Source of the DNA: Macrostomum lignano
Taxonomy: Eukaryota
DNA length: 64,000 bases
Direction of reading: 5' to 3'
NCBI GenBank assembly: GCA_002269645.1
Contig: NIVC01000048.1
Coordinates: forward strand, 138,566 to 202,565
The position numbers were made by a program, and so were the translations under genes. The notes beneath the pieces are model-generated. The model was not told where the DNA came from, ran no database searches, and worked only from the letters and a program-made list of their open reading frames with translations. Positions 1 to 64,000 of the stretch are shown here, piece by piece. How positions within the stretch are numbered: position 1 is the stretch's first letter; every line of letters starts with the position of its first letter.

Positions 1-480
1 AACACAAAAATTTCCATTTACTAACCGATAATATTTGCTTTTTCCTGACCAATCGTGGGCTAGCTTTTGCGAAAATTTTTCATTGGTTTAAAAATTTTAA
101 TCCCCAGAGGTGAATGTCAAACCATGTTGACTGTGTCTTGGCCCTGGCAACCACGTGCAGCTAGTGCTGCGCAGGGATGTCCGTTGGTGCCGGTGTCCAG
201 GAGGTGAATGGCTGCGCGCCCGGTAGCACTAAGGTATCGCAGACGAGCTGGCACAACTTCTCGGGCCTGAAAACGTCAAAAAAGGTCTGGGTTCGGGCCA
301 GAGGCAGGTGAGCTTGTCCTGAGTAAAGGCGGAACATTCAGAGATGAAGTCAACACCGGAAAAATGCAGAATGGGCATCCTTCACTGCAGATTTTCCCAT
401 GGAGGCGTGACCTGAGACCTGAGAGGACCATTGCTACAGGGCCTTGATGTCCCTGCTGTTGAGTCCAAGCAGGGCCCTGT
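1..480. repeat. Paralog of the lectin-gene upstream region (copy of ~9310-9830); implies another lectin copy just left of the window
   Basis: Colinear matches such as accatgttgactgtg.cttggccctggcaaccacgtgca, gaaaacgtcaaa and gcagaatgggcatcc..cactgcagattttcccatggagg occur at both 120-410 and 9428-9725; also partly matches 24920-25020. Confidence 0.85.
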
Positions 481-529
481 GAAAAACGAGAGATCGAGGG
501 TCAGGGACGACCCAAAGAGGCACTGCTGT

Positions 530-1340
530 TGTAACATAATCACGAAAGACATTTTCGTGATTATCCATATCAAAATCCTAATGGTTCGTCATCTTGATGT
601 GTTCCTTATTACCCGACTTTCGATAATCAAGGAACAATCACTTCTAGCTCAACAGCTAGGCAACCCAGTTAGTCAAACGAAGGTATTTAATTACCTTTAA
701 TCCGGATTTGAATTTCTTGAGTAGTTCTCGCTAGGAACTCGTCAGTAGATCTCGTGTAGATCTAGTCACTGTCTTGGATCCGCTTCTCTGGTCCTGATTC
801 TTCTTTTGCTTCCAACGAAATTACTTCCGGCCGGTATCTGCAGTCAGGACAAATCAGAGGCCTCGTATCAACAATGGGTACCCTGCGCCGAACAGCGGTT
901 TGAATTAAGCCTCCTTCTTCTAGTAGTGCCTTTATGCACTCTAGGTATGGCTCCGGAAACCACTGATAGTCCTCTAAGATCTATCAGGGGCAGTCCTTCT
1001 GGAGACTGCAACCAGTAGAGTCTAAACAGACTCAAGAGTCTCAACAGACTCAAATGAACTCAAGTCTCAATAGACTTGAGTGAGACGTCTCTAACACAAC
1101 GGGCGCAAATAAAGAAGGCTTACCGCAACAACTCGACCGAGTCTCGATTGACTTGGTTGATCAGGAAGTCCTCCTAAGGCTTCCTCTTCGGAGCGCTCCT
1201 CTTCCGTGGGGAGTATGACTCCGGTACCGCTTCAGATCGCTTGTATTTATAGGCAACTTTTTGCTCCAAAATAGTATCATGACAATTCACGTGTTGCGCT
1301 AAAAGGGGAAAATGGCTCATGGCGTATCATTTTGGTAACA
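530..1340 (-). mobile_element. LTR-like insert (TGT...ACA termini) with TATA box and splice donor on the minus strand
   Basis: Begins tgtaac (530) and ends gtaaca (1340); TATAAATA on minus at 1244-1251; GTAAGC donor at 1123; absent from the paralogous 9830-10300 interval; no TSD found. Confidence 0.35.
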
Positions 1341-1749
1341 TCTTTTCCTGGTAGCGTGATTCATTCAAAGCTTAGGCGCACATGCGTGTACTTACTTACT
1401 TATAGTAGCATTATACGATTATCTTCTTTTTACCTTTTTTAACGGGAGGTAGAACACTCTACAATCTGAGAGGGTCAATGAAATGGCACTCATTTTGGCG
1501 CCAAAGGCACAAAATTCCGTGATCCTCCTTAAGTCAAGCATGCAGTGAATTCCCCTGCCAACACCCACAAGTTTTATCTGACGCTCTTGACCGAACGAAC
1601 TCAGAGAAAAATGCCATCGTTGAACTGTATCATTTGGCTTTCAAGGGAGTTTTAATTGGAGAGGGTGTCTTGGTGGGCGCCCCTGTCTCAATTTATGGGC
1701 GCCGTTGTTCCAATTCCCTCCGTAAGCCTTGACATCTCAGCAATTCGAT

Positions 1750-2067
1750 CCCCCGAGCAAGCATTCCCCAGATAGCAAGCATTCCCCAGATAGCAAGCAT
1801 TCCCCAGATAGCAAGCATTCCCCAGATAGCAAGCATTCCCCAGATAGCAAGCATTCCCCAGATAGCAAGCATTCCCCAGATAGCAAGCATTCCCCAGATA
1901 GCAAGCATTCCCCAGATAGCAAGCATTCCCCAGATAGCAAGCATTCCCCAGATAGCAAGCATTCCCCAGATAGCAAGCATTCCCCAGATAGCAAGCATTC
2001 CCCAGATAGAAAACATTCCCCAGATAGCAAGCATTCCCCAGATAGCAAGCATTCCCCAGATAGCAAG
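1750..2067. repeat. 18-bp minisatellite (gatagcaagcattcccca)n
   Basis: About 17 near-perfect tandem units; explains the repetitive ORFs at 1688-2262. Confidence 0.97.
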
Positions 2068-3012
2068 TGTGGTATCTGGCCTGTTGAGTGCTCTTGCACT
2101 TTTTAAGTTGTTTTGCGTGCGCCCTAGGCGGCCATACCCAGACCAGTTCTGGCTGGTTGGGGGGAGGGGGGGGGCGCTCGGCCCAGCTTGATTCTTTCCC
2201 GGCGGCGGCCACTGATTGGCTGGGCTTGTGTTTTTGTGTTTTTCTTTTTGGCCCCCAGTCAATCAGATCTGCTCGGTGGGCACGCTGATTGGCTGAGGGG
2301 TCGTCTCTTTTGTTTGGCGTCTCTCTCTCGCGCTGTCTGCCCCTCTACCCTGTTAAGTGGTATATAGTGCTCAAGCCTGGCCCAGCCAGCTCCCCGCTCT
2401 CCGTTCCGCGCCCCGTGCCTAACTCTTCAAACTAACCTAGCGATATTCAAACGAGCCGTAAAGACGGTCTCTTACTGCGAAGAATCTTAATTTTGCATGC
2501 GATACTCAAGCGAGCCGTGTCTATACGGTCTCTTACTGCGAGGACTTAATTGATTGGAAGCAAATAAAGCGGTCAAGTGGTGGCGATATTCGAACGAGCT
2601 CCACAGTTTCTGGCACCGGTAAGACCCCCGAGTTCAGTCGCTTCTTTAGCTTTTCCGAGGCCTTGCCGTAGCAGTGGTTCCATAGCTAGAGCATCATCAC
2701 ACCTGCGACTGTGATCACTGCAGCACAGCAGCGTTGTATATTGTGTATTATTGTAGTACTGTACCGGTTACTTTATATAGTGTGTACAACCTACAGTATC
2801 GAAAATAGAAGCACTCGAGAGTGTCACCACACCTCGAGCCGCATCGTGAACTCTGAGTGTCACAACACCAGAGGGATCGAACTATTATCGCAGAGCGTCG
2901 TCACGCCTGCTCGTATCTATAAAAGTACAGACAGAGCGTCACTACGCCTGTTATATTACATATAATATATTGTACTCGAGACTGGGCACCCAAACCGACC
3001 CGGGTCACGACA
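2068..3012 (+). mobile_element. Solo LTR (Ty3/Gypsy-like) inserted into the 18-bp minisatellite
   Basis: TGTGG...CGACA termini; exact 4-bp TSD caag at 2064-2067 and 3013-3016; two CCAAT boxes (gattggc), tatatag at ~2360, aataaa at ~2563; the paralogous array at 10340-10992 is uninterrupted. Confidence 0.75.
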
Positions 3013-3029
3013 CAAGCATAGCATAGCAT

Positions 3030-3362
3030 AGCAAGCAAGCATTGATAGCAAGCATTCCCCAGATAGCAAGTATCTCCCCGATAGCAAGCATCCCTAGATA
3101 GCAAGAACCGATCCCCCTCCCAGATAGCAAGCATTCCCCAGATAGCAAGCATCCCTAGATAGCAAGAACCGACCCCCAAAAAAAGCAAGCATCCCCAGAT
3201 AGCAAGCACCCCATAGATAGCAAGCACCCCTCCACAAAAAAGCAAACATTCCCCATATAGCAAGCATTCCCCATATAGCAAGCATTCCCCAGATAGCAAG
3301 TATCTCCCCAGATAGCAAGCATCCCTGGATAGCAAGAACCGACCCCCCTCCCAGATAGCAAT
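3030..3362. repeat. Degenerate continuation of the gatagcaagc minisatellite
   Basis: 18-23 bp units built on gatagcaagcat(t)cccc. Confidence 0.9.
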
Positions 3363-4329
3363 CTAGTAGTAGTCTCTTAGTCATCGAATGTAATAATTTT
3401 ATCATCTATGTGCGATAATCCTTTTGTCATCTAGTGCAGTAATGGTTTTCTCATGTATTGCATTAATCACTTTTTCAGCCAGTGCAATAATCCATGTCTT
3501 AGCTAGAGATAAATAATTTAACTTTTAGTATGGCATTGTATGCATTACTATTTTACTATTAGTAAAAATGAACTACAACTATTCGATCTTGTGCTCCTGG
3601 TTTTCATAAAAATCATTGGAAATCTATAATCCTACTTAGCAGTCTGTACAGCAACTTTTTAATTTTTTATATACAGTGCAATGAATGTTGGTATATTTAT
3701 TATGCACTACTCAAAATAGTACAGAGTAGCGCATGAGAAAATACAAAAATCGCAAGTCCACAGCCGGTACGTCTAGCCTAGCGGGGGCCCACGGTGGATC
3801 CACTTGGCTAGCCAGGGATGTCAAGTTGCAGGGCCAGCCGTGCATTGAGTCCGACACACAAACTCAGGTCAGGACTGGGGTCTGAGGACCTGTCGACAGT
3901 GGCGTCTCAGTGGCCATCGACATGACAGCTTCATGACATCGATATGGACGTTGGCCAGGGCCTGCGGCTACATCTGTGAAGAACGCGGTTGCGACGCCCA
4001 AGACCCGAAAAGAAGAACTGCAGCATGAGGACCGAAAAAACAATAACGGGACAGGTAGTCCATTTTAAGAAATCAAACAAAAAATATAGCCTGCTTATTA
4101 TCCTGTTTTCAATACATATTAAAAACGAAACCTCTGTCTGTGTGTCTGGCTGTACATGGATTGCTATGGACTCCCAAACCGCACAATCAAATGACACCAA
4201 ATTTTGCACCCATCGTAAACTCATTACAGAGAAGGCTTTAGGTTACCTTGGAATCTCCTAATTTTAACTCTTCCTACTTAAAAGTGCAAAAGACTGCTAG
4301 CAAAACACGATTTTTTTAACTCAATCCTC

Positions 4330-5050
4330 CATAGCGTTGATCCACTTGCCCTTCACAGAAGCAGTATTCAACGAGGCATTGCTGCGCATTGAGGACAAAT
4401 TTTAGAACTGACAGATCGTCCCTTAAACGTTTTTGGACTTCCAGCACCTGGAAAAACATCAACAAGAGAATTTGAGTAGGAAGATGCTGCGAGAAACTAG
4501 CTTTGACCGCGAGCAGCTTCGTCAGTTCATTGAGGAAAATGAGCCCCGTCTACTACCTGAGCAGGCAGAGGCGTACCAAGAAGTACTGCAAAAAGTGAAT
4601 AACAATGTAGAAGGAATACTTTTCCTGGATGCTCCAGGGGCGACAGAAGAAACTCTTCTGATTAACCTCCTTCTGTCAAAGGTTAGACACGGAGGCGATA
4701 TTGCAGTTGCTGTCGCTTCCTCTGGAATCGCAGCCATGCTACTTCAAGGTGGTTGCACTGCTCACTCAGAACTAAAATTGCCACTTGATCTGTCAAGACC
4801 TGACGCTAAAGGAACTGCGCAGCAACAACCAGCTCATGGATGGTGTCACCCTGCTGCTCTATGGAGACTTTAGACAGACGTTGCTTGTAATTCCGCGCGG
4901 CACCCCAGCCCAAGATGAGATCAATGATTGCCTCAAATCTTCTCATCTGTGGCCATCAGTTGAAAAGCTGCACTTGCGAACCAACGTCAAGGCTGCAGTT
5001 TATGGCGATGAAACGGCTCATCAATTTTCTATTAATCTCTTGGAGGTCTG
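4330..5050 (+). mobile_element. Helitron PIF1-family helicase relic (N-terminal/middle part, frameshifted)
   Basis: ORFs 4433-4873 and 4785-5069 give FLDAPG(A)T, VAVASSGIAA.LL.GG.TAHS.LKLPL, LYGDFRQTL.VIPRGT and CLKSSHLW, typical Helitron helicase motifs with a degenerate Walker A. Confidence 0.9.
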
Positions 5051-8000
5051 TCCTGTTGTGAATTTGTAACTCAATGTACTTGCCCATACGGTAGCTCTCT
5101 CTCCCTCTGCCCACCCTCCCCGCCCTTCAATGCTAACAACTTATTGTGAGCTATTTTCATAAAGTACTTAATTAATTTTGGGTGCCACTGCACTAGACCT
5201 AATCAATTGATGAATTATTATTGTAGTTGTTTAGCCTTTGTCTGCGATTTTCTCACCCCTGATTATTATTATCCCTCCCTTTCCGTGCCCTCTCATTGGC
5301 TGTCACTGTTATCTGCAATTCTTGTTTTCTACCCCTAGTCGCGTTCTGTGTGGCTGCAGCCAATCCCCGCTCGATCTCTCTGCCCACCCCGCCTTTTCTC
5401 TTACCCTGCAGCTTTTGCCCCACCCCATGTTGTACTGACATATTTATTGGTGTGCGCTCCTGTCCCCTCCCCCTCGCTGACCTTTTGATCGTTTCTCCTC
5501 TGGCTCCTTCGCCGCTCCGACCATAACCAATAAAAACAATATACAATCGTGCTAGCAATCGTATACAAACATAGACGCTTTGAGCACCGAGTGAGCAACC
5601 TACGCCCCAGTAAGTATCGTTTTGCTTTTGTTATTTGGGCTCTAGTACCATTAGGTCATCGTCACCAGGGCCTGGGCGTTCGCTGCCACCCTGGTTGCCG
5701 GCCTTCTGCCCGCCCGTTTGTGCGACAGTGGGTTGGCAAGCAGCAGGACTGGGGCTGAGTCTCCCTGCTCGTACAGAGCGCGAGACGAAGCTGGCTGGTC
5801 CGTCTCGGGATATCTTCTGTGCAGGAGCTCTCAGAGTACAGAGTAGCGCATGGGAAAACACAAAAAATCGCAAGTCCACAGCCAGACCGGAAACAGGTGG
5901 CCGGAATCAACTTGGGGTCATCCCGTTTCTCTCACATGGCCAACTTTATGTTGCATGCTCACGCGTTGAAATCTACAGCTAGCCTCTTCCTCTGCTCCCC
6001 GGGGGGGGGGGAATTTGGTGTATCTTCAAGCACTGCGATAAGCATCTGTGAAAGTCATTACAACTGGACTACATTCACAGACTGCATGGACTATAATATA
6101 GAAATTTTTCTAAGTCCAAGTTTTTTACGAGCTACATTTATCAGAAATACGAAGTTCCCTACTTTAATACGAGTAAATTTCTTGGTTACTAAGTTTTCAA
6201 ACGTTCTTGACACAAGGGACCAACCCCAGAGCACGAAACTCAAAGACATTGGTTGAACTATTTGTTGCGAACCTTCTGAAGCAAGCATCAAGTAACCTTC
6301 CCTCCAGACCAGAATAGAAATTTGGCTTTGATTTGCTAAGAAATTGGCAACTTCAATACTAAATATCATTTTATCACTCCTCACACATGTTCCCTATCCA
6401 ATTTTGCATTGTCTAGCATATTTACTCTGCTTAGCTTCTCTATAGTACTTAGACACTATTGTTAATTTTTCCGATTTCTCGATGTTGGAGTCTCATATTC
6501 TATTCTACGAGCTATTCTAGAAGTATACTTTTTAAAGCGAGTTTTCTCCAAGTTTTGTTTAAGTCTATTAACAAGTTCTTGTTTGAGTATGATTTTAGAT
6601 TCGAGAATGTATGCAAAAATAGTTCCGGGGATCGGAATTCTGCGGGTTTCAACGGCTTATAGACTTATAATGAAGAAAAGCCAAGGGAGGCAAGAGAGGC
6701 AAGGCTGGAGAAAACTTAAGCATGCACAAATAATGAGGCAGCCAAGACAATGGAATCCAGCAAACATGTAGGGACCTCCAGTGGAATGCAGCAACGTAGG
6801 AAAAATTTACAGTAGCCATTAACCATTTCAAAGTTAATTGAAGCTCACCGGCGAGGCGGCTGACAGGGGAAGGTGGCTGCAGCCGGAGAATATTTGATGA
6901 GCCCAGCACAGGGGCCACTCTTGTGGAGGAGACCGACGGCCAACCCCGAGGAACGTAGCAACCGAGGGATGGACGCGCGGACAAGAGGGCAGTGAAAGAC
7001 TTCCCCCAAATACTCTAACTCAACCAGAGTAAATTGATGAGTCTAACCGCCTCACCCTCGCCCCCTCCCCGTAGCAACTCGCGTGTTAAATGCTAATCCT
7101 ATTGCAAGCGCTGTTTGTGAAAAACTTGCCGTCGCTAACCACGCGACATCCAACTCAAACCATCAACGGCAGGGGATGAAATTGGGGGTATTTTTGAGAA
7201 TAGACGGGAGCTCAGCCCTAGGGGCACTTCTTTCTTCCTCGCTTTTAAGGAGCTTAATTCACAAACTGAAGTCCCATGCTCTATTTGAGTTAACGACAAA
7301 GATGAGACAAGGAATTGAGAATATAAAAAACCGCCATCTCGGTTGTAAGCTCTCAAGAACACAGCAGAATCCACTAGAACTAGAAGATGGCATAACATTA
7401 GAAAAATAGAGTCTTGCATGAGCGATTCCCCCTATGAGTCCATTTCAGTAATTACCCATGAGCCTTGAATCTCAACAATTACCCATTATAAGCCTCATAA
7501 ATTCCCGCCCGAGCCTTGACAGCAAAACAATTTACCCTGTGAGTCTCATGACATCTTAGCAATTTACAATGAGTCATTTATGTTGGACAGGGTGAAGTCA
7601 AGTCTCAGTTGCAATGCAGTCTTGTTCGAATGTAATTTGTTGTTCGAATCGTTAATTTTTCGATAATTAAAATTAGATGCACTCATACATTCATTTGAGC
7701 AATCTTTGACCCGCGAAGCCACTTGGTGGGGTAATGCGAACCGGCCTTACACGGATAGCTTCTCAGAAATGATCCATCATCGAGTACACAGTGTTGCTTG
7801 GCGTTGTATAAAAACTCCAAACTACGAAAGAATGATTACAAGTAGCTTTTGATGCAAACTGTTTGTGCATCAGACTATTACTGAGCTGAGGTCAACTATA
7901 TTTAAGAAGATCAAACAGATTTTAAATTAAAACTGACTGCAGTTTCGTTTATGGCAGAGATTTGTTTAAAAATTGAAGTAGAAGCTTGTCTCATGAACAA

Positions 8001-8483
8001 GCTGCAGCATCAAGTTAATAGCTGGATTTTTAATTGTGGCTTCACGCTCGACAAGTGCCGAAGAAAACTGTATTGAATGCACGGTACTAGGGATTTGTGC
8101 TTTTAAAAAAGTAAATGTATGTATGAGCAAGGTAGTAGTATCTAGTGCGTCGTAATAAAATTCGTTAATAACTATAAAAAATTGATTTGATAAAACCAAC
8201 AGACAGAGATCCACAGACACTACAATGGAGCCCTTTTAAACATCTGCCTTCCGGCAGCTATTGATTATTATTCGGCCCTTATATTAGAGTATTTTGAATA
8301 CATTGCGTAAGGTTTGTTAATAATTTAACAAAAATCTGTGCACTGTAAGCAGACGGGATGTTTGAATTATGACATGCGGTTATATAAAAAATTTGGACGC
8401 TTACACACAGTTGTGACGAGCACTTTTGATTAAATCTGTCCATCCGGTTCCTCTTACTTGGCGGTGCCTGCAGTGTCTCAGAA

Positions 8484-9227
8484 TCAGTTAAAAGGCGACA
8501 GGCACTCGCACAGAACATTCGGAACAGCACCGTATGTGTCGCTACTATCCGTGAGACCCATTTTATTGACTTGTCTCGCGATTACATTTTCTCCGCCACC
8601 GTTGTTATTCGGCTGGTCAGTGGCCCAAAAAGCGGGATCAACGTTGATGTTGCAGCCGACCCAGTACCAGCCGCCCAGAGGCTCCGCACTACCTTCTGGC
8701 TGAAGTCCTCCGAGCCAGAAGTTCGAATTACTACCATTGGTGAAGATCCAGTCCACGTGGCTCATCTCTTGCTCGCTGGTCACGTCGGCCATGATGACCA
8801 GACCGCTCTCTGACTCGCACTTCTGCCTGCTCGGCAACCACGTCCCGATGCCAGAGTACAGCCTGTACTTCACTCCGCACAGGTCCATGCCGTAGCCAGA
8901 CGGACACAGCGCGCCCGCCTCGAGTCCCGGCCGCTGCTTGACGAACACCCGGCCTCTCCTGGAGCAGCCGCAGCTCCTCACCGACTTGCTGCACTTGTCG
9001 AACACGAACAGCTGGCACGGATCCTTGGGCAGGGTAAACGCCTGACAGCGCTGGTTTTGGGCGCACAGAGCGGCGCACCCGACTTTGTTGAGTGCGCTTG
9101 AGTAGGTCTCAACAAACTCATCGTTGATGCAGAGGCTGCCGTCAATGAGGCTGTACACCTGTTCGCTGGCTGTGGCGAGGCCGAGTACAAGACTCATCCA
9201 GGCCACAATATTCGATACGCTGGTCAT
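8484..9227 (-). CDS. Secreted PAN/Apple-domain + C-type lectin-domain protein, copy 1 (247 aa, coding region intronless)
   Basis: Likely start MTSVSNIVAWMSLVLGLATA (signal peptide); C..LC.....C.AF PAN-type cysteine pattern; CTLD motifs FWLGG, WYW, FWATDQPNN; GC3-rich codons; same length as the paralog at 23902-24645. Confidence 0.85.
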   Translation of the reverse strand: MTSVSNIVAWMSLVLGLATASEQVYSLIDGSLCINDEFVETYSSALNKVGCAALCAQNQRCQAFTLPKDPCQLFVFDKCSKSVRSCGCSRRGRVFVKQRPGLEAGALCPSGYGMDLCGVKYRLYSGIGTWLPSRQKCESESGLVIMADVTSEQEMSHVDWIFTNGSNSNFWLGGLQPEGSAEPLGGWYWVGCNINVDPAFWATDQPNNNGGGENVIARQVNKMGLTDSSDTYGAVPNVLCECLSPFN

Positions 9228-10339
9228 TTTTGCTCGTAGCGTCGGTAAGGCTGCTGGGTTTTTTAATTTGTCAGAGTAATACAAATAAACCATGTAAATT
9301 GCTTTTAGCAGTAAAATTTCCAACAACTAGCCGATTATATTTGCTTTTTTCTGACCAATCATGTGCTAGCTTTCTTGGGAAATTTTTCATTGGTGGAAGT
9401 GAAAAAGAAAATGAGGTGAGTGTCACACCATGTTGACTGTGCCTTGGCCCTGGCAACCACGTGCACCGATGCCGCGCAGGGGGATCCGGTGGTGCCGGTG
9501 TCCGCAGCGGTGTGCCTCTCTGGAGAGTCCTGCAGGTGAATGGTCGCTCGCCCGGTAGCCCTAAGGTATCGAGGCCGAGCTGGCAGATATTTTCGGGTCT
9601 GAAAACGTCAAAGAACGTCCGGGTTTGTGCCCGAGGTAGGCGGGGCATTCACAGATGAAGTGCTGCACATTCTTGACACCGGAGATGCAGAATGGGCATC
9701 CTCACTGCAGATTTTCCCATGGAGGTAGCGTTTTTTAGCAAAGCACCCATGACCTGATAGGGCCATTGCTACCGGGCCTTGGTGTCCCTGCCGTTGAGTC
9801 CTAGCAGGGTCCTACGGAACGGGAGAGGGACAGGGGATTGCAACAAAGACTCCCCCAGTGGGAGCCAGAGAAAGAAATATTTTAGCTCCAGAGTGCCCCA
9901 GACGAGACCTTACCAAACGAAAATTAAATTCTTTTCTGGGTTCTTTTGACCACTTTGACCTCCCCGATATGGGTCCCCCATTTCAGTTGAGCCTTGACAT
10001 CTTAGCAATTCCCCCAGCCTTAACATCTCATGTTATATGTGCGCTATATGAACTATTGCGTATAAGACGCACGTTAAATTTCATCAATTCATTATGTGCT
10101 AGAATTGAGAGCTCTTAATGAGCCGCCACTAAAAGAAAGAGAAAGAACAAGCCACTGCTGCAGGATAAAAAAGAAAGTACGTTGGTAACTCGCTACAATT
10201 AAACAATCACATACTTCGACTTTAATGTCGTTAATCTAGAAGAGTCCATCGAAACGGAAATAATAGTCATAGAAGATGCAGAAGACATAACATCTCAAGA
10301 ATTCCCTCAGAGATATTTGAAATCTCAGCAATTCGATCC

Positions 10340-10992
10340 CCCAATAGCAAGCATCCCCCAGATAGCAAGCATCCCCAGATAGCAAGCACCCCCAGATAGC
10401 AAGCATACACCAGATAGCAAGTACCCACCAGACAGCAAGCACCCCACCCCAGATAGCAAGCACCCCACCCCAGATAGCAAGCACCCCACCCCAGATAGCA
10501 AGCACCCCTAGATAGTAAACACCCTCCAGATAGCAAGCACCCCACCCCAGATAGCAAGCACCCCACCCCAGATAGCAAGCACCCCACCCCAGATAGCAAG
10601 CACCCCCTAGATAGTAAACACCCTCCAGATAGCAAGCACCCCACCCCAGATAGCAAGCACCCCACCCCAGATAGCAAGCACCCCACCCCAGATAGCAAGC
10701 ACCCCACCCCAGATAGCAAGCACCCCACCCCAGATAGCAAGCACCCCACCCCAGATAGCAAGCACCCCACCCCAGATAGCAAGCACCCCACCCCAGATAG
10801 CAAGCACCCCACCCCAGATAGCAAGCACCCCACCCCAGATAGCAAGCACCCCACCCCAGATAGCAAGCACCCCACCCCAGATAGCAAGCACCCCACCCCA
10901 GATAGCAAGCACCCCACCCCAGATAGCAAGCACCCCACCCCAGATAGCAAGCACCCCCTAGATAGTAAACACCCTCCAGATAGCAAGCACCC
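10340..10992. repeat. 21-bp minisatellite (gatagcaagcaccccacccca)n, paralog of the 18-bp array
   Basis: Tandem units; same left anchor tctcagcaattcgatccccc as at ~1735. Confidence 0.95.
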
Positions 10993-11191
10993 TAGCACCT
11001 AAGCGTTGCTTGTGCAATAATCCTTTTCTTAGCTAATGATAAAGAATTTAACTTATTTTATTTTATGACATTTTATGCTTTACTATTTTAATATTCGTAA
11101 AAATACGTTATAACAATAAGATATTTTGCTCCTGATTTTCCTAAAAGTCATTTTTTGCCTATCTATAATCCTACTTAGCGATCGGAATAAT

Positions 11192-12732
11192 CGGGAGTAC
11201 GAGATCTGCAGGAAATCTGCTAGCCGAAGTTTGCTAGCGAGAAATTTGCTTGCCGAAATCTGCTAGCCGAAGTTTGCTAGCCGAAATCTGCTAGCCGAAG
11301 TTTGCTAGCCGAAATCTGCTAGCCGAAATCTGCTAGACGAAATCTGCTAGCCGAAGTTTGCTAGCGAGAAGTTTGCTAGCCGAAATCTGCTAGCCGAAAT
11401 CTGCTTGCCGAAATATGCTAGCTGAAATATGCTAGCCGAAATATGCTAGCCGAAATATGCTAGCCGAAATATGCTAGCCGAAATATGCTAGCCGAAATAT
11501 GCTAGCCGAAATGTGCTAGCCGAAATCTGCTAGCCGAAATATGCTAGCCGAAATCTGCTAGCCGAAATGTGCTAGCCGAAATATGCTAGCCGAAGTTTGC
11601 TAGCCGAAATCTGCTAGCCGAAATCTGCTAGCCGAAGTTTGCTAGCCGAAATCTGCTAGCAGGAAATTTGCTAGCTGCCTTGCTCTCGTAGCTGTTGCAT
11701 GTTATTTGCTGTGTTTTGATTCCGATTTGAGCTGCTTTGATTCGTACGAGTAAATATATAACTTATATACCATATACTGCCACTACCAGCCATTAAGACT
11801 GAAAGTTGTGTGTATAGATAAGTTTAAATTTAACTACCTGAACTACAGCTGCCTGTGCTACCTGAACTACGGCCTTACAGCTGATGATGCTAAAACATTA
11901 TCAAATGTCTACGAGTAAAATAGGACAAAAAATATAAATGATTTTGATGATTTCCAAGTGCAGTTTTAGCATGTACAGTACTTTAGCATACAGTAACACA
12001 CATGTTGGTGTACAGTATCTATTGCTAGATACATGTATGTCCAAGGTACAATTTACTATAGCTATATGTATTGTTAATGTATAGATATTTTCCATCGCTT
12101 ACGGCACTGTGTACAAGCAAAAACTCTATGCAGGTGTGGCCCACAAGCTCTTACCCTGTGATCATGGATGTAATATATTTTCTTTATTCAATAGCTTGTA
12201 TATGAACTTTTCAATCCACCTACGTTAAAACCTAAATCTTATTTTCTTTTTGTCTATGACGTCATCTACTGATTGCGTTTTAACACGTACATGTACGAGA
12301 ACCCACGGCGAAGGCTAGGCGGCAGATTAAGTCGTCCAGATTGGACAATAAAAAATGTCTCTAGCAAATTACAACTTCGTAAATTGCTGTTCGCCGGTTT
12401 TGGTTAGATTATCGCTAGCAGATTTCGGCTAGCAAAATCCTCGTTGCAAAATTCCTGCTAGCAAACTTCGGCTAGCAGATTTCGGCTAGCAGATTTCGGC
12501 TAGCGGATTTCGGCTAGCAGATTTCGGCTAGCAAACTTCGGCTAGCAGATTTCGGCTAGCACATTTCGGCTAGCACATTTCGGCTAGCACATTTCAGCTA
12601 GCAAACTTCGGCTAGCAGATTTCGGCTAGCACATTTCGGCTAGCAAACTTCGGCTAGCAGATTTCGGCAAGCAAATTTCTCGCTAGCAAACTTCGGCTAG
12701 CAGATTTCCTGCTAGCAAATTTCATAGACCCG
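11192..12732. mobile_element. Foldback-type non-autonomous DNA element whose long inverted arms are made of 14-bp tandem repeats
   Basis: Left arm (gctagccgaaatct)n 11205-11680; right arm is its reverse complement 12415-12720; CGGG...CCCG termini; 6-bp direct repeat aataat at 11186-11191 and 12733-12738; absent at the paralogous site ~3640. Confidence 0.85.
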
Positions 12733-13059
12733 AATAATCTCCACCAGTAAATTTTTATATTAGCATACTCAGGACAATGAATGTTGGTATATTTATTATG
12801 TACTACTCAAGAAAGTTTACCACTTGGCTAAGCTCAGAATGTCAAGTTGCGGGGCCAGGCGTGCGTTCAGACGGGACTGAGGACCTCAACAGTGACGTCT
12901 CAATGGCCTTCGACATGACAGCATCATGATATCGATATGGCCTGCAGCTACATCTGTGACGTACGCGGTTGCGGCACCCAAGATCCGAAAAGGAGGACTG
13001 AAGCATGAGGGGCGAACAAAACTTATCTCGTATGCCATAACGAAACGAGACGAGACGGA

Positions 13060-13630
13060 TCGTCCCTTGAACATGTTTGGACGTCCAACAGCCGCAAAGA
13101 ATCAACAAGAGAGCCGTGGTGATGAAACGGCTCATCGATTTTCTATCAATCTCTTGGAGGTCAGTACCGAGGATGGGCTGTCACCAATTGCTGCATTCGG
13201 TACAATCGCATCTTCGATGCAGGAGCTCAAGGCTACTAAGTTTACCTGAACCTGTCGCACAGATTTTCTGACATTGACTGGCTGTCAGAGAGAGCCATTT
13301 TGAGTCCCAGGAATGACGCAGCTAATAGTATCAACTCCCAGCTGCTCAATGAGCTGCCTGGCAATATCATCAGCTACTAGTCAATTGACACAACAATGAC
13401 TGGTGACAATGCTGTAGAGTTTCCTATGTATTGAGCTCTTAAGCTCTCTAGAGCCTCCTGGAACGCCATCGCACAACCTCCAGTTAAAAGTGGGTGCTAC
13501 TGCGCAATTTAAATGCCCCAAAGCTGTGTAACGGCACCAGGCTAATCGTCAAGCAACTCTTTCCGAATTTGATTGAGGCAAAAATTGGGACTGGATCCGG
13601 CAAAAGGCAATCTGTGTTTATTCCTTGTTT
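13060..13630 (+). mobile_element. Helitron PIF1 helicase relic (C-terminal part, disrupted)
   Basis: Translates to WLSERAILSPRNDAANSINSQLLNELPG, PPGTPSHNLQLKVGA and PKLCNGTRLIVKQLFPNLIEAKIGTGSGKRQSVFIP; shares anchors with 4417-4470 and 4995-5050. Confidence 0.88.
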
Positions 13631-14883
13631 ATTTACAAGGAATTAGATTTATCCTCAAGAACTGCCTAGACTTATAGACTTAGAGACTTAGATACGCATT
13701 AAACCCGGCCGGTCGATCGATCGATCCACTCAGCTTTAGATATAAGATTGTAGACTTATAATGAGACAAAGCCAAGGGCAGTAAATGAGGCAAGGCTGGA
13801 GAAAACTGAAGCAGGTATAAATATTGAGGCAGCCAAGACAATGGAATTCAGCAAACAAGCAGGGCCCACAGTAGAATGCAGCATCGCCGGAAAAAAACGC
13901 TACAGCAGCCACCATCCATTTCAAAGTAAAGAAGCTCAAAGGCGATGCAGCTGACAGGCGGAGAGTGGAGAATATTGAATGAGCCCGGTACGGACGCCGC
14001 TTCTATGGAGGCGTCCAAGACCGACGGCCAACCCCGAGGAGCGTAGCAACCGAGGGATGGACGCGCGGACCGGGCCGCACAAGAGGACAGTGAAGAACTC
14101 AGGACTGACTTCCCCCAAATACTCTGACTCAACCATAGTTAGAAACGGATGAGTCTAACCGCCCCACCCTCGCTGTAAGGCTGTTGAATGCTAATTGCAA
14201 GCGCTGTTTGTGAAAAACTTTCCGTTGTTAACCACGCGACATCCCACCCCATCGACGGCAGCTGGGGATGAACTTGTGGGTATTTTTAAAATAGATGGAA
14301 GTTCAGCCCCGAGAGGCACTTTTTCTTCCTTGCTTTTGGAGAACTTAATTCACAAAATAAATGCCTATCTGTTATTTGAGTTATCAAAAAAGATGAGACA
14401 ACGAAAAATATAATAGTCTACCGCCATCTCGGTTGTAAGGTCTCAAGAACACAGCAGAATCCGTTAGAACTAGAAGAGAGTCTTACATCAGCAACCCCCT
14501 ATGAGTCCAATTCAGTAATTTCCCCATGAGTCTTCACATCTCAGCTATCCCCCTGTAAGCCTTGAAATCTCCGAAATTATCCACAAGGCTCACCGGATTA
14601 TAGCAATCCCCCCCGAGACTTGACATCAAAGCAATTTACCCTATGAGTCGCATGACTTCTTAGCAATTCCCCAATGACTTTTTATGTTCGACAGGGTTAA
14701 GTTAGTTCTAAGTTGCTATGCAGTCTTATGCTCTGCTTCCAAACTGTGTTTTCCAAATTGTTGACACAATTAAACTCTGAGTCACAATTCAGCGCGTCAA
14801 CTGATGTTAAATAAAAAGGCTGTTGTGAAATCTTAATCAGGAAAAGAATTCAGTCAGTCAGGCTTTTTGTTTTGCATTCATTA

Positions 14884-17031
14884 TGATGTAACCGCCCTTG
14901 ATGACCGTCCGCTCCGCGGGGAGGAGAGCGTAAGACCATAGGGGGCAATTATGACCGTAGGCTGCCTATGACCGGGCAATGACCTGACGGACCTCCAGCA
15001 CCAGACTGTCCCACTTTGGTAGCGTTGTTGTGACCATGCAGAGGGCCAAGGACCCACATGGACCCCACCTGTAGCCAAGGTGCAATAATTGGTCACTCGG
15101 TCACAGTGTGACCGAATGGCTGCCACCACTCTATGTGACTGGCGCACCTGGATCTTACAACCAGACATTTCGAGGCTAGAGCCCCGTCTGGATTGGTTAC
15201 CAGGGGATTTAGGCTAACAGGTGGGACGCATGCAGCCGAGTTACAGGGACTCTGCTTGGGGCATATTTGGGAACTCTGGGATCAATCTGGAGCATTTCTC
15301 AGCAGGGGATCCTTTGTGGCTGTGAATGAGGCGGACTTGCGGCTTCAATTACTAAGAGTAGTGTGAGGTGAACATGTACTAGCTATAGTTTAGATTGCTC
15401 AGGGCGAAGGGACGCGTAAGTAGGGTGTTGCAACCTTTCTACTGCCATTCTGTTCCATGACTCGCTAATTACCTCTACTGCACGCACACGCGGACCCGCA
15501 GCACGCACTCACAGGCGGGCTTTGCACGGGGGAGGGCTATTAGCTTACCCAAATTTCCTTATGCTTTGCCACCCAAGGAGAAAGGCTCAGCAAGCCATGA
15601 GTGAAATGATAGTGAAGGTGTGAAAAATGAGGTGTTTAGTAATCGGTAACAATTAGACCCTTAGGCGAAATAATCAGGCAATTAGGCGGCTTAACTATTG
15701 AGTAAAATACAGCAAAGTACGGTACACAAATGGCTCAGTTCTTTAGTCAAGCAATGGAAAATAAGCAAACCCCCGATAAGCCAAGGCAATCAGAGTACAA
15801 ATTAGTACAGGAACTCACCGGCAGCCTCACAGAGAGAGAGCGTTGGAGTGACCTGGGGCGGCTGTAGACTGCGGACAGTGTAGCGGCGATGCGCTGAAGC
15901 GACGAGGCGCTGATGTGGCACAGGCGATGCTGAGGATTCTGGGTGGTGTCAGACCGCGGGCCGACAGGCGAGCTCGCTTGGGGAGCTAAAGGAACTTGGC
16001 GGTATCAGACCGCAGGCCGGCAGAGGTTCGTCCTATAGACGAACGGGGGTCAGACCGGCGTCTGACGGCAAGTCTGAGGATACGACGAGAAGGAATCCGG
16101 TAGGCTTGAAAACCTAACCTTACCTTCCGGGAGGGTTTTACCAAAAAAAAGAAAGCAAGAAAGACTTGTGGCTCTCACGCCGAAAATCGCTTCCTCAAAT
16201 AGTCCTCACGGTCGCCGCTCCGAGGTCGTTTCCATGACTCCCTCTCTCTGATTGGCTGCCGGGAAAATGACGTCAGAATGAGTCATGATGAGAAGCATGA
16301 GATCGGCATAGCAACATGAGAAATGGGACAATTGCGCAATCCAGAGGAGGGGTGGGGGGAAATGAGCACGGCGGGGGCTCGAAGAAGTGTTGCGCAAGCA
16401 AGCATTGAGAACAATGGGATCCAGATCGAGAACAAAGGAAATGGAAATCGGGGATAATTGGGAAGAACCGAGAACAATAGAAAAGTAAACATTGGAGAAA
16501 AGGTGCTAATTGGGTGCGAACAGGAAAACAAAAGAACTAGAAAATCTGGGAAAATGTGATAGTTAAGCAATATAAAGGTTATTGATAACAAAAGAATCAA
16601 AAACGAGAACAATAGAAGTGGAGGAGGGGTGGGTGTCACATGAGAAATCTTGAGAAGAGAACAATGGCCTGAGAAAAAGGTTGCGCAAGAGGGGGGATGA
16701 GTCATCGGGGTGAGGGAGGGGTCAGAAGCCTTGCATCACCGTTTGGGATTCTAAAAGGATATGGGGCGATGGTGAGCACAGGCAATACTGTAAGCACGGG
16801 GTGAGAAGGGGACAGCGCAAGAAAAACATGAGAAGTACATAATACTTTGGGTGGGGCGCATCAAAAATGGGGAAGGCAGAGCCGGCAGGGGATGCAACAG
16901 AGCGGGAGTCAGTTGGCCTGGTCAGGGACCCGGCCCAGTCTCTACAGCTCTGCCCGGTGGGTCTAAGGAGATCTGGGAGATTCCGAAAAAATTCCCCCAC
17001 CAGATCCTGCGACCAGAGCGTGGAAACATCA
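14884..17031 (-). mobile_element. 2.1-kb LTR-like insertion
   Basis: Termini TGATGTAACC and GGAAACATCA (6-bp perfect inverted repeat); absent from the paralogous 7620-7670; minus strand carries TGACTCA, TGACGTCA, CCAAT and GT donors; no TSD or ORF found. Confidence 0.4.
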
Positions 17032-17240
17032 ATCAGTCAAAACTTCGGCTTGACCTTTGCAATAAAGATGTTTTTAAAATATTTAATCCCCTTAGCATTG
17101 AAGAATTTCTAAGCCTCGACACTCGTCACTGAAAACTTTCTAATCGAACGGTACATTTATTATGAAAATCGGTTGAGCATTTCATTCTGAAATCAATCAT
17201 ATACCTATCGACAGACAATCCGTTTTTAGTATAGGGAACA
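17032..17240 (+). mobile_element. Dispersed repeat fragment, possibly a Helentron-associated (HINE/DINE-like) element
   Basis: Similar to 22060-22205 and 21765-21870 (cttgacctttgca...atttaatccc..tagcat; gaaaatcggt); the family assignment is inference from the aaaatcggt and acagac motifs. Confidence 0.4.
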
Positions 17241-18008
17241 AATTTTAGTATATTTTTACAAGTTTTGTAGAGGACATTCAATCGTATGCAGTAAAGTGTT
17301 GTGCGAATTCTTTTTAACAAATTTATCTAGGAAAATTAGATGCACTCATACATTGATTTGAGCAATCTTTGACCCGCGAAGCCACTTGGCGGTGATGCGA
17401 ACCGGCCTTAGCACGGATCGCTTCTCAGAAATGATCCATTGAGTAAATTATGTTGCTTTGCGTTGTAGAAAAACTCCAAACTACGAAAGAATGATGACAA
17501 GTAACTTTCGATGAAAACTGTTTATGCTTCAGAGTATAACTGATGCCAACTATATTTAAGTAGCTCAAACAGATTTTAAATAAAAAACAAACTGCAGTTT
17601 CGTTTATTGCAGAGAAGGTTTGCTTAAAAATCGAAGTAAAAGCTTGGCTAATGAACAAGCTGCAAATTCCAAAAAACTTGATTTGATAAAACCAACAGAC
17701 AGAGATCGACAGGACACACTACAATAGAGCTCTTTTAAACATCTCTCTTCCAGCATTTATTGATTATTATTCGGCCCTTCTATTGGAATTTTTCTGAATA
17801 CATTGCGTCAGTTTTTATTGAGAAATTTATAAAAAATCTGTGTACTGTAAGCTGGGATGTTTGAATTATTACATGTAGTTATATAATAAATTTTGGACAC
17901 TTACACACGGTTATTGACGGTCACTTTGATAGCCTCAGTAAAATATTTTTGTGATTAAATCTGTCCATCCGGTTCCTCTTGTCTGGCGGTGCCTGCAGTT
18001 TCCCATAA

Positions 18009-18302
18009 TCAGTTAAAAGGCGACAGGCACTCGCACAGAACATTGGAAACAGCACCGTTCGTGTCGCTGATTTCATTAATACCCAATAGACCCTCGAATC
18101 TTCCAATTAAATTATCTTTGTCATCGTACGCTCGTAATTATTCGGCTGGCCAGTGGCCCAAAAAGCGGCATCAACGCTGATGTTGCAGCCGACCCAGTAC
18201 CAGCCGCCCAGAGGCTCCGCACTGCCTGTTGGCTGGCGGCCTCCGAGCCAGATCGATTGTCCAGAGCTGTAGTTTGAGTAGATGGAGTCCACGTGGCTCA
18301 TC
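18009..18302 (-). pseudogene. 5'-deleted, frameshifted PAN-CTLD lectin copy 2
   Basis: MSHVDSIYSNYSSGQSIWLGG...WYWVGCN...FWATGQPNNY, then a frameshift, then GINEISDTNGAVSNVLCECLSPFN*; the sequence jumps from mid-CDS directly to upstream-region homology (gtccgggtttgggcacgag at ~18350). Confidence 0.9.
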
Positions 18303-19094
18303 TAAGAATTTCTTAGGCCTCAATAATGTCAAAAATGTCAAACCTCGTGTCCGGGTTTGGGCACGAGACGTGACTACTTAGAGGCAGAATGGGGTTGTTT
18401 TTAGGCAGATTTAACGCAAAAACCAAAATTATACTACTATTGTAAAAAGAAGTACATGTAAGTAGTATATGGAAACGATATCCTAAGCGTACTGAATTTC
18501 AGTATCTTCTTCACATGACCACCCAAATTGCGCGGAAATTTCGGTTCGTGCAATTTTCTTGCGTAAATTTCATGTAATTGCAATTATCTTGAGGCAAAGC
18601 GTAAGAATTGCAATTTTCTTGCAAGGAAAATTGCAATTCTCGCAATAGCTAATGTTCTTCTTACACTACTTATTTAGTAGAAATAACAGCATTTCAGCTA
18701 GCAGCTATTCCTACTCAGTAGAAATTGCTATTATTCCAGAGAAAAAAGGTTTTTGGAATACTTTTTGTCCGCAGGCACGTTCAGGTGATATGAGTTTCAA
18801 TTTTCAGGTAATTTAAGGTACAAACATCTAAATCATATACCATGAATTGCTGGAAGAACATATAATAAAAGCGAAATCTGATAAGTTTTTCTAAAAGTTT
18901 TTTTTGTAAAACCAAAATTTGTAAAAGCTACAATATAGTTTATACGTTTTGAAATGCGCTTAAAATTATGACATGTATCTTTTGTTTTATGGTTTAAGCG
19001 AGTGAATTATTTTTTTAAAAAATTGCTTTTTTTCGTTTTCGATTTATGAAAAGTTCCGCTCATGTCAGCAGGTCATGAGCGGAACGATCCTGAA

Positions 19095-19450
19095 ATCCTC
19101 TATGAAAAGCAACAGATTGAAGAAGTCAATGAATTCAAATACCTGGGTATCATCTTTGAACCCAATAACAAATTTAAAAGATGCATTGCCTATGAGATCA
19201 AACAAAGTAATTCTGCAATGTTTTCACTGCTGCACAAAGTCAAAGACACCACGCTGGACATCATGCTCATCGGTAGACTATTCAACTCTCTGGTCCACCA
19301 GTTAATAACGTACGGTTGTGAAATCTGGGGACCTCTAGCAATTAACCTGTACTGATCTCAAGAGTCAAGACCATCGACAAAATCAAACAAATTTCTACAA
19401 ATACCTTCCTAACCTACCTCAAACCACTTGCAACTCTGTTATAGCTACCT
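19095..19450 (+). mobile_element. Non-LTR retrotransposon (LINE) RT C-terminal fragment
   Basis: EEVNEFKYLGIIF...LITYGCEIWG followed by QTNFYKYL.NLPQTTCNSVI, typical of the RT thumb region of CR1/L2/RTE-type LINEs. Confidence 0.75.
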
Positions 19451-20109
19451 GCTAGCTTTCATGTTATCCCCTTGTGCTACATCTCCTTTTTACATGTCCC
19501 TGCCTATTTTTATGTACAAATACCGATGCAATTGCTACTGCATTACGCGTCTATTCGTATACCGTAAATACTTTAATTTCTAACAATTAAAGCCTACCTA
19601 ACTCTTTGTTTTAAACGCAATATTTTTGGTTATTTCCTTTTTAAAAAATATCTTTCATTCTTAGAAGCCTAATAAAGTAATATTGCCAACAGTCTTTACA
19701 TTCGATGTTTGATATTGACTGATTAATACCTATATACCTATCTTAACCACCTAATAGATGAATTGCTCTCCACCAAGTTCATGCTGTACTTGTTTTATAA
19801 TTCTTTACCAAAATCTCTTTCGTTTCATTAGCCGTTAAAGTCCGTTCGAAGATTCGTAGAAAATTTTTAGCCACTCTTTCAAGAACTATATATATATTTT
19901 TTCAAAACTCGTACTTTTACTAAATTTACCCTTTACTGGCTTCTAGTTGAATTACTATTAAATACTGTTAAATACTGCTTTAAATAAAAATAATGCTTAA
20001 CTAGTAGATTAGCAATGGTTCACCAGCAGTTTTGCAAGATTAGTATCACTCCCTTCTAGATTAGTACCATTCCCACTTAGATTAGCACCACCCCGCCAAA
20101 TAGTACCAC

Positions 20110-20522
20110 TTCCACCCAGATTAGAAACCACTTCATAAGATTAGAAACCACTTCATAAGATTAGAAACCACTTCATAAGATTAGAAACCACTTCATAAGA
20201 TTAGAAACCACTTCATAAGATTAGAAACCACTTCATAAGATTAGAAACCACTTCATAAGATTAGAAACCACTTCATAAGATTAGAAACCACTTCATAAGA
20301 TTAGAAACCACTTCATAAGATTAGAAACCACTTCATAAGATTAAGAAACCACTTCATAAGATTAGAAACCACTTCATAAGATTAGAAACCACTTCATAAG
20401 ATTAAGAAACCACTTCATAAGATTAAGAAACCACTTCATAAGATTAGAAACCACTTCATAAGATTAAGAAACCACTTCATAAGATTAAGAAACCACTTCA
20501 TAAGATTTAGAAACCACTTCAT
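20110..20522. repeat. 20/21-bp minisatellite (gattagaaaccacttcataa)n
   Basis: About 20 tandem units. Confidence 0.97.
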
Positions 20523-21329
20523 GATACTCGTACTCTTTGCAAATCAACCCTTAATTAACTAATGATTAGTATCGCTGTGTAGAAAAAAACGTTGCCCCAG
20601 AAATGTATCATTAAAAAAAAATTTTAAAACTCTCTATGAAGCTGACTTTCTGCTTAGTCTATATGCCTGTTAATGTCTGCCAAAAACGCGGCTATTGTGC
20701 CTATTGAATGATGGTCGAAAACGGATTTATATTATGACTTTTCATTTTACGAGCGTGTAGGGGCAGCCAGCCGCGAGCAGTCAATTACCGGTAGAGTAGA
20801 ATACGCCCCTGTGCTCAAATTTTGTGGCGCAACGTACAGTCTGCCATTATCCCCCAAGCAGTCCGCAGTTATCTGACGCACCAGTTTGCAGCTATACGCT
20901 CATAAGTATGGAGAAACTACCTCAGCAGTTTGCAGTCTGTCCCCTGTGCAGTCTGCAATGATCCCTTCGACAATCTGCTGTTCCCCTCAGCAATCTGCAG
21001 TCATTCCATTTGCAATTAGCAACTGTTCCCTTAACAATTCTCATTTATTCCCTCATCAGTCTGCAGTTCTCGTCTCGACCGGCTCCTCAGGCTCCTCAGC
21101 AAACTGCAATTTTCCTTTTAACAATCTAAAAATTTTCGGTACATACAGGCAGTGGGATCACTAATACTCCAAGCAGCTTTTTACAAATCAAATTTGTTTA
21201 GCGACTTGTGCCGAATAGACAAAAATAGTTCATTTTTTAGTTCATTATTAAGTGTGCCTTGTTAGTTAAGCAAAAATGTTCCAAGTAGTCGATGCACAAG
21301 CTACAAAAAAATAAATTTAATTTTAACTG

Positions 21330-21410
21330 TCCGCTGTGAGGCAGACTTGAACCTGGGACCTTATATAGCCTAAACCTATTCCTAGTGCCTACAGTGCGGC
21401 TACTCCGCCT
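21330..21410 (-). mobile_element. tRNA-derived SINE head (Pol III A and B boxes)
   Basis: Minus strand reads TAGCCGCACTGTAGG (A-box-like) then GGTTCAAGTCT (B box, 21343-21353); no convincing cloverleaf. Confidence 0.5.
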
Positions 21411-21759
21411 ATTGATCGGGGGGCAACAAAATCAGCCATATATTCTTCAGAACTGCAGTTAAATACATAGCAGTGAGAGGCTGCTCAGTGTGTACAGGTT
21501 GTGTGCAGGCGGAGGGAGCCGATGCACAGTTGAGTGAAATCTATAAATAGCAATTTTCTATAGAGCCCGCCAGTCAGACAGCCAGGGTCAGAATGTGCAC
21601 ACGCAGCCACTGAGCATTTTCCTCTCCCTTGCACACAGCAGCAAGTATTGGGGCCTAAACAGTGAAGAGGGAAAAGTTGTGGCGCAATCATTTTTTAAAT
21701 TGGAATTCAGCCAGTCAAGAATTCAACCTGGTTTGGTCTCCCATTAAAAGCATTGGGAA

Positions 21760-22240
21760 AACTCGTTTTTTAAATATTTAATACCTTTAGCATTAAAGAA
21801 GTTTTAAATGGCTTTTTACCAGATAATTACAAAAATGTTTGCGAAAACGCCATCAAAATTGGTCAATCAGTTCAATCTCCAGAGCGTTACAGGAACACTC
21901 ACACAAAGTCAGTTCGTGTAAAAGTCATACGAAGCAGCTATGACATAATCAATTACTCAGGACTGTTTCACTTTGTTGTGATGCAATCTTTATCAGAATC
22001 AGAGTTTCAACCAGTCAGTTTTTTCTCTAGCATTCTCACAATGCATTTCAAGTCAAAAAGTCTGCTTGACCTTTGCAAAAAATCATGTTTTTCGAATATT
22101 TAATCCCCGTAGCATCGAGCAATTTCTTAGCCAAGACACATGTACCGTCACGGGAAAGTTTCTGATCGAATGGTGCAAGTTTGAAGAAAATCGGTCAAGG
22201 CAAGCGAACTCTGATATCTTCATGGACAAGCAAGCAATCA
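21760..22240 (+). mobile_element. Second copy (partly duplicated) of the dispersed repeat seen at 17032-17240
   Basis: ctgcttgacctttgcaaaaaatcatgtttttcgaatatttaatcccc and ggtgcaagtttgaagaaaatcggtcaag. Confidence 0.4.
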
Positions 22241-22994
22241 AGCAAATAAAGGTCTCTCTCGGCCTGGCTGTACAGCTGAAAACGGACACGGTATCCAAGC
22301 CACACTTTCCTTTGGCTTTCAGTGCAGCTGCTCTCCTTCCTCTCCCCGTCTCTTTCTCTTGTTTGAGCAGCTCTGAGCAATACACAATGCGGCTGAAAGT
22401 GTTACTCAGCCCTACAGGCAATGCCAACCACTCCACTGCCAGAGTGTACATTGCTGCAATAGAGAGAGAGCTTTAATAGTATGGAATGAATGAATGCCCA
22501 GACGTCCGTCTTCAGTGTACACTGGGGCAAGATTATAAGTACATGTACATGTACAAGTCATTAGGCTGGTGAATCAGTTACACTACAAGCAGGTTGAAAC
22601 TGGATTATTTTACCAACAGGATTTGGTGCACATTTAGTATTTTAGCTCGTAACTTAATTTGAATATTGAATATATCGTGCTTTTAAAAAAAGTTATTATT
22701 GCCAATAAACACCTAAGAATTACAAGTACATTGCAAGGCTTGCTTACAACAAGGACTGCTCAAGTAGAAGGACGGAAAACTGCGTTTTTGGAAACATTTA
22801 GGAGGCAGGTTTTACCGAAAAACCATTACGACAATACGGAGAATGGAGGTTAATTGACTGCAGCATAATGCCAGCGTGAAGTGCCGTTGGCCCTCCTTTG
22901 ATCCCCATAGTCCGAAGGAATTTTTCGTTGATTAATCGCTTCACGCAATAGTTTGAGTGACTGAACAATCAGCCTGTACTGCGTGAAAGTGAAG

Positions 22995-23585
<591 letters not shown>

Positions 23586-23901
23586 TAGAGATCAGATCCA
23601 CAGACAACATTATAATGGAGCCCTTTTAAACATATCTGTATTCGAGCAGTTATTAATTATTATTCGGCATTTCTATCAGGATGATCTTAAAGTCGAGCTG
23701 ATTTGCCTACCGTTTCAGATAGTTGCATTGAGAAATTTAACAGACTACTTTATACAGGAGATTTTTTCATGAATAGTTATTCACTTTTGGAAACTATTCA
23801 AAGTTATTGATAGTCACTTTCATAACGTTAGCAATGTAGTTTTAAGAATAAATTTCTTCATTCGACTCCTCTTGTCGGCTGGTATCTGCAGTTTCTCAGA
23901 A

Positions 23902-24645
23902 TTAAGCAAATGGCGACAGGCACTCGCACAGGACATTGGAAATAGCATCGTACTTGCCGCCGATATCCGTAAGACCCATAAAATCCAGATACTTTGAAAT
24001 TACATTTTCTCCTCCGAGGAAATTGTCGGGCTGATCCTTAGCCCAGAAGCTGCCAACGCTGGTGTTGCAGCCGACCCAGTACCAGCCGCCCAGAGGCTCC
24101 GCACTGCCTGCTGGCTGGAGGCCTCCGAGCCAGATCGATTGTCCAGAGCTGTAGGTTGAGTAGATGGAGTTCACGTGGCTCATCTCCTGCTCGCTGGTCA
24201 CGTCGGCCATGATGACCAGACCGCTCTCTGACTCGCACTTCTGCCTGCTCAGCCACCACGTCCCGATGCCAGAGTACAGCTTGTACTTCACTCCGCACAG
24301 GTCCATGCCGTAGCCAGACGGACACAGCGCGCCCGCCTCGAGTCCCGGCCGCTGCTTGACGAACACCCGGCCTCTCCTGGAGCAGCCGCAGCTCCTCACC
24401 GACTTGCTGCACTTGTCGAACACAAACAGCTGGCACGGACCGTCAGCCAGGCTGAACGCCTGACAGCGCAGCTTCCGGGAGCACAGAGAGGCGCAGGCCA
24501 GCTTTCTGACCACGGCTGGGTGGAACTCGACGAATTCGGTATTGATGCAGAGACTGCCGTCAATGAGGCTGTACTGCTGCTCGTTGGCATTGGTGAGGCC
24601 AAGGACAAGAGTCATCCAGGCCACAATGTTCGATACGCTGAGCAT
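23902..24645 (-). CDS. Secreted PAN/Apple-domain + C-type lectin-domain protein, copy 3 (247 aa)
   Basis: MLSVSNIVAWMTLVLGLTNA signal peptide; PAN cysteines; IWLGG, WYW, WAKDQPDN; acceptor ttttaccgacAG 12 nt upstream of the ATG. Confidence 0.87.
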   Translation of the reverse strand: MLSVSNIVAWMTLVLGLTNANEQQYSLIDGSLCINTEFVEFHPAVVRKLACASLCSRKLRCQAFSLADGPCQLFVFDKCSKSVRSCGCSRRGRVFVKQRPGLEAGALCPSGYGMDLCGVKYKLYSGIGTWWLSRQKCESESGLVIMADVTSEQEMSHVNSIYSTYSSGQSIWLGGLQPAGSAEPLGGWYWVGCNTSVGSFWAKDQPDNFLGGENVISKYLDFMGLTDIGGKYDAISNVLCECLSPFA

Positions 24646-25769
24646 TTTTGCTCGTAGCTGTCGGTAAAATGTTTTGTTTAAGAAATTGGTCAAAGTAATA
24701 ACGAGAGACGATGCGAATCGCTTTTATAAAAACATTTTTAGCAAGCGGATTCTATTTGATTTTTTTGCCCACTCGTGTCTCGTTTCCGAGAATTTTTTTA
24801 TTTGTTGAAAAAATTGAATTTCCTGCGGTGAATGCCAAACTACAGTGACTTTGTCCTGACTCAGCTAGAGGGGGCCCCGCGGGGCACCGGATGCAGCTTT
24901 GAGTCTTCGCCGCCAATTTCGCTAACCCCTGGCAACCACGGGAAGCAATGCTGCGCAGGGAGATCCGGTAGTGCCGGCGTCCTCAGCGCGGTCCTCCTCC
25001 GGAGTCCAGGAGGTGGGTGGTTAGAGAACGAGTAGAGAACGAGGTTCACGGCTGAGCTGGCTGAGCCTGCAGCTGGACTGCTTATTCCCCTATCAGGGAC
25101 AAATTTAGAAAAGAAAATTCAGGAAGTTTCCTGCACCGCGTCCGAAACTTTGAGAACCTCTGAAGAGTTGATTCGGGAGGTGATCAGTCCCCCGAAAACT
25201 CCCACTTCCAGACACTTAAGCCTGGGAACAAAATCAGTGATCACTTACTGTTGCGGGCTCCTCTTCTTTGTCGCGCGCGTCTGTAGAGCTCGTCTCCTTA
25301 GAGCTGTTGCTCCCGGGGTAGTCTTCTTGAAGTCTAGAATCGGCCGAAAGTGAGAGCGTAGCAATTAAATCGACGTCGCAGTATTCCTTCGAGTGCAGAA
25401 TTCAATGTATTCTCGAGTGCCGAAATCAATGTCAACGATGCGCCCTAGTAACAAAATCAACTTCAATACGAGGTCCTCCAGAAAGGGCGTCTTCTTCTAG
25501 AACTAACGGAATCGGAGTCGTGTTCTCCTATCGGTTAATCTAGGATAACCAAAATCAATCAAATCAATAATCCTCTAAGGGTATCGCAATCGGTCCGCAG
25601 ATCCTATCCAATCCCTTAGGAAAAGGGAGGCCTCAAACTCAATGGAGCCCAACAAATGGAGCCCAACTCAATGGAGCCCAACAAGACTCAATAAAATCAA
25701 CTGAACAGTAACGGCCGGCAATAACAATCGCTCTCAATAATCAAAATAACGAAGACTTGAACAAAGCTT

Positions 25770-25892
25770 ACCAATTGGTGTTTATATCTTCCTCAGAGAT
25801 ATAGCCTCGTTGGCTGCTCTTGCAAAGCCCAATATCTTTGGAGGCTGCTCCGAGTCTGAGATTTCAGCTCGGATTTTGCCTTTGTATTTATA
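25770..25892 (-). promoter_or_regulatory. Candidate TATA box + short non-coding first exon + splice donor for lectin copy 3
   Basis: TATAAATA on minus at 25885-25892 and G|GTAAGC donor at 25771; the same layout occurs at 1244-1251 / 1123. Confidence 0.35.
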
Positions 25893-28800
25893 CACAATTT
25901 TTCGGCCTTGAGTCGACCTTGAGCTCAAAACCGGTTTTTTGATGAGTTCACGAAAGGAATTTTATTATTTGACAGGTGGGGTTTTTGAATAGAAAGGGGT
26001 GAGACTTGGGTTACATTCAGGTTAACATTTACCATATTTGGAAGTTCTAAAAATAGATGTCGAGAACCGGTTTTTTCGAACAATAGCATAGCCACTCGCT
26101 GTTTGCGTGACATGACTGGTATTACTAAAAATAGAGTATGACCCATAGCTATTTTTAAATTTGTATTCATAACTTTATGTTACTACTTTTAGTAGGCTAC
26201 TGTGTTTGAAGATCTCTACACCTCAACAGCCATTTATATCTGATGGTGCAGGAAAGCAAAGAATTAACGATAAAGCTGGCGGTAACAAAAGCTATACTTG
26301 CAGCAAGATAACGCGACAGTCCTGGCAGATAAATGGTTATTTTTGCTTTCTTTTGGTTATTTTTATTTTTGGTTGGCAGTCGGCTTGGTCAGTAGCCCAC
26401 ATTTTGGGCTCCATCCCAGTGGTTTCATATCGGCCAGTTCGCACACAATATGGTGATATATCAATAATACATGTAACGAAGCGATTAAAAATATATCAAT
26501 TTGGTTACTGAATGTTGTCGAAAATGAAATCTCATTCCTTTATTTTCACATATTACAATTATCATTGGCTACAATGCAAGTACACTGTAAGCATTTATAG
26601 CGGCTTCTTTTTCCGGATATGTTAATAAATGTTTAAGGGATTAAACAAAAACTGTCAAAATTATTTTTAGTTTAGCTAACATGTGTGGCACCATTACTGA
26701 GATGCTTATCTAATAAAAATGTTTTGTGTGAACTAAGTTGAAATACTTTTCTACCAAACGTATCTTATTGTTAGTGCAAACAATAAATTATTTATTTTAA
26801 CGGTATAACTTTTAATTAATTTTTCATGCGAGCTTTTCAGAAACGGTACGGTACGGTACGGTAGACCGTACACGGTAGTGCAGTCCAACTTGCAACTCTG
26901 ATTGCTAAGCGAACTGCGAAATTTGAGGCCCTTCTAAAATATTTTAATAGGGTGAATGTGTTTTCTATTCTTAACCTGCCTACCGTCCCTACCGACTACG
27001 ACTAGGTTTGAAAACTGCTTTTGACGCAGTTTCATAGTACGAGCGTAGATAGAGCAAAGTATGATGATCTTTCTAGTGGTAGCGTTTTCATCTACCAGCC
27101 ACGTGCCACGTTATCATCTTTTTGATAGTTTGTAGTGCCCTTCACAAGTTTTGTAGCTATGGTTCAATAGACATAGTTCATGTGTCTATTCAATATATAA
27201 TAGTCGAAAATTGTGTGAATCTCAGTTTGGATTAATGCATTATTAGTGTTAGAACCAGTCAGTCAGATAAGAATCATAAGAGTAGAATTATTTTGTTTTA
27301 AAATTTTTGATTTTTGTGGCCAAGACTTTAGTAGTTTAATAACTAGTAGTAGTTTAAGTAGTTTAATAGTAGTTTAATAATTAGTATAAGGTCATTTTTA
27401 AGATTGATTTAAATGGACAAAGGAAATTATTTTCATTTCAGACTATTTTATTTAATCCTACTTGAACATTATTTAGCTAGTCACTGACTTACTGTGGCTT
27501 GTTTTTTAATAATTTAAATTTTTATAAGGAATATGTTTTTTTGGCTGTCAAAAGTTTTGATTTTTGATTTAAAAGAAACTTTATATTCAAGCTAAGAATG
27601 TTTTAAAAATATTTCATTACTTTTTTAATTTCAGTTTTTTCTTTGAACTCTTTTCTTCTGTCTAAATGGCATTTTATACTTCTTTTTTTCCTGTCTTAGA
27701 GTGTAAGCGAAAAATTAAGAATTTTCTTGCTTGAGACAAAATTATATCTGCATGTAATGTTATTGCTTACTCTATATCAGTTTGCAGTATAGTTTAACTT
27801 TTTTATAAACAATTATTATGCTGAAAATTTTAAATTATAAATTTAAAAGAAACCAAAAGTTCAATAACACTGTAAGATATAAAGTCTCATGTTTTTGGCA
27901 CTTTTTGATTAGCCATATTTAGCATCAAAGAAGTGACATTCATGTTGATCTTAATTATTGTTTAAATTTATAAGTTTAGCGTGTACTTTTTTGCTATTTT
28001 TCTGAACTTTCGAACCCTTCGTTTTTAGCCAGCATTTTGGTTTTCAAACATTCGAGAAAATAATATTCGTAGTTAAAAATTCTAAAACAGACAGAAGACA
28101 GGAGCCATAACGGGGTTGCATGGATGACAAACAAAAGAAACTGGAGAAGATCTGCTCAAACTCTGCCCTGCTGAAATCTGTCCATCTCTCTCTCTACCGT
28201 TGCATTCTCACTCTCTCCCTAGCAAATGTAAACAAGGCTCTGGCAAACAGCGAAAAAGCACAAGCTGACTGATATCTGCTATAGACTACTGCCGTCCCAC
28301 CGCTCCCTCGCTCTCTCCCCCATCTCATTTCTCAGCCCTCCTCAACCCGTTATGAGCTGACGACAAGAGAACTGGCGTACTTTGCTTCGCTTTGCACACA
28401 AAGCAGAAAAACGTCTTTTGTGGGGAGTTGGCGAGCAAGCCAGTGGTTGCTAGGGTGTGCAGGTATTTTTTTAATTATGGGGGGGTTAGAGGTAAGAGAT
28501 TGAAGCCAGTTCGTTGTTTCTTAGGCTTAGCTTCAGGTGGAAGGCAGGTGAGGTGTTTGTCTGCCTTTCCAAGACTCCAAGACTGCTTCACCCCCACCCC
28601 AACCGGCCTATATTCCTCATAGGCATTTGCAGCAACTGTACTCTTTGGCTCTTAATCTTTGCTGCCAATGCCGCTGCAGATGCGCAATGGATGAACGTAG
28701 AGCTTCATCTCATCTCTCTTTCCCTTTGAATTCAACTGCTGCAAAATGGGCTCCTTTCATGCCTTCAGCTGGACGGTTGGTTAAGTAAAGATGCACTTCA

Positions 28801-29136
28801 TTCTTTGCTCTGTCGCTGCCTGCCCGCCTACCTTCTTCTCGTCTCTTCGTCTCTAGCACAGTAAATCTTAGCTACTTACACTTGCTCTCCATTATTCATG
28901 GTCAGCGCAGACAGAGACTTGGTTAGACAGACACAGGCCAGGTGTTATCTGTATCCAAGCATCGACAAAATGAGTTAAAAAACGGGTTCCGAGCGTTTCA
29001 AGCCCTTTTCAAATACTTTCTCCTGAAATTCACCATTTCAGTGTGGACAAAACAAACTGCGATTCAATTCCGGCATAGTTGGTTATTGAATTTCAAATTC
29101 GAGCTCAGACACAGAGCGCAGTGACTGCCGTGTGCC

Positions 29137-29834
29137 ATGACCAGCGCACTGATGGAGCACAGCGGCAATGTTGGCAGCCTCCTGGCCGCAAGACGGCAGG
29201 CCAGGGAGGAGCGTCGCCGACAAAAGCGGATAGTGATTTTCTGCAACGGCGACATCTTCTTCAAGGGCAAGAAGGTGAGCATCACGCCGAACAGGTACGT
29301 GTCCTACAACGACCTGCTGCAGGACCTGACGTACCGGATGCCGCAGAATCTGTACCTGCCCAATGGCGTCAGGCAGCTGTTCTCGCCCAGCAGCGGCCGA
29401 CGCCTTGGAAGCATCTCCGACCTGCGGGACGGCGGCGCGTACGTGTGCGCTGGCAATGAGACTTTCAAGCCTGTGAAGTATGGAGCCGCCGAGCTGCTGC
29501 CCTGGGGCAAAGGTGAGCTGATTGAGACTACTGGCAACTCACCGCATTGAGTTCGCATGTTCACACATTCACGCAGCTTTCTAACTGTCAATATTCAATT
29601 CTTCTGTTCCCTGTTTTAGAGGGTAAGAGATTTTTAAAAAATCCTTTTGCCTGCCCCTGATGCTAGGGGTTGAATCAATTTATTAGAATTCTTGCACTCA
29701 CCTTGTTTAGTGCACCTTTATCATTTTAACATAGGCTGTGTTTTTTAGAAATTATCGATTTTCCTTTCGGTTTTTCATTTTCTAGTTTCAAAAGAACCTG
29801 ATAGGTAGATGAGTAGACAGACAGACAGACAGAC

Positions 29835-29930
<96 letters not shown>

Positions 29931-32900
29931 CGATCCCTAACTACAGTGCCGTCTATCAAACCCTCTCAGGCGCGCAGTCCAGCGGCAACTTCGACTCCGC
30001 CATCTACACAGGCAGCAGCTCCCAATTCGCCGGCTACAACGCGTTCCCGCCATCAAGGTTCCTGAAGCGGCAGCACCACGGCCAGCAGCAGCCGCAGGCT
30101 CTGCAGCTCAAGCACCCGCCCGAGTCCAGCCGCTTCGCCGCTCTCCGAGGATCCCGCGGACACGAGGCTGGCAGCGGAGCCGGCGCCGATGCTTCCGCTG
30201 GCATCGGTGGTGCCCCCGCCAGCCCAAGGTGATCACCGTCATCAAGGACGGTCAGCGGCCGCGCCAGGTGGTGAAGATCCTGCTGAACAGGCGCGGGGTG
30301 CAAAGCTTCCAGCAGCTGCTGGCCGACATCTCCGACTCGTTCGGCGGCGGACGGCGCGGCGGGCGACTTCGCCGACTGTGGAGCATCGCCGGCAGGGACG
30401 TTCGGGACGTCGGCGACCTGTTCCGCGACGAGGAGATCTTCGTGGGCAGCTCCGGCGAGGAGGCGATGACGCTGGATCGGGTGTCCGACCTGCTGGACGA
30501 GTTGTACCCCGGGAACGCCGAAGTCAAGTCGTTGCTCCGACACTGGGAGCGCCGGCTCCGACGCCAGCAGAAGCGACGCGGCAGCAAGGGTCACGTGACC
30601 GCTCAGCAGCAGCAGCAGCAGAAGCAGTCTCGGCAGCCGCAGCAGCTGCCGCCTCCGCGCGTTGAAGAGCGAGACAGCGGCTACGAGGAGGCTGAGGGCT
30701 CGGCGTCCACCCCGACCTCCGGCGCCGCTCCGCTCCGAGGCGAGCCGCTGCGCCAGGCTCTGGCAGCCCGGCGGCATTCGAAGCCGCTGCCGCTGATCCA
30801 CGAGCCGCCATCGCAGCAGCAGCAGCAGCCGCAGGAGCCGGAGGAGATCAGCCGGCAGCAGAGGCTGGCGGAGGAGCAGCGACTGGCTGATGAGGCAGCG
30901 ACAGCGAAGAAGGACAAGCAGCGCCGGTTGGGTAAACAGCGCGAGACTCCGGCAGGGAAACAACAGCAGCAACAGCAGCAGCAGCAGCAAGCCAAGGGTC
31001 GAGTTGTGTTGCCACCGATCCAAGCCTCTTCCAAGGAGCCGCAGACTGCTGAGAAATCTCGAAAAGCAGACGAGAAGCAGGCGCGCAAGGAGAAGAAGCA
31101 GCAGGAGGAGCAGCAAGAGGAGCAGCAGCAGCAGGAAGCTGATCAGGCACTGCCGTCGCTTCCGCAGCTTCCACCGGAACCTGCCGCCGTGGCAGCCGCC
31201 GACACAAAATCTCCCAAGCACCCATCGCCAAGGCAGCTTCAGCAGCAGCAGCAGCAGCAACATCAACAGTCAAGACGGTCATCCACACCGAAACCGGAAA
31301 CTCCGGTGGCTCGGGTCCTGTCCCCGGTGCGCGAGGAAGAGAAGGAGGCCACGGCGGCCACAACGGCCACCACTGCCGCAGCCACTGTCACCGCCACCGC
31401 TACCGCAGCAGCCGCCACGCCATCTGATGAAGCTTCCAGCGTCCAGGAGACGCCTAGGAAGCCTGATGAAAAGAAGGACCAGCAACAGCGGGCGTCGGCC
31501 AAGGAGAAGGTCAAGAAGGAATCACCTCAACGACAAACTCTCAAGACTCCCAAGAAGAGCGCATCGAAGAAGCGTCAGTCGGAGAGTGAGAAGCCGGAAG
31601 AGCCTCAGCAGCAGCCGCCGGCCCCGCCCGACTCCCAGCGGCCGCTGATTCGCCCCATCTCATCCAGCCGGTTCATCAACGAACGCTTCGAACTGGGCAA
31701 AACCATGGGCGACGGCAACTTCGCCATCGTCCGGGCCTGCGTCAAGAAGGAGAGCCGAAACGAATACGCCATGAAGGTGATTGACAAGTCCAAGCTGCGC
31801 GGCAAGGAGCACATGGTGATCAATGAGGTTCGCATCATGAAGATGTGCCAGCATCATAACATTGTCCGCCTGGTAGAGGAGTACGAGACTCGCACGGAGA
31901 TCTACCTGGTGATGGAGCTGGTCAAAGGTGGCGACCTGTTTGACGCCATCAGTCAGGTTGTGAAGTTCAACGAGACCCAGGCGGCTCACATGGTGGCTGA
32001 CATGGCCAATGCGCTGTTCTACCTGCACAGCAGGAATATTGTGCACCGGGACCTCAAGCCTGAGAACTTGCTGGTAAGGGACAAGTTGATACCTTGTAGG
32101 GATTACAGTAATTACTCTTTGTTGGGAGTTCAGAGTGTAGGAGCCTAATTTCTAATTTGGGGACATATTAGGGATTATGGATTTGGGATCTGGGATTTGA
32201 GAGCATTCGGGATCTGGGATTCTGGGATCTGGGACGTGGGATTTGGGATCTGAGATCTGAGATTAGGGATCTAGGATCTTGGATCTGGGATTTGGGATCT
32301 GGTAGTGTTATGGGAATATGACGCCATTTTATCTTCCATCCGCAGGTTTACCGCACCAAAGACAATCGGATCAGCTTGAAACTGGGCGACTTCGGTCTAG
32401 CGATGGAGGTTGAGAAGCCGATTTACACAGTCTGCGGAACCCCTACCTATGTTGCTCCGGAGATTCTGGAGGAGAGAGGCGAGTATTGCTATTGCTTCAC
32501 TTCTAGACGTAACCTTGATTCTCTTATGGCTAACTGGATCGGTGTTTGGAAAGAAATTAGACGGATGAAATACCGGTTTTAACTAGTGAAACATCCAATT
32601 AGACAGGTGAAACATCCAATTAGACAGGTGAAACATCCAATTAGACAGGTGAAACATCCAATTAGACAGGTGAAACATCCAATAAGACAGGTGAAACATC
32701 CAATTAGAGTGGTGAAACATCCAATTAGACAGGTGAAACATCCAATTAGACAGGTGAAACATCCAATTAGACAGGTGAAACATCCAAGTAGAGTGGTGAA
32801 ACATCCAATTAGACAGGTGAAACATCCAATTAGACAGGTGAAACATCAAATTAGACAGGTGAAACATCCAATTAGACAGGTGAAACATCCAATTAGACAG

Positions 32901-34695
32901 GTGAAACATCCAATTAGACAGGTGAAACATCAAATTAGACAGGTGAAACATCCAATTAGACAGGTGAAACATCCAATTAGACAGGTGAAACATCCAATTA
33001 GACACGTGAAATATCCAATTAGACAGGTGAGACATCCAATTAGACACGTGAAACATCCAATTAGACACGTGAAATATCCAATTAGACAGGTGAGACATCC
33101 AATTAGACAGGTGAGACATCTAATTAGACAGGTGAAACATCCAATTAGACACGTGAAACATCCAATTAGACACGTGAAATATCCAATTAGACAGGTGAGA
33201 CATCCAATTAGACAGGTGAGACATCTAATTAGACAGGTGAAACATCCAATTAGACAGGTGAAATATCCAATTAGACAGGTGAAACATCCAATTAGACACG
33301 TGAAACATCCAATTAGACACGTGAAATATCCAATTAGACAGGTGAGACATCCAATTAGACAGGTGAGACATCCAATTAGACAGGTGAAACATCCAATTAG
33401 ACAGGTGAAATATCCAATTAGACAGGTGAGACATCCAATTAGACAGGTGAGACATCCAATTAGACAGGTGAAACATCCAATTAGACAGGTGAAATATCCA
33501 ATTAGACAGGTGAAACATCCAATTAGACACGTGAAACATCCAATTAGACACGTGAAATATCCAATTAGACAGGTGAGACATCCAATTAGACAGGTGAGAC
33601 ATCCAATTAGACACGTGAAATATCCAATTAGACAGGTGAGACATCCAATTAGACAGGTGAAACATCCAATTAGACAGGTGAAACGTTCAATTAGACAGGT
33701 GAGACATCCAATTAGACAGGTGAAACATCCAATTAGACAGGTGAGACATCCAATTAGACAGGTGAAACATCCAATTAGACAGGTGAGACATCCAATTAGA
33801 CAGGTGAAACATCCAATTAGACAGGTTAGGCAGGTGTCAAAGTATTTACAACAGTACTATTTAAAGATTAATAATGTTTGATTACTGCAGGCTACGGTCT
33901 CGAGGTGGACCTGTGGGCTCTTGGCGTCATCACGTACATTCTCCTGTGCGGATTTCCGCCCTTCCGAAGCCGGGAACGCCGGCAAACTGAGCTGTTCCAG
34001 TTTATCAAATCGGGCGTGTTTGAGTTCCTCAGTCCCTACTGGGATCACATCTCGCTGTGTGAGTTTCGAATTTTATCGAATATTATGGTGTTTACTGAAA
34101 TAATGTACGAATGAATGTGTTTTTTATTCGTTTTTTTACTTCAACTCGTTGGCAAATTTAAATCGGTGCCAAAAACCCGGAAAATATTTTGAAGCACCAA
34201 ATATCTCCTACTTTTATTTCTCGTAGGTTTCGAATTTTTTTCTTAGAATTTTAAATAAGTTCTAGGAAGTTTCCTAGAAACTAATCAGCTACTATTTTAA
34301 TAGAATTTTTCAAGCACAGATTTTGAGTCGTGTATAATGTTATGATTTCTTGGAAAATAGTAGACTCTAAGACAGGTATGAAATTAAATAAATAAAAACG
34401 AATTTGTTTTTCTAATTACGATAATTATTTTCAAACCGGAATTGCAGCCGCTAAAGACCTCATCCAGCGCCTGTTAGTAGTTGACAGACGCCGACGGTAT
34501 ACCGCAGTGGACGTGCTCTGCCATCCGTGGGTGATCAGCGTCGGAGGCTCAAGAAAGCTGCCAGCCAATGTCACCATGAAGGAGCATCAGGCCAAGCTGA
34601 GAGAACAGCTTACCAAACAGGCAGACGAGGGCATGGCGGAATTCCTGAAGGTCAAGGCAAGCAGCATCTATGGTGGACCGGTTAGTGCAAAGTAG
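29137..34695 (+). CDS. DCLK3: Doublecortin-like kinase (two DCX domains + CaMK-type kinase), DCLK3-like
   Basis: Exons 29137-29512, 29970-32073, 32346-32478, 33891-34058, 34448-34695, with compatible phases. DCX1 FCNGD..FKG, DCX2 [13 protein letters not shown]; kinase [46 protein letters not shown]. One -1 frameshift is needed at the C5 run 30213-30217; intron 3 has a GC donor. Confidence 0.9.
29815..29930. repeat. (GACA)n/(GATA)n microsatellite in DCLK intron 1
   Basis: Direct reading. Confidence 0.97.
32586..33830. repeat. 21-bp minisatellite (gtgaaacatccaattagacag)n in DCLK intron 3
   Basis: About 59 units with recurrent variants. Confidence 0.98.
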
Positions 34696-35649
34696 ATCCG
34701 CTATTCAATTAAGATTAAATTGTGACACTCCCAGAACTGTGCCTTGTATTACACTGTTTCTTGAAAGAACCAACTGCCTTTCCTTTGAGTGTCAGTTAAA
34801 TGTTGTAATTGTTGATTTCATCTTAGTATTTTTGCCCTATATATCTGGCAACCTACTAATAGTACTAGATTTGCATGTACTTTTATTTTATTTCAATGGA
34901 AAAATTCTCCAAAACTGCTTCGACCTTGAAATATTTAGATTTCGCATTTTTGTACATTTCGAAGTGTACACGTGTAGTATAACTGACTGCCTCTATTTTA
35001 ATGACCAATGTCCTAGAGATACTACTGCTATTTTGATAAGTAGTGTAATTAGAGTATTCTGTGTATCTTGATTAATTAATTATATTAATTAGTGTAAAAT
35101 GCGATATTTTCTATCAAAAAAACCCTTGCTAAACAGAAATGATAATTTATAGATTCGAACTATTTGTTCTACTTTCAAACCAGTATTGTACCTTGTGTAC
35201 AACAGCATGGACCCTTCGGCCTTCAACAGACGAGCTAGCTACACATGTACTTCTGTTGGCACACTTTTAAAGAATATTTTAGCTTCTTAATCATTGCTCC
35301 AGTTTAGATTCCGTGTGCCTGATGATGCACAATTGATGGCTAATGTTAGCTCACAATGCTTTATATACTACTGTATACGCGTATAGAAGCAGTAGTATAT
35401 GAATTATGCTCAGAGTTCACGAATATGCCTTATTTTAAAGTCGGATTTTACATTTATTATATAGATTACCAAGATATTTTAATTATTACTATTATTTTAC
35501 CTGTGCCTTGGTTATTCACACCATAAATGCGAATTATAATAAAATTTATGCATAAATTATTATCGTAGCGCAACTATGATTTAACTTCAACTGTTTGATC
35601 TGAGAAAATTTTGACTAACCTTTTTTCATGAACTTCAATGCCGGCTTTT

Positions 35650-36510
35650 TCACCCACCCACAGATGCCTCAGTGCCGCCCCTTCACCCACCCAGTGCCTC
35701 AGTACCGATCCTTCACCCACCCAGTGCCTCAGTGCCGCCCCTTCACCCACCCACAGATGCCTCAGTGCCGCCCCTTCACCCACCCACAGATGCCTCAGTG
35801 CCGCCCCTTCACCCACCCACAGATGCCTCAGTGCCGCCCCTTCACCCACCCACAGATGCCTCAGTGCCGCCCCTTCACCCACCCACAGATGCCTCAGTGC
35901 CGCCCCTTCACCCACCCACAGATGCCTCAGTGCCGCCCCTTCACCCACCCACAGATGCCTCAGTGCCGCCCCTTCACCCACCCACAGATGCCTCAGTGCC
36001 GCCCCTTCACCCACCCACAGATGCCTCAGTGCCGCCCCTTCACCCACCCACAGATGCCTCAGTGCCGCCCCTTCACCCACCCACAGATGCCTCAGTGCCG
36101 CCCCTTCACCCACCCACAGATGCCTCAGTGCCGCCCCTTCACCCACCCACAGATGCCTCAGTGCCGCCCCTTCACCCACCCACAGATGCCTCAGTGCCGC
36201 CCCTTCACCCACCCACAGATGCCTCAGTGCCGCCCCTTCACCCACCCACAGATGCCTCAGTGCCGCCCCTTCACCCACCCACAGATGCCTCAGTGCCGCC
36301 CCTTCACCCACCCACAGATGCCTCAGTGCCGCCCCTTCACCCACCCACAGATGCCTCAGTGCCGCCCCTTCACCCACCCACAGATGCCTCAGTGCCGCCC
36401 TTCACCCACCCACAGATGCCTCAGTGCCGCCCCTTCACCCACCCACAGATGCCTCAGTGCCGCCCCTTCACCCACCCACAGATGCCTCAGTGCCGCCCCT
36501 TCACCCACCT
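35650..36510. repeat. 33-bp minisatellite (ctcagtgccgccccttcacccacccacagatgc)n
   Basis: About 26 nearly identical units. Confidence 0.98.
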
Positions 36511-36809
36511 GGGTTTATACAAGTACAACAAAAAAACTACTTATAAAATGAATAAAAAGCAAACAAGTTCATGATTTGGTTCAAAACTATGCTGTCTACT
36601 ATTTGATGAAGTTCTAACAACACTGTCTTTAGACTATTAGTCAGTAGTAGAGTAAGTTCCTATAACAATAAAACATTATATTTAAATGAGCACATTAATT
36701 AATTATTTAAACGGCAATATGACTCTACATTTTGTTGTACAGTGGGACAGGTAATGGGCTTTAAGTTGTCGGTTGCACTAAGCTCTGTTTTTTAGTTTGC
36801 AATATAAAA

Positions 36810-37100
36810 CTATTTATGGATCCCATTATGGGGAGATTTATGAATCCCATTATGGGGAGATTTATGAATCCCATTATAGGGATATTTATAAAATCCCATT
36901 ATGGGGATATTTATGAATCTTATGGGGATATTAGTAATACTCCATTATGGGGATATTTATGAATCCCATTATGGGGATATTTATGAATCTTATGGGGATA
37001 TTAGTAAAATTCCATTATGGGGATATTAGTAAAATTCCATTATGGGGATATTTATGAATTCCATTATGGGGCAATTTATGAATCTCATTATGGGGATAAA
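36810..37100. repeat. ~24-bp minisatellite with a near-palindromic core (cccattatggg)
   Basis: About 12 degenerate units. Confidence 0.9.
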
Positions 37101-37288
37101 AACAAAGGATCCAAATTGAACACATTTTCAAACTTGGGACTCTAAAATGAAAAGCTACACATTACACTAACTCTATAGTAATATTGTGTGCAAATCGCAA
37201 GCAAACGAGCAAGCGGTGCCACTTAAAACCTACTAGAAGATATTTTAAGTTTCAGTTTAGCCAGTTTAGCAGTTTTCCTGTTCCGCAT

Positions 37289-39371
37289 TCACTCAGAGCT
37301 ATCGTGAGCCGGTGGCACGAAGTTCCTGCTAGTAGTCCGCTCCTTGTTGAGCCTGAGCCACTCTCTGGCTCGGCGCTGACCCTCCTCCGAGGTGTCGCGG
37401 CTGTTGAAGGCGAACAGCGGGTCGGGGGTGCCGGGCGGCTCAGTGACGCTGTCCAAGTCTCGCTCTTCGATGCGCTGCGGCATGGGGGCCGGCGGAACCG
37501 GAGGGCGCGGCCGCTGGCTGTCGTGCAAGCGGATCTTGCTGAAGTAGCCGGGCGGTGGCCGCTCCTGGGGGGATTGCGGTTTGGGGGAATAAACCGGTGT
37601 CTAAAACAAATGATAACCGGTGTCTAAAACAGGTGATAACCGGTGTCTAATACAGGTGATAACCGGTGTCTAATACAGGTAATAACCGGTGTCTAATACA
37701 GGTGATAACCGGTGTCTAATACAGGTGATAACCGGTGTCTAATACAGGTGATAACCGGTGTCTAATACAGGTGATAACCGGTGTCTAATACAGGTGATAA
37801 CCGGTGTCTAATACAGGTGATAACCGGTGTCTAATACAGGTGATAACCGGTGTCTAATACAGGTAATAACCGGTGTTTAATACAAGTGATAACCGGTGTC
37901 TAATAAAGGTGATAACCGGTGTCTGAAACAGGTGACAACTGGTGTCTGAAACAGGTGATAACCGGTGTCTAATACAGGTGATAACCGGTGTCTAATACAG
38001 GTGATAACCGGTGTCTAATACAGGTGATAACCGGTGTCTAATACAGGTGATAACCGGTGTCTAATACATGTGATAACCGGTGTATAATACAGGTGATAAC
38101 CGGTGTCTAATACAGGTGATAACCGGTGTCTAATACAGGTGATAACCGGTGTCTAAAACAGGTGATAACCGGTATCTAAAACAGGTGACAGGACATAGCG
38201 GTCCGCACGATCACCTACCTGTCCCAGGTGCTGCCTCACGCAGTCATCAAACGGGCCCTGCTCCCGCCGGCAGTAGGCCGGCCGGTTATAAGAGGTCGAG
38301 CGCTTCTCAAAGCAGTTCAAGTAGCGCTCGAACGGCAGGGCGCAGTGGCGCTTGATCTGGCGGAAGAACTCCAGGCCGCACTCGGTGACGGCCTTGCCCT
38401 CGGCCAGGCACTTGCGCGGGTCCTTTGAGTTGCATTTGGTACATAGAGTAGAATGATTGAGTATGTTAGGTAGATTAAGTAGTGTATATTGAGTAGAGTT
38501 AACTGAGTAGGGGTAGATTGAGTAGGGGTAGATTGAGTAGGGGTAGATTGAGTAGGGTAGATTGAGTTAGGGGTAGATTGAGTAGGGTAGATTGAGTAAG
38601 GTAGATTGAGTAGGGTAGATTGAGTAGGGTAGATTGAGTAGGGGTAGATTGAGTAGGGGTAGATTGAGTAGGGTATATTGAGTAAAGTATATTGAGTAGG
38701 GTAGATTGAGTAGGGTAGATTGAGTAGGGGTAGATTGAGTAGGGGTAGATTGAGTAGGGGTAGATTGAGTAGGGTAGATTGAGTAGGGGTAGATTGAGTA
38801 GGGTAGATTGAGTAGGGTAGATTGAGTAGGGTAGATTGAGTAGGGGTAGATTGAGTAGGGTAGATTGAGTAGGGGTAGATTGAGTAGGGTATATTGAGTA
38901 GGGTAGATTGAGTAAGGTAGATTGAGTAGGGCATATTGAGTAGGGTAGACTGAGTAGGGTAGATTGAGTAAGGGTAGATTGGGTAGGGTAGATTCAGTAG
39001 AGTAAGATTGGGTAGGGTAGATTGAGTATAGTAGATTGAGTAGAATCAGGTTGAGTAGTAGGTTGAGTATGGTAGGTTGAGTAGGGGTATATTGAGTAGC
39101 GTAGAGATGAAGTAAGCATTGTAGAGTAGTATTGACTAGGCAAGGCAGAGTGGAACTATAAAATTACAAAAGTAGACAGACAGCCACAGTAGGGTGAGGC
39201 ATCGCCTACCTTGAGCGTCTCCTGGTGGCACAGCATGAACTCCTTGCACTGGTTGTCGCAGAAGCGGCCCAGCTGGTGCGCGGCGGCCAGCAGCGGCATG
39301 GTGGTGATGTTGAGCTCCGGCACCTCCAGCTCGGAGGCCGCCGGCAACCAAACGTCGTTGCCAAGCACCAT
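37289..39371 (-). CDS. NDUFA8: NADH dehydrogenase (ubiquinone) 1 alpha subcomplex subunit 8, 213 aa
   Basis: Exons 39371-39210, 38422-38219, 37564-37289, all phase 0 with GT-AG introns; four CX9C motifs (CDNQCKEFMLC, CLAEGKAVTEC, CALPFERYLNC, CRREQGPFDDC); DPRKC and ERPPPGYFSKIRLHDSQRPRP. Confidence 0.92.
37590..38190. repeat. 23-bp minisatellite (caggtgataaccggtgtctaata)n in NDUFA8 intron 2
   Basis: About 26 units. Confidence 0.97.
38455..39110. repeat. 14/15-bp G-rich minisatellite (gagtaggg(g)tagatt)n in NDUFA8 intron 1
   Basis: More than 40 units. Confidence 0.97.
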
Positions 39372-39467
39372 GACGGCGTTGCAATGGGGAATCAAACACG
39401 AGTACGTATTAAAAACTCGGCAGGATAACCAACGAGGATGAATTTTAGCTTGAGCCTTTAAATTGAG

Positions 39468-40112
39468 GATCTGGGAGGCTGGCCCAGCAACTGGGGATCT
39501 GGGAGGCTGGCCCAGCAACTGACACTCTGGGAGGCTGATGGCCCAGCAACTGACACTCTGGGAGGCTGATGGCCCAGCAACTGGGGATCTGGGAGGCTGG
39601 CCCAGCAACTGAGGATCTGGGAGGCTGGCCCAGCAACTGAGGATCTGGGAGACTGGCCCAGCAACTGACACTCTGGAAGGCTGGCCCAGCAACTGAGGAT
39701 CCGGGAGGCTGGTCCAGCAACTGAGGATCTGGGAGGCTGGCCCAGCAACTGAGGATCCAGGAGGCTGGTCCAGCAACTGAGGATCCGGGAGGCTGACCCA
39801 GCAACTGACACTCTGGGAGGCTGGCCCAGCAACTGAGGATCCGGGATGCTGGTCCAGCAACTGACACTCTGGGAGGCTGGCACAGCAACTGACACTCTGG
39901 GAGGCTGGCACAGCAACTGACACTCTGGGAGGCTGGTCCAGCAACTGACACTCTGGGAGGCTGGCGCAGCAACTGACACTCTGGGAGGCTGGCGCAGCAA
40001 CTGACACTCTGGGAGGCTGGTCCAACAACTGACACTCTGGGAAGCTAGCCCAGCAACTGAGGATCTGGGAGGCTGGCTGAGTCCCAGCAACTGAGGATCT
40101 GGGAGGCTGGCC
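39468..40112. repeat. 28-bp minisatellite (ctgggaggctggcccagcaactgaggat/gacact)n immediately upstream of NDUFA8
   Basis: About 22 units. Confidence 0.96.
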
Positions 40113-40916
40113 TGGGATCAACTAAAGCCGATGGTTTTTGGGATTTTAATGAACAACAAAACTGCAATAACCTTTAGCGATCAAGAAATGATTTACATAT
40201 TTACTTGTATAATACACTTTTATATCTAATATTTTATAGATCGTCAAACTGATCAAACGCATACCGACAGAGCGTAACCAGAATATAAATATTAGTATAT
40301 ATAATCGCAAGTGAACAGAGGTTTCTTAAAACGCCTAAGAATAATTTGCAAATAGGTGGAAAACTACTCATAGTAGAATATATCTTATATAGACAGCTGA
40401 AAGTAGCTTATAGGGATTGACAGAATTTCCATTCAAGATATAACTCAGTACAATAGACAGCTTAATATTCAATTTATTGTCTTCTAACACTAGATATGAC
40501 ACCAAATAAAACAACGAAAAATAACTTCTATTATATCAGAAGATGTACATATGCTGATAATATAGCAGGATATTAACAAATTGTAATGGACACCAATATT
40601 GTATGCTTTTTTATTACATCAATAGACAGAACAGGGTGCCAATAAACACACGAACTGATTACAACAGAGAGTAAAACACAGGAAAGAATTAAGATGCAAT
40701 TGCAGCCTGTAGGCTGAACGCAGATCGTGTTTTAAGAGTTTTAACAGCAGAAATACCCGACAATGACTGCTTCGGACCAAGGATTGAAGGATTGATTTTT
40801 AACTACAATAACAAAAAATACAAGAGGGGAGAGGGCTGGAGAGGAGAGGGTTGAGAAGAAAGAGGAGGGAAGAGAGGTGAGGAGAAATATGATAGGAGAG
40901 AGGAGGGGAGGGAAGG

Positions 40917-40959
<43 letters not shown>

Positions 40960-41166
40960 GGAGAGGAGAGGAGAGAGACAAGAGAGGGAAGGAGAGGAGA
41001 GGAGATGAGAGAAACCAATGCTTTAAAATAGTTAATCTGGGGTGAACCTGGAGTTTCTCACAGGCCCGCAGACCCCGGCCATCAGAGCTCAGACGGGCAC
41101 CAGCAAGTCAATTAAAGAGCCGGCAGTCCCACAGCCCCATGAGTCATCATCAAGCAGAGCCCAAAC

Positions 41167-41631
41167 TCAAGCGTCTTGCATGAGCCAGCTCTCCTCAACA
41201 ATAGCGCGGACTTTCTTCTCATATTCCCGCTTATTCTCCTGGTAGAGAGTGGCGGCAACGTTATTGGCAGGCGAGTTGGGGTTCGGCTCGTCCAGCAGAG
41301 ACTGAATGGAAGTGAGGATTGCTGACACATCGTAGGTGGGGCTCCATTTGTTCTGCAGAATGTCCAAACAGATGCTGCCATCAGCGTACACATTGGGGTG
41401 GAACATTTTCGATACGAATCTAACCGTAGGCGGCTTATTGGGGTATTCCTCAGTGAACTCCATGGTCAGCTGGAAGGTGCCGTCCTCGAACGGGGTGTCC
41501 TGAGGACCGAATATGACGCAATTCCACTGCATAATATTGTCCTCCTTGGGTGCGCCGGACACCCCGGCTGGAGGGTCCTCTTGGAGGCGCTTGAAATCTC
41601 GGATTAAACGACGACGCGACGGGGTTGCCAT
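41167..41631 (-). CDS. UBE2A: Ubiquitin-conjugating enzyme E2 A/B (Rad6), intronless, 154 aa
   Basis: [26 protein letters not shown]; HPN motif; catalytic ICLDILQ; [13 protein letters not shown]. Confidence 0.97.
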
Positions 41632-42169
41632 GACGACTCAAAAATAGATTTGAATTTGAATTTGCATGCATGGTATGCAGTTATCCTTTGTTTGTTGACT
41701 ATTATATTATAAGTTTAGTTTAACAGTACATATATGCATTGGACACATTTTAGATTTTTTCTTAGCGTATTTTCCTTATATTTCTACTGTCAGTAGAGAC
41801 TCAAAAAAGTTTAGTATAATTTATGCACTAAGCCTCTTTGACCCACAGAAGTGAGTTGCAAAATGTAAAATACTAAAATAAAATAAAATTAATATTATGA
41901 CACATGCTTTGGCGCAAAAAACACCAAAGCCAAGAAAGAACACTAGATAGATTTGTTGAGAAATGGAAAAAATTTCTAAATTTCTAAATTAGATAAGGTG
42001 GCCCTTGTTTAGATAGTAAAAAAAGAGAAAGCCAAAAATCAACATTTATCAACCAATGCTCATCTGATTATAAACTTAAGCTCTAAATAGCCTTGTACAT
42101 AAAAAACCAGTCACCTACCCTTAATATGCATTCTGAGTGAGAGCACTGACCAGCTTGTATTTTATAACT

Positions 42170-42900
42170 ACAAGGGGTGTCCTTAAACATTACTCTTTAA
42201 GAGGCAACAAGGGTAACAGCAACTGATTTATTTCATAGTGCCTTTACTTACAAATGACACGAACTTATATATCATGAACTTTTCAAAAGTTATGCTTTCT
42301 TCGCTGCATTGGGATACTGCATCTCCATCCATGAAAAGGAACTTGGATGCTGCATAAGCTTTGGAGTACAAGTACCAGGAAACCGCAAGTCAGTTGTCTT
42401 TCAAAAAAAAGTTCAAATGTATTTCTCAATGGCAACTGAGACCTCAATATAGTCACCCTTCAGTTGGATGTACATTTTCTACTAGGTAAGCATGTTGTCA
42501 ATGGCATCTGCATACATCTGCCTTGGCATTTTGTGGACAAGAATCTGTATGCCCCATATCTCCCACACTTCATGTCTCCGACACTTTAAGTCTCCGATAT
42601 TTCAAGTAGAGATTGTTATATTAGATATATTAGACTACAGCTTCACTCTTCAAACCAATGGTACACCATGCTCCAAGACACTGCTTCAGACTTACAAATA
42701 AAGCTCAGCTGTGTCAAAATTCCAATTCCATTAAACCTCACATCAGAGGATATAGGCTGAGCAATATTGTGCCATCTTTGAGTAGACATCTATGGATCCA
42801 CAGATTAGAAAGACTTTCTGGCAAGCACTTGGCAACAAAGGCTTTAGGTTACTGTATGTCTCAAAATGAGTCTCTTTCAGTGGCTATTTCAGAGTGTCAC
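42170..42900 (-). mobile_element. Old Tc1/mariner transposase 3' relic
   Basis: Minus strand gives MPRQMYADAIDNML..K(C)IQLKGDYIE and LFVSLKQCLG; TA-caaggggtgtcc terminus at ~42170; a similar agggtgtcc inverted end lies near 43990. Confidence 0.5.
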
Positions 42901-44587
42901 ACAAGCAGAAGCAAATAAAACTTATATAAAAGATATAGAAATAGAAAGTGATGATGTGGCACACACTAGAATTTTTTGCCCCTACTATGAGATTTCTAAT
43001 TGTAGTTCAGTTTTTTGTTCATATTTGTGTATTAAGATATAGTATCCCACTGCAGTTAAGGAGGCATAACTTTTGAAAAGTTTGTGATATTTTCAAAATT
43101 CTTTCACTGTCATTTGTAAGTAAAGTGCTATGAAATAAATCAGTTGCTTTTATTTTTGCTGACTATTAAAAAGAGTAATGTGAAAAGGGCCATTCTATAT
43201 AATTATGGTCATAACATGACAGACTATTTTTACTTATAAAATGAAATCTAATAATAGAATATACTAAACCAATATTTCGAATGAAAGATTATTTTGTCAA
43301 GAATATATTTATAAAGTATCATATAGATATCATCAATAGTATAGATGCTAATAAACCTTGAATGGCACTTATGGTCGTAACAACAGGATTTTTGATATAT
43401 AGAAACTAAAAGGTAAAAGTCTTATAACATTTTTCATTTTTGATATTTTGTAATATTTTTTTAAATTTGACTAAGAACATCTTTAGAAGTCATACTCTTT
43501 TATTAGAATATATAAACTCAAAAAGGCAACAAAGATACAAAAGAAAAGGCAGCCTTATGGTTGTAACATTATGGTCGTAACATATTTTTTTGTCAATTCA
43601 GTAACTTTGAGGTACTAATATATTAAAAATATAATAAATTATATGGTTGCTAATGTTTTTATCTGATGATGCAAGTACTATAATTTTATATAAAGTTTGT
43701 TTTAACCCTCTAAAGCTTTCCCTTTTTTAAAAGGTACATAACTTAATGATGTCTTTTGCTTAGAAAATGTCTAATTTTTTACAAAAATAACTTTTTGCCA
43801 ATTGATAACATACTAATCCAACATTTTATCATTTATTTATTCTTAGATTGTATACATTACATATAAAAAAATTGGTAAAAAAATGGCTGATAAGGCAATG
43901 ACAAGCAAAAATATTGACTTTTTTCTATTTTCCAAATATGTTTATCTCATATGGAATGGGCCAAAAAGTCATAAGACTTTCTGGACACCCTTCATAGTAC
44001 AATTTTTATTCTTTGTTTTCTGCCTATTGTTTTTTGTGCTGCCCTATGGACTCTACATTTAATGTAACTACTTTGTATACACAAAATATTTACTTACTAG
44101 CTACATTAGTTTGAATGACAAAGAATTTATAAATTCACCTTATTTACTGCTTTTTTGTTCCAAACAATATACTTAGCAATGCACTTTGGTGTGCATAATA
44201 CATTGTAACACCTTACATATTGATTTCTGGCTTTGTCCTTATGACACTTTATTATTTGTTTATTGGCTATGAGTACGAGCTAAGCAATAATATAATAATA
44301 AGACTAGGCCTAAAAGATTTAATTATAATTTTAATAGGCTTTATTTTTACTTCTTATAGTTGCATTTTGAAAATCTGCAAAAAAAGTTATAAAGACTATC
44401 AGCTACTTAATGTTAGATAAACAAAAAAATTATTTTTGAAAATTTGTACAATTATATATTTGGTAGAATCAAACATTGTCTATGCACTTCTATACTTAAT
44501 AAGACTCGTATCTACACACTTTTATATGTTCCACTAATAATTAACCAACTTACAAGGGCTTATCCAAAACGTAGCCTTTTCATTATA

Positions 44588-47421
44588 TGAGGGGCACTAA
44601 AAAGTTCTAAGCCTGACCAAGATCCCATGGTCACAAAGCACTGAAAATTGATCCTTTAACACAATATGTTAATGTTTTGACAAAAATTTCAGCTCTCTAG
44701 GCATTACTAAAGTTCCATAGGACCTTAATATTTTCAGCTACCTATGGCAAATTCTCAAGAACTAAAAATGAAGTACAGGATAGTGATCAAATTTCTGACC
44801 TTAAAGGGCTCAAAAGCTGCTGAAATCCAAAGTTGCTTGGCTGCCATATATCCTAGGGCTGCCCCCTCATATGCCACTGTCAAGCATTGGGCAGCCAAGT
44901 TCAAGCGTGGCCCCGACTCTCTCAACAGGGTGACCGCGCTCCAGTAACTTTTTTCTTCCCTGACTAAACTAAATTTTCCCTGACACACTAAAAGTAATAG
45001 AAGAAGCTCAGTGATAGTTGTGCACAATAATTTTATTGCAACAAACTGTTGCGCATTAAAAAGTCAGCAATGTTGAGATTAATTTAATTTGAATTGAAGT
45101 TGAAACAGCGCATGTATTGGCAATAATTTGTTTGAATTAATAATGAAAAATTAATGCACCGGAAACTGACCACAAAAAACGTAGTGTTTGATAAAAAATT
45201 GCATGAAAAATATCAAGTACTAACTTTTATTGTATGTGGCGCACAGTAAAACAAAGTTAAGAGATGTAGCACTGTAGTTAAAATTGAGTTCAATGAGGAA
45301 TCGTACCTTCAAGTGCTACAATCTCTTTCTCTACCTTCTCCACTTCTTCCTTTTTCTGTTGTGCAGCACGACGCAGTGCATTTGACTTCACGAGTAGGCT
45401 CATGTTTGAATCCGTCTCACGTTGGTACACGAGGCTATCCGCATCTTTGGTGAGAACTGCAACATCAAGCAGGAGCTTCTTTTGCTTCGACTGGAGCTCC
45501 AGCACCGTTGCATCCTTCCTTTTCCTTGATTCCTCGTATTTCCGATGAGATGCTTCTGCTCGCTGCTGCTCCAACATGGCCCTGTACCTACTCCTGGCAC
45601 TTCTCACACTCTTCAACATCTCCTCGGTAACTTTCGCGATGATTTCAGCGGCAGTCTTTCCCTTTTGCCACTCGTACACAAGTCGGAGAGAACGAATGCT
45701 CAATCCCTGAAGATTTGGTTCTAGGCACTCTTTGTTGACACTGAAGCCGCGCTCAACAGCAGCATTCCCATGGAAGGTTGTCAGAACCATCTTCACAATG
45801 ATCTGCAAATTATTGGTACTCGTTGAATCAGTGAAGAGGGAAGCAAAGAGGACATCAAGTCGGTCTGACTTATAGTCGAATTGAGACAGCTGAAATCGAT
45901 GCTCACGAACTGTAACAGTTCGAAACTGGGTGAACTCGGACTTTGCAGCGTCAGCTTCCTGTGCAGTGATGCGTCCCTTAGTGTAGGCTTCCAGGACAAG
46001 CGCATCAAAATCCGCTTGAGCCGGTGATGAGGATGGTGGGTCACTATCCAATTCTGCCACCAGCACAGAAAAACAAAATATACACCTTTCTATTAATGGC
46101 CTGGTTAATATATTATCATAGTATGGACTATATATTTTACTGTCAGTGTGATTAGCACAGCAATTATAGATTAGCAATATGTAGGCCTACAAGCCCATAA
46201 ATTATTCATTTAAGAACAAGTATCTGCCAATTTCAAATAAATACCAGCTTTTAAAAACAAAAATACATGGAACAAACAAAACAGATTTACTATTTGAGCT
46301 ACTTAGTGCTATCGATTAGCCGCTTTCTTGTCTCACAATTTTTTTCTTCAATTTTCTAATTTACTTTCAAATTTTCCCTGACTTCCTAAGAATTTCCCTG
46401 ACTTTCCCTGACTTTCCAGACCACATTTTTTTCCCTGACTTTCCCTGACTTTCCCTGACCGCGGTCACCCTGCTCAAAGATGACCCTCGATGTGGACGCC
46501 CTAGACTGCTGTCACTGCTGATAACATCCAGCACATCCAGGCCCTGGTTGATGGCGACTGGCGGATAAAGGTCAGGGAACTTGCAGTAGACACTGGGCTT
46601 TTTGACCTACAGGTCATTAAGATCCTGCACTAGCATCTTCATCTGTCGAAGGTCTCAGCCTGATAGATCCCACAAATCTTGACAAGCAACCAGAAGTCCG
46701 CGTGGTTGCAGTATGTGAAGCTTGTCCTGCAAACTTACAATCTAGATCCTGCCAGCTTTTTGTCTTGCTATGTGACCAGTGATGAGACATGGATCCACCA
46801 TCATGATCCTAAGTTAAAGAAAGAGTTGAAGCAATGGCTGCCAGTTGGTGCACCTGCACCACTGAAGGCACAGTCTGGATGCAATGCAGGCAAGATAATG
46901 CTCACTATCTTTTGGGATGCCAAAGGCCCACTGCTACTAGACTTTTTGCCACACAAGCAGACAATCACAGGTGCCTACTATGCCAATCTAATTGCCCATA
47001 TGCGCGAGGCAATCAAGGAGAATTGGCGGGGAATGCTGAGCCGTGGTGGTGCTGCTGCACGACAATGCACCTGCTCACACCAATGGGCTGGCAAAGGCAG
47101 CTGTCAATATTGCAGGGTTCCAAGAGCTGCTACACCCTGCCTATTCACCAGACCTTGCCCCAAGTGACTTTTACCTATTTCCGCATCTTAAGCCAGCACT
47201 CTGTGGGCAGCAATTTGACACCAATGAGGCACTGAAGGATACTTCAACCTTCTGGTTCAAGGGGTGCTCAAAGCAGTTCTTTCAGAGTAGCATCAAAGCA
47301 CTGCGATCAAGATGTCACAAGTGCATCTTGGTCAAGGAAGACTATGTAGAAAAAACTGATTGCATTTGCCCCAATTCTCTTTTTTTCATACTGAGGCTCA
47401 GAACTTTTTTAGTGCCACTCA
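44588..47421 (+). mobile_element. Mariner (DD34D) element, pseudogenised and interrupted by a nested element
   Basis: TA TSDs (44586-87, 47422-23); TIRs tgaggggcactaaaaagttct / agaactttttttagtgccactca; N-terminal MANSQ...WAAKFKRG at 44744, resuming KDDPRCGRP at 46473; TSDETW, HDNAPAH, YSPDLAPSDF, KCILVKEDYVEK. Confidence 0.95.
44926..46472 (-). mobile_element. Internally deleted hAT-like element with 5-bp TSD (hAT5-like), retaining the last transposase exon
   Basis: 13-bp perfect TIR CAGGGTGACCGCG; TSD ctcaa at 44921-25 and 46473-77; subterminal ttccctgac repeats; ORF 45290-46177 contains FHGNAAVERGFSVNK (hAT-type S/ERxFS dimerisation motif), with an acceptor near 46053. Confidence 0.85.
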
Positions 47422-47426
47422 TACAT

Positions 47427-47822
47427 GCGCAACTTTGGGAATCACCCGGCCGTTTCTATTGGCAACACACACATGTAAGTCGCTATTGGCTGAGAGCAGT
47501 CACGTGACTACTACTCCGTCCAATAGCGACTTACATGTGTGTGTTGCCAATAGAAACGGCCGAGTGAATCCCAAGGTTGCGCCCAAGCATGGTGCCACTT
47601 GTATCTTTTGTTCTGGTGATCCATTCCAAATAATTTCATTTTACATAGTTTTATAGTAGCAACTAGAGATAGAACAAATATTTCGTTCCATTCCTTTGCA
47701 ACATGCACATGTAAGTTGCTATTGGACAGAATATTAGTCACATGACTGCTTTCAGCCAATAGTGACTTACATATATATGTTGTCAATAGAAACAGCTGGG
47801 TGATTCCCAAGGTTACGCATAT
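47427..47822. mobile_element. MITE-like element whose inverted arms are themselves hairpins
   Basis: 63-bp stem 47427-47489 / 47520-47582 (3 mismatches); degenerate inverted copy of the hairpin at ~47695-47820. Confidence 0.65.
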
Positions 47823-49177
47823 ATGGGATTGAAATGCCTTATACATGTAAGGCATGATTGATCAATGAGCGCGCATGAATTGTGCATAATTATATACTCA
47901 AGAGCATTACCGGATATTAAGATTTGCTTTGGTTGACTGTGCATAGTAAGGTGGAAAGGTGGGAAGGCACATTTAGTCCTTTAATTTTCACAACTCCATA
48001 TGGGACTTTATAGCAATCCTTGACACATTTTGATAGGAGAAATACCCATGTTACACAGTCGCATATATGGTCGCATAACACAAATACTCAAGATTCATTA
48101 ATGCCCAGATGCATATGGGTATGAGTGCACATGGGTGACGCATTTGCATAGATATTTGCATTCAAAAATTTAACGTAATGAACATACAATCTGGTGTTAC
48201 AAAATTGCAAAATTTGATCATTTAAAAAAAAACAAGGCAATTAATAAAACTAGTCATTGATATAACAAAAATTGTAAGCTATATAAGATATGCAGCTGTA
48301 TTAACCCATTGTAAGGAAGGTGGCTTAGTGTGTGCCAGAATAATTTTTTGGGACAATCTATGCGCCATATTTGTGCCGATTATGCATCATCTGTGCCTTT
48401 ATTTTATGTATTTTATGTAATTTATAAAATTTATATGATTTATGTAAATTATATATTTTACAATAAATTTACAAAATTCTTAGAATGCATGCAGACTCAC
48501 ATACATGTGCAACAGTTGGCCGAGTCGGCTAATCCAGCCAACCAAGGAAGTTGCAAAAATGCTCACCCGAAAAAGCACCAAAGTAGTAGTACTAAGTAGC
48601 TGATGAGTCACATTTTTGGCCAAAAACTACGTTGCATTTTTGTTAAAACTAAGTTGCATAGCTAACTGAATTTTGAAGGTTGTGTTTGTATATAGACTCA
48701 ATATGCTATGCCAGTTTTATGCTAATAAAGATTCTATTCTGATTCCTTATGCACCAAAGTTGTGCACAGCACTGCATATGTCAGGGACCTTATGTGCCAC
48801 AATTATGCGCCACATGCGTTAGGGACCTCAGTGTGTACCATGATTGTATGCCGATGCCATATACGCTAGGGACCTCAGTGTGCACTATGATTGTGCGCCA
48901 AGGACCCCTAGTGTGCGCCGGAATTTTCCATGGCAAAGGCCACCTTCCTGACTATGGATTTCAATTACATGCAATTACATGCATCATTCATATAATGAAA
49001 AATTTTGTCACTTTGTCAACAAGCAAATGGGAAGGACCTAGGCATCGGTCACTTTGTCAACCACTAATAAAGTCATCCCAATACTTTGGTCACTTTGTCA
49101 ACCAAGTTGACAAAATGCCAGTTGACAAAATGACCATCACCTGGCAATTGCTCCTCCCCCCTTAGCCTAAGCCTTAA

Positions 49178-50462
49178 GTAGGCACTTCAGTGAGAAAATT
49201 AAATTTCAGAAATTGTTATAGGCTGCTATTTCACTAGATAGATCTTACTTTCCCATTTCCAAAATGGCCAAACTTTAGTGATTTGGTTGAGTAATAAGGA
49301 AACTACAGCTATTTTAGTAACCCCGATTTGTGCCTTTAGCCAATGGAATTTTTACATTATGGTTTGTGATCATTTTTGGCCAAAAAGTTGGCTTTTTGTC
49401 TTTGAACACTTGTAATTAATTTTCTAGCCAACCAAAATGACTGTGCTTGGTGTCATTTTGTTCAGTTTTTTAGTGTTAATTGTATGAATTATATATTTTA
49501 ATATTATTTTATATGCCCAAGTTGCTAAGCTAATTGAAACAGGATGGGTGTATGAAATTTTGACTATTTTAACCAGATACGCAATGATTGCAATTTTAAA
49601 AATACAATAGCATCTGTTCTGCTTGCTTAATTTATACAAGGCTAGTGTCATTTTGTTCAGGTTTTTACCTACTATAATACTATTCTACTTCTTGCCCTAA
49701 ATTTTTAATGCATGACAGACACCCCAACTGCAATGTAATGTGCTGTACAGGCTTTGCGCATGGGTTTATTAAAAAACGGTTTTGTCTATCGTGTTCAGCA
49801 TAGCAGAATTAGTTAAATGACACAGAGAACTAGTTTGCCGGAAGGCAGAGTCTCACGAAAAACACGAAATACACGTTTCAATGGGTATTTTACATGTAAA
49901 CGTATCAAAAAAAGAAACCTCCACAAAATTTTTGCGCCTATAGCTATTGGCAAGCGGTTTTTTTTACTGTGCTTGTATTGTCAATAGGTAATGAAAAATA
50001 TAAAGAGAAACAATGCAGGAAAAGGATTTCATGGAAAATTTTGGATTTGAAATTTTGCATAGAGCCATATGGGCATTAAAAGAAAAAAAAATTTTTTTTA
50101 ACACCAGAAAAATGTTTCTAAATTATCCCTTTACACTATAAAACCTTTGTTTCCATTATAAGAAACACATTGCAGCTAAGAAAAAGCATTTTCTGAACCA
50201 CTGTTTTTTTATTCATTTTGGCTTCAATTTTATATTCCTCCTAAAAAATGGTCAACTTTAAAAATAGACAGTGCAAAAAGTATAACAAAGCTAGACTTGC
50301 AGTTGGTGTCATTTGAAAGAGCTCCTTTTTACCTTTTAAATGCATATTTTACTTTCATCCTGGCTTCTATAGTTTCTTTAAAATCGCCCTTGAAAAATTG
50401 GACTTTTTTCTTACTTTTTTGCCATTGGCACGCACTTCTTATAACTCACTGAAGTCCCTACC
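49178..50462. mobile_element. Non-autonomous Kolobok-like DNA transposon
   Basis: TTAA on both sides (49174-77, 50463-66); TIRs gtaggcacttcagtgag and ctcactgaagtccctacc; no ORF. Confidence 0.65.
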
Positions 50463-51217
50463 TTAAGGCAGAGACCAAAAAAAGGAGGACCAAGCAATTT
50501 TTGCCTTAAACAGAACCACCCCTGCCTCCTCTCCCAGGTATTTAACCTCTAGAATCCCTCCTCAAAAATTTTTGGTTGTGCTACTGATATAAATACTTAA
50601 ATAGTTAGGCCTATAATCTCTATTGGAATAATGTGAAAAAATTCAAAGTTAAAACATGACACAAAGTTCAAAAACATTATAAATCAAATTCAATAACAAT
50701 TGACAACAAAAATAACAGCAATAATGCTCCACCTGGCATCCAATACGAAATACTAATAAGTATTATTAATTTAGTATATCTAGGGCTTAGGCTCTATCTA
50801 GCAGTAGCAGCTAGCACCTATAAAAGGCAAAGGGCTATATGGCTTTATCTATTCTAGTACTTATGTATAGTTCTAAAGTATCTAGCAGCTAATTGTATAG
50901 ATGCTTCTCTTTGACGCGAAACCGATACAAGTAACAAGATAACAATAGACGTTGTGTAAAGTACATATTTAATTAACTAGGATAACTTGTCTGTTATTAT
51001 CAGGTGTTTCTAGAAACTTCACAAGAACAACAACAACGGCTCAACAACCTCCATTTTTTCTGTAAATTTATTTATCAGTTTAATAGCTATAAGCCTTTTA
51101 ATTCCTAAAATTAGTAAAAATTTATTATCAGTTACGTGTGTATAATAGGATTTCGCTGCATAAAAAAGTATTTTTTGTTGTAACGTACTCAACCAGTTAA
51201 AAACAGCACGAAATTGC

Positions 51218-51596
51218 GGGTCTCCCTAAAACACGCACCGCCCCGCCCCGAACCGCTACACATTATAACATTTTTTGTCAACGCAGTATTTGATTGCAAA
51301 GAAAAATATTTGTTGTACGAGTAATGGAATAAATATCTTTAATTATTATTATAAATACTGTTATTATTTTTTATATTCTCGTTTTCATTATTAAATTTTA
51401 TTAATATTTTTTATTAATATTATTAATATTATCACTTATTATTCACCGAATTTTATATTTCATAGTAAAAAAACTTAATTTAATAAAAACTTTAAAGCTT
51501 AACAGAAAACGCATTTTCAAGTGTCTTCAGTTATAGTCCAATTTGTTTTAATGTGTAGCGCTGCAGGGCGGTGCGGGGCGTGTTTTAGGGAGACCC
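51218..51596. mobile_element. Mutator-like (MULE) MITE
   Basis: ~53-bp TIRs starting GGGTCTCCCTAAAACACGC; exact 9-bp TSD cgaaattgc at 51209-17 and 51597-605; AT-rich core. Confidence 0.85.
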
Positions 51597-53072
51597 CGAA
51601 ATTGCAGTTAGCTCGATTTCGATTTCGTTCTCCGTGAAACTATCTCGCAAAGTGACCCGCGGTGGTCTAGTATGTATTTATGTTTACTAATTTACGCTTC
51701 CCAATACTATATCTTTTACAAAAATCGAATCATGATTAACTTATCTTGAAAAATCTTTTACGTGCATAGACTTTTATTGGCCAAAAAGGCTTTTTGCCTA
51801 TGCCAAGCTCCTTACTACTACTTAGTAAGTAGTAAGTAAGTAGTAACTACTATACTACTACTATTACTTACTAGGCCTACTTCTGCGTTTTGATTTTGAT
51901 ATAAAGTCTAGAAGTCTACTTTCCATTCCTCGACGAATTTGCGCCCTGAGTGCGATCTGATTAACACTATCAGCTAGGTAAGGATATATTTACTGTTTTA
52001 CTATTTAATCAGTGACATGCTTGCATTATATGTGGCTGCTAAGCCTACTACTTACTCTTATTTACTAAGAAATAAATGTCAAATGTCACCAATAGTGATG
52101 TCTCGAACATTTCTGATGTATATTAGTTTAGTTTAGCTGCTGGCAAATTCTCAGGAGGCTGAAAGTGAATACGGCATGCTCTGAAATTGAAAGACAAAAC
52201 CAATACTATCTCGATTATGTCCATAGGAATAGCCATGTTTTACTTCTGTATTTATTATATTTGATATAAAAAGTATTAAAATATATTTAAAAGAAATCAG
52301 TATACATTATATCTATTTACATATATCAACTAAACATGCTTATCATAATTAGCTAATACATGTACTCAAGCTTATATCTTTTATGTCAAGATATAATTTT
52401 CAACATAGTGCCAATGATAGTATTATGCTTTCTAATAAAAATAATTTTACTATAATTAGGTATACAAATTTCCCTAGAAATTAACCAAAGCTATATCAAA
52501 TTGAATACAATGGAAATGAAGGATTTTAGCTTTGTTAAAGTTTTAACAAAACATAAATTATGTGAGTTTAAAAAAAATAAATTGTTGCCAAAAATTTAGT
52601 TATTCCTAATTTCTTTTTCTACATTAAGAATTTGAATTGATATGACTACTGGTACTATATGGTCTAGCTGCTATATAGACTGGGCTTTTTCAGTTCTAAT
52701 GCATGAAATTTTGCATCTTAGGTGTGCTAGAATACTATACATTGAGGAAGTTTCAATATACCAAAGACAATGGATATAATTAGAAGTATACATTTGTATT
52801 ATATAAATTATGTGTGCTTGCTAATGTTTTCCCACCTTTGAGAAAATCTTATGACAGTTGAACCTTGGTGCAATTCTACTATACTGCAACCTATGCTTTC
52901 CATAGTTTTTTGTGGTCTTGTTGTATGTCTCAAGACAGCTAAATGATCTCTGTACAATTCTTCTACTCGTACACTGCAACCCGTATCTTCATAGGTCTAA
53001 GCTCCGTGCATGCACGCTTGGTGACTTCTGCCACTAGTGTCCAGCACTTGCTGGCAAGAACAGGTCACACTG

Positions 53073-53864
53073 CAGTATTGCCAATGCCACTCCAGTGAGT
53101 TTTAATCGCTGAGCAATTTTTTGTCATATTCAGCAATTTTCAGCGATTTTTTATTCTAGGCATTAGAATTGTGGGATTCTGGGGGTAAGAACCGTGAGAT
53201 TCTAGGAGTAAGAATCGTGAGATTTGATGGTAGGAATCGTGAGATTCTAGGAGTAAGAATCGTGAGATTTGATGGTAGGAATCGTGAGATTCTGGGAGTA
53301 AGAATCGTCAGATTCTAGGGTTAAGAATCGTTGGATTCTAGGAGTAAGAATCGTGAGATTCTGATGGTAAGAATCTTGAGATTCTGGGGGTAAGAACCGT
53401 GAGATTCTAGGAGTAAGAATCGTCAGATTCTAGGGTTAAGAATCGTTGGATTCTGGGGGTAAGAATTGTGAGATTCTAGGAGTAAGAATCGTGAGATTCT
53501 GATGGTAAGAATCGTGAGATTCTGATGGTAAGAATCGTGAGATTCTGATGGTAAGAATCGTGAGATTCTGATGGTAAGAATCGTGAGATTCTGATGGTAA
53601 GAATCTTGAGATTCTGGGAGTAAGAATCGTCAGATTCTAGGGTTAAGAATCGTTGGATTCTGGGGGTAAGAATTGTGAGATTCTAGGAGTAAGAATCGTG
53701 AGATTCTAGGGGTAAGAATCGTGAGATGCTGGGAGTAAGAATCGTCAGATTCTGGGAGTTAGAGTCGTGAGATTCTGGGAGTAAGAATCGTAAGATTCTA
53801 GGGGTAAGAATCTTGAGATTATGGGAGTAAGAATCGTGAGATTCTAGGGTCGGTGGCAACACTT
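53073..53864. mobile_element. Non-autonomous hAT element filled with a 23-bp minisatellite (gtaagaatcgtgagattctagga)n
   Basis: Termini cagtattgcca and tggcaacactt; 8-bp TSD tcacactg / ccacactg (1 mismatch); array at 53165-53848. Confidence 0.7.
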
Positions 53865-54549
53865 CCACACTGGTCAGTTGCACCTTTAGACAATTGACAA
53901 ACTTGTAGCAGGTCTCTTGACTCAGTGACTTTACTGCAACTAAAACTGCTGAAAATCACTTTCATACAATTGAAAAATGCTTGTAGGATAGGTTGGTGTC
54001 CCGTAAATAATCACTCCACATCAGTAGTAGCTAATAGAAAATGATGCGCATACTCCAATTTTTTATTGCAAAAAAAGTAGTAAGGTACCCGTCAGAAATT
54101 CTACTACGCACATACCACATTTTCCTATTAAAAATTAAATAGTAAGGTACCAAACCAGCTGGGACAGGGTATTCTACAATAATCCTCACTACACAGTCTA
54201 CACTGCCTGCACCCACAAAGAACAAAAGAAAAGATCTCAATAAATTGTGGGAGTCAAGTTCTAGCAGTCAATTTTCATGCTTCCCCCAAGCTACCAAAAC
54301 GCAGTTCAGAACAGCGCACAGACAGCAAATAAAGTCAGTTTTTTACACTCGCTCCATAACACATTGTCTTCTCTATCCCCCAAACAGTGAATTCTAACTA
54401 AACAATCTACTACCCATAAAGAACGAAAGAAAAGACCGCAATGTCGATCAACCAAGCTGGCCAAAAAATGTTTCTTGATATATTTCTGCATAACAATTGA
54501 ATATATGCAACACATTGCATTGTATTGCATTGCATTGCAAAGCATTGTA

Positions 54550-55077
54550 GGCAAAAATACGCATGCCAAAACTCATTTTCTCGACGAGGCCCACAACCAA
54601 GAACACGCGTTAAAAGAGAATCAGAGGGTACCACCATGAGTCAGTTTGAAATACAAATAAAACAACACCCGAATACCGCAATGACCAGTTCGATGGTCCT
54701 GAATAGCAAATTGGCTGTAGGTCCAATTCTGAAAACCCCCACAATCCCGCCCCAACCACCGTCTAATATTTTCCGGGGGATTTCAACCAAGCGAATCAAA
54801 ATACTCCCCAACTCTTCGTCCACGACGACCCCCAACTCGCTTGCTACTCACCCAAACCACCACCCAATGCCTACCAGGAAGATACGAAGAAGTCTGTAAT
54901 TGCCACAAAGAAATAGTCTCTACCATCTAACGGTAATTGTCTAAGAGCTCTAATCGAGTCCTGATGATACATACACACCTGAAAAGACAACACCAAGCAA
55001 TCCCATATATAGATTTGTAATAATTGACCGCAAAATCTATCCCTGACACCCTGCAACATGTTCAGCTTCACTTCCAT
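54550..55077 (-). pseudogene. Adenain-like (peptidase C5) cysteine protease of Polinton type
   Basis: After joining frames: YFFVAITD..SYLPGRHWVVVWV (catalytic His), EYFDSLG*NPP (Asp), WTYSQFAIQDHRTGHCG (Gln and Cys); contains frameshifts and a stop. Confidence 0.85.
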
Positions 55078-56240
55078 GCTGTACCCGGCACGACGTCGTG
55101 AAGCTCCGTGATCTGCAGCTCCTTGTCAAATAGACCGCAGAATATTACATTGTACTTACAGACAACGCTTGTTGCCTGAGCAAGTGCAACTCCAACTTTA
55201 CATTCCCTTCCTTATAGAGCTGAGCACTAATGCCCGACACCAGGCTCGCTTCCCAACGCAAACGCGAAAATCAAGTATCGATCCACTGCCATAGTCCTCC
55301 ATTGTGAAGCCAACGTCTCGTCCTTGCAGATACAACCCCAACTGCTGCAGCAGATTGGTATATTCTCTCACACAACTACCGGCACCAATTTTTTTGCATA
55401 GGTCGCGAAGGGACAGACTCCCCGTTAACAAACACAGAAATGCTGCTGAGACTTGCATGTTCCGCCTATTCACACAGTTGAATGGGTTTGTATCCATACT
55501 TCCGTTGAAAACCTTGTTGTTCACGAAGGCTACTAGAAGTAACCTCGGCACCTCGTTCTGCTGCTCGTTGCTGCTTGTTGGGAGCGTGGTTGTTGTTGTC
55601 AAAGCGTATCGTGGCAACGTTGGGTGTTGAAGTATGCAGAAATTAATTCATTCTCGTTGATGGCAGCGGCAGTGGTAGGCGTTCTCGGTCTAGCCATTCT
55701 CACTTTTAGGCGCATTAAAGTTCGTAGTACTCGTAGTAACGAAGGAGGACCCAGCTGTGTGAATAGGCGGTAAATCGAGTCGCGCAATTGAACCAACAAG
55801 CCGCCAGGTGGCAACAGGCGCTCCGCGTCACCACCGTCCTGGCCAGGTATAAACACCAAATAGTTGATCAGTCCTCGGTGAGCTGACTCGCGCAATTCAA
55901 CCCTTCACCCATCAGGAGGATTGTTGGCAGCAGTTAGTTCGCGAATCGGCCCATTCAGTAGTTCAGGAACGGAACAGAATTGATACGTGTGACGTGTGAA
56001 TGTGCAACTCCGCAAAACGAACGAAACATGCTCTTGCATACAACACACCGTATTAAGGGCTGGAAAGGGAGATAAGTTTTATTAGCCAATGAAAACAGTA
56101 GTAATATTTTCCTATTAAGAGAATAGAATAAAAAATAAACTTTTTTTGTCAGCAGGGGGACGTCACTACAAATAGTAGTAGAAGTTGTACTTGCGAACCC
56201 CAAACGCGAGGGCGTGTCTTTAATAATAGAGGGTGACACG
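55068..56240 (-). pseudogene. Polinton-type major capsid protein (double jelly-roll), fragmented
   Basis: EVPRLLLVAFVNNKVFNGSMDTNPFN, REYTNLLQQLG..GFTMEDYGSG and C-terminal ALAQAT..YNVIFCGLFDKELQI match the Polinton MCP pattern (LPxRxxVAFVxNxAFNGxYxxNPFN); stop at 55068-70 overlaps the protease start. Confidence 0.75.
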
Positions 56241-56879
56241 GTTAACTTTAGTCGACTTTTAGCCCCTCGTTATTTTATTCATCAATCCGCGCGAGTTTGT
56301 AGATCCTATGTATGCAAACGGCTGTCGTCAGCACCTACAAAACGAGTGCCAACATGCACAACCAACAAAATAGATGGTGGTGGTGGTGCATCTCCAAGTA
56401 GCCGCGAGCGTCCTCACTTTCCTGTGGAAAATGCAATACTCCACTTGCATTGGCATTGGGTTTGTTGTTATCCTATGCACACCGTAATTCAACCAATGAA
56501 TGCAAGCGCAGACCTCGTTATATTGGGTCAGAATCTAGCGCTCCTTTACTAGTCTGGTTGCATTTAAGGCACTGGGCCAGGCGGACCTGAATGGTTCTAT
56601 GACCTATAGTCGGCCTAGACACCCAGCTGTGGAAATAAAAATCCATACAATGCAACTTCAAAGAGCTACTTGCCAATGGTCGAAAAAACCCCAGCCGTCA
56701 ATTTACACCAGACACCAGGATGGGCATGGCCACAAATTATTGCCGGCATAGAGACAAAACCAAACCGTCGGCTGGCAAGTAAGTAAAACTCCTTCCACAA
56801 CCGCATCAACAACAACGATTTTTAATAAATAGAATTAATCGTGTTGAAGAATGCTTGTCAGCAGGGGGACGTTATTCCA

Positions 56880-57303
56880 ATAGTAATAGGTGGAAATACT
56901 CACGAACCCCAAACGTGGGGGGCATGTTCAATAGAGGGCCTCTGCCAGAAGCAAGTTGAATGCGTGAGCAGACGCCATGGACCTTTCCATCACCAGAATT
57001 TCGTACTCCGGTTGATCCGGCTCCGGTGAGAGTAGCAATTCTCTCATGTTCTTGTCCCAGTGAAGCAGACAATGGCTCGCACGGATTTGAAAGCCGATTG
57101 CTGAAAGAGATCCTTGATAGAATTCCTCCAGCGAGTTCGTCTCTGCCGGCAGCTTCGGGTGTGAGGTGAACGCATGAACCGGCTCTTTGGCCCCAGAGAA
57201 TCTGCGGTTCCCATTTCTTCAGTCGCGAGTTCAGGGCCAGATTTCTTAGAAGCATTGTTTTGCCTACCGCTACATTTCCCTCGAGAATGTAGGTCCGGGC
57301 CAT
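56880..57303 (-). pseudogene. Deoxynucleoside kinase (dCK/dGK/dNK family), frameshifted
   Basis: MARTYILEGNVAVGKT (P-loop); after a shift near 57190: KEPVHAF...NSLEEFYQ...AIGFQ...ILVMERSMASAHAF (EP, FY, FQ and ERS motifs); a possible C-terminal YLEMHHHHH..WL lies near 56360-56410. Confidence 0.8.
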
Positions 57304-60134
57304 GGCTGGAATTTTTTGCCGATTGTGCTGCTTGTGCATGCTGATGGCAAGCAGTGCATTAACAGATCGAGTTAAGAGATTTACTTTGGTATCGTTTTTT
57401 GTCTCCCATTGCGAAAATCTTCGCAGTATGAAAGACGTTGCAAAAGAGTCTGGGAGTTTTTGACTATCTTATCTGATTGTCTGCAGAAAAAACTTCTGCA
57501 TCGTAGGTTGCCCTAAGTCTCTATAGTTTCCGACACAGCTTTTTAAATAGTGGAAGCTGTTTCTCCCAGGAAACTGAACTTGACCAACTAATGTAGAAGT
57601 TTGAACGTGGACAAAATCGAAATCCAGTTTGTAAATAGTAATTTCGTTAACAAACTGTAAAATCGATGCCACGTCCGCATTCATATTGCGGTAAAAAATT
57701 CTCGGCCTCTCGTTGGGATAAAGCTGAATAGTTGAATCCACAGATTTAAATTTGCACATAGTAGGCTTCGCTTTAAAGACCTTTCACGAATATTACTTTC
57801 GAGCTAACGCTGTCTCAGTCTCGTTTATGCAAAGCTTTTCTCCAGGACAGATTTTCAGTGCGGCACCAAAAATCAGTAGCACCAAGCGCTGAAAGAAGAA
57901 AAGCAAAGGCACAATAGATTTTACCCACAATATAGAAATGTTCCTGGCGAAACCTGGGTGGCCAATGTATTTTGTATCCACAACCGTTTTTAAAAAAATG
58001 AATATCGGATTTGGATTTCGAATTCGGATGTGGATTCGGTTGGCTTCAGAGTCGCTCGATGTGGACTGCTCCGCGGCGGCCGCCAGGTGACGTTGATAGG
58101 CCAGGTCTTTAGACGCCACCCGAGTTCCGCCAGTTGACGTTGAGATAGTTGACCCCGTAGAACTCACCAGTGCCTTGGCCGGGGACGGACCTTCAGCCGG
58201 GACCAGCCGGTCGCTTTGTGTGGCTGCAGGCTTCGGTTTCTTGGGCGCAGGAGGCCGGCAAGGTGCCGCCGGCTTCTTTAGTGGTTGCTTTTTCTTGTAG
58301 CTAGTGGTTCTAGCAAATACTACTTTTTCTCTGCTATTTTCTATAATCCTATATAGGCTGTAAGCAAACTAAGAGCAGAAGGAAAGACTCAGAGCCATAG
58401 TTATTAGGTGGAGCCAGAAATGAGGAAGCCCTACAAGTTAAAACCGATAGTGTTTGTTGATATAGAAGAAGACGAGGAGGGGTATATGCAGGCGCCGCAG
58501 TCCGCAGACACCCTCGCCGACGAGTAGAAACACAAAATCCATTTTTCCTAATTCTTCCCAACTTTTAGCCACAACAACAGTTACAATGGAGTCAACGCCG
58601 ATTAAAGCACCGCCATGCACGTCCCGCGCGGCAATTTTCACCGCGTTGACGCGCTTCATACGCGATGAGTGGTGTCCGGCCCCCTCGGTTGCCGCGAATA
58701 CGAGATTGAGTGAGCTGGCGAGTACTCGACTGGCGACTGGCTGCCAAAGCCTTTATCCGTACATTTTGCAGCTGCACGTTCGCGCTGCATTTACTGCTTA
58801 ATTAAAACGCAGTGTTTCCTGCCTTCCTTTAGCATCTGACTGCTGTATTCCAATCGATTAGAAGTGCTGTGTATCTATTCTAGTCTTTTTCTTCGTGGGA
58901 GGATGCTTTGTCTTTTAATCGCAAGCACAACTGCACCACTATTCTATCGCGTGCAATTGCGTGGACATTCAGTTGCAAAACTACTTGTGCATACGCTACT
59001 CACTATATAAACGGGACGTACATCTGCTTAGTAGCCTATTTTCTGTAGGCTGGACAACATTTTACGCCTAAATCTCCGAGATCTGTAGAGATTGTTGCAT
59101 TGTGTGAGCTTTTTTCTGTGCTTTAAAGCTCACAGCCAGCCCTCGAATTTCCCGCCGGTTACAAAGTAAATGAACAATTCTGGTGCGCTTTCAAAACTCA
59201 AATGAATTTCATTAATATTGTTCATTATTACGTGTACATGCAATGTACAAAAGTCATGTATGTGTAGTAAATGTTCTGTGGTAAAAGTACCAGGTACATA
59301 GACGTCAAGGGAAGCGAATTTTTTATTCTTAGGACCTTGAAGTGGCCATGAAAATTTGCACTAAATGAATTGCAAATGCTCGTTTTTATTCAACTACTAT
59401 AATATATTTGGGTAGTGGTATTTTTACTAGTGTTTAAATCGTATATTCTTTCTTTAAAATAGTATGTTTACGTACTTTCTTAAAAAAACTGCATTCAAAT
59501 TCGCCGCCAAAGTTTTTTGTAAACGTTTGTCTTAACAAAAAATACTCTTAGCTCGTAAGTGAGCAGAAACCGAGAAAACGAGAAAGCCTTTCAATTCAAC
59601 AGTAATATTTTTCCAACTTTGGAAAGTTAACCAAATTCGATATTTGCAGTTTTAAAAGACTTTGTCATTCCCTTAGAGACCCAACAAATGGGAGATTTAC
59701 ATATGTACATGTAAGAACCGTTTAGAAACGAGACTTAGTAGTCTGAAGTAGATCGCCTGACCCTCTGATCGCGGAACGCACGGACTGAGAGAAATCCCTC
59801 TATAGGAGTAAAATAGCTACGTGTAGAAATAAACAGGAATAGAATTCAGTGACATATAACCGCTCAGGCCAGTAAATAGTACATACGGGAGCACGAGATT
59901 TTCCCGCGAGAGTTTCTCGCCGAGGTTTTGCCACGGGGTTTTTCCTGTGGGAATTTTAAGTCAAATCCTGTCTTATGGTCAATGCTGGACTAGATTAGAG
60001 CTAGTCTAGACTAGACATAAACTAGAGACTAGATTTCAAATCCGATTGGATTTGACGACGACGCAGCCCCTCGAAGAAAAATACTAATACAAGCTCGTAG
60101 ATATGCATATGTACGATTTTGCATGTACTTAGGA

Positions 60135-61480
60135 TACACTTCCCAATCACTACTATTCCTAAAACTTGAACTTCCAAAACCCTACACTTCCCAAACCCTA
60201 AAATTCCCAAACCTTAAAATTCCAAAACACTACACTTACTAAACCCTACACTTCCCAAACCCTATACTTCCCAAACCTCATACTTCCCAAACCTTAAATT
60301 CCCAAACCCTACACTTCCCAAACCCTACACTTACCAAAAACCCTACACTTCCCAAACCCTATACTTCCCAAACCTCATACTTCCCAAACCTTAAATTCCC
60401 AAACCCTACACTTCCCAAACCCTACACTTACCAAAAACCCTACACTTCCCAAACCCTATATACTTCCCAATCCCTACACTTCCCAAACTCTACACTTCCC
60501 AAACCCTACACTTCCCAATCCCTACACTTCCCAATCCCTACACTTACCAAACCCTACACTTACCAAAAACCCTACACTTCCCAAACCCTATATACTTCCC
60601 AATCCCTACACTTCCCAAACTCTACACTTCCCAAACCCTACACTTCCCAATCCCTACACTTCCCAAACCCACACTTCCCAAACCCTACACTTACCAAAAA
60701 CCCTACACTTCCCAAACCCTACACTTCCCAAACCCTAAAATTCCCAAACACTACACTTACCAAACACTACACTTCCCAAACCCTACACTTCCCAAACCCT
60801 ACACTTCCCAAACCCTACACTTCCCAAACCCTACACTTCCCAAACCCTACACTTCCCAAACCCTACACTTCCCAAACCCTACACTTCCCAAAACCCTAAA
60901 ATTCCCAAACCCTACACTTCCCAATCCCTACACTTCCCAAACCCTACACTTCCCAAACCCTAAAATTCCCAAACACTACACTTACCAAACACTACACTTC
61001 CCAAACCCTACACTTCCCAAACCCTAAACTTCCCAAAACCCTAAAATTCCCAAACCCTACACTTCCCAATCCCTACACTTCCCAATCCCTAAACTTCCCA
61101 AACCCTAAACTTCCCAAAACCCTAAAATTCCCAAACCCTACACTTCCCAAACCCTAAAATTTCCAAACCTTAAAATTCCAAAACAATACACTTACTAAAC
61201 GCTACACTTCCCAAACCCTACACTTCCCAAACCTCATACTTCCCAAACCTTAAATTCCCAAACACTACACTTACCAAACCCTCACCCTTCCCAAACCCTC
61301 ACCCTTCCCAAACCCTCACCCTTCCCAAACCCTACACTTACCAAACCCTACACTTCCCAAACCCTACACTTCCCAATCCCTACACTTCCCAAACCCTACA
61401 CTTACCAAACCCTACACTTCCCAAACCCTACACTTCCCAATCCCTACACTTCCCAAACCTTCAACTTCACAAACTGTTAA
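60135..61480. repeat. 16-bp minisatellite (ccctacacttcccaaa)n, G-rich on the minus strand
   Basis: About 80 units with variants. Confidence 0.97.
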
Positions 61481-61739
61481 ATCTATATTTATTGAACTTC
61501 CAAAAACCTACACTTCAAAAACCAACCTACACTTCACAAACCCTAGACTTCTCACCCATGAAAATCAATATTTTTACTCTAAATGTATTTACAATATGCA
61601 TTAATGAGATTTACAATTAGGATTTTATATATTACATGTAAGTACATATTCTGTGCAATACGGAGTATACGAGGTGCACTCGAGGACACTATCGAGGAAA
61701 AGTTATGACAAGATTTATGATACTCAGACTCCTGCTCGC

Positions 61740-62256
61740 GCCTCTGGTGCTAAAGCCTCTGGTGCTTAAGCCCCTTGGTGCTAAAGCCCCTGGTGCTAAA
61801 GCCCTGGTGCTAAAGCCTCTGGTGCTAAAGCCTCTGGTGCTTAAGCCCCTGGTGCTAAAGCCCCTGGTGCTAAAGCCCCTGGTGCTAAAGCCCCTGGTGC
61901 TAAAGCCCCTGGTGCTAAAGCCCCTGGTGCTAAAGCCCCTGGTGCTAAAGCCCCTGGTGCTAAAGCCCCTGGTGCTAAAGCCCCTGGTGCTAAAGCCCCT
62001 GGTGCTAAAGCCCCTGGTGCTAAAGCCCCTTGGTGCTAAAGCCCCTTGGTGCTAAAGCCCCTTGGTGCTAAAGCCCCTGGTGCTAAAGCCCCTGGTGCTA
62101 AAGCCTCTGGTGCTAAAGCCCCTGGTGCTAAAGCCCCTGGTGCTAAAGCCCCTGGTGCTAAAGCCTCTGGTGCTAAAGCCCCTGGTGCTAAAGCCCCTGG
62201 TGCTAAAGCCCCTGGTGCTGGCGCCCTGGTGCGAAGGCTCCTGGTGCTAAAGCCCT
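61740..62256. repeat. 15-bp minisatellite (gcccctggtgctaaa)n
   Basis: About 34 units. Confidence 0.97.
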
Positions 62257-62483
62257 AAAAAATCGAGTACACGCCCCCTTTAGAATGTATACAAGACTGT
62301 TTCACGCATGTGTTAGGCACACGGTAGCATGCTAATTAAAAGTCATACATGTACACAAAATCTTGATGAATGAAGTGGGACACAATTTAAGCCGCGCGAA
62401 GCTGAATTTATATCTATCGGTGAGTCAATATCGAGTTGAAGCTTAGATCATGCTTCTTTACAATGTTGTAGTATTTTGTGTAG

Positions 62484-62811
62484 TCACTTCGCATTTGCCG
62501 AGCGGTTTCTCGTCAAAAATTCCAGAATCCGATTGAGTTGCTCTCTATGTTCGATCAGCTCAAACTGCACCTCTCGGTGCCGACACTCCGCCTGCTTAGC
62601 CAGCTCCTCCGTTGCCTTGTCCAGCTCGCCTTCCACGAAAGCTCCGAGTACGTCGACATCGCTTCGATTTCGTTCCACACCGCGACGTAGCTTTGCCCGG
62701 CATTGACGCAGCTGTGTGGCTTGGTAAATCAGGTAGGCCTTGTAGTCTTCGGGGTAGTCGGCGAATGACTCCCGATTTTGCCACCAGGGTTGTTTCTGCA
62801 ATTAGAATTAA

Positions 62812-62853
<42 letters not shown>

Positions 62854-62872
62854 CAGTAGTAGTAGTAGCAGC

Positions 62873-62910
<38 letters not shown>

Positions 62911-62926
62911 AGTAGTAGTAGTAGTG

Positions 62927-62963
<37 letters not shown>

Positions 62964-62964
62964 T

Positions 62965-63006
<42 letters not shown>

Positions 63007-64000
63007 CAGTTTCCTAGCGAAGCAACGTCTGTCTACTCTAGTCGTCCATGAACGCATTTTTTATCATATATTTGAAGTACAAATATTGTTCACCTTTTCC
63101 GACGCGAAAGTTGCTACTCTGTTAACCTTGGTAGCCGTACATCTGCGAGCCCGATTGAGTAGCATTACGATGTAGTGCAGACTGGATAGCGGAGCTGGCA
63201 AAGGACTCACTGTCGAGTATTCGAGAAGCATTCTGCAATTTAATATATTGCAGATTATAGTTCAGAAACATTAACGGCTGGTAGGCTACTTTGCCCCATT
63301 TGTCCTGCTCCCCAGAACATTTACTTTATTCTTACAAGTACATACAGTACATACGATTGCTACATTCAAAATACTTTAGGATGCACGAAAAATAACCGAA
63401 CAAAACCCACCTGTAACGATTCCGACGCCATATGGCGATGCACTTGACATCCATCACTGCCACTCGCATGCTGAACAGAGCAATCAGCAGGTTCACCAGC
63501 ACAATATTGACAACTATCAGGAATAGGAACACCAGATATTTGCTGAACGCCACGAATCCCGAGCTGGCGGCGCACTCGAAATTGCCCGCCTGTCGCGTTT
63601 CATTGCAAGAGTCGAAATCAACCTTGCCAAAGTCGCCGAACATCAGGTGCATGGGAACAACGAATATGTGCTTGAAAATGGCGCGGGGCTGTCTGGTCAC
63701 AGAGCTTGACATGATGGGGAAAAGCAGAGTAGTAAAAAATATCCGAATGCGATAATGATGACGAAAGCGAAGTTAAAGAACGGCCAAAAGTCTTTGTAGA
63801 GCAGGCTGAGAAACATAGAGATCTTGGCCCCAGTGACTTTGAAGTAGTTGTAGAGGCTCACCAGGCGAAAGGCGCAGAACAGAAAACGAGGCGCCCATTA
63901 CGCTTTGACTGGCGTACAAAGCCTGCTCATTATGGCCGTGCTGACCCAGCATTTTGAGTACAAGGCCGGTCCATATGAGCAGTAGGGCTATCAGGTCAAC
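62484..64000 (-). CDS. TRPM-like cation channel, 3' part (S3-S6, TRP box, C-terminal coiled coil); continues beyond the window
   Basis: Exons >64000-63411, 63232-63094, 62795-62484 with matching phases; FRLV..Y..FKVTGAKISMF, LMFGD pore, VNLLIALFS, IWRRNRY, EY...PLPAP; two single-base shifts are needed in T runs (~63883 and ~63737). Confidence 0.82.
62812..63008. repeat. (TAG)n microsatellite in the last TRPM intron
   Basis: Direct reading. Confidence 0.97.

Follow-up and report, generated by a model that had tools for sequence, protein, structure and literature searches.

How two neighboring genes for small secreted proteins can be nearly identical over a core of a few hundred nucleotides, silent sites included, while the sequence on either side of that core is heavily substituted, is the question raised by the locus described here. 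The locus lies in a window of 64 kb (the whole stretch of DNA that was analyzed) from the neopolyploid flatworm Macrostomum lignano (PMC10733133, PMC5704211). The first-pass annotation of this DNA had proposed that the mosaic reflects segmental gene conversion, and further that the constant blocks, bracketing what were termed hypervariable segments, could serve as recombination anchors for the combinatorial diversification of a lectin repertoire. These proposals are considered in turn below.

A tandem array of genes for PAN-like, C-type lectin-fold proteins

The window consists of eukaryotic, repeat-rich DNA with many satellite arrays, in which the helicase, transposase and reverse-transcriptase-like open reading frames are transposon fragments. 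Searches of the whole window by tblastn and blastn located two genes, one gene fragment and one upstream-region homolog of the family under study, all of which, like every gene segment given by its coordinates below, lie on the minus strand. Copy 1 (8484..9227) and copy 3 (23902..24645) are intact, intronless paralogs by open reading frame and translation, and both are complete frames of 247 codons, in agreement with the equal length of 247 aa first reported for them; they stand approximately 15 kb apart in the same orientation, and their proteins share 75% amino acid identity. Copy 2 (~18009..18303) is a pseudogene fragment that comprises the last ~95 codons only, recognized by tblastn in two frames and by three-way alignment. 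At the left end of the window, positions 1..520 match the ~500-bp upstream DNA of copies 1 and 3 (72.7% over ~500 nt by blastn, and by three-way alignment), and this homologous upstream DNA implies a further family member just past the window edge. The family members at this locus, three at the least and probably four, form a direct tandem array.

The family is one of small secreted proteins, specific to Macrostomum, that combine a PAN-like domain with the C-type lectin fold. In copy 1, a signal peptide is followed by a PAN/Apple-like domain (residues ~24-100) and a C-type lectin-like domain (CTLD, ~108-245). The AF2 model (pLDDT 90.6, pTM 0.85), for which an alignment of 27 relatives served as input, contains the two helices, two sheets and long-loop region that define the CTLD fold, and Foldseek matched its C-terminal 140 residues to CD23, langerin, mannose-receptor CRD4 and codakine CRDs (E ~1e-7, target TM 0.75-0.82). 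Residues 24-100 of the model form a strand-helix-strand core, and the UniRef title of one relative reads “Apple domain-containing.” A profile of the family searched against the PDB found codakine at 1.7e-5 and the apple domain of Eimeria MIC5 at 9e-4. Pfam returned nothing at E <= 0.01 for copies 1 and 3; Lectin_C matched one of seven family members at E = 0.012, missing the curated threshold, and PAN_4 was matched at E = 0.012 with 16 bits, against a cutoff of 27. Word-index protein searches yielded distant M. lignano paralogs titled “C-type lectin domain-containing” (<= 56% identity) and one protein from Logan (public sequencing run) data, and a literature search on Macrostomum C-type lectins turned up papers about adhesion proteins but none about this family.

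Set against the calcium-dependent C-type lectin CRDs of CD23, langerin, mannose receptor CRD4, codakine and CEL-I, the predicted fold superposes with a TM of ~0.8. A WIGL-like WLGG strand is present, and the QPD/QPN(EPN) triad, with a conserved Glu after it, sits where codakine has EPN...E. A complete Ca2+ site 2 consists of an EPN/QPD triad, a Glu and the Asn-Asp of WND. As their sugar-specificity triad, copies 1 and 2 carry QPN, copy 3 carries QPD, and other paralogs have EPN or QPD (EPN in the M. lignano paralog P0001); the Glu downstream of the triad is kept, the position of WND reads LTD, and more distant family members retain ND. The family departs from canonical CRDs, however, in that the Pfam Lectin_C threshold is not reached, LTD replaces WND, the inner disulfide (EDC...WND..C) is absent with a family-specific Cys pair (WVGC...CEC) in its stead, and an N-terminal PAN-like domain is fused to the CTLD. 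Lectin activity is plausible.

The near-identical core of copies 1 and 3

Alignment of the two intact genes confirms the core that had been reported, as positions 8754..9021 of copy 1 (codons ~70-158) and 24172..24439 of copy 3, the latter also delimited by segmentation, differ at five of 268 nucleotides (copy 1 positions 8769, 8833, 8836, 8863, and 9006) and are thus 98.1% identical, silent sites included. The edges of the core are abrupt: the adjoining bases, 8753 and 9022, mismatch, and divergence jumps on both sides. An unsupervised, penalized-likelihood segmentation of 1348 aligned nucleotides, covering gene and flanks of copies 1 and 3, divided the alignment into three segments of 70.8, 98.1, and 65.1% identity, and this change-point search recovered the limits of the core at 9021 and 8754.

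Divergence along the coding sequence was estimated by the Nei-Gojobori method for copy 1 against copy 3. Synonymous divergence (dS) is 0.28 in the signal peptide (codons 1-21; dN/dS 0.53), 0.66 in the N-terminal part of the PAN domain (codons 22-69; dN/dS 0.42), 0.034 in the core (codons 70-158; dN/dS 0.43), 1.5 in the alpha2-beta2 loop (codons 159-171; dN/dS 0.6), 0.22 in the WLGG...GCN block (codons 172-194; dN/dS 0.09), 2.0 in the C-terminal loops (codons 195-239; dN/dS 0.16) and 0.38 in the tail (codons 240-248; dN/dS 0.28). It is thus not uniform along the gene, and the earlier description of the intervening and flanking segments as heavily substituted holds, with dS of 0.66-2.0 in the variable parts outside the core. 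Relative to the values of 0.66, 1.5, and 2.0, synonymous change in the core is depleted ~20-60-fold. The core has 2.0 synonymous differences in 59.7 sites, compared to 46.8 in 104.8 outside it (Fisher p = 1.5e-9); among codons for the same amino acid, 2/82 differ within the core and 25/92 outside (p = 3.6e-6), and no permutation in 2000 equaled the core in a scan statistic on these codons.

Two further comparisons place this pattern in time. On the 5' and on the 3' side of copies 1 and 3, the non-coding DNA is 65-71% identical and hence as diverged as the variable coding parts, which indicates that the duplication is old and that the core is a young anomaly within it. In addition, the synonymous sites of the core vary between other members of the family, as the core dS of copy 1 is 0.54 against an M. 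lignano paralog (L001) and 1.24 against the gene of another (P0005), and three more family contigs from Logan assemblies are 68-70% identical at the nucleotide level. Since synonymous sites in the core are free across the family, the core is young rather than constrained.

In the AF2 model, the tract spans from the middle of the PAN-like domain, across the linker, to the middle of CTLD helix alpha2; as its limits fall inside a domain and inside a helix, it is no cassette, whether structural or functional. In all paralog pairs that were compared, this region is the best-conserved portion of the protein, and it is here that old paralogs have kept their longest stretches of identical DNA. With a GC3 of 0.90, compared to 0.47-0.79 for the remainder of copies 1 and 3, the tract hints weakly at GC-biased conversion; one distant paralog likewise reaches 0.86 over its N-terminal and core portions.

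Taken together, the data make it quite probable that the core identity was produced by a recent interlocus (non-allelic) gene conversion between copies 1 and 3, two old tandem paralogs. This model, built from comparison of the sequences, proposes that the copies would be old duplicates (dS ~0.7-2, flanks 65-71% identical) in one of which a double-strand break was presumably repaired with the neighboring paralog as template, such that a central stretch of the gene, ~268 bp long, would have been overwritten, with either copy 1 or copy 3 as the donor. Constraint on the protein across the family may have kept the DNA of this tract the most alike, and may thereby have made it the best substrate for homologous recombination; heteroduplex would then have been limited to the best-matching stretch and would have stopped where identity drops. 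Conversion would end in conserved blocks because homologous recombination needs identity. Divergent DNA on both sides of the tract, including the non-coding flanks, argues for conversion rather than for a recent duplication or a single crossover, and a recent duplication with later replacement of the loops was rejected, since loops and non-coding flanks have diverged to the same extent.

The 43-nt block and the chimeric copy 2

A second block, of 43 nt, is identical in all three copies (8648..8690 in copy 1, 18181..18223 in copy 2, and 24063..24105 in copy 3), and on this point, too, alignment agrees with what had been reported. The block encodes (S)AEPLGGWYWVGCN; in the predicted fold it (SAEPLGGWYWVGCN) follows strand beta2, where the long-loop region begins. 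By itself it is marginally unusual, with 0 differences in 11 degenerate codons where ~27-31% differ elsewhere (p ~0.02-0.03 for copies 1 and 3), and its significance derives from its coincidence with the breakpoint of copy 2.

Copy 2 retains nothing 5' of the site that corresponds to position 8767 in copy 1, its homology stopping sharply at 18303/18304, and an insertion of 8 bp at ~18129-18136 shifts the frame; the truncation and the frameshifting insertion identify it as a pseudogene. The DNA adjoining the truncation junction is unique within the window, and no repeated transposon was found there. The relationships of the surviving portion depend upon which side of the 43-nt block is considered. 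On the 5' side, 18224..18303 is 95% identical (76/80) to positions 24106-24185 of copy 3 and 70% identical to copy 1, whereas on the 3' side 17332..18180, comprising the C-terminal coding part and ~0.7 kb of 3' flank, has copy 1 as its nearest relative (78-88% identity, compared to 67-68% with copy 3). Informative sites 5' of the block favor copy 3 (21:2), those 3' of it favor copy 1 (100:41), and the switch across the block is supported by a max-chi2 of 32.6 that no permutation in 20000 matched.

Copy 2 is, as read from three sequences with no outgroup, a chimera. Two readings of it may be entertained, both of which involve recombination, in that either the loop of copies 2 and 3 was homogenized or the loop of copy 1 was replaced from an unseen paralog. 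Under the model of interlocus gene conversion, 18224..18303 is by its close match to copy 3 a second conversion tract, the 5' end of which would have been lost with the truncation; a second, separate exchange would thus have rendered the alpha2-beta2 loop of copy 2 similar to that of copy 3, with the junction inside the 43-nt identical block, and the remaining parts of copy 2, along with its flank, would have stayed similar to copy 1. The switch in copy 2 and the core tract together point to at least two separate exchanges in the array. Additional, older and partly eroded events at the 5' end, the WLGG...GCN block and the tail are suggested by the graded dS.

The evidence for conversion, drawn from two full copies and one fragment, accordingly comprises an excess of near-identity that extends to synonymous sites, divergence on both sides of the tract, relationships that change from segment to segment, and freedom of the tract from constraint at the nucleotide level. 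The proposal of segmental gene conversion is upheld by the young core set between old divergent sequence, and by the switch of copy 2 from one relative to the other at the 43-nt block.

Alternative explanations and known systems

Any alternative must account for the variable segments. In copy 1 the diverged C-terminal segment, 8487..8647 (68% identical to copy 3; dS ~2, dN/dS 0.16), encodes the long-loop region with QPN, followed by beta3, beta4 (with LTD for WND) and beta5, and a second diverged segment, 8691..8753 (~70% identical to copy 3; dS ~1.5, dN/dS 0.6), encodes the second half of helix alpha2 and the alpha2-beta2 loop that precedes WLGG. Positive selection was not seen in these segments, pairwise dN/dS being below 1 (0.16-0.6), in what is a weak test as dS is saturated. 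The substitution spectrum is ordinary (67 transitions and 58 transversions, no base-specific bias), and a DGR-like or hypermutation signature was rejected on this ground. Given dN/dS below 1, saturated dS and a divergence similar to that of neighboring non-coding DNA, the variable segments appear to be simply old rather than fast-evolving, and the term “hypervariable” does not suit them. In the conversion model, they would be the unconverted old parts of the genes, including the canonical sugar-binding loops (QPN/QPD), under purifying to relaxed selection.

The alternative that survives best, itself unlikely, is that conversion recurrently covers the whole gene and that divergent selection holds the loops apart, as has been proposed under the term “islands of divergence” for the GOT1 paralogs of Tigriopus (PMC3728101). 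The divergent segments do hold the canonical CTLD ligand site, with a triad that differs between copy 1 (QPN), copy 3 (QPD), and P0001 (EPN), and the same positions are variable in another M. lignano pair (P0004/P0005). The mosaic is also graded, with dS values of 0.2-0.4 for signal peptide, block and tail, of 0.03 for the core and of 0.7-2 for the other parts, a gradation that hints at multiple events. However, divergence in the non-coding flanks and in the N-terminal PAN-like segment matches that of the loops, with no sign that conversion reaches these regions, and dN/dS is below 1 in the divergent segments. Further, one or two chance events in the best-matching stretch explain the data without selection. 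Selection may help to keep the binding loops distinct, but the data do not require it.

It is decidedly improbable that the conserved blocks of Macrostomum PAN-CTLD genes regularly act as junctions at which loops are exchanged among tandem paralogs and pseudogene fragments. If this were so, the array would be a germline combinatorial generator of lectin specificities (QPN/QPD/EPN, with different loops), and copy 2 a relic of its operation. The junction of copy 2 does lie in such a block, and its loop segment appears to have been exchanged at least once in evolutionary time, but the exchange is one isolated event and the copy is a pseudogene.

Rated lower again, and very improbable, is a programmed or facilitated shuffling in which the constant blocks would anchor germline or somatic swaps of loop cassettes among paralogs and pseudogene fragments. 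Such a process would agree with a pseudogene fragment that shares a loop segment with copy 3 and has its junction exactly at the 43-nt constant block, and with the correspondence of exchanged and variable segments to surface loops of the lectin fold. However, the 64 kb hold one fragment and no array of donor cassettes, the largest tract homogenizes the constant scaffold and not the loops, and the limits of that tract cut through a domain and a helix. The variable segments likewise show no rate acceleration, positive selection or mutational bias, and the window contains no associated machinery, its reverse-transcriptase-like and helicase frames being transposon debris. The earlier idea of a combinatorial diversification of the lectin repertoire thus finds neither donor array nor mutational signature here, and the tract is not a structural module.

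Slightly less probable still is an artefact of assembly or polishing, whereby reads of one paralog would have corrected the other across their most similar stretch. The repeat-rich genome of this neopolyploid is hard to assemble (PMC10733133), and the satellite arrays of the window add to this concern. However, five differences survive in the tract and both copies keep open frames, and the single-base-sharp edges adjoin strongly divergent sequence that is able to anchor reads. A further argument is provided by the M. lignano protein model A0A1I8GTV8 (P0006) in UniProt, found by exhaustive search of representative proteins, of which the last 238 residues are identical to copy 3 at 236/238 positions and an internal stretch is identical at 79/79 to the antisense translation of window positions 30.7-31.1 kb. 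To judge from these matches, it is a mis-fused model of the same locus from an independent annotation, and it reproduces the arrangement of copy 3, joining its flanking segments to the same core protein; one of its two differences from copy 3, L132P, is the state of copy 1 and lies inside the core. Last, with practically no likelihood, purifying selection on core nucleotides imposed by some element that overlaps the core, be it an ORF in another frame, a structured RNA or a regulatory site, can be dismissed, along with nucleotide-level constraint in general and an overlapping gene in particular, since the same-strand alternative frame that spans the core in both copies (8731-9078 and 24038-24436, 115-132 codons), and that is open in the L001 paralog too, is expected by chance at a GC3 of 0.9 and carries stops in the related contigs L003 and L004, while other paralogs show the core to be free to change at synonymous sites (dS 0.54-1.24), Rfam has no family in the window, and the RNA folding energy of the core is ordinary relative to shuffles (z = -0.73).

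Interlocus gene conversion thus stands as the preferred reading, and several consequences follow for work on families of this type. For a pattern of constant and variable blocks in tandem immune-type or lectin families, one or two ordinary conversions over old divergence can suffice, with no need of a diversification mechanism. Family trees and dS-based dating will mislead unless the 268-bp tract is masked, and the near-identical core renders paralog-specific probes, RNAi and read mapping ambiguous in a neopolyploid genome that is hard to resolve. Copies 1 and 3, with QPN and QPD on what their sequences present as a shared scaffold, could be a convenient natural pair for testing ligand choice.

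Programmed diversification of recognition proteins is known from the gene conversion of chicken immunoglobulin by pseudo-V genes, the assembly of lamprey VLRs, the FREPs of Biomphalaria and sea-urchin Sp185/333, and bacterial and phage DGRs target C-type lectin folds. The present locus resembles these in that related genes for a binding protein have exchanged segments, a pseudogene fragment being among the partners, and the scaffold is a lectin fold with variable surface loops. However, it differs from them in that the window has no cassette array, the variable loops are not targeted, and neither a mutational signature nor associated enzymes are present.

The resemblance to ordinary interlocus gene conversion, of which human RHD/RHCE and the red/green opsins are further examples, is far closer. 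Mosaics of this origin have been described in the Tigriopus paralogs GOT1p1/p2 (PMC3728101) and in HMA4 of Arabidopsis halleri (bioRxiv 10.1101/2025.10.29.685298), and conversion tracts between Caenorhabditis paralogs average 117 bp and range from 12 to 2958 bp, a range that includes the 268-bp tract reported here (PMC3966223). As in such systems, a near-identical tract of a few hundred base pairs, synonymous sites included, is set inside old paralogs, the copies are in tandem and in the same orientation, the tract is GC-rich with boundaries on two sides, and a third copy is chimeric. Nothing essential separates this locus from those cases; it is a clear example of a well-known process in an uncharacterized flatworm family, and not a new kind of system, the PAN-like plus CTLD family and the species being the new instances.

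An independent gene model and the core mismatches

Only two residues, T36A and L132P, separate copy 3 (23902-24645, minus strand) from the independent M. lignano gene model UniProt A0A1I8GTV8. At codon 132 of copy 3 (window 24250 region), one of the five mismatches between the cores of copies 1 and 3, A0A1I8GTV8 has P132, the copy 1 state, and the differences inside the conversion tract may therefore be polymorphic or differ between subgenomes. The public entry comprises 811 aa under the name 'C-type lectin domain-containing protein', and is a chimeric gene model in which an antisense translation of a doublecortin-kinase gene region is fused to the copy 3 lectin. On comparison with window 24-31 kb, its antisense part was identical to the minus strand of 30681-31088 at 79/79 aa. 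The doublecortin-doublecortin-protein kinase (DCLK-like) gene itself lies on the plus strand at 29137-32148, where GC reaches up to 64%, and has a long low-complexity linker rich in Gln and Glu.

Gene structure and reading frames across the core

Copy 1, copy 3 and a paralog at 6226-6962 of L001, an M. lignano locus holding further family members, are intronless; the last is frameshifted 3' of WLGG. Introns are present in the paralog P0005 (L001 10001-11240; 279 aa over 1240 bp), one of them falling within the stretch that corresponds to the core. On the lectin strand (minus), an alternative reading frame stays open over the converted core in copies 1 and 3, giving ORFs rich in Arg, 115 codons long at 8731-9078 and 132 codons long at 24038-24436; these were put down to a GC3 of ~0.9, and the frame is broken in related contigs.

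The pseudogene fragment, copy 2, is truncated at its 5' end at window 18303/18304, corresponding to copy 1 position 8767; the conversion tract shared by copies 1 and 3 has its 3' edge at 8754, just 13 nt away. This nearness may be coincidental or may mark a locally break-prone site.

Flanking repeats, transposon debris and upstream DNA

About 0.8 kb past the copy 2 truncation, an ORF similar to the C-terminal portion of a non-LTR reverse transcriptase (19062-19355, plus strand), for which no Pfam match was found, was classed as transposon debris, as were a Helitron-type PIF1-like helicase fragment (4433-4873, plus) and a frameshifted mariner-type transposase (46679-47507, plus). A ubiquitin-conjugating enzyme E2 is encoded at 41167-41631 (minus) by one uninterrupted 154-aa ORF (UQ_con 2.5e-55).

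Related minisatellites with an 18-21-bp unit (AGCAAGCATTCCCCAGAT / CCCCAGATAGCAAGCACCCCA; window 1756-2067, 3044-3347 and 10373-10992) lie 1-3 kb upstream of copy 1 and of the family member implied beyond the left edge, and are absent upstream of copy 3, whose 3' flank adjoins a 595-bp (AGAT)n array (22995-23589). Amid otherwise diverged upstream DNA, all three promoter-bearing copies keep a common island (9450-9549, 24927-25021 and about 130-230). It contains CACGTGGTTGCCAGG, an E-box-like CACGTG, and, nearer the gene, GATTGGTCAG, an inverted CCAAT; together these are candidate shared promoter elements.

Follow-up and report, generated by a model that had tools for sequence, protein, structure and literature searches.

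The window (the whole analysed stretch of 64,000 nucleotides) contains, between 54023 and about 58696, what is, judging by its sequence, a decayed and internally deleted Maverick/Polinton, an endogenous element of the Polinton/adintovirus kind. Every part of it is homologous to the intact elements C2529 and C889 of the same genome, the DNA identity being 84-87%. Capsid and protease homology, the overlap of these two genes and the AGTAGT terminus are common to the relic and the intact Polinton members. A preliminary description had proposed an endogenous Polinton/adintovirus-like relic with a capsid and an adenain-type protease at 54540..56240. The identity is supported by profile matches and by the intact relatives; the limits were too narrow, since the true span also includes a nucleoside kinase and a TBP-like gene.

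The relic starts with a terminal inverted repeat on the plus strand (54023..54450), which begins with AGTAGT and has a core up to about 54241 and a longer arm up to about 54450. It is 77-78% identical to both ends of intact C2529, and many of the similar terminal repeats found genome-wide start at the same base. The closest ones found (88%) are at C927:67235 and 108329, C4908:30841 and C426:354281; no Polinton genes were found beside them in the stretches examined.

The pseudogene of an adenain/Ulp1-type maturation protease (54536..55077, minus strand) covers residues 1-179 of 187 in three frames, with two stops and about four frameshifts, and matches the intact copy with tblastn E 1e-63. The adenain-type catalytic residues of the preliminary description (HW, FDS, Q, CG) are present on the minus strand as GRHW (54875-54864), YFDS (54803-54792), IQD (54704-54696) and GHCG (54686-54675). 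They do not depend on stitching of frames, as had been thought: a single frame contains the catalytic H, D, Q and C, interrupted once, by a stop between D and Q. Two unstitched fragments match a profile of four distant proteases from the same genome (E 3e-17 and 2e-11). The best sequence match among solved structures is S273R of ASFV, with E 1.9e-6 for the intact copy and E 0.027 for the window piece. Pfam produced no relevant match in 12 whole frames, and none of its models recognizes the capsid or the protease. In particular, peptidase C5, the suggested family, is not matched even by the intact protease, whose sole Pfam match is peptidase family C48 (E 0.033).

The C-terminal third of the major capsid protein gene (55068..55560, minus strand; residues 288-441 of 441) has about five frameshifts and is 84-86% identical to C2529 and C889 at the DNA level. 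All 2586 unstitched stop-to-stop fragments of the window were compared with a profile of 77 database homologues, the first four of 81 rows (the own copy and the three nearest) having been left out. The 149-aa fragment 55201-55647 matches this profile with E 4.6e-14, the next, unrelated fragment having E 1.4. Thus the Polinton capsid signature is confirmed, and the relic, earlier called invisible at the ORF level, is visible in an unstitched frame. The co-orientation and the overlap of about 10 bp also hold: the overlap is 10 bp, with the capsid stop at 55068-55070 and the protease ATG at 55077, and intact C889 has an identical one at 28098-28107.

The late-gene block is, however, not contiguous, as the final third of the capsid gene is joined to the start of the polymerase gene. 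The junction (55561..55585) consists of about 25 unalignable bases with no readable microhomology and spans an 11.1-kb gap relative to C2529 23543-34651. This gap took the integrase, the candidate ATPase, the putative minor capsid gene and most of the polymerase; accordingly, tblastn found neither the RVE integrase nor the packaging ATPase in 53850-60140. The broken 5' end of the protein-primed DNA polymerase gene (55586..56080, minus strand), with a zinc-finger-like start, matches residues 32-179 of the C889 polymerase, which has PF03175, with tblastn E 7e-34; it is all that the relic retains of a polymerase. Three separate deletion derivatives (window 55586-56080, C1090:53927 and C340:2257) break within the first 180-290 polymerase codons.

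Two copies of an internal repeat follow. The first (56143..56257) matches three copies in C2529, and the second (56853..56933) adjoins a 0.7-kb gap that took the 3' half of the kinase gene. Both loosely resemble the terminal motif and could be promoter- or origin-like sites. The frameshifted 5' half of the deoxynucleoside kinase gene (56937..57303, minus strand) is 86% identical over residues 38-122 to the C2529 kinase (PF01712, E 9e-21). The broken TBP-like gene (57304..57828, minus strand) has three stops and about five frameshifts; its intact relative resembles TBP. A fragment of a conserved Polinton ORF (58042..58304, minus strand) is 89% identical to a C2529 ORF over 90 aa, and the C889 homologue of this ORF has no Pfam match. 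The leader of the dUTPase gene (58345..58598, plus strand) is displaced and inverted by comparison with C2529, where it matches 27516-27749, in the dUTPase ORF, with 76% identity; it lies in the third gap relative to C2529, of 1.6 kb. The last recognizable Polinton sequence is a piece of a near-terminal ORF (58562..58696, plus strand), with no terminal repeat beyond it.

A second terminal repeat and a target duplication were looked for and not found, so that the relic has a terminus at one end only and the insertion cannot be delimited on both sides. The nearest intact copies found in the genome, by searches that score only the best candidates, reach about 84-88% identity; thus some differences from C2529, such as the misplaced dUTPase leader and the longer terminal arm, may have belonged to an unsampled subfamily from the start and not reflect damage. 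The relic codes for no intact protein and is incapable of moving.

Several other elements occur in the vicinity. A 298-aa transposase-like ORF with no Pfam match (45290-46186) lies in a segment bounded by 24-nt inverted repeats (44918/46480) and missing from C102 and C322, the contigs with the other copies of this region. A frameshifted mariner-type transposase (PF01359) is at 46667-47507. On the other side are a low-copy repeat (58718-59114), a high-copy short inverted repeat (59886-60056) and an exon-like frame with no Pfam match (63332-63772), ion-channel pore-like by eye.

Intact Polintons in the same genome

The preliminary description proposed a search for intact copies, and relatives with a polymerase, an integrase, terminal repeats and 6-bp target duplications are indeed present in the genome. 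The capsid fragment had 88 matches among 122 genome candidates, many in open frames of 430-490 codons; these numbers are not copy numbers. C889:26751-45674 (18.9 kb) and C2529:17164-35936 (18.8 kb) are framed by AGTAGT terminal repeats and exact 6-bp duplications. They are two of the three elements examined; the third, C84, has the repeats and unmatched flanks.

C889 encodes a polymerase, an integrase with a chromodomain, PLA2, a pX-like protein, a dUTPase, a deoxynucleoside kinase and a protein with a weak TBP match. Its polymerase (PF03175, E 2.2e-20) also contains an endonuclease VII domain and has the C-terminal 196 aa in a second ORF, whereas the C1136 polymerase is one 1411-aa ORF. No N-terminal OTU domain was found by Pfam in the polymerases of the intact relatives; Atlas gave C2H2 zinc-finger clusters. 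The RVE integrase (PF00665) is below the cut-off in C889 (E 2.6e-6) and above it in C1136. The candidate packaging ATPase has a visible Walker A motif, the Pox_A32 match being at E 0.002 only, and a 331-aa ORF with no Pfam match is the putative minor capsid gene by size and position. PLA2 (PF08398) and pX (PF05829) are in separate ORFs. The model of the C889 capsid protein (pLDDT 90) matches the capsids of PBCV-1, Sputnik, iridovirus and mavirus with E about 1e-15; as modelled, the major capsid protein is a double jelly-roll.

Some copies deviate from this plan. In C272:384700-399400, which is C889-like, a second, inverted instance of the left arm follows the ATPase gene, a fold-back rearrangement. 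A second, distant Polinton family at C10:921337-926396 has a different gene order and a capsid 32% identical to that of C889. Finally, four loci (L092-L095: twice in C2893, in C1907 and in C1729) hold a 2.1-kb derivative that retains the terminal repeats of both ends and part of the protease; their flanks are the same, and thus this is one duplicated insertion site, not four.

The TBP-like gene and the polymerase-less family

The TBP-like gene had 71 matches among 82 genome candidates (for example, L024:3270-3773) and occurs in most Polinton families; it was not seen in the C10 stretch. The evidence for its nature consists of a Pfam TBP match below the cut-off (E 3e-4, C889), two repeat motifs in the protein, an Atlas score of 0.96 for TBP clusters that are mostly viral (the recognition value being below the tool's threshold), and a weak fold match, where the best TBP rows have E 7e-4 and TM 0.3-0.4 and RnlA is ranked higher. 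Such evidence makes the TBP assignment likely but does not prove it. Only five relatives, all unnamed, were found among 1.84 billion representative proteins, and a word search among shorter proteins produced none. A metagenome locus (L182) was rejected as a chance match in a tailed phage.

In C889 and C2529 the TBP-like and kinase genes are separate overlapping frames; the kinase is absent in C84 and C340, and in the family of C297:261448-262845 (L061) both domains are in one 469-aa open frame. The TBP-like ORF of C889 and C2529 extends for 130-155 codons into the kinase gene in the other frame, where 8-10 stops would be expected from codon usage. An overprinted gene was considered here and rejected, as third-position T is scarce along the whole kinase gene, and the changes in the overlap follow the kinase frame. 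The changes by codon position are 0.25/0.28/0.54 inside the overlap and 0.35/0.24/0.61 outside it.

The largest Polinton family is missing 3.2 kb of the polymerase gene (about residues 291-1346 of 1411), and the same deletion was found in all 24 loci examined (L109-L132, for example in C340, C424, C3924, C4373, C3539 and C3727) by comparison with C84:1067787-1070949 and C1136. These loci are nearly invariant, with a median of three mismatches per 3.45 kb. The 13 copies considered for right flanks had 11 distinct ones, that is, at least 11 sites, and exact 6-bp duplications were found in five of eight end pairs, at four distinct sites, the eight including C84 with its full polymerase. Both copies analysed in full, C340 and C424, have uninterrupted ORFs for the integrase, ATPase, capsid and protease, and all 24 loci retain an open polymerase 5' ORF of 265-301 aa. 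Shortened capsid ORFs occur in four of the 15 capsid frames listed, in part at locus ends.

C1136, with a full polymerase, is 95-96% identical to this family. The capsid changes relative to C1136 are 14 silent and two not, a bias that may predate the deletion. Contigs over the capsid genes were seen in runs where the RNA label is a guess, and such contigs may reflect DNA carry-over from a multi-copy family; no contig among those listed bridges the deletion point. Spread after the deletion would mean that the polymerase was supplied in trans. The family is young, and its spread likely proceeded through a borrowed polymerase.

A broader reading, which we offer tentatively and consider possible rather than probable, is that the relic marks an undescribed flatworm Polinton clade with a small giant-virus-like toolkit (a TBP-fold factor, a dUTPase and often a nucleoside kinase). 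Its most numerous young family would be a satellite using the polymerase of rarer complete copies, lacking the polymerase core and keeping an open terminal-protein-like ORF, the integrase and the whole capsid module. If so, Polinton particles and helper-satellite dynamics would be directly testable in a laboratory model animal.

Age and origin of the relic

A search with the junction produced exactly three full-length matches among 12, in contigs C48, C102 and C322. These contigs have common flanking DNA over tens of kilobases and the same three gaps in the relic. The pairwise differences among the three copies are 2.2, 3.7 and 3.2%, within the range of the flanking DNA (about 0.1-6%). By codon position these differences are 20/25/20, 32/39/32 and 31/27/27, and some of the breaks are common to the three copies, others private. 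That one locus occurs on three contigs which differ by 2-4%, with no codon position favoured, points to a single old insertion decaying neutrally. On the other hand, the differences from intact C2529 are 80/72/158, with an excess in the third position; hence the parent seems to have diverged from C2529 and C889 under selection and died afterwards. M. lignano has three subgenomes 1.9-2.4% apart, according to the portion of PMC10733133 available, and this would explain the three copies.

The relic was seen in sequencing runs of seven studies, and a gene model labelled Macrostomum lignano holds a capsid piece of 97% identity, one line of evidence by which the host is probably that species. The junction is bridged by short-read contigs in three of the four runs examined (X1, X4 and X12, from three studies), one of which may be the source of the assembly.

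One alternative is that the join of polymerase and capsid sequences is an assembly chimera of two repeat copies. In another Polinton family, copies with exchanged flanks (three of eight end pairs) do suggest mis-joins or recombination in the assembly, but this join is common to three diverged contigs and is bridged by the short-read contigs just mentioned, which largely refutes the idea. Equally little is left of a complete but frameshifted capsid gene starting from about 56240 and followed by the protease. The length of the stretch suits a 440-aa gene, but only residues 288-441 can be placed in 55070-56240: over capsid residues 1-266 the profile has no match in the window, 55586-56080 matches the polymerase start and 56080-56240 is intergenic. 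Thus 55586-56240 is not capsid sequence, and this reading is refuted.

In a further reading, the deleted form could itself be a non-autonomous family, of which helper elements made several copies in trans, and the genome does contain other deletion derivatives, one of which has clearly spread, while the relic retains one good terminal repeat. Still, its junction occurs in three copies only, all at the same locus, and its second terminus is missing, so we consider such a family unlikely. Retention by the host for some function, such as supplying small RNAs directed against living Polintons, would agree with the occurrence of the relic in each of the three copies of the region and in the runs of seven studies, and with its 84-86% identity to the intact capsid and protease genes. 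It is nevertheless highly improbable, given that the coding frames decay without bias and the copies have diverged by 2.2-3.7%, as flanking DNA does.

The preferred reading, to which we assign a probability of about 0.92, is that the relic is a dead, internally deleted Polinton copy, likely from a single insertion before the three-way split of the host region, which has decayed since then free of selection and whose close relatives are complete in the same genome. Its parent would have been autonomous, with protein-primed replication, integration through its own RVE integrase and a capsid of the double jelly-roll type that the protease matured. As for the rearranged form, we lean, with considerable uncertainty, towards a defective replication product of template switching integrated with helper enzymes, rather than stepwise chromosomal deletion, the reason being that a segment from the interior is found in inverted orientation close to the far end. 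Being older than the three-way split, the relic sets a minimum age for this Polinton clade.

Comparison with known systems

The capsid tree was constructed by FastTree from 95 rows (six capsids from the same genome, the 91-aa relic piece and 88 of 94 database matches, short ones being omitted) and midpoint-rooted. The relic, whose row fills 20% of the columns, pairs with C889 (support 87) inside a clade of the families from this genome and P0001-P0003 (support 100). Named animal homologues are outside this clade, at 29-34% identity, and "F54H12.2-like" proteins from oyster and ant are among the relatives; no relatives were found in the viral_contigs set.

RepBase contains planarian Polintons and short non-autonomous Polintons. 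The intact relatives resemble Mavericks/Polintons (Polintoviricetes, Orthopolintovirales) in the length of 19 kb, the AGTAGT termini, the 6-bp duplications and the set of pPolB, RVE integrase with a chromodomain, candidate ATPase, capsid and protease. They differ in the capsid, only 29-34% identical to the named animal homologues, and in the accessory TBP-like gene, deoxynucleoside kinase and dUTPase. Excerpts of the literature describe capsid and protease genes in Polintons (PMC4028283) and a polymerase N-terminus with terminal-protein and OTU domains (PMC11161782); the accessible part of PMC6431247 has nothing on non-autonomous Polintons. In vertebrates, 96% of Maverick copies are defective and intact ones carry terminal inverted repeats as well as 6-bp duplications, as stated in the consulted sections of PMC8097293, and the relic is degraded like most of those fossils.

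The gene content is also similar to that of alpha adintoviruses with the Mayetiola-class virion module, as given in the main text of PMC8502044: the intact relatives have a PF03175-type polymerase, an adenain-like protease, PLA2, a pX-like protein, an integrase and a candidate ATPase. Here, however, PLA2 and pX are in two genes, with no single PLA2X. The same text reports degraded adintovirus relics, for example on human chromosome 7, and mentions TBP and dUTPase only in legends, for viruses of non-animal datasets; its supplement, as far as available, does not mention Macrostomum or TBP. More distantly, the relic protease has the H-D-Q-C order and the W after H in common with ASFV S273R and other Ulp1-family proteases. 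The double jelly-roll fold is common to the capsids of PBCV-1 (Vp54), Sputnik and mavirus, which are distant homologues (10-14% identical) from outside this virus group.

Polinton-like insertions in flatworms have been reported already, namely Orthopolintovirales insertions in Rhabditophora (bioRxiv 10.1101/2025.04.19.649669). The main text of that preprint does not contain the word "Macrostomum" and, in the portion available, gives neither gene content nor species. No prior description of these Macrostomum Polinton families was found in the literature searched, although the supplements of the preprint may list the host. Thus the earlier suggestion of an uncharacterized lineage in this host stands within that literature, whereas much of the apparent sequence divergence that accompanied it is decay, the DNA identity to C2529 and C889 being 84-87%. 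Two features were not found described for animal Polintons in the same literature: a TBP-like gene that comes close to belonging to the core set, and a multiplied family that lacks the polymerase and keeps the capsid intact. By itself the relic matters little, since most animal Polinton copies are such fossils. It points, however, to a rich and young set of Polintons in a tractable laboratory animal, where the formation of particles by animal Polintons could be examined.

Follow-up and report, generated by a model that had tools for sequence, protein, structure and literature searches.

The deoxynucleoside kinase (dNK) gene described here belongs to a clade of Maverick (Polinton) elements in the flatworm Macrostomum lignano. 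The copy that was analysed is decayed; complete members of the clade carry dNK directly before the gene for the protein-primed family B DNA polymerase (pPolB), and the enzyme probably feeds that polymerase by phosphorylating salvaged deoxynucleosides. We put the probability of this reading at roughly 70%. It is based on gene order, conservation in five of six families, selection, catalytic residues, a predicted fold and one splice that is shown, while the activities and the cell type are deduced from these.

The remnant and its complete relatives

The window (the whole 64,000-nucleotide stretch of DNA that was analysed) contains a Maverick remnant at about 54023-58700, the parts of which are collected in Table 1. 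Judged by its sequence, the element is a decayed, internally deleted Maverick (Polinton) copy, a fossil that is dead. A left TIR was looked for and not found, and the right TIR alone is kept. The dNK remnant is identical to the open 223-codon gene of the complete element C2529 at 327 of 372 bases (88%) and retains 365 of 672 coding bases, the 3' 45% being missing. The motifs reported in the initial annotation (LEGNVAVGKT, EP, FY, FQ, MERS) are present on the minus strand in two frames of a six-frame translation, from the ATG at 57303 to about 56960. The extent given there for the kinase, 56340..57303, is too long. The kinase remnant stops at 56938, and 56340-56937 is ruled out as a part of dNK by the end of the alignment to C2529 at 56938 and by the confinement of this spacer DNA to five loci of one family (C48, which is the window, C102, C322, C2529 and C1090). 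The spacer has an internal repeat (56146-56212 and 56855-56921). Pfam searches with 30 window ORFs of 100 or more codons detected no Maverick gene near dNK.

Table 1. Parts of the Maverick remnant, in positions of the window
Feature	Position	Strand	Remarks
Right TIR	54023..54241	-	AGTAGT terminus on plus strand; 77% to C2529 TIR
Adenain-like cysteine protease remnant	54527..55077	-	Frameshifted; open relative matches Pfam Peptidase_C48 weakly (E=0.045)
MCP 3' remnant	55071..55551	-	Frameshifted; 427/469 bases identical to C2529
Internal-deletion junction	55552..55585	-	About 11.1 kb gone, comprising most of pPolB, two thirds of MCP and everything between
pPolB 5' remnant, zinc-finger region	55586..56059	-	About 150 codons; starts at TTCCAG acceptor without ATG
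Non-kinase spacer between dNK and pPolB	56130..56937	-	Repeat unit of about 110 bases at each end
dNK remnant	56938..57303	-	Codons 1 to about 122 of 223; frameshift near 57195; 3' part including lid residues gone
TTCCAG, splice-acceptor-like	57306..57311	-	Ends 2 bases before dNK ATG
TBP-like gene remnant	57343..57888	-	Found by tblastn; several indels and stops; begins at acceptor, without own ATG
Upstream early gene, 3' part (likely SSB with acidic tail)	58039..58302	-	80% identity to C2529 orfD
dUTPase 5' region fragment, inverted	58345..58598	+	76% to C2529 27516-27749, opposite orientation
Fragment of leftmost, opposite-strand ORF of the element	58598..58695	+	Last recognisable Maverick DNA on that side

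A placement of dNK directly upstream of MCP was also proposed. The two genes are separated by a spacer of about 870 bases and by the first ~150 pPolB codons (56059-55586), and the order dNK-MCP-protease is a product of the deletion in this copy; in complete elements dNK stands 10.6-12.3 kb from MCP. The nearness of the two genes in the window is an artefact of decay, produced by the internal deletion. The deleted interval corresponds to C2529 23542 to 34652, and its loss fused the start of pPolB to the final third of MCP.

A DNA search of the genome with the window dNK gives eight matches: the five spacer-bearing loci, C1638, C1157 and C1412. The gene is open, with 223 codons, in C2529 and C1090, and frameshifted in C1638 and C1157. 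The C1412 match spans 56 bases and is unclassified. C102 and C322 have the same breaks in dNK as the window copy and common host flanks. The three copies thus derive from one insertion, and C102 and C322 are ruled out as independent insertions.

Elsewhere in the window, 29941-32148 (plus strand) is a frame of 735 codons that encodes doublecortin and protein kinase domains and resembles a host DCLK exon, and 46667-47507 (plus strand) is a frameshifted remnant of a mariner-type transposase (Pfam Transposase_1, DDE_3). Minisatellite arrays surround the element (52 rows in the window, e.g. 53153-53848, 60135-61474 and 61740-62255).

The complete Maverick at C2529:17164-35936 measures 18.8 kb and has TIRs of 196 bases (96%) and an exact 6-bp TSD; exact 6-bp TSDs are found in three of five TIR-bounded elements. 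Its genes are, in order, an opposite-strand ORF, a spliced early gene, the TBP-like gene, dNK, the spacer, pPolB, dUTPase, PLA2, ATPase, penton, a protein-X-like gene, an unknown gene, integrase, another unknown gene, MCP and protease. The polymerase matches PF03175 (E=2e-25 in C4619, 4e-12 in C2529). The RVE integrase, the gene for which is deleted in the window copy, matches PF00665 below the curated cut-off (E=7e-6), carries a chromodomain, and is consistent with the TSDs. With this integrase and pPolB the element is a canonical Maverick, rather than the Polinton-like virus of the initial annotation. The A32-like packaging ATPase (Pox_A32, E=0.006) and the protease are weak Pfam matches; in metagenomic loci, homologues of both lie next to MCP and integrase, which supports the two assignments. 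MCP and penton have no sequence match in Pfam, NCBIfam or PDB. They are candidates for the double and single jelly-roll proteins, respectively, by their position and by motifs. A second basis for the MCP label is a set of 48 metagenomic relatives, often flanked by homologues of integrase, ATPase or protease. Scans of IMG/VR with MCP gave no relative. None of the 48 metagenomic MCP loci contains dNK, a result that says little because the loci are short (only 11 are at least 5 kb) and dNK is more than 10 kb from MCP in the flatworm elements.

A search of the genome with MCP, in which 95 of 486 candidates were scored, returned a clade at 65-100% identity and a distant group at 33%. Six families of the clade were compared, with MCPs that are 67-100% identical. 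Gene order was mapped in 26 element loci that were fetched. The TBP-like gene, dNK and pPolB stand in a row in five of the six families (C2529, C889/C272, C297, C4619 and C1680/C209/C3805). In the sixth (C2542/C84/C641) the TBP-like gene is followed straight by pPolB, without dNK. This sixth family is the largest group of near-identical copies, so dNK appears dispensable for spread. Copies C2542 and C641 are also without most of pPolB and may depend on helpers; together with about 25 similar loci they likely make up a family that is non-autonomous yet retains its virion module intact. The family without dNK forms a group in the MCP tree together with C297 and C2529/C889 (94/99, not starred), and the dNK-bearing C4619 and C1680 fall outside. 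This placement favours one gain and one loss of dNK, the loss probably in the sixth family; the integrase tree has no resolved branching. The 33% group is a second set of Mavericks with another gene order (C261, C355 and about 25 further loci), and two of its loci have no dNK or TBP match in the DNA retrieved (no more than 9.5 kb for C355).

Comparison of C2529 with C889 shows 61-84% identity for TBP, dNK, pPolB and dUTPase and 90-99.5% for the virion genes. The drop is common to the replication genes, so dNK travels with the replication module; it is also a sign of module exchange. There are 48 matches to PF01712 in the genome, of which 29 lie in Maverick loci and 15 are exons of four spliced host genes; the remaining four (C255, C247, C3317, C4208) were left out of the sorting. 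A TBP-like match lies within about 1 kb upstream and on the same strand at 24 loci of the 48, a count inflated by host duplications. Near-perfect inverted duplications (1.3-4.7 kb, 99% or more) occur at or beside copies (C272:383965-399951, C1090:36570-47863). The C1090 copy is interrupted just after the pPolB start by an AT-rich element (C1090:54500-58400, L016) that has another pPolB (31% to C2529) and a D5-like primase-helicase, with a tyrosine recombinase ORF beyond.

Identity and history of the kinase

The open C2529 gene matches the Pfam dNK family (PF01712) at E=9e-21 (74.9 bits, cut-off 27). The window pieces on their own match weakly (P-loop piece, E=0.24) or not at all (second piece), and the assignment proposed from them is carried by this open homologue. 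Pfam Thymidylate_kin also matches (E=3.9e-6), the best NCBIfam match is a dTMP kinase (E=1.6e-8, weak and far under cut-off), and identity to solved dNKs is just 21-25%. These values would fit a dTMP (nucleoside monophosphate) kinase or another P-loop kinase in place of a dNK. That identity is nevertheless quite improbable, with a far stronger match to Pfam dNK, with all 20 PDB sequence matches being dNK, dCK or dGK, and with the EP, FQ and lid glutamate motifs kept. The predicted structure (pLDDT 95.7) finds dNK, dCK or dAK at every top PDB match listed, and its best viral matches (BFVD) are deoxynucleoside kinases.

Alignment to Drosophila dNK shows that E52, Y70, Q81, R105, R167, R169, E172 and Y179 are kept, residues that presumably have their catalytic, substrate and lid roles here as well. 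Drosophila W57 aligns to F. R167, R169 and E172 are invariant among 67 homologues. The specificity positions V84, M88 and A110 of the Drosophila enzyme correspond to A75, L79 and A112 in C2529 and to V/M/C, V/L/A or V/L/S in other families. The hydrophobic residues A75, L79 and A112 predict a pyrimidine-leaning or broad enzyme, not one of the dCK/dGK type. In the proposed reaction ATP would bind the P-loop, E40 would act as base, Q72 and R107 would hold the substrate, and R167, R169 and E172 would close the lid.

The open dNK is under purifying selection. Synonymous sites are near saturation between families, and pN/pS was therefore taken from close pairs: it is 0.19 (CI 0.08-0.39) for C2529 and C1090 and 0.07 (0-0.25) for C889 and C272. 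For C1680 and C3805 it is 0.54, with an interval (0.22-1.31) that includes 1. Trees of 160 and 53 rows place 11 Maverick dNKs in one group (SH-aLRT 87 and 94), separate from the first exons of the four host dNK-family genes; three of these 11 rows (P0004, P0007 and P0005, the last from the host) have no visible gene context. Forced union of the Maverick dNKs with the four host genes is rejected modestly (AU p=0.03, from a quick LG+G4 tree with long branches).

These results bear on the possibility that a host kinase gene recently entered this one element by retroposition or capture, as a passenger without a role in replication. Host cargo genes, kinases among them, have been reported in nematode Mavericks (PMC11131425, available part), and one flatworm family is without dNK. 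The position of dNK is nevertheless fixed in five divergent families and the gene is under purifying selection; the Maverick group stands apart from the host genes, as the rejected union indicates, and the DNA search gave no host gene match save the unclassified 56-base one. Near-identity to a host gene and absence from other copies, the marks of a retrocopy, were looked for and neither was found. Recent capture from the host is largely refuted, and the passenger reading as a whole is most improbable. The suggestion that dNK is a conserved gene of the element is upheld. An older capture, from some eukaryote or large virus, is possible; the best match outside the clade is 33% identical and the nearest rows are environmental proteins on short contigs. 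None of 80 dNK loci from IMG/VR contains Polinton genes by tblastn.

The enzyme might also act in a relationship with the host or a co-infecting large virus, for example by depleting nucleoside pools or upsetting their balance to the disadvantage of a helper or competitor virus, and not for pPolB. Nothing direct speaks for such a role, although protist Polinton-like elements can reportedly parasitise large viruses. The linkage of dNK to the replication module, and its recombination with it, make this role very improbable; the supply of pPolB remains the preferred reading.

The early region and the motif before virion genes

Three features go beyond the initial annotation: the TBP-like gene just upstream of dNK, the dUTPase and a series of splice signals. 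Open relatives of the TBP-like gene match Pfam TBP (PF00352) in five of six families, three of them above cut-off, and the profile match spans the whole TBP core with its two repeats. The predicted structure (pLDDT 91) has the two-repeat saddle fold, and the first 44 structure ranks listed are TBPs. The C-terminal repeat retains two phenylalanines, which presumably function as they do in TBP, and the N-terminal repeat is altered. Word-index protein searches with the TBP-like frames gave no match.

In all six families the first codon of the TBP homology is one for arginine and directly follows a pyrimidine-rich YAG, and an in-frame stop is present there in one of them. The start of TBP is therefore read as a splice acceptor. 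A phase-0 donor, GT[AG]AG[CT], occurs at a homologous site of the upstream early gene in all six families, and near 58167 (minus strand) in the window remnant; the background for this donor is 15 of 45 Val-Ser pairs that read GTRAGY. From these signals, TBP is likely a C-terminal domain added by alternative splicing to the early, SSB-like protein. The donor-to-TBP joint is not among the joints of the RNA contigs, and run X1 spans the region unspliced. The SSB label is a likely one that rests on a weak lead: the exon-2 domain of the early gene weakly resembles viral clusters, 10-15% of which carry DUF2738, a domain that we take to be an SSB. No literature on DUF2738 was found.

The same early gene, the first of the unit, has a different GT-AG intron that is spliced out in four of four runs from four studies of presumed RNA. 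The donor of this intron is in phase 2, cannot give TBP or pPolB in frame, and was rejected as their source. Contigs, which cannot rank expression, cover dNK in three of the four runs (presumed RNA). In X5, X9 and X10 few or no contigs cover TBP, the spacer and pPolB, a result that speaks neither for nor against, and X1 covers all 30 bins and may contain DNA. The description of dNK as intronless holds for the family of the window copy and fails for the C297 family, in which the gene has a GT-AG insert of 114 nt that the NCBI model P0003 treats as an intron. A further intron-like insert is found in pPolB of C2529. TBP-like and dNK sequences share one open frame of 437-473 codons at C297:261439-262845, C362, C1668 and C4380, and a TBP-dNK fusion is possible in the C297 family. 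At C2529:20548-21594, C889 and C272 the TBP-like frame is stop-free until 140-160 codons into dNK, in another frame from it.

The dNK and pPolB messages may instead be cut from the early transcript by spliced-leader trans-splicing of the host, with the terminal AUG of the leader as the pPolB start codon. In the host, 30% of genes receive a single 35-base leader, which ends in ATG, at an acceptor motif YTNCAG (PMC8629364, available part). The pPolB gene has no ATG in four of six families, and TTCCAG lies at or just before the M-P-x-x-x-C position of the other two. All five dNK-bearing families have a YAG that ends 2-9 bases ahead of the dNK ATG, and two public dNK models start at the first whole codon after the acceptor (P0003 N-M, P0005 Q-M), although gene models may begin at acceptors for other reasons. 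The conserved in-frame cis donor for TBP, present in all six families, could serve pPolB too, and TTCCAG also ends the confirmed cis intron, so the acceptor hexamer cannot tell cis from trans. There is no leader among the loose contig ends listed, and exact look-ups of acceptor-started TBP, pPolB and dNK frames in a protein collection found none of 10. Trans-splicing of these messages is thus a tentative proposal, with the odds leaning somewhat against it. A spliced leader as the source of the TBP ATG was set aside after the conserved in-frame cis donor was found.

The motif TATAAG occurs in six elements in 50 sense and 7 antisense copies. Of the sense copies, 33 lie within 150 bases of a gene start, against an expected 10-12%. 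The motif precedes virion genes and dUTPase, and none is found before TBP, dNK or pPolB.

Related systems and a possible life cycle

The flatworm clade shares with the animal Mavericks/Polintons described as adintoviruses (Starrett et al., PMC8502044, available part) the AGTAGT-ended TIRs, 6-bp TSD, pPolB, RVE integrase with chromodomain, A32-like ATPase, putative penton and MCP, adenain-like protease, PLA2 and protein-X-like gene. It differs from them in the genes around pPolB, where it carries dNK, dUTPase and a TBP-like gene. In the available part of that paper, TBP and dUTPase are named only in figure legends on MELD viruses and relatives, and no nucleoside kinase is named. dUTPase is present in three other metagenomic Polintons. 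In an unrelated metagenomic Polinton (JGI26337J50220_1000007, MCP 31% identical) a TBP-like gene (L185:3227-3733) stands between PLA2 and ATPase. Given these legends and metagenomic elements, TBP and dUTPase are not new in themselves. No dNK in a Polinton was found in the literature searched, although figures, supplements, Repbase and subscription papers could list one; the main texts, in the parts available, of PMC8502044, 10.1101/697771, PMC11131425, 10.64898/2026.10.13.758929, 10.1101/2023.08.22.554363, PMC7805220, PMC10120064, 10.64898/2026.06.19.733378, PMC11161782 and PMC4981718 mention none. By its sequences, and within this literature, the clade appears to be a Maverick/adintovirus variant with an unusual, selected toolkit for nucleotide salvage and transcription.

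As an enzyme, the clade dNK shares with the PF01712 family (Drosophila dNK, dCK, dGK, TK2) the P-loop, the EP, FQ, ER/DR, lid RxRxxE and YL motifs and the predicted fold. It differs in its own long branch, in F for W57 and in being encoded by a 17-19 kb integrating element. The dNKs of large DNA viruses (iridoviruses, nudiviruses, giant viruses, some poxviruses) have the same fold and likely the same purpose, whereas identity is 18-24% in structure matches (BFVD) and 25-35% to IMG/VR matches. The early region of adenovirus is transcribed in the nucleus by Pol II, alternative splicing joins an upstream exon to replication genes, and dUTPase-like accessory genes are present; the flatworm element probably resembles it in these three respects. 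Unlike adenovirus, with its one major late promoter, the flatworm element has a TATAAG motif at each virion gene, and it also has an integrase and a TBP-like domain.

The proposed cycle would begin with nuclear expression by host Pol II. One early unit would be resolved by splicing into the SSB-like protein, SSB-TBP, dNK and pPolB. Together dNK and dUTPase would raise the dNTP supply and exclude uracil during replication in dNTP-poor, non-dividing cells, and protein-primed replication in the nucleus would draw on the pool so conditioned. The TBP-like domain would read the TATAAG late promoters and turn the virion genes on, and the integrase would return copies to the chromosome. In its fullest form this amounts to a self-sufficient nuclear virus of post-mitotic flatworm cells, which would supply its nucleotides with dNK and dUTPase, use its own TBP, spliced to the SSB-like protein, as the switch for TATAAG late promoters, and have the dNK and pPolB messages of its early operon released, and partly given a start codon, by host trans-splicing. 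The whole of this picture is rather unlikely to hold. The more autonomous lifestyle that was suggested for the dNK-bearing element is plausible, although the most numerous family of the clade is without dNK.

DNA viruses of non-dividing cells carry a nucleoside-salvage kinase and a dUTPase. A conserved, selected dNK next to the polymerase, together with the dUTPase, argues for a somatic, virus-like phase, and so bears on the question of whether the Mavericks of animals replicate in the soma as viruses or exist solely as transposons of the germ line. Macrostomum lignano is well suited to such work as a tractable model whose neoblasts can be distinguished from differentiated cells. Its genome offers complete elements flanked by exact TSDs, as well as sister families of which some have dNK and others do not.
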